Source: Aplysia californica (lineage: Eukaryota). Taken from it: a stretch of DNA of 64,000 bases. The notes under the pieces were generated by a model. It saw only the letters and a list, made by a program, of their open reading frames with translations. It did not search any database and was not told the DNA's origin. The stretch spans positions 1,617,255 to 1,681,254 of the forward strand of contig NW_004797298.1 in the NCBI RefSeq assembly GCF_000002075.1, in the 5' to 3' direction. The position numbers and the translations under genes are program-made. This document shows positions 1-64,000 of this stretch, in pieces; position 1 is the first letter of the stretch; the number at the start of each line of letters is the position of its first letter.

Positions 1-2
1 TG

Positions 3-59
<57 letters not shown>

Positions 60-2560
60 CCAAACTCTCTCCCTCCCTCTTTCCCTCACATCCAAGCTAT
101 AAACAATAATTGAATATCCTTGCCATTTTAGTTAGTATGATCGAGCGTGTGGGTTCAGTATGTTGTGTTTGTTTGTGGGTCATTGACTCGCCGTCGACAG
201 CAGTCACCGGGATAGGGGCAAGGCTTTCTTTGAGCTGAACTGAGGATATCTAAGGATTATAACGGAATGTAGACTTTGTTACTCGTTGTAATATTATGCT
301 GGTGATGAGATTTTTCCATAACAAACCACGTCCTGCTGTCTGTTTGAAAACGTTTCTTTCAACAACACTTAAAATAAATGAAAGCGTTTTTATGACCTCA
401 TCGACACAGTTTGGATAATTCAGGAGGCGGGCTTCTGATCCTGCCTGCCTGGTTCAATCTGATTTGAGAAGAATACAGCATCCCTGTAGAAAACTGAGAT
501 ATTCCAATTAAATGCTTCCCCCCCCCCCCACTTGGGAATTGAATTCTGTTCTCCCTCGTGCGACGGAGAAGCACCAAACCGCTACGCCACTGACGCCGGT
601 GACCCTGAGATGAGACGAACAAAAATAAAACAACAACAATAAAATTGAGAACAATTCTTTTATTGTTGAGATATGACTGTGATTTGAATCACGAACTTCC
701 GCGTGTCAGATTAGCTACATCACAGCTGCTGGCTAAAATCGGAATTAAGAGAGGTAACGACCGTTTAAAGAGCGAGGCGAGTGAATATAGGCTACTCCTT
801 GGCTCCTTCTTATTGCTGAGCTGTCTTTCAGCCACACCCCTAATCTTCTGGTAGGAAAGATCTACACCTGTCTTTCTCGCACAAGGGCAAAAAATTTCGG
901 AGGTCCCGTGTGCAAGTTGCGCACGTTAAAGATCTCTTGTTAGTCCAAAAATTGGTAAGAGTAGGTTTCGGCTGCCACCCGAGCTAAATTAAAAAAATTC
1001 CTACCAAATGAAAATTTGTAATGTTTAATTATGTGTCCCATACGCTTATATGCTACTAAAAATAGGCGGAATTAAGAGAGGTAATAACCGTTTAAAGAGC
1101 GAGGAGAGGGATTTTAGACCGTCTCGACGAACATTATCGGGGTTTGTGGTGTACTGGTTAGGTGTTCCGCCGTGGCACGCAGATGGTTTGTGTTCGATTG
1201 TCCATATGTGGACAATTTTTATCGAGAGATATCCAGGTCGCTCTGCTGAGACGTTGTATTTTTCTTAGTTCAGATTGACCCCGAGAGGCAGGGACGAATC
1301 CTACTTCCTTAATGATCCAGATTGTAACTATAGGCCTAGGGGTGTATAAACACCTACATTGACAGACATTTCTCCGACTCATGTTCCCTGACACGCGGAG
1401 CCTGGCCTGAATCTTATCTTGTACATCTGCCGCAACGGAAACATTGTTTAAAAGAGACGGACATTTGTAGAGTCAAGATGATCCGGACATCCCTAAAAGT
1501 AAAAAAAAGGTAGATTAGATGAACAGAACGTACTGCAAGGAAAAAGTTACTGTATTGCGGTGTAACGTAAAGAATACAGTTTCATCCTTTGTGCCCTTGT
1601 TAAAAGTACAGCTGAAACTGTGTTGTATGAACGAATGTTATTTAAAGAGTTGCCCGTGTCAAGAAAGAGGATAGAAGAAAAAGATCTCAAAATAACCGCT
1701 CAAAAAACTTAGAAAAATAGATGGATCAGAAGAGCACAAAATTGTTAGAGAAAGTAAAGTGGTAGGAGTAGGCAGAGAATACAAGCGCAGTAGTGTGGCT
1801 GGCCAACACAACGAGGAGTGATACTGTTGGAATAAGTTACAGAATTGGAGGAGTTCATTCTGTTTTCTCAATAATTTAATATCCTTAAAAACTAATAAAG
1901 TTGTGTAGGGTTTTGTGTTACTGCTTTGATTTTCATTCTATCGTCGTGTTCGGGGGGGGAGGCGGAAAATCAAAAATCAATACGATGTCATGCTGGAGCA
2001 GACGGGTCTGGTTCGCATCCCCAATAGGACGCTCTGAACCCGGTTTGTTTTGGGGGATTATTTAGGTTTTCCACCAATTTGGCTTGGTCCTATGGGAGAT
2101 GGATGTTAAATGTGGAATTCCCGCTTTTCAATTAATAATATTTAAGTCACGTAAAGTAGAGGGCATTTAAACCAGTTCGTTGACCGATAATTAAGTGAAA
2201 AACAAACTACATGTACAACAATAATAACAACAACAACCACAAACATTTCTGTAGTGAAAGTAAACCATCTTTAAAACAGATGAGCATATCAGCCCAGCTG
2301 CGACAGTTCATCGCTCGCTGTATTGCGTCAGTAGGTATAACTGACTAGACCAACCAACGTACAGGAGGTTGGCCTTTCGAATCGCGCGGAATTTACAGTC
2401 CACCTCCACAATCTACTATCTAGTGGGGCCTCGAAAGCGAAGAAATATATCATAATATTATATCAAGAGGGATCCATTTTTGTCCCCCACTACCACTCAG
2501 CGCCATTTCCTGCTAGATCTATGTCTCAAGCACTACACTTAGTCCTGAAAGCACCTTTAA

Positions 2561-2858
2561 CTCTTAATGTAGGGAAGGCTATTTCACTTTAGTACGCTGC
2601 CAACCTTTTCGTCTTCTTTTTCAACAACACAAACTTCAATTCCTTCTATATCTCCTCTCCTGGATAACCAATTTGAATAGAGTCTATATTGTAACACCAA
2701 ACTGAGTGGCAACGGTGATACAAGCAATAAACGTACAATCTGATTGTTGATAATTTGATGTATTTGATGGGGTTTTGTAGAGGTTTAAAAAAAAACAACT
2801 GATGTAAACGTACGGGCAACGCATGCTCCAGCCGAACTGGCGCTCTATACTCTAAGAG
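2561..2858. mobile_element. Probable TTAA MITE
   Basis: TTAA-CTCTTA ... TAAGAG-TTAA. Confidence 0.5.
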
Positions 2859-4099
2859 TTAACTCAATGAGGTTGCGCATTTTCTGGTATTTCGACGAGC
2901 TGAAATGTGCCACTTTAAGCAAGGAAGCAGGTCTTAATAACGTATGTAGTTCTTTCAGCAGTTTTGTCTTAATCTGAAATTTTACAAAAGCCGGCCACTA
3001 CACGCATGCTATAAAATACAATGTATGCAAATGTGTATTAGACGTCAGATTGGCAGCCGCTTTCTCGCTAATTTTTCCTTTGGCACCAGGTGACACCCCC
3101 TCCCCCCGAAAAAACAACAACGAGAACCTCCTTCAATTGCAAATATCTCAACTTCTTTTCTAGATAAGTGGGTCTTTTTTCGTTCAAAGGAAGTCAAAAG
3201 AACTAGCGTTAAGATGTCACCAATAACTCCATAGTATGCCCCAAAACTGACGAGCACCTGATTCCACCGCGTCACGACACATATATCTAATGGTAGTGGC
3301 GTCCAGGGCTGAATCAAATTGGATACTCAATGGTTGGTCTGCATGTTGGTAAAATTTTGGTGTAAAATAAAAAAAAAAACGTTGGGTTTTTTTTTGCATT
3401 AAAAAAAAGCACACACCAAAATGGGAGGGCTGTGGGATTAAAAACATAAAGAACGTAAAAGAAACATGCCTTTGACATAATAAAAAACAATATGTTGTTC
3501 AATGAGTAAGTTTTTGTTTTGTTTTGTCTTTGGGATTTTTATTTTGTTGGCCAATTTAGAACGTTGATAAGTTTTTAAAAAAAAGTTTATATTATACTTT
3601 CATGAACTGTTTAGTCCCCAGGCAGCTTAATTAACTGTTGTAAGGGGTAACAATTTCGAGACCACCAACATAACTCACATAACTGTGGTAAATATCTCGC
3701 ATGGTCCGGGAAATACTCTGCAGATGTATTGACGTAATGGCTAGGCTCTTTACCGTGCATGCAAAAGACACGTGTTCCAACCCCACTGGGTTTGCTGTTT
3801 TTATGGAGTATAAGGCTACCTTCGATTTTGTGTACGCCATGCGTCACATCCCGCCCCTCTCTCCCCTCCCCCTCCTCGAATACGTTCGGGTGTAGGCAGA
3901 GTTGAAGGAGTATGCTTTTTAATGTGTCAATCATGCCACCAAGTGGCTCATGGCATTTTACATGATGTTCTCGCTAGCAATTTTGTGTTTTTTGTGCCAG
4001 GACAGAAAGAACCGTCATCCCAATGTGACTTCTGTGCTGTGTGGTGATATTTAAAGGCAGCTTGTGTTCTGTGCATGTAGTTATGTATAATTTATTAAA

Positions 4100-4146
4100 G
4101 GAGAAAGAGAGGGAGGGTGAGAGAGACACACACAAACACACACACA

Positions 4147-4180
<34 letters not shown>

Positions 4181-4483
4181 NNNNNNNNNNNNNNNNNNNN
4201 NNNNNNNNNNNNNNNNNNNNNNNNNNNNNNNNNNNNNNNNNNNNNNNNNNNNNNNNNNNNNNNNNNNNNNNNNNNNNNNNNNNNNNNNNNNNNNNNNNNN
4301 NNNNNNNNNNNNNNNNNNNNNNNNNNNNNNNNNNNNNNNNNNNNNNNNNNNNNNNNNNNNNNNNNNNNNNNNNNNNNNNNNNNNNNNNNNNNNNNNNNNN
4401 NNNNNNNNNNNNNNNNNNNNNNNNNNNNNNNNNNNNNNNNNNNNNNNNNNNNNNNNNNNNNNNNNNNNNNNNNNNNNNNNNNN

Positions 4484-4541
<58 letters not shown>

Positions 4542-4640
4542 AGAGAGACATGACAGAACAGATAGACACATTGAAAGAGAGAGACAGAGAGGGAGAAGAG
4601 ACAGCGAGACAGAGAGAGCCGAGACAGAGAAAAAGAGAAC
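4100..4640. repeat. (CA)n/(GA)n microsatellites flanking an assembly gap; similar tracts at 1-56 and 13720-13962
   Basis: Seen directly in the sequence. Confidence 0.9.
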
Positions 4641-4645
4641 ATAAT

Positions 4646-6262
4646 CAGGGCTTGAATTAGGTGTTCAGGAGGGCAGGCAAAAATTGCCTCGGTGGGGCGT
4701 AAAAATCAGAGGGCACCGAGGCAATTTTCTAAGGCACCAAGGCAAAAATTATAGGTGATAATTTTGTTGATTAAAGTTGGTAATACTGGATCGTGCATCA
4801 CAACGTTTATATAAATAACAATACAATTTATTCTTGCTTTCAACAAAAGTATAGAGTTATCGGAAAATGGTAAAATCATTAATGAAAACTAAGTAAATTG
4901 CTATATCTAGATGATCAGAATATTGAAAATATGTTGGCACACACAATATAGAAAAAGACTGGCTTACTGTTTGTCCCTTATGGGAAAACACAAGTGATTT
5001 TAAAAAATATCACCAGAGAATATGATTTCAGGGAATAGTGCTGCTCTGCTGTATTATCATGGCGTCTATTTGTGAGACATATCTCTTGCCACTTGGCAAT
5101 GCAGGGTTCTGGGTTGAATTGTTTGATCCCAGGACCATTGGGACGTATTATATAAGCATGATCTTTGCAAGCATATCTCTGAAAAGCAAATGCCTTCAGT
5201 CACCAAGGATACGCCTCTTCAAAGAAAACAGGGATTGTATGAGCCAAATGAGACAGATTGGGAAATTTCTTTGCTTTTTTCAAGACTGAACTTGTCTTGT
5301 TCTCACTCAGAGGTAATAAGTCCTGACTTTCGAGGAGAAACATGAGCCACACTGTCTTTACTTTCAGTGTTGAGCATCCTTGGTGTTGAAGCACAGTCTC
5401 ATAATGAGCTATCAAGTCATCCATCTGTGCCTCACCATATTCTTTCAACTCATCCATTTTGTCAGTTCCAGGCACATTTGTCCAGTCAAATGCCCCTGCA
5501 CTCTTCAAAACTTTATCTTCTGATGTGCCAGAAAATCTTTCTTCGAAGCACAGCACCAGCTTATCCAACACATCTTTCATGTTTGTAATTATCACACTTG
5601 CACTTTCTCTCACATCTGAAGTCTTCTTTTTCTTTTAGATCTTTTTTCAGACACTGCTGAGATTTGGTTAATGTGAGTGTGTTTGCACCTGGCATGACAA
5701 AATGGACACAATGGTCAAGCTGAGCAGTGTCTGACTGAAGCTTTGATGAGATTTCAGACGTCTAACAGGATGTCTTCATCCCCCCCCCTCTCTCNNNNNN
5801 NNNNNNNNNNNNNNNNNNNNNNNNNNNNNNNNNNNNNNNNNNNNNNNNNNNNNNNNNNNNNNNNNNNNNNNNNNNNNNNNNNNNNNNNNNNNNNNNNNNN
5901 NNNNNNNNNNNNNNNNNNNNNNNNNNNNNNNNNNNNNNNNNNNNNNNNNNNNNNNNNNNNNNNNNNNNNNNNNNNNNNNNNNNNNNNNNNNNNNNNNNNN
6001 NNNNNNNNNNNNNNNNNNNNNNNNNNNNNNNNNNNNNNNNNNNNNNNNNNNNNNNNNNNNNNNNNNNNNNNNNNNNNNNNNNNNNNNNNNNNNNNNNNNN
6101 NNNNNNNAAACAAATATAGATTTATTTTCGTGGCATTTTAAAAAACCCAAAAAACAAGGGCACGGCAAAAATTGCCGCGGTTAACCCTTTGATTTTAATA
6201 TGGGCATTACGGCAAATTGCAAAGGCACCAGGGAAAATTGCCGCGGTCTATTTCAAGCCCTG
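4646..6262 (-). mobile_element. Degenerate hAT-type DNA transposon relic (spans an N gap)
   Basis: TIR CAGGGCTTGAA(T/A)TAG, 14/15 match; internal - strand ORF 5200-5613 (FEERFS...YGEAQMDDLIAHYETVL...FPNLSHLA) resembles a ZNF862-type hAT transposase C-terminus; no clear TSD. Confidence 0.7.
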
Positions 6263-6813
6263 ATGTTACAGATTCATAATGGAAATCCTTAGATCCAGCA
6301 TTCTCATCCCCTCTATCTGGCATGTGGTGTGGTGGTTAGGTGCTTTGCTGTTACACACAGAAGCACCCACCATCTCCATAGGTTTTGATAGGATAAGAGT
6401 GGGATATTATTAGTAGTACATATGAAACAAGAGCAAAACACCATTCTATGCAGTGTGCCATGTCCCAGCGCAGGCCATTGGGTGTTGCCAGGCACCATGT
6501 TTGTGTCGTAAGGAAAACATTATTAAGGGCACAAAGGATCTTCTTTTGCTTTTCACTTTTGAATGTGAGTTGACTTTTGGTTCTTCATTAGTCTCTAGGT
6601 CTTGGAGTCTTGATTGTTGATGGAATAAGTAGTATTATTTTGTCAAAAATTTTCTCCTGAAAGACCCTCCCTCATTGTTAATGTAATAAATTACCTTTCC
6701 TGTTTTTTTGTGAGCACAAGACAACTTTTCCTAGGGAGAACACAATTTTTTAATTTTTAGTTCTGAACATGCCACATTGAGGTGATGTATAAAATCTTCT
6801 TTTCTCTTCACAG

Positions 6814-6906
6814 ATCAGAACTTGTGTGCAGAGTAAAGTACAACAATACTTTACCGGACATTCCGTTTGACCCAAAATTCATCACTTATCCATTTGAATC
6901 TAACAG
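6814..6906 (+). CDS. PAF1: PAF1 coding exon ([31 protein letters not shown])
   Basis: ttcacag acceptor, AG/gtaag donor, PAF1 N-terminal motif. Confidence 0.95.
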
Positions 6907-9900
6907 GTAAGATTCAGGGCTGTACGAGGAAACAAAGGCTGCAGTAACTTAGCTTTCAATATCGTAACCCGTTAAATGCTGCAGGTAAATAGGCCCCTGT
7001 GCCGGGGGAAATCCCAAGAATCAAGACGGTTGGGGTGACCCCACTCTACCTTCCGTAAATTTTTTATTTATGAATATTTCCTCATGAATTTCTTCATGTA
7101 CATTCTACATTAAACCATGTTTCTTTGTTATAATTTTAGGGTATTTCATTGAGAGATAGATGGTGTAACATAAGAGTTAGTAACATGATGCCAAAAACAC
7201 CACCACCAAACAACATAAACAACACATATTCGAGTAATGATAAACTGAGACTCAAAAAAGGGGAAAACTTGTGTTAGTGTCTGCAGATAAAGAGGCTTTT
7301 CCTACCTTATACAACTCTTGTACAATCCTAGATGTACGTATGTAAGCCCATCTGTGTTTACTGCCAATAATTCATTTTTGTGCGGTCGATGTGTTACAGA
7401 TCTAGTTCTAATCTTCTCTTTGAGCTAAAATCGTAACCTGACGCTTTCAAGTTGGGGGGAAAAATAGTGATAAACATAAACCCCAATAGTCATTACGAGA
7501 TTTTAACAGTAACTTCCCTTATAATTGGTATTAAAACAACCTCTGTGATCACAGTCCCTTAAATTCTACGGGCCAGGTGAAGAGGTTAAGAATAGAACAT
7601 TCAATCGTTGTAGCCATGGTACATTGTAATGTGATTATGCTTTTCTTCTGATTTTGAGTCTTGAAAAACTGCTTTGTGCCTTAAGGAAAAATCGTGTACA
7701 GAATGTATTTGTGTGATGATGTTGTGGAATAGGCGCTCGTCAATTTTTGGGCATATGGGGTTATTGGTATCATCTTAAAACCTGTTCATTTGCCTTCCTT
7801 TCGGTAAAAAAAATATCCATCTATGTTGAATAGATTAGAAGTCAAAATGTTTGCAATTGAAGAAGGTCAGGGTCGCCTGTTTTCAGAAGTAAAATTACCG
7901 AGAAAATGGCCACTAAAATTTGTTAACTTCCATCGCCTGAGAGTCCTTGGAAACTGACAATACCCCCCGGGGCAGTGCCACTGACTGAAGTGTCTTAAGG
8001 CCATTCCCAAAGGGGCGACATTTCTCGTTCAAGCATAGTAGAATTGTAAATGGGCTGACTCATGTCACGCTCATAACTGTGCCTGATCTACAACAGGGAA
8101 CTGCTGCTTTTTCTTTCCTGATTCTTACTAATGTGATTTTCCTCTACTTCTTTTGTATGTTTGTGACTTTCTTGTGGCCTGCTATTTTGGGGTGCCTTGA
8201 TAGTCGAAGCAGACCTTGTCCTGTTGAAGCTAGAGAGGTGAATAGTCTAAGTCTGATTCCTTGTAAAGACTTCTCTGTTGACACCTACCCCTTGGCGCTC
8301 ATATGACCTTATGCAGTTGCCAGCGCTGTAAAAACCCTCTACAACAACAACGAAAAAAAACCCTGACAATTAAAATTTTTTCTTCCTTTAATCAATATTT
8401 TTAAAATAGTAAAATCCACACCATAATGTGTTTTTTAATGGACATAAAAGGTGTTGAGCCAAAAAAAGAAAATACAAAAAAAAATTGCCCTTTGGACAAA
8501 AAAATGCAGATTTCTTTGATTTCATTATTTTGACGAGCGCCCGATTTCACCACCATGCCTCACATTTGCTTTATTATACAAATTTTAAGCAATAATATTT
8601 AACTGGATTCCTAGTTGCCTCTTTTATTTTTACAGATCATCAAAGGCTTGTTGTCTTGTGTATGATGGAAACTCTTAGGGAATGTACTCCAGTCTACAAT
8701 CCTGTAGTACTTTTCTTTTTTTGTTTAATTTTATGACAATTTGACTGGTATTTTTTTTAACAAAAATTGTTTCCTCTATTTACTGTTCATGAAGACTGCA
8801 GCTTGTGTAGTGATTTAAAATATGTATTATTCACAATGTTATCAATTCAGATCATCGAAAAATTGAATGGGCTTATTGATCCCATTAAAAAAAAACCCCA
8901 CAAGCAGTCCGTGGAGTAGCAGATTGAAAATTTGCATTGCAGAAAAAGTGATGGAACATGTAGTATTTTATGTTTAACAGCAGTTTGCTTTGATTTCAGG
9001 TTCTACACATACAAACCAACTTCTTTAGAGAGGTCATTTAAGTATGACCTTCTCACAGAGCATGACCTGGGTGTCGGCATTGACCTCATCAACCCTGACA
9101 CATACAAGATTGACCTCAATGGTGAGAAGCTCAAGTGGCTTTGCTTGCAAGATTTTTTTGGGGGGTCATATTTGGTAAAAGTATAGCTTCTTTTTTCAAA
9201 ATGCAATCCAGTGTCACAGTGGGTGTCAGCTTATGCCCTATAGGAATGGGAAACAGTGGGCTGTGTTCACTGTGATGCATGAAGAAGACTGGGAGGAGTT
9301 TTGCTTTGACTGTTTCTAAGAAACTTCTTGTGGATGTAGAGCTTCCTTGTAGTCTTACATCTGGATCTACTGCTGTATAGAGTTAGTAAATTTTCTGCCC
9401 CTATGCAGACAAATCTACTATAAATGGTTCTATTTTTACTGTTTGTCCTGCTTTTAATTTTTAATTATTTTTTTGGGGGGGGCCGAGAAAGGAATGTATT
9501 TCCTCACTTAAGACTTTTGCAAAAAAATGTTCTTTTGTAGATGTTCATGATAAAATGTCACTATTTGTGGTAGCTGTATCAATTCAATTTTTACTTTTGA
9601 GAATTGAAGAACAGGCTGATTCCTGATGTCACATTGCTTTTTAATTAATATATCTTAACAAAAGAATTGTAGTTTTTAAAAAAGCTTATCATGTTTCTCT
9701 ACATATGATATTTTTTAATGTGTATGATGCCTCTTGTAGCTTTTCCAAGACCTGAAGATCAAAGACTTTTAATCAGTGTTTCCACTCTTCCGTTTTTTTA
9801 ACGGAAATACTTGTTCCTTCATCATTATCAACTCCCTCCGTAAAAAGCTGCAACAGCGTAGACTACAGAAATTCCGTAGCAAAAGATCCGTACTCGCCTT

Positions 9901-12900
9901 CGTATCGTCTAGTGCTAGTATAAGTTACGGATATTTACAGTAATTCTCTCTGCAATAAGTTAATGTTATAGAAACCTGCCAGATTGCGCATTTCCTGCAA
10001 TCGGCCATTATTCTGCTATGCCCCATGCATTCATTACGGGCTTGTCGTCAGTACATTTTTACCTGTGGATTGATCGAAATCTGGCAAACTTTTGGTGTCA
10101 ATTTCCTCCTTTCTATCGTTCGTCATTCACTCATTCCATCTATGGTCTATCTTCGGATTGTTGCCGCGGCTGGAAAATCTGCGTTTTGATAAAATAGATT
10201 GACTTATGATCTTAGACAGAAAATTACTGTCGCTATCAGAAAGAAACTTTTTTACAAATTTGTCTAGATCTAGAGAAATGATCAATACGAAGATTCTACG
10301 GCTCGGGAATGCGATAAGGGCCACGATGAAAGAAATTTATGCTAAAACCAACCTAAAACTACTAAGTCAAGAATAATTCGAAGTGGTATTCCGAGGTTGT
10401 TACATGCGACATTCAGGCGTGAAATTTAAGGAAAATTAGGGTATTCCCGGAGTAACTGTATTGTGAAGGTACACATCTATTCATTATTCCCAGGTTTGCC
10501 TTCTATCAATGGTGCGAAGACAAATTAATTGAATTATAGTAGCAATGGAAGGGGAACCTGCTTTTAAACATTGCCATCCATGGAAATATATTATGCAGAT
10601 CTTGGAGAAGAAATTAAACAAGACAAAATGTTGGTGAAAAAATAAATGTTATGGTTTGCAGGCAATCTCTTCAAACAGGCTCCCAAATGCCATTTTCAAC
10701 CCTCTAAAAGCACTAAATTACAATTTCTTCAGGGGCTTCGCCCCCCCCCCCCCCCCCCCCCCTGAACCCCCACCGGGACGCTGTCCTTGGACCCTGCTAT
10801 GGGCTCAGGACCCCCGGCACAATTTTCCTTTTCTTTTCAGCTTCAGCTGGTGGAAGCACTGTTTAATATAGAAAATGAAAGTGAAGAGAGCAGAAAGATA
10901 ATTTTTTTTCTTCCTTACTATTGTTCATATATGCATGACAATTACTTAAGATTGTGAAAATATTCTAGAAGCACCAGCAATGTGGTTTCCTCTGAGCCTT
11001 TAGAATCATGAAAGGAAAAGAAATCAAGTGAGGTTGTGCTGAAAGAAGCCTGCGTGGAACTCTCTCAGAAAAACAATTAGGAAGAGATGTATGCAGTTTA
11101 AGCAGAAGGCAAAAGTGGCATAGGTGGACCAAGAACAACTGACTTTGAGAACTCGAAGGGATGGGCAAAAGAGAAAGGCTAGGATAACATGTTCTAACTT
11201 AGTAGAGAAGTGAGCTGACTGTCCATGTCTTTTTCAGACCTGTCACTTTATGGTGGTGATTGTTTATTTGTCTTTTTTTTGTGTGTCTTGCTTTTGATAG
11301 CATATCCTGAACCTGAAGATGAAAGGCTTCTGGAGGAAGACCTCAACACACCTGGTGATTCAAAAAGGTGAGGAAGAATGTCTGTGGCTTAGGTATATAT
11401 ACACACATATGATGTGGAATGCATAAAGATAGAAATCATACTGCTGGATGTACACAGGGTTGCCTTTTTTCCTTTCTTTTCTGGAAAGTGAAACATTAGT
11501 CTTTCTTCTACAAACTAATATTATAACGCGGTGTAGGTGATATTGCACTCCATTTCTCTTTATTAGAATTTTCTTTCCTGAAGCATTATCTACCTGTTTA
11601 ACTTTCTTTTTTCTGCTTGGTGCTTTGCTGTGTGTGTTTCAGATCAAGACATCACAATACCAACGTGTCTTGGTTGCGGAAGACTGAGTACATCTCCACA
11701 GAGTACAACAGATTCATACAAAAAGCTGACAAGTCAGAGGCCAAGTAAGAGACTGAAAACTGTTTTTACTTCATTGTGGGTATTGCTTTCTTGTGATTTC
11801 GTTGACGATTACTTCAATGTTAACTTATTGCGCTTGGAGTTAATTTTAACTGATTTGCCCATTAGAGCCTGCACTAGTATTAATTTACAACGGAACGTCT
11901 TGTGCAAGAGGGTACTTTATTCAAATTTTGACTCTGCCTCCATATGTTTTCAACAAAGGTCGAACCTAACGTGATGGCCACCTCTACAAACAGCCACTTT
12001 TCTTTTCCTCCCTTGCATATTGTCTATATAATTTCACTGTGTAAAACGACCACTTGTCCACCGCGGCCACCATACTTTAACACACAACCCCTATCTCATC
12101 AAACAATAACACCTGTCTTAGATGACCACCTTTTTGGTAACTAGATTACGTTTTGTCATAAATTATGCATTTGCCCCTGGTGTTGTGGGGGGGTCGCCAT
12201 AATCCAATCACCTGTCGTCGTTGTTAGGTAGTCCCTCCAACTGATCATGTTGCTTTGGCCCCTTCCGCTGTTGACCAATAGGTAACAAATTTTCAGCTGC
12301 TGGTGAGGTAAGCGTGTAATCCCTCATAACCCATAAGCCCCGCCCAGAACTCATACACAAATTGTAAGTGAGATGACTGGTCACTGTTTACCCAGTCTGT
12401 AACAAAGTAATAATGGATATTTTAACGTGGCATTCGGTCTTACTTGTCTGACACGGTTCATTTTATTGTCACCTTTGCGCAAAATCAGCGGCAAAATTTT
12501 AAAAAGCAAGCAAAAAACAAACCAACGAAAACAACAACAACAATGCGGCTAACTTCTGTTGGGACCCTAGACGGGAGTAATTTTTTTCTTCATCTTGATC
12601 AGTCCTGCATAAGACAGCCACTTTTCTCCTTGACAATGTATGGCTGTCTTATACAGGTTCGACTGTATATAGTTGATACTACTGGAAAAGTAACCGAATG
12701 AACAATAGAGGAGTTGGGTGATGTTTTTTGTTTTTATGTAAGAGCAAATAAGCCCTGAAGGAGAATAATTATTGAAAAAAATCATTAATCTGACTTGCTT
12801 TATGCGTTAAACCCAGCATACCGTCACCATTATCCATGAAATCCAGACTAATATACTGGAGAAATGTTTACATGTAAATCCTCTGTGCAGCTATAAAGGT

Positions 12901-13904
12901 AGTTTAATTTATTGTGTCTCTGAAAGTACAGTAAAAGACATCAGAATGAGTTCTTAACTTGATAAAGTTTCATCAAAAAGGTATTGCTGTAAACTATTTT
13001 TGTGTAAATATGACAGACATATAAGATTGGCTATGTTTTTTCATCCATATCTCATATATTCTCTGTTTTTTTTCTCTTTTTCTTTGACTTCTTATGGTGT
13101 TTTTCTACTTTTTGTTACTGTAGTAATCTATGTGAAAAGGAATTTAAGATCAGACTTCTGTGAAGTGCTGATGTAATGAAAACTAACTTCTTGCTGTTGC
13201 ATTTAATTTTTTTTTAAAGATGATAAAAATCGTTTCATCTTCTCTTGATCTTTTTTCTCAGGGTTGGTTTCAAGATCAAACAGATCATGAAAGAAGAAGA
13301 TCTTTACAAAGACAGAGAAAGTCAGATTGGTGCAATTAACAGCACGTTTGAAAAAGCAAAAAATCCAGTAAGTGTTTGTTCGTACTCAAAAGTAAATGTG
13401 AAAATAAAGGAAATTCTTTATAATATGTGTCATGACTCGATGGAATAAGGTGCACATCTATTTTTGGGCATGTTAAGTTATTGCTTTCATATAAAAGCTT
13501 GTTCATTTGTCTTGCTTTTGATGACAAAAATACCCATCTATCTTGAATAGAAGTTGAGATATTTTCCTTTCATGGAGGTGGGGGTCTCCTGGTTTCAGAG
13601 GTAAAATTGGTGAGAAAATGGATGACTTCCAACGCTTGAGAGTCCTTGGAAGCTAAATTTGAGTTTTTTGTGCATTAATTAATATTTATCATTGAAATTT
13701 TTTGACTGTCAACATACACACTCTCTCTCTCTCTCNNNNNNNNNNNNNNNNNNNNNNNNNNNNNNNNNNNNNNNNNNNNNNNNNNNNNNNNNNNNNNNNN
13801 NNNNNNNNNNNNNNNNNNNNNNNNNNNNNNNNNNNNNNNNNNNNNNNNNNNNNNNNNNNNNNNNNNNNNNNNNNNNNNNNNNNNNNNNNNNNNNNNCTCT
13901 CTCC

Positions 13905-13964
<60 letters not shown>

Positions 13965-16900
13965 ACAAATTCAAATTGAAAAGTACACGGACTGCGGGAT
14001 CAGAGGCTACTTGTCAATAAAAAATCTAAAAGACAAGGGTGGGAAGGTAGGATGTGCTGAGAGGAAGAGAGGAAGCAGAACGGCAAAAAAAAAAGGTTGT
14101 GTGGAAGAAACTGAGATTATTACTGTGCAGCTGCCAGGTGTGTACCATGTGTAGTGTGTACCTCTGGCGATGGTGCGGGGCAAACTTTCAGTAGACCACA
14201 CTACTCGGTTGGCCAATGCTGGTTTAAATGGGCAAATAGTATGTTTATATAGGTGTTCTTTTTGTGCATTGGCAAAACCTGACTGGCAGTATCAGATGGG
14301 TCGGTATAACGAGGTTAAACTGTGCTTGGTATGTTTCTGTAGGTGTTTTAATCTCATCTATTCTTTCACCTTATGTTATCAGATTCTCAAACACTACAGC
14401 AAGCCTGGCGTGAAGCCTATGCAGGTCATGGAGGTGTTCCCAGACTTTCAGGTGAGACTAGCAGAAATAAGCTGTCTAGCTCTGCGGCTTTGCTAAGAAA
14501 AGTGTTCTCCATATTATATGCTTGTCATCCGTGATGGGTGTGGCACTCCCTGTAGATGAGTTTTAAAAATGGTCAACTTTCCTTTGCAACTGTTATCTGA
14601 TTATCTTTTCAACTTGAAAAATAAGAGAAAAGCTCTTTCTTTACATTGTGTTTAGTTGCGAAAGTATAAAATTTGACAGTCTGTTGCAACATCTTAGAGC
14701 GCTGACTTTTTTCCCTCTGTGCTGAATTTATTTTGGAAAAACACCATGTTTGCACATACGCTTTTTTTTTGCCAATAACTTTTTTATTTGTCAAAATTTC
14801 TAATGAAGGTAAAAATAAAAGTTTTAGAATATTGAAAGTTCTTTATGAATATGTGAAGCAAAAATTATTTTGTGAAGTTATTGTTGTTGTAGTGGTGTTG
14901 GAAATGACTGAATAAAAACTGCCGGTTCATTAGATCTCTAGATCTAGACCAGAGTCTAGATGCTTCGTAGGCCAACGTTATATTCCACAAAGTGTTAGCT
15001 CTAGCATCAAAACCTTCGAAATCATCTTCCGATTCAAGGAAAATACACGGAACATCTTCGTCTGAATCTGATGTGACACTATTTTCATGTTTGTCACGGA
15101 TCGCATTCGCGAATTTTCCAACTTCATTGTCATTCGACTTCAAAGTGAAACAAAAAACTCCTCGCGACTCGATCGAAACCCGTGACCAGAAAAATGTCTG
15201 GCAAAATCAATTCTGCGTAACCAACTAGCTAGCAGTATAAAAATTAGTACTTCGTTCTTTTCGTATATCGCGTTATACTATGCCAATGTCTATAGCGACC
15301 GGCCACTTTACGGAAGTTCGGGCCGTCGCGACCGGGTCGCGGTCAGCACTTTAAGGGTTAAAACTATTCTTTTAGAAATGGTTCATTTATAACACTTTTG
15401 TCATGCATCTCTTGCAAAGGGAATTTTTTTTTTTAAAGTCATGACTATTTCTTTGTTTTTGTATTGGCTAGTTGTGGAAGCATCCGTTCGCTCAAGTCTT
15501 GTTTGACTCTGATCCTGCACCAAAAGGTTACTCTGCTCCTGTCCAGATGGAGGAAATGTCTCAGGCCATGATCAGGTGAGTGAGGAGTGTCTCCTGCAAG
15601 TGCCAGATCTGAAACAGACATCGGCAATCTTGGTTCATCACTCATTTCTTTACTCGATGGCTCAAAATTAAAACCTACAGTATCCTGGTCTTTTCCTTTC
15701 ACCCATCAATTCGAATTCCTTAAGTTGGTAATTCTTTGTCTACCTCAGCCTCGTGAGTTGTGTCCAAAATGTTAAGACTCTTTCATTTGTTTGTCTCAAA
15801 AGTCAGACATAAATTGTTACAACTAACAGTGTCATTCAACTTATTGCAATGTTTTTAAAGTTTTAGGAGGGGTTTTAAAAAAAAAATTTAAATCATTATT
15901 ACAGACTGCTGATATAGTGGTAGCCATTGGAACATGTGCAGTTAAATAGATACAGAATTGCATGGAAAGTTTTTATAACCAGAAAAAGTATGCTTTTTAT
16001 ATATTTCTGAGAAAGCTGAGTAAACCTGAAAGGAAATATGAGCTCCAAGATTAGAACTGGTTTCATAGTTCCATTAGCTAGTTAGAAAACTAAAACAGGA
16101 TAGTGTATTTCAAAAGAATCTGATTTTAAATTGTAACAGTAAATGTTTTTCAAGAGATGAATTATACTTTCCTTAGAGCATTTTAAGTGTACTTTGTTTA
16201 TTATATTTTTAAAGAATTTTTTGGTGTTTTTTTTGGTACTTACATGACTAAAAGAAATACTCAAATAATCTTTTAATTTTACTTTTGAATATCGAGTTAA
16301 TGCATCTTAGAGTGTTTTTGTAAGAATATGATATTTGTTTACTGTGAGTGTGATATTTGTGTACTGAGAGATCATGATATTTCATTACTGACAGAGTGTG
16401 ATAATATTTCTGTCTTAAGGGTGTGTATTCCTATACTTTAAGTATCTGATATTTCTGCATTTTACAAGCAAGAGACATTTCCATACCATGAGAGTGTAAT
16501 GGTGGGTGGTTGGCAGGGGCTCTGGTGTGGTTTGCTGCTTCTTTCCTATCAAACATCTATTGTCCTTATCTGTCCTTCTTTTTTGTGAATGTAACTCTCT
16601 TGTAGCACATCTATTCTTCGGCACTTATATGACCTTATTGTGTTGCAAGTGCTGTAAAACTCTTACGAAAAAAGAAGAAAAAAAGAGTGTGATTTTTCTT
16701 TGGTAAGACCATGTGGTGTTTCTGTACCATGAGTGTGATAAGCATGTGATATTTCTATACTGAGGGTGTTTGTGATAAGCATGTGATATTTCTGTACTGA
16801 GGGTGTGTGATATGTATATTCTAAGAGCATGTGATAATTCTGTAGGAAGGGTGTGTGATATGTATATTCTAACAGTGCTTCCACTCTTCCGTATTTTTAC

Positions 16901-19900
16901 GGAAATCCGTACTTTCTGCCATTTCCATATTTGTCCCTCCATCATTATCTACTCCCTCCGTAAAAAAAACTGCGACAGTGCAGGACTGCCGAAATTCCGT
17001 ACTCACCTTCGTATTGTCTTGAATAAGGTACGGATATTTAAGGTAATTCTCTCTGCAACAATTTAACGTTATAATAGAAACCTGCCAATTTGCGCATTTC
17101 CTGCAATTGGACATTATACCGCTATGCTATGTCCCAGTCCCATGCATTCATTGCGTGTTTGTCGGCAGTACACTTTTTACCTGCAGATGGATCAAAATGT
17201 GGCGAACCTTTTGTGCCAACTTCCTCCTTTCTGTCATTCACTCATTCCTTCTGTCTATCTTCGGATTGTTGCCGCGGCTGGAAAATCTGCGCGTTGATCA
17301 AGACTGATTTTGATCTTAGACAGAAAATTACTGTCGGAAAGAAACCTTTTTCGCAAATTTTATCTAGATCTAGAGAAATTATCAATGCGAAGATTCTACG
17401 GCACGTGAACGCAATATAAGGGCCGCGATGAAAGAAATATATGCTGATACGGTCGTGCCCACTACGGATGGGATCGACCAATTGCGCTGATCGCCCGACT
17501 CGGTCGAACAACCATGTTTGCTTTGAAACTGAAAACATTTTTGAGGCGATCGTCCATAGTGAGCACCACATATAAAATCAAGAATAATTCGAAGTGGTGT
17601 TCCGAGGTTGTGACAGGCGACTTTCTGACGTGAAAATTTAGAAAAAATGTGGGTATACGCTGCGCAACCGTATTTTGAAGGTACATCTATTCATTATTCC
17701 CAGGTTTGCCTGCTGTCAATGGTGCGACTACAAATTAATTGAATTATAGTAGCAATGAAAGGGGAACCTGCTTTTAAACATTTCCAGCATTGGAAAGATA
17801 TGCTGGTGATGAAGTCAAACAAGATAAAATGTTGGGGAAAAAAAATATATTATGGGCTGTAGGCAATATCTTCAAACAGGCTCCCAAATGCCATTTTCTA
17901 CCCTCTAAAAGCACTGGATTTCAATTTCCCTGTTCCCCCACCGGGACGCTGTCCCTGGACCCTGCTGGGGGCCTGTGCCGCCCCCTGATCCCCTGCAGAA
18001 TTTTCCTTACTTTTCAGCTTCAGCTGGTGGAAGCACTGTCTAAGAGCATGTGACAATTCTGTAGGAAGGGTGTGTGATATGTATATTCTAAGAGCATGTG
18101 ATATTTCTGTACGAAGGGTGTGTTATATTTATGTTCTAAGAGCTTGTGGTAGTTATGTTCTGAGAGCATGTGATATTTCTGTCTCACAGAGGAGCCGTGG
18201 ATGAGAGCGGTGAGCAGTTTGTGGCTTACTTCCTCCCAACAGACGAAACTCTTGGGAAAAGAAAACGGGATGCTGAGAGTGAGAAAGAATATGAAGAGGA
18301 AGAAACGTGAGTACGAGTGCATAATTGTCATATTTTCCTCTCTCTCTTAAGGGTTATAGCAGGTGCTTAAGAAATGTCTCTTCTCCCCTCACTCAGGATC
18401 ATTGTTCGTGATTTGTTGTTATTTTTTTCTTCTCTCATTCGGGTCATCGTGGTTGGCTGGTACACATCTTTTCTTCTGTTGCTTAGGGTCATTGTGCATG
18501 GTTAGTACATGTGTTTTCTTCTCCCACAAAGGGTCATTATGGGTTGCTAGTAGAGAGCGCCACTGGTTCATCCTACTTGTTTTCTTTCCTGGTTTGCTTT
18601 AGTCTCAGCACTAAATGACGGTTACTGCCCCAATATCTGCTCATTATTCTGAACTCAGGATGCAGGGTCTTTGTGACTGATCATACGATCCAGGTTGTTG
18701 TTGCTATCGATCCAGGAATGATAATACAACGTTTTCCTGTCTTCATTCTGTTGTGTGTACTTGAAATTTAATGAAAAGCTGCAGTGTTATGCACTGAATG
18801 AATGATGATATGTTGGAAAAATGTTCTGTCTGAAACCGAAGTTTTTATTTCCGGTAAATGTTTTTTGCCCACTTTGATACAATTCAGATCATGTAGGAGG
18901 CCTGCTGGCTAAGTGGTGGGTGCACTTAACCAAAAAAAAACAACCCATAAATAAAAGGATAATTGCAATATGTTAGGTGGTCACTAGAGTGTTCTTTAGC
19001 AAGTCACTTTAATCATAACCCTACAGGATGCTGCATGGTGGTAATCGTCAATTATGTGCTTGGTGTGTATCAGTTTATTGAATTATTGTTTCCTTTGTGT
19101 ATATCACATTATTTGTGAGCCATTATATGAAGACTTTCTTAAAAAAGAAAAAGACTTTTTAAAAAGTTTCATTGTGGAGAGATATTCTCACTTTCTGATT
19201 GTATGTACTATGCAAACTGCAGTGACTGAAAATGTTACTCTGTTTACACATATCCATGCAGAGTGCAGATGCTGAATGATCATGCAGGTGGTTGGCAGGT
19301 GCTCTGGTGTGATTTGCTCCTTTCCTATGAAACATCTACCTTCCTTATTTCTCCTTTTTTGTGTTTATTACTCTCTTGTAATGACTCTAATCTTTGGCAT
19401 TTATGACTTATATGTCTTGCATGTGCTGGAAAGCTCTTACTAAAACACAAAAATGTTAATGAGAGAAACGGGTTTTTCATTGTCTTCTCAGAAATCTTTT
19501 TTTTTTTCGATTGTGTTTATGATGTAATGATAGAAAACGTGACTCATGAAATGTGCGAGGGAGTTGATCACATATATTTATTTTTTATTGATTTTTGTGC
19601 AGGTATGAGTATTTGCTGGCAAGAGAGTACAACTGGAATGTGAAGAATAAATTGTCCAAGGGCTACGAAGAGACATACTTCTTCGTCATAAGAGAGGATG
19701 GAGTTTTCTACAATGAACTGGAGACAAGGTGAAGTTTGTGTATATGAAGAGCTGTGTTATTAGAATACAACAACATATTTACATCTAGTTTTGTTCACAG
19801 CACTTACAGAGAGAGTGTCACGAGATGACAGATGTGTCCTTTGCTCAGACAACATACCATGAGCTATTCTTGATGGAAGTGTTTAAATGTATTGTTTACG

Positions 19901-22900
19901 GAATTCCTGTCGGTTTCAAAAGAAGGGGAGATTCTTCTAATAAGCATGGGTTGGTTTTTCTCAGCCGTCTGGCTTAGATTCTGCCTTTTTTAAAGTCCCA
20001 CTTTTTTTCCCCGTTTCCTGATTGCTAGGTTTTTATATTGAATCTACTGTATGTGATAGAATTCACATTTTGTTGATTTCTGTCTTGTATAATTTGTTTA
20101 GGGTCCGACTTAGCAAGAGGAGGAAAACGGTTGCCAATGCTCAGCTGAGATCAAGATTGATTGTTAAACACAGACCTCTGACAGACAAAGAATTGGCTGC
20201 ACAGGTTTGTCTTTCATGTTCTGTATTAACTCTTTATCTCAGAGGGGGGTAAACCCACTATGTCAGGGCCCTCTTTTGGTGCTAAATCTAAAAATGACAA
20301 AAACATCATTAAATGGGACATCATATCGAAACTAGTACACCTATTTTGATAGATCTTATCTAATGAATGATCTTCCGGTAAAAGAGACCCGTTTTCGGCA
20401 ATTACCGAAAAGTAATTTGATGTCGAAGTCGCCGTAAAGGAATATGCCCGCGGCTCACCGGCATGGCGGTTCCGACTGGGAGCGGCTTGCCGGAGATAAA
20501 GAGTTAATGTTTCTAAATGCACATAGCTTAACACATTACACCCTAACTCGCCCGGGATCGCCCGGGAATTCCCTTACGCGCTCCACCCTAACTCGCCCGG
20601 AACCGCCCGATTGCACCACGCTTCCTTAGAAACGAAGTCTCGAACTAACGAGACGCCGTGTGCGAGATTTTTTTTTTTATGGTTATTGCAAAATGATTCT
20701 TCTTTTGTTTGGTACCGAAACGAAATTTTTCGGACCAGTAGTTTCTTTGTTATGAGCGATTGAAGCGCGATGGCTTTTCAGACGCTCCAGGGCTGGTTGA
20801 ACGAGCTTCAAAACAACAGAGCGCAGCCTGAAACATCATCTAGTGATGGATCTGAGTCGGAACAAACAAATGCTGAATCAGATATAGATGAAAACGTTAT
20901 TGCAGAAGTTGATAGTGATGAATCGGACGTAGATCTAGATCCAGAGTCCGACCACGAGACTGAGAATGAGCGTACTGAATGGTCGGAAACCCTGAGAGAT
21001 GTGAGGTTGGAACCTTTTCAAGAACCTGTGGGCCCCCTCCACAATCTTGATGAAAACTCGAAGCCAATTGACTTTTTTCATTTATTTGTGCCTCCAACAT
21101 TTCTGGACGAGATTGTTGTACAAACAAATTTATATGCAGAACAATGCCAGAACAACAAAGGTAAACGTGACACGTACTGGAAGGCAGTGACAGTCAGCGA
21201 CATCCGTAAATTCTTGTATTTGAACATCATGTTTGGGATACACCATGTGCCAGATTCTCGATTATACTGGTCAGTAGACCCAGTGTTGAGGGTTCCTGCT
21301 GTGGCTGATGTAATGAGCAGGCAGAGATTTGAGAAAATCAATCAATATTTTCACCTGAATGACAGTACAAAGATGCCAAATCGTGGTGAAGAAAATTACG
21401 ATCCGCTATTCAAGCTGCGACCTCTTCTTGACACCGTACGTACTGCATGTGGCAGCTCCTACAAACCTGGCCGCAATATAAGCATTGACGAGGCCATGAT
21501 CGGCTTCAATGGACGCTTACACTTCAAGCAGTATATTCGTAACAAACCGACAAAATGGGGGATAAAAGTTTGGTGTGTGGCGGAGGCGGAAACCGGTTAC
21601 ATGCTGAATTTCAGGTTCTACACTGGAAAAATAAATGAACCTATGACAGATGGAGTTGGACACCATGTTGTAATGAACTGTGCTGCTGACTATTTGGGCA
21701 AATACCACTGTATATATTTTGACAACTACTTTTCCTCTGTAAGACTTGCGGAGGATCTGCTGAAGAAGAAAACGTACTCTTGTGCAACTGTTCGTACAAA
21801 TCGAAAAGGTTGGCCCTTCCCCACGAAGAACAAACAAAAGAAAGGCACCCTCAACATGAAGCAAAGGGGAACTATGGTGGCCACGCAATGGCATGACAAA
21901 AGGCCAGTAAATGTTCTGTCAACCTGCTGTAATCCAACAACGACCGACGTCACCCGCAGAACCAAAGAGGGTGTTGTGCCACAAACCATCCCGACACCGG
22001 TTCACGACTATAACCAGAACATGAGTGGTGTAGATTTAGCGGATCAATACCGCTCATACTACAATATTGGGCGGCCAGGGAAGAAATGGTGGAGATATGG
22101 AGTGTGGTTCCTCATTCAGACTGCTATTATCAATGCCTTTCTGCTCATGAGAAGAGCTAACCCCAACGCCCGTCGTCGTTCTCCTGGAGCTGACCACCTG
22201 CATTTCCGCATTGCGCTACTGCAGGATTTACTTCGCGAAACACCGAGTTCATCTACTACCATCAATACCAGAGAATCTCCTTCTGTGTCTGCACGAGCCA
22301 ATCCAAACAATGAACAGCACAAGTTAGTGAAGATTCCAGGGAGAAAGAAGACTTGTTATGTGTGTTCCAAAGCAAAAAGGAAAACCAATAAAGGTCGTGG
22401 TGTAGAGACTGTTTATGGATGTACGTATTGTGGAATTCACCTGTGCAAAGGACGTTGCTTTACAACTTACCACAGATCTCTAGAGTTGGATGAACCTTTA
22501 TAAATGGATTATACACAAAAGACAAGACAAACAGTGAGTAGTAAAATCCCCAAGCTGTGTGAACAATGAGTGAAAAACTCAACAAAAATTGACATTTTCA
22601 TGTTTCATGATTTTTTAAATTACAGATCACTCATTCAAATACATATAAAGTTGTATTTTTCTGAAACTACATCCATTTCTCTTTCTTATTCTTATTTTTC
22701 CAGAATTTTTTGAATTTGTTTAATATTTTTAAAATGCTTTTGAAAAAGACATATAGTCACACATACAGGTGTAGCCTCCCCTTGCTTAGGATCTAGGAGT
22801 AGACTTCCTGCTCAGACCCTTAGGGTGTAATGTGTTAAGGGGGCCGCTGGTTGGCCCTTCTTTTGTTTCTTTCTGTAGCTTCTGTCTGTCTTCCTCTTTC

Positions 22901-25900
22901 CCTACACTAAATGACTGTTATTGTATCAATGTGCTTCTTTTCACTCATTCAAACTATTGGTGGCTTGCAATTGTCTTTGGATACCTTCTGCGAGAGACAA
23001 TAATGAAGTTCCTGTTCCCATGCCCTTTACTACCATTTTATTTAGTAAAATGGATTTTTAAAATATAAAAGTTGGGCAAGATAAGCGGATAGCTAGAGAA
23101 CGACAACAAAACGGCATTGGCCGATGTTTATAGTAACATCCATCTTGTTTAACGTCTTTGAAGGATTCCCACTTTGTCAGTCATGCCACACGATGGCAGC
23201 CTGCCGACTCGGATTAGATCTATTTTTTTTTGCAACTTGCAGAACTGTTCGGTTCAGTTGTCTATTATTGTGCAGCGCCCTTCTTCCGCTCAGATTGTTT
23301 CTGATGCTGCACACTACATAAACTGAGAAGAAGACTAAGAGTAGGCCTACGTCAATTTGGATACGAAAGCAAGTTCGAACAAGGTTCAACTACGGAGTGC
23401 AAATGATCGACTGTCTCAGTCCGAGTCGTTTCTTTTAAGGGGAGGAGCGACCCTTGATTTTGCAGATTTTGGGTCAGGCTATGCACATTTTATGTTGGCT
23501 GATTTTTTTAAATCAACCAGTTTTTTGTCTTAAAATAGCATGGATACAATTGAGAAAGACTTTATTCTACAGGTAATTTGCCTTTAAAAACATGAGGATG
23601 GATTAATATAGTGAATTTTCACAATTATTGTAGGTTTTCGCAAAATGTAATTTTTGTGCAGTTTTTTCCCTACTCCTTCCTTAGTTTTCATCCTTTAGAC
23701 ATTAAACTTTCAGGACACATAGATGGCAAGGCTGCCATCAATGTAACAGAAAGATATTTGCAAAAAAAGGAATACTTTTCCTTTGGCAAGCGATTACACA
23801 ACCTAAATTTAGAAAAAGGTTTTTTATACTTTGGGAAAATTCTCATAATTTTTTTTCTTTTGCACTTATTGAAAAAAACTTGCTGTTACTCTGATATGGT
23901 TTGGTTCAGGTATACTCTCACCAAATTTGGTCAAATTTGGTCTGTAAATAAGAAAGCCGTAGGGATTTCAAATTCATTGTTTATTTTCAAGATGGCGGCC
24001 GTTTCCATAGCAACCGTTGTAGCTATGCCAAAATAAAATTGGGTATCAAGAGATTTTACTATGTCTAACTTATATGTGTACTTAGATTTGATCTCGGGCA
24101 ACAAACATAGTAAATGGTCCCCAAGGGTAGCTCCTCCCGTTAAAGTTTTGTAAACACAAGAAACTAAACACTTACAAGAGATTAGACTCATTAGGACGCT
24201 GAGCTGCAAATGGAGTAGAACTAGATCTATAAGGGGAAGGAGTTTGGAAATTGCCAGGGTAAACAGCACTCTATGCAAAACCATCACTGTTTTTTAGAAT
24301 CGGGATCAGATGACACGGTGGGCATCCCCCTTGCGAGGTCAAACGGGTTGAACAAGATGGCTGTTACTATAAATATCGGCCAATGGCGTTTAGTTGTCTT
24401 TCTCTAGCTATCCACTTGTCAAGATATTTGAATGGAAATAAGGGCAGGAAAGAGGCCAAGTGAGAAATAACAAAAATTCAATTTTATATATGCTGTGCAT
24501 TCATGATATCCATGTATGGAGATATCGGATAAAAACAACACTGAGGGCAAATTTGCTTCTTCAAGTTTAATATGTCTACTACATACCGTACTTATAAATT
24601 TTACAAACTCCACCTTTAAACTTGACTTGTCTATTTCCGTAGAAAGTTACTCATTTTGTCAGCATGCCTCACATATCCTGCTTTTTTTGGTACGCTTCAG
24701 TACAACTTCTTGTTTTGAGAATACACACAGGAAGAGCTTATGTCCCTTAATTAAAGAGTAGTAATAATAATAATTATAATAAATAGCATTTGTATAGCGC
24801 AAATCCCCGTTCAACAGCAAGCTCTATACGCTTCACAATCTATACTATTACCCTAGCACACCTAGTATGACTCACAGGGACTGATCTTGTAAATGCTATG
24901 GCAAATGGAAAAGTGGGAACATACATCAATATAAAGATTGTGCCATCGCAAAGGGCTGGTACTCTGAGGGTCACTAGGTCAGGGACATAAAGGCCAGAAT
25001 GTTGTTTACACCTCACTGTGGACTCTTTTCTTCTCATTGCTGTTTGCATCTTTGCCAACCATTGCAACTGCATCCCTGAATACCCCGCATGAACTTGCTT
25101 TTGTGCTGTAGTGGTTAGGCTCTTTGTCATTGCGAGTGGGGAACTTTTTTTTATTATCACCATCTGTCTGTTGGGATATAATGTACCCTACTGAGCCTAG
25201 GTTGTTCCTGACTAGTAGTGTCAAAGTGGCCAGCCTTTAATTTGATCCAAAAATCACTGTTTTGACAATGATATCACCCGCTAGTGGGTGATTCAGATAT
25301 TTTGGTGGGCTGTAGGGATCATGAGACGGGACATTGTCAGAAACAACAAGATCAGAGAAATGGTTTGAACAACACCTGTCCTGCACAACATTAGAAGGCA
25401 AATAATCAGTGGTTTGGACATCTCACACGTATGGCACCTCACCAGCTTGCCAGTAAAGCCTACTACAAAAAAGTATTGGGGTACAAGGCAAGAGGAAGAC
25501 CAAGAAAGACCTGGGTCCAGGGTGTGAAGGATACCCTGAGAACATACAATATCCCACCCAGCCAGGCCATCAAAATTGCTAGAGACAGGGAGCTCTTTCT
25601 TCCCTCGACGCCCTAGAGGTATAAGTGGACGGATACTGTAAAGTAAAGTAGGGATCACTCTGTTAGTGACAGATTTTCCTTTAAGACCTGCTATGATATA
25701 AAAGGACTGATAAGCACTCATGTAAATTGTGTTCAAGGGAGTGAAAAACATTTACCGTTACAATAGTAACACTCTTCTGAACTCTTGTCTTTGTTTTGTG
25801 TCCTCAGGAGGGTCGCCTGCAGATGTTGGAGCCTCCTGGTGAGGAGGAAGAGGAAGAGGAGCCAATGCCCAGTTTGACTGCTGAAGGTAAATATATGGGG

Positions 25901-28900
25901 TCAAGTGGTGTAATCTTTCCGAAACAGGATGTGTTCACAAAGTGTTTCCTTTCCATTTTTCATTCAATGGGTAAACAAATCTAAGCTCTCTGTGGCTTCT
26001 GGTGTCTATTGTGTAGTGGTTAGGTACTTTTCACTCATAAGACGTGATTTCGAATTCTGTGTGGAAAAGTTATTTTGTAGGCCATTTCAGTCTACCTGAA
26101 CAGGTCAAAAAAAGTTTTGGGTTCTGTTTTGATGGTAGACAAGTGTGTGCCTTGTATGGATTCAGTACATGTCAGGCTGTGGAACCATGAGATCTTGTCA
26201 CTTCTTTGAAATCCTGATGATATTCATATTGGTCAGGAAATTGTACCTTGTGCTGCAGGACATTCCAGTAGCACAATTCCATCATGTAGGGAGATGTGTA
26301 AACAGCTGTTTAACTCTTAGTGCACCGACTGATATTCTTTGTTAGCGTGCAGTCATTTTTGCCATCCAATTTTTCAGCAATACAAATTTCCTGTAAACCA
26401 GTTGTCTCCAACTAAGATCCCATTGCCTACGATCCTGATTCACTTAAGATCTCACTGTTTCAAGAAAACAAGAATTTTTACTACACAAAAGTCACCCCTA
26501 AGATCCTGGTCTGAAGGATTACATTCTGTTAAGATCCCGCATTTCAGATCATAATTTACTGAACAAAAACTGGTGCGGATACAGCTAATGAACCTAACAC
26601 AGAGATAGCAACTAGTACGATTTTATGTATTTTAGTACGATTTTTTTCCGAAAATACGCGAATACGACTTTTCATGAAAAAATACGCATCCTGAAATGCT
26701 AAAAATACGAGATTCAGCTTGGGCGAGTTATCCTAATTATCTCAAGTCCCATCTTTTGTCAAAATAGTTTCAGTATCGCGGAATTGGAATATCTGAAAAC
26801 CAAATCCGATACGGTCTGTAAGTTCAATTTTGCCGGTCGCGATTGTGATATAATTATATTCGTTCAGCTTTTCCCCGTACGAGAGCACATTTCACTCTCA
26901 CGCGGACAGGCGGCAGGCGGAAGTGCATGTGACACCGAGGCTCGATCGGGAAAATCAAGATCTACTTTCGCTTTCGTTATTACCCAGAAGTTTGCCAGCG
27001 GTAGTCTGATAACGCAACATTTGTGACATGCAGTATAAACGCTGTGTCGCCGTGCAAATAAAATTTAATGAATACTCCGACTCGTCTCTGTGCTATCACT
27101 TGTGTGAAAAAAAAGGAAAAGAAAGTACAAGCATCGTCCCAGTTTTAGATTGTCTGGCTCGCCATCGTGACCGGTCATTGACCGTGCGCGCATTCGCATC
27201 ATAAAAATAGGGCATCGTGTGAGCAAAGACCATCTTTGGTGGGAGTGACGGCGTGGCGAAGCATAGGACTACGGAATAGGGGTGGGGATTATTGATTTTT
27301 AAAAAAAAATACCCTTGGGGGGGGGGGGGGGGGGGTGAAGGCAACACCAGAGGACAAAAACTTGGAAGCAATTTCAGTATTTTGATTAGAGCTCTCTGCA
27401 AAGTGCGCGTTGGTGCAGGCCGTGTGCGGAATAGGGACCCGTCACAATTGCAAGTCTGTGTTATTGAAATAAAGTGTTCGCGTTTCATTGGATAAGTGAT
27501 AGTAAATTATACCTACAGTGTATGTTCTAACTTTCTGTTCAACTTTCAAGACTGGCAGATTTTCAGTGTCACTGCATCTTGCCCTCCCACAGTTGTAACA
27601 ACTCTCACACTGTGTGGGTCTACTTGAGCCATTCAAGTTATTGCTCTTCTCTGAGTTTGAGCAATTATTTTAGCCTGTCGGTTCATAACATAAATCTTGA
27701 CACCCAGACTTGTTCTTGATAGTCGAAATTTTTGTTCTAGGCTCTTCCGAACGCTCAAAGCAGGATTAATTTTTTATATAATAACGAGACGAAAATATTA
27801 TAATAGACTGAAATGCTTAAGTCAAACAAGACCCCAGTTCGACACTTAACACTAACTACTAACATGTTGTTGACTGGATACATGTATATTGTACGCATGT
27901 GTGCTCCCTTTTTCGAGCTAGTGAGCTAGTAATTTTTTTTTCAGGAAATATTGCTGGACACCCTGAACATTTTACTAGTTGGTGGGTCGGTCGTGGGGAA
28001 TACACATTTTTCCCTGAAAATACACATTTTCATATTTCCCAATACTCATTTCGGTTTTCTGTGGTTGGCATCTCTGCTAACAGTGAAATGAACAAAAACT
28101 TGTGCGGATACAGCTAATCAACCTAGCAGTGAAAATTTGCAGTCATTGAACTTCCTGTTGCATCACAGATCGGCCACTCTAGTGGATGTGGTCACATGAC
28201 CATTGTAAACTCTATAAAACAGAGCAATGTTTGCTCCAGATGGAATCGCATTGAAGTGTGAACTCGCCATTGTGTTTTCCCCCAAGCATCACACTCGCAT
28301 CTGAGCTCTTCGCGTGAACTTGCTTTACCCGCTGGGTGGATAGGGCTTACAAGTCTGTATCAGATGAGATCACATCGAACTGTGAACTCATCCCTGACCA
28401 TAGCAGCAGTTGTCTCTACTCATGAATTTGCTAGACAGACTGAATTTTTATTAGTATGGTCACAACACAATTATGCTTTTCAACAGAGGGGGGGGGGGGG
28501 ATTTGGTTAGGAATGGAAGGCTATAAATCTTGGGCAAGTAAAGGGGAGAAGCAATTGGATAAATATATAGATCTTGAGACTCATGACAGGAAAATAAATG
28601 AAAATGGCATGCCTTATGTCATAAAGATTGGTCATCAAGGGTTGACCTCTCTTTGCTCATCATAAATCATAAACCCGCCCAGGGGTCACTTCATTTCATT
28701 TCAGAGTAAAAGAAAACCCTGAACATGAGTCAGCATGGATTCTTTCCTTGGTGTGTCGACTAAAATCCTGTTTACCTAAGATCCCACGTTTTCATTTCTC
28801 CCGAGCACTGGGATCTTAGGCAGAGACTAATTAGTAATGTACTGCTCCTATTAAATATGTTCTCAAAATAAACGTTATGTTGCTCCGTTCAGTAAACATA

Positions 28901-30238
28901 AATTTTGATATTACACTTATTGGCTGGAGTTTTCACTGATTTTCGTTATGACTGTATTGTAAACAGCTGAGCGATACTCTGCCTGTTTAACCTCTTCAAT
29001 GCCACAGTTAAATAGGCCCCTGTGCCTGGGGAAATCCCATGAACCAAGGCTGCTTAGAGGTGACCCCACTCTACCTCCCATAACTCTTTTTTTATTTACG
29101 AATATTTCCTCTTGAATTTCTGCGTGTTCGTTCTACATTGAACCACACTTCTATTGATATAATTTTGTGGGGATTTCATTGAGAGATAGATTGATATTTT
29201 ATCAGTAACTTCCCTTACAATTGATATCCAAACAACCTCTGTCACAGCCCGGTAAGTTCTATAGGCCATAGGCACCGCGCTACACGGTTCAGGCCCGTAA
29301 ATTCTACGGGCGCGCTGTGAAGAGGTTAACTGTCTCGCTGGGCAAATGGAAGAGACAGCATGTCAACTGTTCTGGTGTACCATTTACTAAGAGTTGATGT
29401 ACCTGGCACTTTCGTAGTTTCTTCACTGAAATTTTAATAAAAATATGGAATAACTAATGTTTATTTACCCAGATTATGGATGTGTCGAACGCATCTGTGG
29501 ATCCCCTGTGTTTGAGATATCTGTGCCCGTCTGTACTTTTTTTCTCTCCCTCTATTATGTTTTTCTGTCGGCCTTGCCTTTCTCATGCACTCTTAATGCT
29601 ATGTATTGTGTTGACATTCTTATCTTAACAGCATCAAATACTCCTTCAAAACTGAGCCATAATTGTACAAACTCTTTGTTTCAGTGACTTCGGAGACGAG
29701 GGATGAGAGCGATAAGGAGAGTGGAGAGGAGGAAGAGGGAGAGCCGAAAAGGCGGAAGATCGAGAGCGACGAAGATGAGGAAGAAGAGGACAAAGCCAGC
29801 GTTAAGTCTGCCGGAAGTGCCAGAAGTCGCAGCAAGAGTAGAAGCCGCAGCCGGAGCAGAAGTGCCAGCGGCAGCCGGAGCGGGAGTGGCAGTCCCCGGA
29901 GAAGTCGCAGCAAGAGTGGAAGCAGGAGTAGGAGCAGGAGTAAGAGCAGGAGTAAGAGTAAAAGTGTCAGCCGCAGCCGCAGCAGGAGCAGAAGCAAGAG
30001 TAAGAGCGCCAGCCGCAGTAGGAGTAGGAGTAGAAGTAAATCAGGCAGTCGGTCGCGCTCGCGATCTCGTAGTGCCAGCAAGAGCAGGAGCCGTAGCGTC
30101 AGTAGAAGTCGGAGCAGAAGCAGGAGTAAATCTGCCTCTGACAAGGAGGGAAGTGCCAGTGAAGCAGAGGAGGACAAGGGAAGGAAAGATGAGGAGGAGA
30201 TTTTTGGTTCTGCCGGCAGTTCAGAGGACAGTGACTAA
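6814..30238 (+). CDS. PAF1: RNA polymerase II-associated factor 1 homolog, multi-exon. Coding exons: 6814-6906, 9000-9121, 11301-11367, 11643-11744, 13262-13367, 14383-14451, 15472-15575, 18190-18306, 19603-19728, 20102-20204, 25808-25886, 29685-30238. N-terminal exon(s) not located.
   Basis: GT-AG exons join in frame to give [27 protein letters not shown]...[18 protein letters not shown]...[11 protein letters not shown]...VFPDF...FDSDPAP...MSQAMIRG...FVAYFLP...[11 protein letters not shown]...[15 protein letters not shown], which are recognisable PAF1 motifs; splice phases are consistent throughout. Confidence 0.96.
9000..9121 (+). CDS. PAF1: PAF1 coding exon ([40 protein letters not shown])
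   Basis: tttcag acceptor, G/gtgag donor, in frame. Confidence 0.95.
9774..10861 (+). mobile_element. Non-autonomous TIR element (CAGTGYTTCCAC ends), copy A
   Basis: TIRs; flanking TTTAAT duplicated; internally homologous to 16873-18038. Confidence 0.8.
11301..11367 (+). CDS. PAF1: PAF1 coding exon ([22 protein letters not shown])
   Basis: ttgatag acceptor, AG/gtgag donor; corresponds to the DEKLLEE motif. Confidence 0.93.
11643..11744 (+). CDS. PAF1: PAF1 coding exon ([24 protein letters not shown]...)
   Basis: tttcag / gtaag boundaries; [11 protein letters not shown] motif. Confidence 0.95.
11955..12665. mobile_element. Degenerate pogo-like MITE
   Basis: GTCGAACCT ... AGGTTCGACTG-TA ends. 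Confidence 0.5.
13262..13367 (+). CDS. PAF1: PAF1 coding exon ([35 protein letters not shown])
   Basis: ttctcag / gtaagt boundaries; YKDRESQI motif. Confidence 0.95.
14383..14451 (+). CDS. PAF1: PAF1 coding exon ([23 protein letters not shown])
   Basis: tatcag / gtgag boundaries; HYSKP...VFPDF motif. Confidence 0.95.
15472..15575 (+). CDS. PAF1: PAF1 coding exon ([19 protein letters not shown]...MSQAMIR)
   Basis: ggctag / gtgagt boundaries; FDSDPAP motif. Confidence 0.95.
16310..18185. repeat. Degenerate minisatellite (GAG(C/T)(A/G)TGTGATATTTCTGTACT-like units) interrupted by two insertions
   Basis: Many tandem TGTGATA(T/A)TT units at 16310-16500, 16710-16872 and 18039-18185. Confidence 0.7.
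16873..18038 (+). mobile_element. Non-autonomous TIR element (CAGTGCTTCCAC ends), copy B, inserted into a minisatellite
   Basis: 12-bp perfect TIR; TCTAA duplicated; a partial third copy lies at about 49383-49650 on the - strand. Confidence 0.8.
18190..18306 (+). CDS. PAF1: PAF1 coding exon ([27 protein letters not shown]...)
   Basis: ctcacag / gtgagt boundaries; QFVAYFLP motif. Confidence 0.95.
19603..19728 (+). CDS. PAF1: PAF1 coding exon ([27 protein letters not shown]...FYNELETR)
   Basis: gtgcag / gtgaag boundaries; [11 protein letters not shown] motif. Confidence 0.95.
20102..20204 (+). CDS. PAF1: PAF1 coding exon (VRLSKRRK...[16 protein letters not shown])
   Basis: gtttag / gtttgt boundaries; ends in phase 0. 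Confidence 0.94.
20230..20503. mobile_element. TTAA MITE (piggyBac-like), about 25 nt from a PAF1 donor; diverged copy at about 50361-50635
   Basis: TTAA-CTCTTTATCTC ... GAGATAAAGAG-TTAA. Confidence 0.8.
20532..22834 (+). mobile_element. Full-length piggyBac DNA transposon in a PAF1 intron
   Basis: TTAA at 20528-31 and 22835-38; perfect 15-bp TIR CACATTACACCCTAA / TTAGGGTGTAATGTG; 16-bp left-end direct repeat ACCCTAACTCGCCCGG (20540, 20585); intact transposase ORF. Confidence 0.95.
20770..22503 (+). CDS. piggyBac transposase (PGBD-like), 577 aa
   Basis: Acidic N-terminus, MSRQRF motif, catalytic motifs SIDEAM / YFDNYFSS / [17 protein letters not shown]-terminal Cys-rich domain (CYVC...CTYC...C...C...H); no stops or frameshifts. 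Confidence 0.95.
   Translation: MAFQTLQGWLNELQNNRAQPETSSSDGSESEQTNAESDIDENVIAEVDSDESDVDLDPESDHETENERTEWSETLRDVRLEPFQEPVGPLHNLDENSKPIDFFHLFVPPTFLDEIVVQTNLYAEQCQNNKGKRDTYWKAVTVSDIRKFLYLNIMFGIHHVPDSRLYWSVDPVLRVPAVADVMSRQRFEKINQYFHLNDSTKMPNRGEENYDPLFKLRPLLDTVRTACGSSYKPGRNISIDEAMIGFNGRLHFKQYIRNKPTKWGIKVWCVAEAETGYMLNFRFYTGKINEPMTDGVGHHVVMNCAADYLGKYHCIYFDNYFSSVRLAEDLLKKKTYSCATVRTNRKGWPFPTKNKQKKGTLNMKQRGTMVATQWHDKRPVNVLSTCCNPTTTDVTRRTKEGVVPQTIPTPVHDYNQNMSGVDLADQYRSYYNIGRPGKKWWRYGVWFLIQTAIINAFLLMRRANPNARRRSPGADHLHFRIALLQDLLRETPSSSTTINTRESPSVSARANPNNEQHKLVKIPGRKKTCYVCSKAKRKTNKGRGVETVYGCTYCGIHLCKGRCFTTYHRSLELDEPL
23439..24139. mobile_element. TTAA-flanked non-autonomous element with GG-start TIRs (Kolobok-like)
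   Basis: TTAA-GGGGAGGAGCGACCCTTG ... CAAGGGTAGCTCCTCCCG-TTAA, 16/18 match. Confidence 0.7.
25310..25650 (+). mobile_element. RTE-like LINE 3' fragment
   Basis: IRNNKIRE...[12 protein letters not shown] peptide; (TAAAG)n tail. Confidence 0.7.
25808..25886 (+). CDS. PAF1: PAF1 coding exon ([26 protein letters not shown])
   Basis: cctcag / gtaaat boundaries; starts in phase 0; matches EARKAQLE...EEEEE region. Confidence 0.9.
26600..28076. mobile_element. Non-autonomous TIR element (CAGAGAT.(G/C)CAAC ends), nested in an older TIR element at about 26400-28830
   Basis: TIR CAGAGATAGCAAC / GTTGGCATCTCTG; 6-bp TSD CTAACA; outer element has CTAAGATCCCA inverted ends. Confidence 0.7.
28991..29325. 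mobile_element. TTAA MITE; related longer copy at about 6968-7585
   Basis: TTAA-CCTCTTCA ... TGAAGAGG-TTAA; shared internal AAATAGGCCCCTGTGCC...GTGACCCCACTCTACC. Confidence 0.8.
29685..30238 (+). CDS. PAF1: PAF1 terminal coding exon, acidic plus SRSRSK-rich low-complexity tail
   Basis: tttcag acceptor in phase 1 continues the reading frame to TAA at 30236-30238. Confidence 0.9.
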
Positions 30239-30414
30239 TGTTTGTTACTGTCACTTTTTGACTAATTTCGTTTATAGGAATAAGTCAATCATGATTGTCG
30301 TTTTTTTTGGGGGTTTTTTTGGGGGGGGCAAAATGCAGGATTTCTTGAAACTCCTATAAAAAATGTACTGCCCGTTTTTCCCCATCACCAACATCATTGA
30401 TTTTATTAAACATT

Positions 30415-30420
30415 AATAAA
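30415..30420 (+). terminator. Candidate PAF1 polyadenylation signal AATAAA
   Basis: AATAAA about 180 nt after the stop, followed by GT/T-rich sequence. Confidence 0.55.
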
Positions 30421-33400
30421 ATGTACATATTTATATGTTCGTCTTTTGCTTGATTTTTTTGTGTAAATCATTGATCTTTTTTATTTAAAAAAATTTGAGG
30501 CCATAGTAGAAGTAGGAAATCCAAGTAAAAATCTGTGCCTTCCGTTTCTGAACCTGATAATGTATAATCTGTGGCTTCTTTCTTTGCTACATTGCTATGG
30601 ACTGTAAAAATTTCTGCCTTCTTTCTAGGTATGGACTTTATTCTTTAAAGCCTGTGTTGTCTACTTCTTCCTATGAACCCGATTCCTCAAAATATCTGTG
30701 GTGCAGCTGTTAAGCTGTTGGTCATTGCACACAGAAGACACAAGTTTGATTCCCAGGTTGGGATGTTCTTTTTTTAATCAAGTAGGCCTACTGTCGAAAT
30801 TACTGAGACTAGACAGCCAACCGTTGTTGAGAAAAATGGCTATCCTACACAGTGTCATTATATGGTAATGTTTTCAAAAATAATCCACGGGGGGGGGNNN
30901 NNNNNNNNNNNNNNNNNNNNNNNNNNNNNNNNNNNNNNNNNNNNNNNNNNNNNNNNNNNNNNNNNNNNNNNNNNNNNNNNNNNNNNNNNNNNNNNNNCTG
31001 TTTGTACAAGTGATTAACAGTCTGCTCTTACACAGGTGGCCAGTGGGTGGTAAGCAGATGCCCTGGTGTGGTTTGCTTCTTCTTTATTCTTAACAAACAT
31101 CTATCGTCCTGATCTCTTCTTGTTGTTTGTGTTTGTTACACTCTTGTAACATCTCTAATCTTCGACACTCATATGACCTTATTGTGTTGCAAGTGACGTA
31201 AAACTCTTATCAAACAAAAAACAGGTGGCCATTATAGTAATTATACTGTCCCGATAGGATTATGCGATGGTTATGGGTTTTGATTTTGTTCCCTTGAACT
31301 TGAGCATGTTCAATTTTCCAATCCATCAAAAGTTGTTCTCATGTCTGCTGATGTTTCATGTTTGACAGGTGTCCCTGATTTTAGTAATGTGCCAGCATCA
31401 GAGGTCCAGATGTCGTTTTTTAAAAACGTTTTTCTTACCTCTATAGATCTTGATCTAGAATCTAGATATATAGATTATATATATATAGATCTATAGCTGA
31501 AAGTTACAGAGATTATTATTTTTTGTTGGGTTTTTTTTTTTACTGATGTGGATTGTTTTCTTTTCCAAATACAGAACAAATTACTGATACTGATATGTTC
31601 TGTTTTCAATTTTCCTGTACTTAAAACATGAAAATCATGAAACTTCGCGTTGAAAAAGTGCAAAACATGTCGCGAATGGTGTTACGGTAACTTGCATAAT
31701 TTTGCTTTTTTGTGCATAATTTGGCCTTCTAAATTTGCATAATTCTACGGGGACAGATTATAATAATAGCTAGCTTGACTGTATTTTCGTCTCTCTGCTG
31801 GGAAGTTGTATCCCACTCTGCCTGTGTTGGCCCTGACAGAGGCAGTGTTGAAGCAACCAGCCTTTGAAAAGATGTAAATTGTGTCTAGATGGGGGTCAGT
31901 GCCAAGTGGACCATACATTCTTCTTGGACTTGGCCTGTGGTTTGCTCCATCTTTCCTATAAAAAATCTATCGTCTCTATCTCCCCTCCTTTTTTGTGTTT
32001 GTTACTCTCTTGTACCACCTCTAATCTTCGGTACTTATATATGACCTTATTGTGTTGCAAGTGCCATAAAAATCCTACTAAAACTAAACAGATTTTCTTT
32101 TTGGTGCTGGAGGATATTGTTGCTGGAACTATGTAAACTTCTGTCAATTTCAGTTTGGCCCGAGATACACGCACTCGCATTCATTATCTCTCTCTTCTGC
32201 TTATACTATAAATGTATAGGGATCGTGGTGAAGTCAGGCACTCATCAAAATAATGAAATCGAAGAAATCTGCATTTTTCTGCACGTTGGGCAATGTTTGT
32301 TTTTTTCCTCAACACCTTATATGTCCATTTGAAAACAAAATTTCTGTTCTGATTTTACTGAAAAACGATTAAAGGCACAAAAAATATGAATTTGCCGGTT
32401 TTCAGGACACTCAAGCATTGGAAGTCAATAAACTTTGTCGGCCATTTTTTCACTAATTTTACCCCTGACAAGAGGTGACCGCCACCTCCTTCAATCGTAT
32501 ATATATATATCTCTCTCTCGAGTTCTAATAGTTCTAAGCAAGAAAGATCAGGTATATTTTTTTTTCACCTTCAGCAAGACAAATGAATAAGCAAAAAGGC
32601 ATAAAGCTTAACGAGGATACCAGTAACTCCATACGCCTAAAAATTGATGAGTGCCTGATTACACTCGTGGGTTGCCAAGGTTCAACTTCAAGGTTCAGAT
32701 GGAGGTCTAATTGTTTAAAGGAAAGCTAAAACCTCTTGATGTAGATTGGTGTAAAACAACAGGGTCTATTTGCAGTCTCATCAACATGGGGAAAGTGGCC
32801 TTCTGTATCATGTCTTGTTGTTTCAGTAAAGAGAAGCACAATGACACAATAAAGGTCATGAGAGTTCAGAGAGAGTTTGTTTGTTTTAGTGGAGGTTTTA
32901 CGGTGCTCGCAACTGCATACGGTCATGTGAGCGCCAGAAGATTTGAGGTGTAACAAGAGAGTAACAAACATAAAAAGAAGAAAGGGGAGATAAGAACGAT
33001 AGATGTTTGATAGGAAAGAAGAAGCAAACCACACCAGAGCACCCGCCAACCATCCTCTCAGAGAGAGTAAAACGGACGCTAGACAATAGATGGAAAGAAA
33101 AGGAGAACTTATCAGCGGAGCCCTCAAACCATCCGTTCTGTTTGTCGGAGCTCATTCTGATCTCACGTAACTATTTTTCTAGACATGGCTTGCGCCATTT
33201 TGAAATGAAACAACCTAGTTCCCTGCCAGACAAGCTGAAGAGCTAGTTGGAGGGAAACATTGCAGGAAGGACTTACAATGGAAACATTCAATGTCAAACA
33301 CTACCAGAGTTTGAACCTCAAGATGTCCACTCCAAGGCTTGATAAAATTGGGACTAGAAGTAACTGCTTCAACAGGCAGCAGGCAAGGTCAAGCAGCCCG

Positions 33401-33430
33401 CCTCCTGAATGATAAAAACCACATTATTTT

Positions 33431-33605
33431 GTTTTAGTAGGAGTTTTACGGCACTAGCAACACAATAAGGCTAAGGTCATATACGTGCCGAAGATTAGGT
33501 GTTACAAGAGAGTAACAAGCATAAAAAAGGAAGATAGATCAGGACGATAGATGTTTGGTAGGAAAGAAGGAGTAAACCACACCAAAGCACCCGCCAACCA
33601 CCCAC
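33431..33605 (-). mobile_element. About 170-bp short retroposon without a tRNA head. Other copies at about 16502-16670(+), 19287-19447(+), 31043-31220(+), 31930-32090(+), 32880-33055(-), 34637-34801(-), 47951-48130(-), 48401-48570(-).
   Basis: Shared 5' end GTGGGTGGTTGGCGGGTGCTCTGGTGTGG, shared 3' tail with the tRNA-SINE, and TSD AAAAACCAC(A/T)TTAT at this copy. Confidence 0.8.
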
Positions 33606-33695
33606 AAAAACCACTTTATAAATTGCATTGACGGAGTGTACAACATTTATGATTTTTTTCTTTCATGGCCAATATTGGTGAACAACCGAAGAATA

Positions 33696-34489
33696 CAGTG
33701 GAACTCGGATTCAACGAGATGAGATAGATTCCCTATTGGTTTTTTTCTTCTTTGAAATCAATAAAAATAACCCGGATTCAATGAGCACTTAAATCAGCGA
33801 GCTCGGATTCAACGAGGTCGCTCTCAGGGCGAACAGCCCCCGCAGACGTGGCTTCGCTAATTTTTCTCCCAGAACAAACTTTATCTATTCCCGGATTCCC
33901 AGAAACCATCCATTGCACCTGCATCAAGAACCATTATTCACTTAGCCGATTGCAAACGACCAATCAGTGGCCTTTTTTCATACCAACACATGCGTTGTTG
34001 ACACGCAAACGTGTCTACTCTGGCGTGTGTCAGGGTCGGATGGGCGGCCTGCATGGGTGTCGGGGGGGGGGGCAATAGCGGTCCTGGCGCTGAACGTCGC
34101 AGATACAAACGCGTCAGTTTTTTTCCCCCTCGGCAACTGATCATTATTACAATGATAATTGATAAGCTTGACGTAGATCTACATAATGAATTGTGCGCTG
34201 GTCTATGTAATCAAAAGTTATCATATGCCAGGCTCTACACAGGAACACAACTTTTTGGTAAACAATCGAGATGACACAGGCGTGATTTTGAACGAATCTG
34301 TCTTTTTTTTTTTTTACACAGCTCATAATATGCAGGCATTCCAGGCACTACTTGCGACTTCTCTTTACACATTACTTGCTCAGTGCCTGTAATTATCTGC
34401 ACAAAACCTCATGTTTGCTATAACGAACACTCGGATTCAACGAGATTTTAGGTCTGGCCCGGCGACCTCGTTGAATCCGAGTTCCACTG
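33696..34489. mobile_element. Tc1/mariner (pogo/Tigger-like) MITE
   Basis: TA TSDs; perfect 23-bp TIR CAGTGGAACTCGGATTCAACGAG; internal repeats of the TIR motif. Confidence 0.85.
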
Positions 34490-37400
34490 TATATTCCTTG
34501 AATAGAAAGCACATTGACACAATAACGGTTAGGCTATTTGAATTTTGATGCAAGGAAAAAGCAAGATGGAGGAGGAACAGAGGGAAGAAGTGGGATGTAC
34601 CAGTACAGTAGCACCCCCCACTCACCTTTTTAAAAAGTTTAAGTAGAGGTTTTACGGTGCTCGCAACTGCATATAAAGATCATATGAGCGCCAGAAGATT
34701 AGGTGTTACAAAAGAGTAACAAACATAAAAAAGAAGAAGGGGAGATAAGGACAATAGGAAAGAAGAAACAAACCACACCAGAGCACCCGCCAACCACCCA
34801 CCCACTGACCTTTAAAAATTCAGTCATTTACATGTAACCAAAGAGACAAGATAAGCCTTTCTTCAGTCATTATACTTTATTTACAAGATATGATAGCCTG
34901 GTAGCCAAATTATCATTACAGAGTAATCCAACTCAATTACAAAATGCCAATGGAAAATATTATATTTGTCAACAAATGCGAAACACAGGCAATGCACTGG
35001 ACAACAGGGTGAGAGAAAAAGGACGCTGTGAGGATCAGCATGTACTTTTTCATCTAGACTAAACAAGGAAATCCTATACGGAATAACTTACGAACAACAC
35101 AGGAAAAATAGAGGATGGAATCATGCTTATGCTGACATGGTATCATGGAAACCATCCTAAATTTCCCAGTCAGGATTTGCTTATACGACACATAACAAGT
35201 AGCATGGGAATTCTGTGCAACAAAAAACACTAGGGAAATCATACCACATGTACAGAAATTAAAAAGAAAAAAACTGACCAAAAAATACCACAAACGACCC
35301 CCCCCCTCCCCCCGAAAAAAAGAAGAAAAAAACAAACATGCAAATACAACAACAGAAAGACAACTACAAAGAACAGGGAAACCGCTGTGTCCAAATAAAG
35401 TGGACAATGAAATGCAGCAAATCAGAGGCAAACCTTTCATTTAGAAAAAAATAAACCATGACCCAACCCCATCACAAAACTAATTAGTATCGAGTCCCCT
35501 AAAATTTCTAGAGCTGGTAAAGAGCAAAATCACATCATCTGCAGAAAGTTTCACTTTGATACACAAGGGAACCACCACTTTTCTGATTATGCCAGACTTT
35601 TTGCAATTTCAATACATATTCAAAAGCCTAACTATACCTCTTCAGTCCCACTTCTCATAGAATTAATACCTAAGCAGGCATGGATATATCTGTAAAAAAA
35701 CTGTCATCAAAGGAATTCTCACCTTCTGTGTGCAACAGCAAAGAGCATAACCGTTACACCACACACACAGGTAATACATCTTGTTGAGATGGGCCTTCTG
35801 TGGTCTCTGGACTAATGATGTGAGCGAAACACTATATATACTAAAATTCCCATATTTATATTTATGTTAGAACCCATTTACAAAACAATGTCAAAAATGC
35901 CTAAGCACTAGTAAAATATTTATTCTGAATGATCATGAACAAGTACCTAAAACTACTACTCAAGTCTTATGGACGTTTTCAAAGAGTACTGAACAGCCCC
36001 ATAACACAAAACACATGAGCAAGTTTTTACTGTGTGACTTGTGAAAATCCCGAAACTTAAAACTTCTCAACAAAACACACCATTTACCATTTCTATGACA
36101 GGCAGCCACTGAGAGAACACGACTGACGAATGACAAAAGGAGCATAAAAGAAGCGAGAACAATCAAAATAAAATCCACATTTCAATCCATGTTCTTCCCT
36201 AGATAAAAAAAGAAATTGCCTGAAATCTCAAAATGCGAATAAAACAAATGTAAAATCGTGTGTGCGAGTTCAATTTCAAAATACATCCCTGACACATCAT
36301 CAGTATTCTTTTTCCCACACCACAGAGGTAATGCAAATGTAATCATTACCTCTGGCTGTTTACAAAACCGCAAAAAAGTGAAAGTTAAAGTGATCTAATT
36401 TTTTAAAAACTCCAACATCAATCCCATAATGTAAGGTTTATCTCACACTCACACCTCAATACATCAGGAAACTGCTAATTTAATGCAAACAGACTGGATA
36501 TAAATGACAGAGATTTTGCTGAACAATGCATGTTTATAATCCAAACAATTTATATGAATTAATGGCTGTTTCAAAGATGAGGCTTGCGCTGAAAAGAAGT
36601 TGAAAATTGGAAGAAAAAAAACAACATGGAAAATTATTTTAAATTATGTAAGAAAAATGGTTGATCAAATATGCCTAAGAGAATTCCAAGTCTTACACTT
36701 TCAAATGTTACAAACAAGGTTCAGAAGTGTCAAAATAACCCCACTTATAAGTTCTATCAACAGTCAAAAAATCACATCTTCTATGCTATAACATGTGAGA
36801 CAGGCCTTATTTCACTGGACAGCTATACACTGATGAAACCAGGTCCTTAGAAATCATAAGGTAGGTACCTTAGGGTGAGTAAAATACGTTGCATATTCTT
36901 AAAGGCAAAAATATTTCGAAGGACAAAAGAATAACAGTGTATCATGAAATATAGAAAAACTGTAATTTCCAAGCCTTTCCCATTAATAAAGTAGTTCCAG
37001 ACTAGAGTCATGAATAGGCTCCTTCACTCTGCAATCCATCGATCGAACTGTAGTGCATGACGACATGAAGATCTCGTGAATCTAATAGTTGTAAAAAATC
37101 ACATTCACAAATATGACTGAAAACAAAATAAGGAATAAATTTCGACTAATGGGACAGACAGAGCACCACTAAAGATTAAACGCAACCCCCCACAAAAAGC
37201 TAGGCTTCTATAAAACCAGTTAATCTTATTTTTCGGTGTTAAGACACAACAAACCATATCAGCTAATATAATCACTTTGTTAGCAATTTTCAGGAAAGAT
37301 TTCAAAGCCTAATCCTCAACTTCAAACATGTACACAACCACTGTTAAAGATTGGGAAATCGAACAACCTGAATTCTGAAAAAAAAATCTACCTCAACCAG

Positions 37401-37510
37401 TATCAGTGTAGGCTTTCTGACGAAACTTCTAAGAACCAGCCGCTCTCCCCCCTCTCAAGATACCAATGAAAAATACACACATCATGAAAGTGTCTTCTTC
37501 TGTCACTAAA

Positions 37511-37921
37511 TGTGTCACGACGTGGTGGATTCAGGCGCTCGTCAATTTTTGGGCAGAGTTATTGGTATCATCTTGAAGCTTGTTCATTTGTCTACATTTC
37601 AATGGAAAAAAACTACCCGTTTATCTTGAATAGAACTTGATGTAGTCGCCTGGTTTCAGAAGTAAGATTAGGGAGAAAATGACCGCCAAAGTTTGGGGAC
37701 TTCCATAGCTTGAGAATCTTTTGAAACTGTAAATTTATACCTTTTGTGTCTTTAATCAACGCTTTTCAGTTACTCCCCTACAAAAATGTGTTTTAAAATG
37801 TTTATAAAACATGTAAAGCCAAAAAAAGAAGTCTTTAAAAATTGCCCAACATCCAGAAAAATGCTGCTTTCTTCGATTTAATTATTTTGACGAGCGCCTG
37901 ATTTCACCACGCTGTCTCACA
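37511..37921. mobile_element. MITE family with GTGGTGRA(A/T)TCAGGCGCTCGTCAA TIRs; other copies at about 7712-8564, 32213-32670 and fragments near 3045-3280 and 13440-13690
   Basis: About 35-bp inverted termini and shared internal sequence among copies. Confidence 0.7.
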
Positions 37922-38714
37922 TATGCTTGAAGGCCAATACTCATAAAGCTGTTCTATCAAACAGAAAACTCAAAATCTTTTTTCTCAATATGATAAGCAT
38001 CCTTTAGGAAATTGATCATTGCACAAATCTCATGGAGACAAAATAAGCACAAGGAACACACCCGACAAAACTAAAAAGAAGTGACTTTTTCCCATCCATC
38101 CGATTTTCCCTCCAATATCACACACAGTACAGCATCCAACCTTCCATACCATATTGGGAACATCCATGCATAGCACAAGTACTGACACAACTAATCATAG
38201 AATATCTGTTGTAAAAGATCTCTTCACAGGAAAAAAGTCCAGTCATATGATCATATAACTTTCCTTCCCTATCTACAGAACAACATTATCTGATGCCCTT
38301 GCAAGAGTTTGTCAACATGTCAATCCAGATGTAGAAATCAAAAAACTTTTGAGAAAGTGCAAGCACGAACATGAACTCAGGGAGGGCATTTTGCAGTTGT
38401 CAAACCCCATAAAACATGAATGAGAACTGGAACATACAAATATGTACACAGCAAGACAGCAACAGGCGATCAGCTTTATCACCCATATCGGAATCCATTC
38501 GTTGCTTCTCCTGCTAGGAACAAATTCTGAAATCAAGAAAAAAAAAAGGGCACACATTTAAAATGTTAACAAAAACATAGCAAGATATTTTAAATTTAAC
38601 ATTTGGAAGAGAAAAAAAGCCTAATGATGACTAATAGAGATGGATTTTTTTTCCCATCAAAATCAAAAGCAAGACAAGTGAGCAAGTTTTAAGATGCTGC
38701 CAAGAACTCTAATA

Positions 38715-39466
38715 CTGTGGAATCTTGTTATAACGAGAGGGAGGGGGCCGGTATGAAACGTGCGTTATACCAGGATTCTCGTTATAAGGGATCCAGTTAT
38801 AAATTCAAAGGAAATAATACAGTAGGCCTAATGTATGAGTTCTGTTTATTTCTTTTTGTTCTCTCCCCTGATGATGATTGTTCAACATGACCTCTTGGTC
38901 TTACATGATCAAAAATCAAATCGGGTTTCTATCTCTAGCGCTTGCAATGGTGACTCGCCCACTGTGTTGTTCCCCACGACACCCAGTGGTGCATTGCATC
39001 TGCTAGCACGCGTCACACACATTCGCTCATCTATCACAGCACTGTGACCTCTCCATCCCCGCATCGGAGAAGTGAGAGGCATGGTAGTGGTAGGCCTAGA
39101 TAATGTAGACTAGGCTGACCTATCACGCGATGCGTTCTGCTCGTCTGCGCATACCACGCCCTCCCCACTCATTCGCTCCGGCCTTCATTGTTGGCACATG
39201 TGGGCCCTCCAATTCTTTGTTTCGCTCAAGGAGTTGATGTAAGGTCCCTGGTTTCACTAGATCACCAACAAGTTTCTCAATGGGTGAGGTTTTACCATGT
39301 ATAACTGGCCTATGCGCTGTGCACAGCAGCAGCAATATTCCGCTATAACCGACTCGCGTGTTTGTCTGCTTGCGCTATAGCAGTATTTTATTTACAAAGA
39401 TAAAGAATAGTGTCTTTATAACAGGCTTCTCGTTATTTCAGGACTCGTTACAAGTGGACTCCACTG
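38715..39466. mobile_element. Older pogo-like MITE
   Basis: TA-CTGTGGAATC...TAACGAG / CTCGTTACAAGTGGACTCCACTG-TA degenerate TIRs. Confidence 0.6.
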
Positions 39467-40234
39467 TAATTGTCCAAAAAGTGACCAGCCGTGAGACATA
39501 GAGTTGATAACTATACAAGTCCCCTTTTATGCAGCCCTTCGACAAAGCAAGAATGTTGGTACAAACAACTTACTAAGTGCGAGCTGAGAGTATGGCTAGT
39601 GTCAAGGGGCCCATCAGCCCCAGCCTGGAGACTCCGGCGGGATCGTCACGTATGCCAATGCTTGACCAGCTCTGTGGATGGGAGAGGGGAAAAATATAGT
39701 AAACTGAGTTTTAAAAAAGCATGCTGACCTGATAAATAGCGATTTAGTGCAGGGAAAAAAATCAGACAGGAGCAATAGAGGGAAAGTAAAAAAGTTCATT
39801 CTCGCGCCTGATTCTTTCTTGTAACTCAGTTCAGGTCGTACTCTGTACATGACAGTGAAGCCCTCAGAAGAGGCCAGAACAAGGGCGGGTGTTATCAACA
39901 TCCATCGAGAACAAGCTAGCCAGGAAAAATCATGTTCTGTCAACACCTTTGCTACATGGACACAGGACAATGCCACTGCCAATCCCAAGTGACGTAAAAA
40001 AAAAAATTTACTTGTTTTACACCCTCACCTACACAATCTAAATCATTCAGAAGGTGGTGGGCTGCTTCCACCCTGCCTGCCAGGACCAACCGAGGGTGAA
40101 AGGGATAAACATCTCAGCAGAAAGGGACATACGGAGGGGAGGGGGTGGACACCTCCAAAAACCACCTGTTTAAGGATTTGACCACACATCTTCCACAGAG
40201 GGCCTTAATGGTGGTTTGCATGACTGTATAAAGA

Positions 40235-40312
40235 GGGTCAGATACTATCTAGCAATTGCAGAGGCATCATTGCTTTATGCACTCACTGCAAATAGGCTAT
40301 ACATCATTCCCC
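40235..40312 (-). ncRNA. Box C/D snoRNA, copy 1
   Basis: Same boxes and guide; terminal stem GGG/CCC; candidate acceptor ccttaaacag about 70 nt downstream. Confidence 0.85.
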
Positions 40313-40586
40313 AATACATTATTACCTGTTATAAGTGAGTCATTTTTAGAATAAGTATTGTGATGCACTTCAAAAATTATAACTTAAAAACATACATTAA
40401 TTTAATGCTTTAAAATCTAAAGAAAAAATTAAGTCCCCAGTGGAATATCACAAAAACACCTGCCTCAGACCCATGGCTCTGTTTGCACAAAATGTTAACT
40501 CTGAGCACGTAACTGTTTACTTCCTACGAACTTGATATCACAATCTCTTGACACATACCCTCTGGAAATAAAGTATTAATGTATAG

Positions 40587-40665
40587 GAGGTCAGATACTA
40601 TCTAGCAATTGCAGAGACATCACTGTTACGTGGACTCACTGCAAAGGAGTGATACATCATTCCTC
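40587..40665 (-). ncRNA. Box C/D snoRNA, copy 2
   Basis: Same boxes and guide; compensatory terminal stem GAGG/CCUC. Confidence 0.85.
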
Positions 40666-41012
40666 AAAACCACAAACCACCACATGAGTAACAAAAAAAC
40701 CCCAAAAAAGTTTTTTTTAAATCATTTTTTAATAAAAATGGAGGCATTAGCCACCCCCCCCCCCCAAGATATGTGGGCACTAGTAACATTTTTCTGTCAG
40801 TGTCAGTTACATTTTGATAACTTGGACCCTCCTCTAAAGAACCCATTCACTTTTACTTTGTTCAAACAACACCGTCGGTTCAGAGCCACTTAGCATATTG
40901 TACCTTTCCGTGGTTCGATCAACTACTTTGGTTCCACAAGCAAAACCCTTAACTGGCAAAAGTGTAAATCAAAACACAAATACAACCAATAATCTTGTAA
41001 ATATGTATTAAA

Positions 41013-41091
41013 GAGGTCAGATACTATCTAGCAATTGCAGAGGCATCACAGTCTGGTACACTCACTGCAAAATTGATATACATCATTCCCC
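41013..41091 (-). ncRNA. Box C/D snoRNA, copy 3
   Basis: Same boxes and guide; terminal stem GGGG/CCUC with a G-U pair; candidate 3' splice site cacttttgccag about 60 nt downstream. Confidence 0.85.
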
Positions 41092-41269
41092 ATTATAATA
41101 ATAATACATACATCACCTAATGGCTCAGACAATGATTAATAACAGCCATGACAACCCATGACACATTTATTTTACACTCAAACATAAATATTAATGTTTG
41201 TTAGGAAACATTCTACATCTTCAACAATACTAGCACTGTCCTTCACAACACAGCCAAACTTCTGTCTCA

Positions 41270-41470
41270 AAACAATCGGTAGTTATCATTTAACAAATAA
41301 TGTGAGATACCCTGAGATAACATCGAGTTGAACTTAGATATCCCGAGATATCCCCCCCTGAGATAACACCGAATGTAGTTATCATTTAACAAATAATGTG
41401 AGATACCGTGGGATATCTTGAGATAATCTGAGATATCCTGAGATAACACCGAAACGAACTTGAGATCAAA
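41270..41470. repeat. Short tandem/GAGATA-rich repeat between snoRNA copies 3 and 4
   Basis: GTAGTTATCATTTAACAAATAATGTGAGATACC twice; multiple CTGAGATA. Confidence 0.6.
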
Positions 41471-42031
41471 AGTTGCATTTTCTTGGAAATCCGAAACAAT
41501 GGCGGAATCTGTTTTCTTGGAAATTAAATGCAAAACGTGTTTTCTTGGAAATCCGAGATTAATTAATCTATATTTAATTTGTTTATGCCCGCTAGTTAGT
41601 ATCATTTCAACTGTATATCCAGAGCGGAACGACTCTGCACATCCAGTTACAGTAATTTGACCAAAAGCACATCTAGGTATGGTATTAAGATAACTTGGAC
41701 TAGAAATATTATGTATTGTAGTTGATTGGAATGTCGTTTATTTTGACCTTGGTTTTAACCATGTAATCATTGAGACTTTCTACAATGCATAAGATATTAT
41801 GTACATGTAATCTATGTTACACCATTCATTGACTGTTACATTATGTATGTTATGAATGTACAAACCATTTGATTTCATTGACTTATTTGTTGACATTCTT
41901 TTACCTGTACCTTCCTTTAACAAAACATATCACCATTTGTTTCTATACTTCACAATCTTAAATCACACTCGCTGTGCTCAGTGTCGGTTAGACGTGACGA
42001 TCATGTACACTCACATATTATATTGACAGAA

Positions 42032-42107
42032 GGGGTCAGATACTATCTAGCAATTGCAGAGGCATCATTGTTAGGACTCACTGCAAAGGTGTGGTACATC
42101 ATTCCCC
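42032..42107 (-). ncRNA. Box C/D snoRNA, copy 4
   Basis: C box ATGATGT, D box CTGA, guide GCTAGATAGTA, terminal stem GGGG/CCCC. Confidence 0.85.
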
Positions 42108-42189
42108 AAAACCAAAATAATAATAATAATATAACCAGAAGAACAGAGGCATAAGCCACAAAAAAGCAAGGGTAGTTTACTATTCTATC

Positions 42190-42920
42190 TTCATATATAA
42201 GGCTGTAGACACTAGTTCAACTTTTTTGTTAGTTGTTGTTTGATGTGATGCAAGCATCAGCGTCACTGGGTCTGAAGATTTTGTGCTTTTGTCTCTGAGA
42301 GATGTTGTAATGATTGGCTTTTTTAAAGAAAGGTGGGGAGGGATGTTTTGGTTGACTCTTTTGGTTTCTTTTCTGTTTTGTGGTAGATGGTGACTCTCCA
42401 TTAGTTCTGTGATGTGATGAATGATTGACTTTTGTTGAATTTGTTTCTTTGGTTTCCATGTTTCTACTAATTTCCTGTTTGGGTGGTTGGGGCACATTCT
42501 ATTAGTTCTTTCATGTAGTTCCAAACTGCTTTATCCTTGCGGATTCCCGGGGGTTCAACATTTGAAAGGATTTCGCACGCGGCGGTAGGTGTGGATCTCA
42601 TGCCACCATTTATAAAACTAAGGGCATTGTTTTGGACCTTGTCAAGGGTGTTGCAAGTAGTTGTACTGCACATAGTGAGTAGGCTATTGCTGTATTCCAG
42701 GGAAGATCGGACATAACCAAGGTATAGAGCTCTCAGAGTTTGTTTGGCTGATCCCCATAAACTGCTTGCGAGTTTCTTTCAAAGTTGTTTGCCTTGTTCA
42801 TTATGTTCTCCACTTGGCTTTTCATGGTAGACTATGATCAAGTTTGACTCCTAGGTAAGTTGGATGTTCTGCTTTGGGAAGACTTTCATTTCCTATCTTT
42901 AGTTTGAGAGTTGGTGGCAT
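42190..42920 (-). mobile_element. Degenerate non-LTR retrotransposon fragment (RT C-terminal region, I/Jockey-group-like)
   Basis: Frameshifted YLGVKLD...TLRALYLGYVRSSLEYS...LDKVQNNALSFINGGMRSTP peptides. Confidence 0.7.
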
Positions 42921-43034
42921 TATTGCTGTCACACATTATCCCTATACTATCCCTCCAACCTCTAAAAAGATCCACTCACACTCTCACTATTTAGAGCACT
43001 AGATCAAAGATTTCTGTCACAATAACTCTTACAG

Positions 43035-43143
43035 AATACATAATATCACAACTGAAAGAGCTGCGGAGTTGGTCTACCATAGAAAACAGCATCTCCCCTC
43101 GACGCTTAACGGCAACAGAGGATGAAAAGTAAAGTAAGTAAGT
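43035..43143 (+). mobile_element. 5'-truncated LINE tail insertion related to 25310-25650
   Basis: 14-bp TSD AATAACTCTTACAG (43021, 43144); shared TCCCCTCGACGC motif and (TAAG)n tail. Confidence 0.7.
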
Positions 43144-43359
43144 AATAACTCTTACAGCACGGTATACAACCCTGGGTCAAAGATTTCTCTGTCAAATAAC
43201 ATTGTGTTTACATCAAACGTTAAAACTAGACAAACTTTTTGCTCTTTTCTCTCCCTGCCCCTGCTATCCAACAGCACCCAAGTGGTAAGAGCCATGTCAT
43301 TACGAGAAGTAATAAATGGGTCAAAATATACATTTATGGTGTCTAATCTACATATGTTA

Positions 43360-43440
43360 AGGGGTCAGATACTATCTAGCAAATGCAGAGGCATCATCGC
43401 TGTGTGCACTCACTGCAAAGTTGGTATACATCATTCCCCT
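43360..43440 (-). ncRNA. Box C/D snoRNA, copy 5 (28S guide, snR65-like target)
   Basis: AGGGG-A-ATGATGT...GTGA...ATGATGC...TTTGCTAGATAGTAT-CTGA-CCCCT; terminal stem AGGGG/CCCCT. Confidence 0.85.
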
Positions 43441-43764
43441 ACACCATACTGTATGATTCTACACATGACCAGATGGCTGAACCAAGTCCAGATAACAGAA
43501 CTTCAAGTCAAAAGTCAAGCTTCAGATTACATGAGACATTTTTGTGGGTTCTGACGAGGTTTTAAATAGGAGCAAATCTTTTTCAAATGGGAGTGTGGTT
43601 GTAATCCGTTTTCTAACATCCTTGCAATACTACTTAATAGCATGTCACTTAATTAATATACCCCTCCCCCTCTCCATCCCAAGAAAAAAAAAAAAAATAA
43701 TCAGAATATTGTTTAAAAACCAAAACAAATACTCAACACCAGTTCACATAATGTGACTACTTAC

Positions 43765-43833
43765 TGAGTTCCTGGAATCTGATACGCTGACTGCCCTCTT
43801 GAATCAAAGACCAACAAGCCATCATCTGATAAG
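43765..43833 (-). other. Candidate YY1 downstream micro-exon (69 nt); open in phase 2 as (C)LSDDGLLVFDSRGQSAYQIPGT
   Basis: ctttttgccctttttctag acceptor and CA/gtaagt donor; length divisible by 3. Confidence 0.6.
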
Positions 43834-44656
43834 CTAGAAAAAGGGCAAAAAGAGACTTTTCAGCAAACATAGAAAATGGTGCAGAGCAGAGTGGGTGAGA
43901 AAAAAAAATGCAGTTGACAGACAAAGCTAACATGGGGTTCTTCTAACCATCTCATTAGTACCTAGATTTTGTTTTAAAAGAATCCCCTGATGTCCTTTGT
44001 TAATATTATTAGTGAACACAATGGGGGGGGGGGGGGGGGGGGGGGNNNNNNNNNNNNNNNNNNNNNNNNNNNNNNNNNNNNNNNNNNNNNNNNNNNNNNN
44101 NNNNNNNNNNNNNNNNNNNNNNNNNNNNNNNNNNNNNNNNNNNNNGGGGGGTTTGAAGGGAAAATGGTATCCCAACTCTTATCGAACTGATACTTCTCTT
44201 TTTCTTTTCTTCTTGTTTATACCATTACCGGCCGCACCTGAGACAAATGTTACAGAGAACTTATTTTCAAAACATAAGCCATAAACAACAACCTCAGCTC
44301 TCTTATTTTCTTTAAAAAGAATTGGTTCTAACAATGAATGTCTTTTAAAACTTTTTTTTTTTTAAAATCAAATCTCCTCACCTCATAGTACACTGCTGGC
44401 AAAAGGTATGAATTTGACACGATAAACAAGACAGGGAGAAGAGAACTTTCCATTGGGCAGACTTTATGTCCCATAGTGCTCTACATACACACAAACAATA
44501 AAATCAGTTCAGGAAATTTGAAAATGAAAATGACAGCCAGCAAATAAATAATCTTTGACTTGGTCATTTTGGTGGGTGGGGGGTGACATATTTGCTCTGC
44601 TTACAGCAGAAAGAGAAACAAAAACAACATCAATATTGGGAGAAACAACGACTTAC

Positions 44657-44722
44657 CACTGATCACCATCCACAGAGCCTTGGTCAGAGAACACCAACAT
44701 TGTTTTGGATGATCTGTCTACC
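44657..44722 (-). other. Candidate YY1 downstream micro-exon (66 nt); open in phase 2 as (K)VDRSSKTMLVFSDQGSVDGDQ
   Basis: gtgttctgtctccag acceptor and TG/gtaagt donor; length divisible by 3. Confidence 0.6.
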
Positions 44723-46124
44723 CTGGAGACAGAACACAGTGTTGCATTATTTGTTTTTATTGGGGGGGGGGGCACGCAAGTGTTTTATGGCACTCACAAC
44801 TGCCTAAGCTCATTCTATGAGCAAGCAGGACACATTAAACATTTAGTTTCATCTGAATTTTTTTTGTTGCCCTGGTGGCCTCTGAAGCCTACTATTTTAT
44901 AAATTTTAAGACCACCAATGGACCTTCAACATGCGCAAGTTGCACATGGGACCTGCGAGATTTTTCACCCTTATCCGAGAAGGCTAGGTGTTAGATCTTA
45001 CCTACCATAAGATCAGGGGTGTGGCTGAAAGACAGCAGTAAGAAGGTGCCAAAGAGTAGCAGTAGAAAGAGTCAGGAGCCCAGAGGAGAGGGCAAAGGGG
45101 AGGGGGGCAAGAAAGTGGAGGCGAAAGCAGAAAACAAAACACGGTTAGAGAGCAGGAAAGGAGGTGAAAGGAGAAATTTTAGAGAAGAAAATGTTCAGTC
45201 GCTGCCCCGTTTCAAACCCCAGGACCTATTAAATGAGAGGTGAACACCATAATCTCTAGACCACAAGAGCCCCCCGTCGCCCCAGGTCTACACAGTGAGA
45301 CACATGTACGTGTAAGCTGCAAGCACTTTTCACCCACAATAACTACTTCATAAATCCATGAGTAATCAAGTATTGATCAATAATAAAAAATATCATACTC
45401 TAATACAAAGAAGTGGGATTTGGTGGTCGTCCTGTAGAAACGTGAATCGTCACAGTCATTACAGCATAGCCTCACTTTTATTCTTTTTTTTCTTCAGGTT
45501 TCCAGCTATTGATATGGTAAAAACATTAACTACTTGTTTCATATGCAGCAGGGTTCTGTTTCATGTAAAAATAATCTAATCATTGAGACTTTCACCTTTC
45601 TCCCAAAAAAAATATAAATAAAATTTAGGAAATAAATAAAAAACATGATCACGCAATTGTGTTGTGATCTTACAATATAGACAAGAGATACATATGATGA
45701 CCGAGCAAAAAAGCCACCTTTCGTATATTAAGTTGTTAAATTTTGCATACTATATCCAGCACTCTATGAGATCAGCCAGTCTGAAGTCAGATGTGAGTGC
45801 CATTATGCCAAATAAGATGGAATCCCACCCAAAGACAATAGTTTAGGGGACTATCACAAACAATGCCATTATAAACATGTTACACTCTGGTGCCCCTGCC
45901 CGTTTAAGCACATACATGCGTTTTAATATAACAAAGCTTGTTACTTGTGTAGACTCTGGCAGCATACTGTAACTAGCAATATACAGAGGATTTCTATTTA
46001 TTTTATTTTTTATAAAGCAAGAAGAAGCGTACGGTCAAGGGGTGGGCAGTGTAAGGTACAAGAACAGGACAGCAGTATAATGAGAATGGACTATTTGATG
46101 CAAAGAAACTATATCAATCCCTAC

Positions 46125-58256
<12,132 letters not shown>

Positions 58257-61200
58257 ATGGGTGCTAGTATTACAAGAACCGATTTTGAGTGGTCTTATAC
58301 TGAGGAACCGCACGCTTCCCGAAGGAAGGAGATGTTGGGTGAGTGTTCTGTTTCATAACTTTCACTGACTTCTGAGCTCCACCTAGATCTAGATCTAGAT
58401 CTAGATCTAGAATCTAGATCTAGATCTAGATCTAGATTAGATCTAGACTTCTCTAGATCTAGATCTAGATCTAGATCTATAATCTAGATCTAGATCTACC
58501 AGACCCAGACTAGCCTTGAAGGGAGGACTTCCGTAACGAGCGACCACTATGAGACAGAGCAGAATTGAGGGCTTGGGCTTGGGGGAGGGGTAGGGTTAGG
58601 TCTAGAATCTAAATCTAGATTAGATCTAGGCCTCTTCTTTATTGTTTTGATGGGGTGGTCGCTCATTACGGAAGTCCTTCCCTATTGAATAATAACTTTT
58701 GAATTAGAATCCTAATTTTGATGCAGATTCTGTATAATAAATAAAGAATCTAGATCTAGATTAGACTAGCTAGATCTAGATCTAGATCTAGATCTAGATC
58801 TATCTACTATCTAGATCTAGATCTATCTACTATCTAGATCTAGATATAGATCTAGATGTCTAGATCTAGATCTAGATCTAGTTTCGGAGTCAAAACTCTC
58901 CTCAATCATAATCATGGACATGGTGTAGATTCTGGTTCTTGTCTTGAGTTCGTTTAATCTAGATCTAGATTCTAGATTTAGATCTAGATTCTAGATATCT
59001 AGATCTCTAGATATCTACATCTAGATTAGATTCTAGAGAGGTGATCTTATACTTTAGCACGTTAAATTCCCAAAGTCTATTAATCCCCGACTCAGATAGA
59101 ACTTCAAAACTTTGAGCTGGGCCTTAAAATGCGCAAACTACCGTAATTTTGTTATGGACAGATGGTATAACATTGGTTTTTGGTCTTCTATTATGATTTT
59201 GGAAGCCATTGATGAGTATAATCTAGATCTAGATCTAGATCTAGATGCTAATATCTAGATGAGGTCGCTCGCTACGGAAGTCCTCAATTGAAGAATTTAA
59301 CGTGCTAAAATATAAGGTCACCTCCAGAGATTAATTAGACTCTAGTATCTAAAACTTAAAGTTCCTTTTGTAAATTTTTACTTTCACTCCCGCACACAGC
59401 ACTGTTTCGGGGGTCAAACTGCAGTACCATTTGCTGCAGATCACACTTAAAAATACTAGATAACTCGCAAATCAATTATTTTCAGGAAAATTTCAAATCT
59501 AATCTTTAAATCTAATTGTAAAATATTGGAACTCGCCGATTGGTCCAAAGCACGTCTATCTCGATTAAGAACAATCAAATATTTCAAAGACTATAAATTT
59601 GCGACAGAAATGAAGTTGATATTCGTGTTCAGCGCTTCAATATTTAGTAGAAAATGGACAACTGGTAGCTAAGTGTGAGACAGGAGGGAAGGTAAAAAAA
59701 ATACCGTTCCTTTATTTTAAGGAAGAGGCTAGCCGTACTTAATGACGGCTAGACTGGTAGACTGACCATTTTTAAAAAATAGGCCTACTGAATTGTAAAT
59801 ATAAATTGTTAGTGTGCAGTACCTAAAGTATTTGTATTTGAGACGAAACCAGGTGCCCTAATGACAGTGCATGTATTTTAAACTTCCTGTTTCTAATGTT
59901 AATAGGGCTTAAGATAAGTACGGCTAAACTGGCAGTCTAGCCGTACTTAAGTACAGGTAGACAGCCAGGCTAGCCGTACTTAAGGACGGCTAGACTGTCA
60001 GGCTAGCCGTACTTAATATTGATGGCTGAATTGTAAATGAAATTTTTTGTTTGCAATGCCTAAAGTATTTGTATTTCAGACAAAACCAAAAGGTGCCTTA
60101 CTGACTAAGTGACTTGCATGTATTTGAACCTGAATAATTTCTAGATCTGGATCTAATGAGACCTATCACATCATGTACTTACAGGATTGAGTCAGGGCCA
60201 AACCTAGATCTAAGTACGGCTAGCCACTTCGTTATTTTTAAGTCCATTATTTTAAGGACTTAGATCTATATATATATATATATATAAATATATTTTAATT
60301 TAAGTAAAGTAGATTGCCAAGCAAAGTCTCTCCTTTATCTCTAGATCTAGATCTATCTCATTATATTTTATAATCCGTATTAGAATCAGATCAAGTCAAG
60401 GGGGCTCTTGTGGCCTAGAGGTTAAGGTGTTGGCCTCTCACTCAAAGGTCCCGGGTTCGAATCTGGGTAGCGACAGAAAAATTTTCTTCTCTAAAATTGT
60501 CTCCTTTCACCTCCTTTCCTGCTCTCTAGCAATGTTCTGTTGTCTGCTTTCATTTCCACTTTCTGCCCCCACCCCCTCACCTCCTTTGCCTCCTCCTCTA
60601 GGCTCCTGACTCTTTCTGCAGCCTTTCTACTGCTACTCCATGGCTCCTCCTTACTGCTGTTTTTCTGCCACACCCCTGATCTTCTGGTAGGAAAGATCTA
60701 CACCTAGCCTTCTCGGACAAGGGCGAAAAATCTCGGGGGGGGGCCGTTTGCAAGTTGCGCACGTTAAAGATCCCTTGGTGGTCTAAAATCGATAAGCATA
60801 AGCTTCGGCCGCCACCCGGGCAAAATTCAAAATTTCCTACCAACTGAAAATATTAGGTGTGTCCCGCGCGCTCATATGACCTTATGCAGTTGCGAGCGCC
60901 GTAAAACACGTTGCAAAAATTACAAAAAGGTCAAGGTGGGGGGGGGGGATTTCTGAACTGGCAATGGATAATCGATGTAAGACACACCGATACGGCGGGA
61001 GGACTTCTGTAACGAGCGACCACTATGAGACAGAGCAAAATTGAGGGCTAGGGGTAGGGGTAGATCTAGGGTTAGGGTTAGGCCTCTTCTTTATTGTGTT
61101 TGGTGGGGGGGTCGCTCGTTACGGAAGTCCTTCCAATACGGCTATAGAAGATAAAAATTTGATTGATCTAAATAAGTGCAGTAAGTAAGCCTATCTTCTT

Positions 61201-63998
61201 CTGCAATAGACTCAAGATCTATGTTTTATTTAGATGAGAATAAGACCGTAGATGGAAACTAGGCTATTTTCTCGAAAGTTTCTAATCTTAAACACGCTCA
61301 AAGAAAACACCACTATTTTTTCTAAGGCAAGGCCTGCTCTGGGGGCTCAGCAGAAGTCGACTTAGAATCTAGGCTAAATATTAATGCATTTTTATTTCAA
61401 AGTGACTATTTCTCCGAACACTCGTGGAAATAAACTTGACCTTTGTTTCTTCTAACGTTCGGAGAAATGGAGTTCAAGTTTATTTTCCTGAGCGTTTGGA
61501 GAAATAGAGCCCGCCTTTTATTTTTAGTTCACATCTTTCAATGCATATTCTCAGTCAAGGATTCAAGATCAACTCTGGATGTTATCAACTCTGCATTATA
61601 TTTGATCATTATGATAGACTGTTCGATTTGAGCTGTCGCAGTCAATTATTTATTATATATATGTGCATGGAAAGACTTCCGTAACAAGCAACCACCCTAA
61701 CAAACACAATAGAGAACAGACCTTACCTAACCAAACCCTAAACCATACCCCTGCCCCTCTATTCTACTCTGTCTCATTGAGTGGTTGCTTGTTACGGAAG
61801 TCCTCCCAAATTCAAATATATATATATATATGACAAAGCCACACACAAGTTTTGGGGTCAGACAATGCTTTTGGGTTACTTAAAGTAACAGGAATATTTT
61901 TTAATGCTTTTTGGAGGCCTAGTCTTGAACTGAATCTTTTAAATGTTGTGGAACTGATCCTGTGATGGACAGTGACAGGCAGTGACAGTCCTTTATAATT
62001 TTTGGAAGTCGCTAATTTTGCTTAAGGGGTGTTTCAAGTGAACAAAATCTATTTGTTAGGTTGTTGACACTTTGCGGTCACTTGGCGCAAAATGCGACAG
62101 TGGAAATTATCTGTTCTGGTCACCTGCACCAGGCCTGAGACCTCTGTTGCAGTCACTCTATTGACTGGGTGACCAGGTGGGGTATTTTGCACTGCCAGCT
62201 GCTTGACTACAAAGTGTTAATAGTTAACTGGTGACTAGTGTTAAGACCAGTAGTGAATCTTCTAAACTTGTCCAAAATAAATTTGGGAGACCATTTTATG
62301 CTCAGTTTCTTTAGTTGGGTTTTTTTTTCTTTTTAATTGGTAGAATTAGATTAAAAGTATTTGTACTGAGTTCAGTAGTTCATTTCAGTGAAATTTCTTG
62401 AGCCCTGAAGGGAGAAGCATATTTCATTGTGAATTTGGTAGTGGATGATCATTTAGGCAGCCAATAGTTTCATGAAACAAGTAAACTAGCCTGATTACTG
62501 GCCCAACTGGGGCACAATATTTTTAAACAAACAACAGTCAAACTTAACACTTTGACCCCACGTGGTGCCGATTGGCTATGGTAAGAAGCCTTCACTTTAC
62601 CCCATTGGATGCAGATTGACACCAGTATAGCAGCACAAAACAGAAATGATTTCCTTTTAGAAAGACATACACCCGCTCTTGTTAAACAAGAGATGGGAAA
62701 CATCAGTACTCTCTGTATCTTGGCAAAAAAACACCCTGATCATATAACGAAACTTTAAACACACATGGAGAAAATTGACCGTGATGGTTACATCTTAATG
62801 TCATCAATATAATATCAGAATCGGAATTAAAAACATTAGATCTTATAAATTCATCGCCCGAATCCTCATCATGGCGACATTAAAACCATAATAACAATCG
62901 TGCTAGACCTGCTCTACATTCTTCAAAGATCTTCTCTTTTATTACAGTGTAAATAAAAAACCAATTTCCGCTATCAAAGGCCACACTCACACAAACCATT
63001 CCGGGAGGAAAACTTTGGTGCTGTCTGGTACATCATATGGGTACCAATTTGTGCTCGCTATGAGGGCTGCATGAGTGAAGAGATAGGGCTGGAAATTATT
63101 AAATTTAAAAAATATCCCATCATGACTTAGGATCGAGAATATTATTCTTTGTCTTTTTTGTTGGGGGGGGGTTGTCTGTGTGTTATACGGATAGATATAT
63201 ATATATCAATCATATGTGTGCTAATTTAGTTGGGTTTTTTTTTGGTCTTTTCCAGCTAAATATCCAGAGATGAAAAAGCTGATGGGCTCAGATCCACGTT
63301 TCAAGTACATTGTCACTGCCATGGTCATACTTCAGTTGCTTGTGTGCTATGCCATGAAGGATCAGTCTTGGATCACTGTGCTTGCTTTTGCATACATATT
63401 TGGTGGAACTATTAATCATTCACTCACTTTGGCAATTCATGAAATTGCCCACAATTTGGCTTTTGGACATGGAAGGCCTCTGACCAACAGGTTTTTTGGA
63501 TTCTTTGTAAACCTTCCGATTGGTGTCCCAATGTCGATATCTTTTAAAAAGTATCATCTGGATCACCATCGTTACCAAGGTGATGAAGAAAAAGATGTGG
63601 ACATTCCTTCATACATGGAGACCAAGTTGTTTACTCGGACCCTATATAAGTTCGTTTGGGTGTGCCTGCAGCCGTGGTTCTACTCAATACGGCCCTTCTT
63701 CATCAATCCAAAACCACTTGGTGCACTGGAGGCCTTTAATATTGTCCTTCAGTTTGCATTTGATTACTTGTTGTGGTACAACTGGGGAATCAAAGCTCTG
63801 GCGTACTTGGTAGTTGGCAGCTTCATGGCCACAAGTCTTCATCCAATGGCTGGCCATTTCATCTCGGAGCATTACATGTTTGTGAAAGGATACGAGACAT
63901 ATTCGTACTACGGCCCCCTCAACTGGTTGACCTGGAATGTAGGTTACCACAATGAGCACCACGATTTCCCCAGCATTCCAGGCTCAAGGCTGCCCCAG
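58257..63998 (+). CDS. DEGS1: Sphingolipid delta(4)-desaturase DES1/DES2 family. Exon 1 CDS 58257-58338, exon 2 63256-63998; the gene continues beyond the window.
   Basis: MGASITRTDFEWSYTEEPHASRRKEML N-terminus (Gly2, myristoylation-type); three His boxes HEIAH, HLDHH, HNEHH; G/gtgagt donor, ttccag acceptor, CAG/gt at the window end. Confidence 0.95.
58383..59260. repeat. (CTAGAT)n palindromic microsatellite blocks, DEGS intron 1
   Basis: Blocks at 58383-58499, 58748-59037 and 59222-59245. Confidence 0.9.
58521..58682. mobile_element. Small foldback MITE (GGAGGACTTCCGTAACGAGCGACC TIR, internal GGGTTAGG); copies at 60997-61134 and 61669-61807
   Basis: Inverted termini; three homologous copies; near-perfect 8-bp TSD (G/A)ATACGGC at copy 2. 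Confidence 0.75.
59038..59324. mobile_element. MITE with about 30-bp TIR
   Basis: GAGGTGATCTTATACTTTAGCACGTTAAATTC / GAATTTAACGTGCTAAAATATAAGGTCACCTC. Confidence 0.65.
59721..60230. mobile_element. MITE built from CTAGCCGTACTTAA repeats
   Basis: Inverted ends GAAGAGGCTAGCCGTACTTA / TAAGTACGGCTAGCCACTTC; internal direct copies. Confidence 0.6.
60400..60908 (+). mobile_element. tRNA-derived SINE with a Deu/Nin-like core; other copies at about 44910-45275 (-), 48135-48348 (-), 780-1030 (+, partial)
   Basis: A box TGGCCTAGAGG, B box GGTTCGAATC, core GCACGTTAAAGATCCC, 3' tail CATATGACCTTATGCAGTTGCGAGCGCCGTAAAAC. Confidence 0.8.
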
Positions 63999-64000
63999 GT

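Follow-up and report, generated by a model that had tools for sequence, protein, structure and literature searches.

Five elements on the minus strand of a 64,000-nt stretch of Aplysia californica genomic DNA (the window) are very probably paralogous copies of a single box C/D snoRNA gene, carried in the sense orientation within the last coding intron of YY1. We assign them to this class because they combine its boxes with a covarying terminal stem, complementarity to rRNA, a copy number of six in the genome and orthologues in other gastropods.

Anatomy and copy number of the array

The array consists of five box C/D snoRNA-like copies, all on the minus strand and each 78-81 nt long (Table 1). 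Box C, UGCAGUGAG, the C' core UGAUG, the guide from UGC to UAU and the sequence CUGACC are unchanged in all five copies; the D'-C' loop and the stretch that leads from box C to D' vary freely. A 17-nt core of guide and box D has exactly 5 matches in the window, against 0 expected from 100 shuffles. The alignment of the copies and this shuffle count bear out the sequence-only reading, which had described five minus-strand copies with constant boxes and guide and with diverging loops. Between 250-nt flanks, alignment ends ~10-15 nt outside the copies, in a comparison disturbed in part by the overlap between the flanks of copies 4 and 5.

Table 1. Array copies and YY1 exons and intron in the window; the bit scores of copies 1 and 2 are high by construction, the covariance model having been built from these same copies.
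Feature	Position	Strand	Length	Remarks
YY1 zinc-finger 3-4 exon	46129..46304	(-)		apparent stop sits in donor AA/GTGAGT (exon/intron)
YY1 coding exon	44657..44722	(-)	66 nt	phase 2-2; encodes VDRSSKTMLVFSDQGSVDGDQ; contig joint 46129 to 44722, runs X11 and X6
Penultimate YY1 coding exon	43765..43833	(-)	69 nt	phase 2-2; joint 44657 to 43833, run X11; tblastn 100%
Last YY1 coding intron	39672..43764	(-)	4,093 nt	GT..AG; five copies and transposon-derived spacers
snoRNA copy 1	43360..43440	(-)	81 nt	covariance model 103.9 bits
snoRNA copy 2	42031..42108	(-)	78 nt	covariance model 100.9 bits
snoRNA copy 3	41012..41092	(-)	81 nt	G-U pair in terminal stem
snoRNA copy 4	40586..40666	(-)	81 nt	compensatory A-U in terminal stem; C' = UGAUGU
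snoRNA copy 5	40233..40313	(-)	81 nt	
Last YY1 exon, coding part	39614..39671	(-)		AGQALAYVTIPPESPGWG, then stop; annotated protein match

BLAST and the covariance model agree on six copies in the whole 927-Mb genome. The sixth lies in the sense orientation in an intron of the PSME4 orthologue, a host confirmed by two longer exons; Pfam and PDB searches with two short exons alone had given PSME4 no support. Since there are only six copies genome-wide, one of them in a PSME4 intron, the family is not a SINE, and we rejected a dispersed repeat of this kind on the copy number and on the finding that no copy is flanked by a poly-A tail.

Box C/D features and orthologues in land snails

In eight sequences from three genera, boxes C and D do not vary: AUGAUGU begins 6 nt in from the 5' end, CUGA lies 4-5 nt short of the 3' end, and the seventh position of box C is U, not the A of RUGAUGA. 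The internal boxes are degenerate, as is common: C' reads UGAUGC or UGAUGU (UGAUUU in Candidula), and D' reads GUGA in Aplysia and AUGA in land snails, as against CUGA. The copies measure 76-81 nt, and all of them are intronic and sense to their hosts, which are YY1 in three species and also PSME4.

The terminal stem of 4 bp is paired at 100% in the eight sequences and has undergone two independent G-C to A-U double changes, with G-U intermediates as well, values that just 2-5 of 500 shuffles reached; at one position of this stem the window copies carry G-C, G-U or A-U. The covariation that had been noticed here thus holds, with pairing always kept and two independent compensatory changes. For an internal stem between UUGCA and UGCAA, which had been suggested alongside it, the pairing is present; no covariation accompanies it, and it is weaker in the land-snail orthologues.

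Two land snails, Candidula (E 5e-15) and Bradybaena (E 1e-11), each carry a single orthologue in the corresponding, last intron of YY1, and its guide and its boxes C and D are identical to those of Aplysia. In the YY1 genes of Haliotis, Littorina and Babylonia, and in the second YY1 paralogue of Bradybaena, covariance-model searches detected no orthologue; a marginal Babylonia match (E 0.47) was set aside, having neither box D nor guide. The position in YY1 goes back at least to the ancestor of Aplysia and the stylommatophoran land snails; the latter carry one copy each, and the Aplysia lineage has amplified the gene to five copies in the YY1 intron and has a sixth in an intron of PSME4.

Rfam, against which the earlier reading had advised a comparison, gave no snoRNA family in the window, the snR65 family included: at gathering thresholds the whole window had 0 matches, and at E up to 10 all that the region 39500-44500 returned was a pair of chance matches to bacterial cis-regulatory families. 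Identification as box C/D snoRNAs is nevertheless upheld by the rRNA complementarity in canonical register described below, by the stem covariation and by the orthologues in two gastropod genera, and the same evidence, together with the six genomic copies, gives good support to the earlier view that selection has acted on an RNA and that the repeats are not a transposon.

Retrocopies and pseudogenes of snoRNAs are common in animal genomes, and one could accordingly suppose that one copy or none is functional, the rest being decaying duplicates or a low-copy mobile element with snoRNA-like boxes. We consider this very improbable. The flanks are saturated, yet box C, box D, the pairing of the stem and ~22 nt of guide have been kept, and these conserved parts, which a decaying copy would lose, are identical throughout the array and in two other genera; copy 4 preserves its stem pairing by a compensatory change, and the copy number and lack of poly-A tails noted above speak against a mobile element.

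The host intron

The sequence-only reading had ended YY1 at the zinc-finger exon and placed the array in a 3' extension of the transcript, with the possibility that each copy occupied an intron of its own. YY1 is supported as the host gene, and the location has to be revised: the apparent stop (TGA, 46127-46125) falls inside a splice donor, and YY1 coding goes on through three more exons, which means that a single coding intron of 4,093 nt in the annotated gene contains the whole array. To either side of the array, each exon of the annotated Aplysia californica YY1 protein (P0165) matches at 100%; in these comparisons the exons were searched singly or compared with database proteins, never as a joined spliced model. 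Spliced transcript contigs confirm the first two junctions, the second at a depth of 87.6 (run X11), and by depth arithmetic contig coverage ends exactly at 43765. The 43765 to 39671 junction is a modelled one, for which we rely on the gene model of NCBI, on exon structure in the orthologues and on the depth arithmetic in place of a spanning read; read mapping extended as far as 40177 of the window. A gap of Ns occupies 44046-44145 of the window.

On the annotated model the intron thus holds five snoRNA genes on one strand, where at least two suffice to speak of an intronic cluster, and an independent promoter need not be invoked. Clustering of snoRNA genes within an intron is well established (PMC2780460), and has been described in rice and Drosophila melanogaster (Huang et al. 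2004, 2005, as cited in PMC5932544). The Aplysia array resembles those clusters in having several sense-strand snoRNA genes in one host intron, and differs from them in that its members are all isoforms of one C/D snoRNA, its host is YY1 and its bearer is a mollusc.

Tandem C/D snoRNAs on one transcript, with unconserved sequence between them, are also known from GAS5, SNHG1 and Drosophila Uhg, and the Aplysia array shares with these a series of C/D snoRNAs separated by non-conserved spacers. Those hosts are mostly non-coding and devote a separate intron to each snoRNA, whereas the annotated model of Aplysia has a protein-coding host with five copies in one coding intron. The Aplysia copies might nonetheless follow the same plan, lying one per intron in an alternative, largely non-coding or NMD-targeted YY1 isoform, or in a separate host transcript, with short cryptic exons between them as in GAS5 and Drosophila Uhg; the 4.1-kb intron would then be one splicing path among others. 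Such an arrangement seems to us unlikely. AG acceptors followed by GT donors can be picked out by eye 25-100 nt downstream of each copy, a reading made with no scored prediction behind it, and low-depth unspliced contigs cover 40377-41576 in run X6; against this, no joint inside the array is found among the joints listed, the bins of the candidate mini-exons have a depth of 0 to ~4 compared with 87.6 for the YY1 exons (X11), and the two NCBI YY1 isoforms differ solely upstream. The single copies of the two land snails, moreover, lie 712 and 828 nt from the 3' splice site, so that closeness to a splice site does not characterise the family. Raw polyA RNA-seq runs X21 and X22 gave hardly any YY1 coverage, and since nearly all of their reads come from repeats they are uninformative on snoRNA expression and on splicing inside the array.

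With all five copies placed in the one annotated intron, their distances from its 3' splice site run from 561 to 3,688 nt. Metazoan intronic C/D snoRNAs usually lie ~70 nt upstream of this site, and processing of the Aplysia copies must therefore differ or be inefficient.

Predicted rRNA target and proposed function

Between the 3' (D) guide and the LSU rRNA encoded by the same genome, pairing extends over 13-14 bp, 12-13 of them Watson-Crick, in a duplex that spans positions 2-14 or 2-15 from box D and places the target uridine at position 5; in copy 1, a single A-to-U difference lengthens the duplex to 14 bp. The next-best rRNA matches of this guide are G-U-rich, with at most 5 Watson-Crick pairs. 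The predicted target is U2678 of the LSU, in the numbering of the rDNA copy in L011, and stands in the context UAC-U-AUCUAGC, where hyphens set it apart. We take this uridine to be the equivalent of yeast 25S-U2347, the snR65 site, a predicted equivalence that draws on sequence context and a check of base identity, in place of a yeast rRNA alignment. At -10, -7, 0 and +2 around the target the bases are C, U, U and U, in agreement with yeast Cm2337, psi2340, Um2347 and psi2349 (Table 1 of PMC5699541). Yeast snR65 and the Aplysia snoRNA thus belong to the same RNA class, obey the same guide rule (the fifth nucleotide upstream of box D faces the target) and, judged by sequence context and neighbouring modified bases, would address the same rRNA uridine (25S-Um2347), whereas there is no detectable sequence homology between them and the Aplysia snoRNA matches no Rfam family at E up to 10. 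Human U3797 carries both methylation and pseudouridylation (PMC3542256), and SNORA48 is given for its pseudouridine (PMC3511933); our literature searches returned no usable paper on a human C/D guide of 28S-U3797. For the D' guides, no target with at least 10 Watson-Crick pairs was found in the genome's own 18S, 5.8S and 28S rRNAs, the three RNA species covered by the search, and the 5' (D') guide region is unconstrained and probably without a target.

We propose that RNA polymerase II would transcribe the five snoRNAs within the YY1 pre-mRNA, and that Snu13, Nop56, Nop58 and fibrillarin would assemble on the kink-turn that boxes C and D form together with the 4-bp terminal stem. After splicing had removed the 4.1-kb intron, the spacers would be cleaved and exonucleases would trim the products to five ~80-nt RNAs, a route modelled on clustered intronic snoRNA genes in rice and Drosophila. 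The 3' guide of each RNA would then pair with LSU rRNA and direct 2'-O-methylation of U2678, which lies across the duplex from the fifth guide position before box D. Expression, processing and methylation are predictions from the genomic sequence.

The Aplysia YY1 cluster is a real and fairly ordinary type of gene arrangement that lies outside Rfam, and it does not overturn current understanding. It adds a snoRNA family that has no Rfam match and has an assignable, deeply conserved predicted rRNA target; it corrects the reading of the YY1 3' end in the window; and it illustrates host-gene turnover cleanly, since Aplysia and two land snails carry the snoRNA in their last YY1 intron and the caenogastropods and abalones examined lack it in YY1. 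Local amplification has here produced a cluster within one intron, a layout that is on record from rice and Drosophila. Our literature searches, whose coverage of the literature was partial, brought up no usable paper on Aplysia snoRNAs or on a snoRNA in a YY1 intron. For Aplysia neurobiology, transcription of YY1 would also yield a predicted guide for ribosome modification.

A more far-reaching reading, which we regard as improbable, would make YY1 a conserved, lineage-specific snoRNA host of heterobranchs, with a five-fold amplification of the guide in Aplysia within one coding intron, far from splice sites. If that were true, it would imply splicing-coupled, endonuclease-dependent polycistronic processing in a lophotrochozoan. 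On the same reading the six differing D' antisense elements might have gained non-rRNA targets, which would tie YY1 expression to new RNA-modification activities.

Anatomy and copy number of the snoRNA array

Direct reading of 40100-43600 bore out the five minus-strand C/D-like copies proposed in the sequence-only reading. Each is 78-81 nt long and opens with a G-rich stem arm of 4 nt, one A and box C (AUGAUGU), followed by ~8 variable nucleotides, the D' segment UUUGCA-GUGA, a variable D'-C' loop of 10-13 nt and C' (UGAUGC or UGAUGU); an invariant stretch then runs through GCUAGAUAGUAU up to box D (CUGA) and the complementary 3' stem arm. Every box and the 3' guide are invariant, with a mean column identity of 89% inside the elements, and the 250-nt flanks do not align past a few bases. 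A search of the window for the 17-nt guide plus box D core gave exactly five matches, and 100 shuffles gave none. The observation is thus confirmed, and no Rfam family matches the element by sequence.

Coordinates of the snoRNA copies and of the YY1 features around them
Feature	Position	Strand	Basis or context
snoRNA copy 1	43440-43360	minus	read in 40100-43600
snoRNA copy 2	42108-42031	minus	read in 40100-43600
snoRNA copy 3	41092-41012	minus	read in 40100-43600
snoRNA copy 4	40666-40586	minus	read in 40100-43600
snoRNA copy 5	40313-40233	minus	read in 40100-43600
sixth snoRNA paralogue	C248:208729-208804 (L003:1507-1582)	plus	sense in intron of PSME4 (PA200) orthologue
YY1 intron with all five copies, sense	43764-39672 (4,093 nt)	minus	flanking exons placed by tblastn
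last YY1 coding exon	39671-39614	minus	tblastn, canonical acceptor in front

The proposed covariation of the terminal stem also held. All 4 bp are paired in 8/8 sequences, comprising the six Aplysia copies and the two land-snail sequences. At one pair, copy 3 has G-U and copy 4 has A-U where the other six have G-C; another is A-U in Bradybaena, and an outer fifth pair is present in three sequences as A-U or G-C. The observed covariation measures were reached by only 2-5 of 500 column shuffles; the sample is small (8 sequences), but its direction is clear. The suggested UUGCA/UGCAA internal pairing does exist in the Aplysia copies, but no covariation supports it, and the land-snail sequences have it in weakened form. 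That the copies are decaying duplicates or a mobile element is contradicted by two observations: all functional parts are perfectly conserved although the flanks are saturated, and copy 4 carries a compensatory change.

BLAST of the 927-Mb assembly returned the five window copies and one on another contig (C248), and a search of the genome with R1, a covariance model built from these six, again gave exactly 6 matches. The dispersed copies by which the sequence-only reading would have recognised a SINE are therefore absent from the genome, and that alternative is excluded. Within its intron, the sixth copy is 176 nt away from the 5' splice site and about 836 nt short of the following exon; exons near it match human proteasome activator subunit 4 (PSME4/PA200; E 3e-7 and 2e-13).

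YY1 as probable host gene

The naming of YY1 as host is supported, and the copies lie on its sense strand, but in an ordinary coding intron and not in a 3' extension. The TGA at 46127-46125, previously read as the end of YY1, sits inside a splice donor (AA/GTGAGT), and coding continues. Transcript contigs over 40177-46176 contain a minus-strand GT..AG joint from 46129 to 44722 in two runs (X11, depth 87.6, and X6) and a second from 44657 to 43833 in X11, where, as computed from bin depths, the contig covers exon 43833-43765 exactly and then runs beyond 40177-46176. The NCBI-annotated Aplysia californica YY1 isoforms P0165 and P0164, recovered by a search with the lineage-specific N-terminal region of a YY1 fragment, share an identical exon 1 with the window, a match that assigns the genome to this species; after AKAK, the C-terminus continues over two short exons and ends in AGQALAYVTIPPESPGWG. 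Exon-by-exon tblastn located every annotated YY1 exon in the window at 91-100% identity, and the placements on both sides thus define an intron that contains all five copies. Because the C-terminal exons are also encoded in Bradybaena, Candidula, Pomacea and Nucella proteins, they are genuine coding exons.

A splice variant using cryptic mini-exons could instead provide one intron per snoRNA. No such joint is found among the joints listed, in an array that is poorly covered, and the bins for mini-exons are empty or nearly so in X11, where the YY1 exons reach depth 87.6. The YY1 primary transcript is most likely the source of the snoRNAs; each unit would be shielded by core C/D proteins, with the spacers cleared after splicing by endo- and exonucleases. 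We infer the expression, processing and methylation activity of the Aplysia copies; YY1 is scarcely covered by the polyA raw-read runs, and small RNAs are not visible in contigs. Mammalian intronic C/D snoRNAs favour a site about 70 nt upstream of the 3' splice site, a positioning not used in the YY1 intron, where the Aplysia copies lie 561-3,688 nt and the land-snail copies 712 and 828 nt from it. The presence of several snoRNA genes in one intron, an "intronic gene cluster", is an organisation shared with rice and Drosophila (PMC2780460; references in PMC5932544).

In every run, part of the spacer sequence has the very high depth of a repeat and therefore looks transposon-derived. One stretch between copies 1 and 2 (about 42180-42980, minus strand) resembles the C-terminal portion of a LINE reverse transcriptase, and beside it lies a short repeat with terminal poly-A (about 42977-43130); in all runs both are covered to repeat level and with many mismatches, and the two probably account for the long spacers. 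A tRNA-derived SINE-like repeat at about 44780-45380, and again at about 2590-2990 of the stretch around the sixth copy (L003), is covered extremely deeply in all the RNA data sets, with a summed contig depth of up to about 86,000, and is the origin of most spurious joints and loose ends in the mapping.

Three successive YY1 exons (minus-strand ends 46125-46129, 44653-44657 and 43761-43765) finish in phase 2 at donors G/TGAGT or G/TAAGT, in which bases +2 to +4 make an in-frame stop, so that retention of any of the three introns would end the protein immediately; either of the two short exons, of 66 and 69 nt, could be skipped without loss of frame. Each short exon encodes an LVF(S)D-like motif similar to the far C-terminal end of YY1 in other invertebrates (P0033, P0085). 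An assembly gap of 100 N (44046-44145) lies between long poly-C runs in the YY1 intron that separates the exons ending at 44657 and starting at 43833.

Predicted rRNA target

Both guide regions of every copy were scanned against the genome's own SSU, 5.8S and LSU rRNA (on L011). The 3' guide pairs with LSU rRNA without interruption over 13 bp, or 14 bp in copy 1, of which 12-13 are Watson-Crick. Counted upstream from box D, the duplex starts at nucleotide 2 and sets U2678 opposite nucleotide 5, which is where methylation guides canonically place their target; the next-best matches in rRNA are rich in G-U and have at most 5 Watson-Crick pairs. We take the local LSU stretch to be universally conserved and to carry yeast 25S Cm2337, psi2340, Um2347 and psi2349, a pattern with which Aplysia agrees, having C at -10 and U at -7, 0 and +2 relative to the target. 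Yeast Um2347 is assigned to snR65 (Table 1, PMC5699541), of which the element would be the counterpart by predicted function (same site by sequence context). In human rRNA the site is U3797, which is reported to be methylated as well as pseudouridylated (PMC3542256); our searches identified no human C/D guide for it. The 5' (D') antisense regions differ among all six Aplysia copies and have no match with at least 10 Watson-Crick pairs in the genome's own rRNA; we take them to be unconstrained.

Conservation in other molluscs

YY1 loci of other molluscs, obtained by exact-protein look-up, were searched with covariance models. Candidula unifasciata (71.5 bits, E 5e-15) and Bradybaena similaris (58 bits, E 1e-11) each yielded one match, on the sense strand between the penultimate and last coding exons, which is the intron used in Aplysia; both have exactly the Aplysia sequence in box C, box D and the 3' guide and have diverged elsewhere. 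The YY1 location is therefore older than the Aplysia/stylommatophoran split. There was no credible match in YY1 of two Haliotis species, Littorina saxatilis or Babylonia areolata, and no copy in the second YY1 paralogue of Bradybaena (L020). Within this sampling the YY1 location appears restricted to heterobranchs, and on the same comparison the amplification to five copies belongs to the Aplysia branch.

The array is useful for annotation and makes a tidy, if to a specialist unsurprising, case of host-gene turnover and local amplification. The literature searched, whose partial coverage makes it weak evidence of novelty, held no paper on such Aplysia snoRNAs or on YY1 as a snoRNA host. Second YY1 paralogues are carried by stylommatophoran snails (L020; P0211, P0284, P0285). 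At the Littorina (L017:1-1836) and Babylonia (L021:1-1768) loci, the gene just upstream of YY1 and head-to-head with it encodes a lipid desaturase (Lipid_DES / FA_desaturase).
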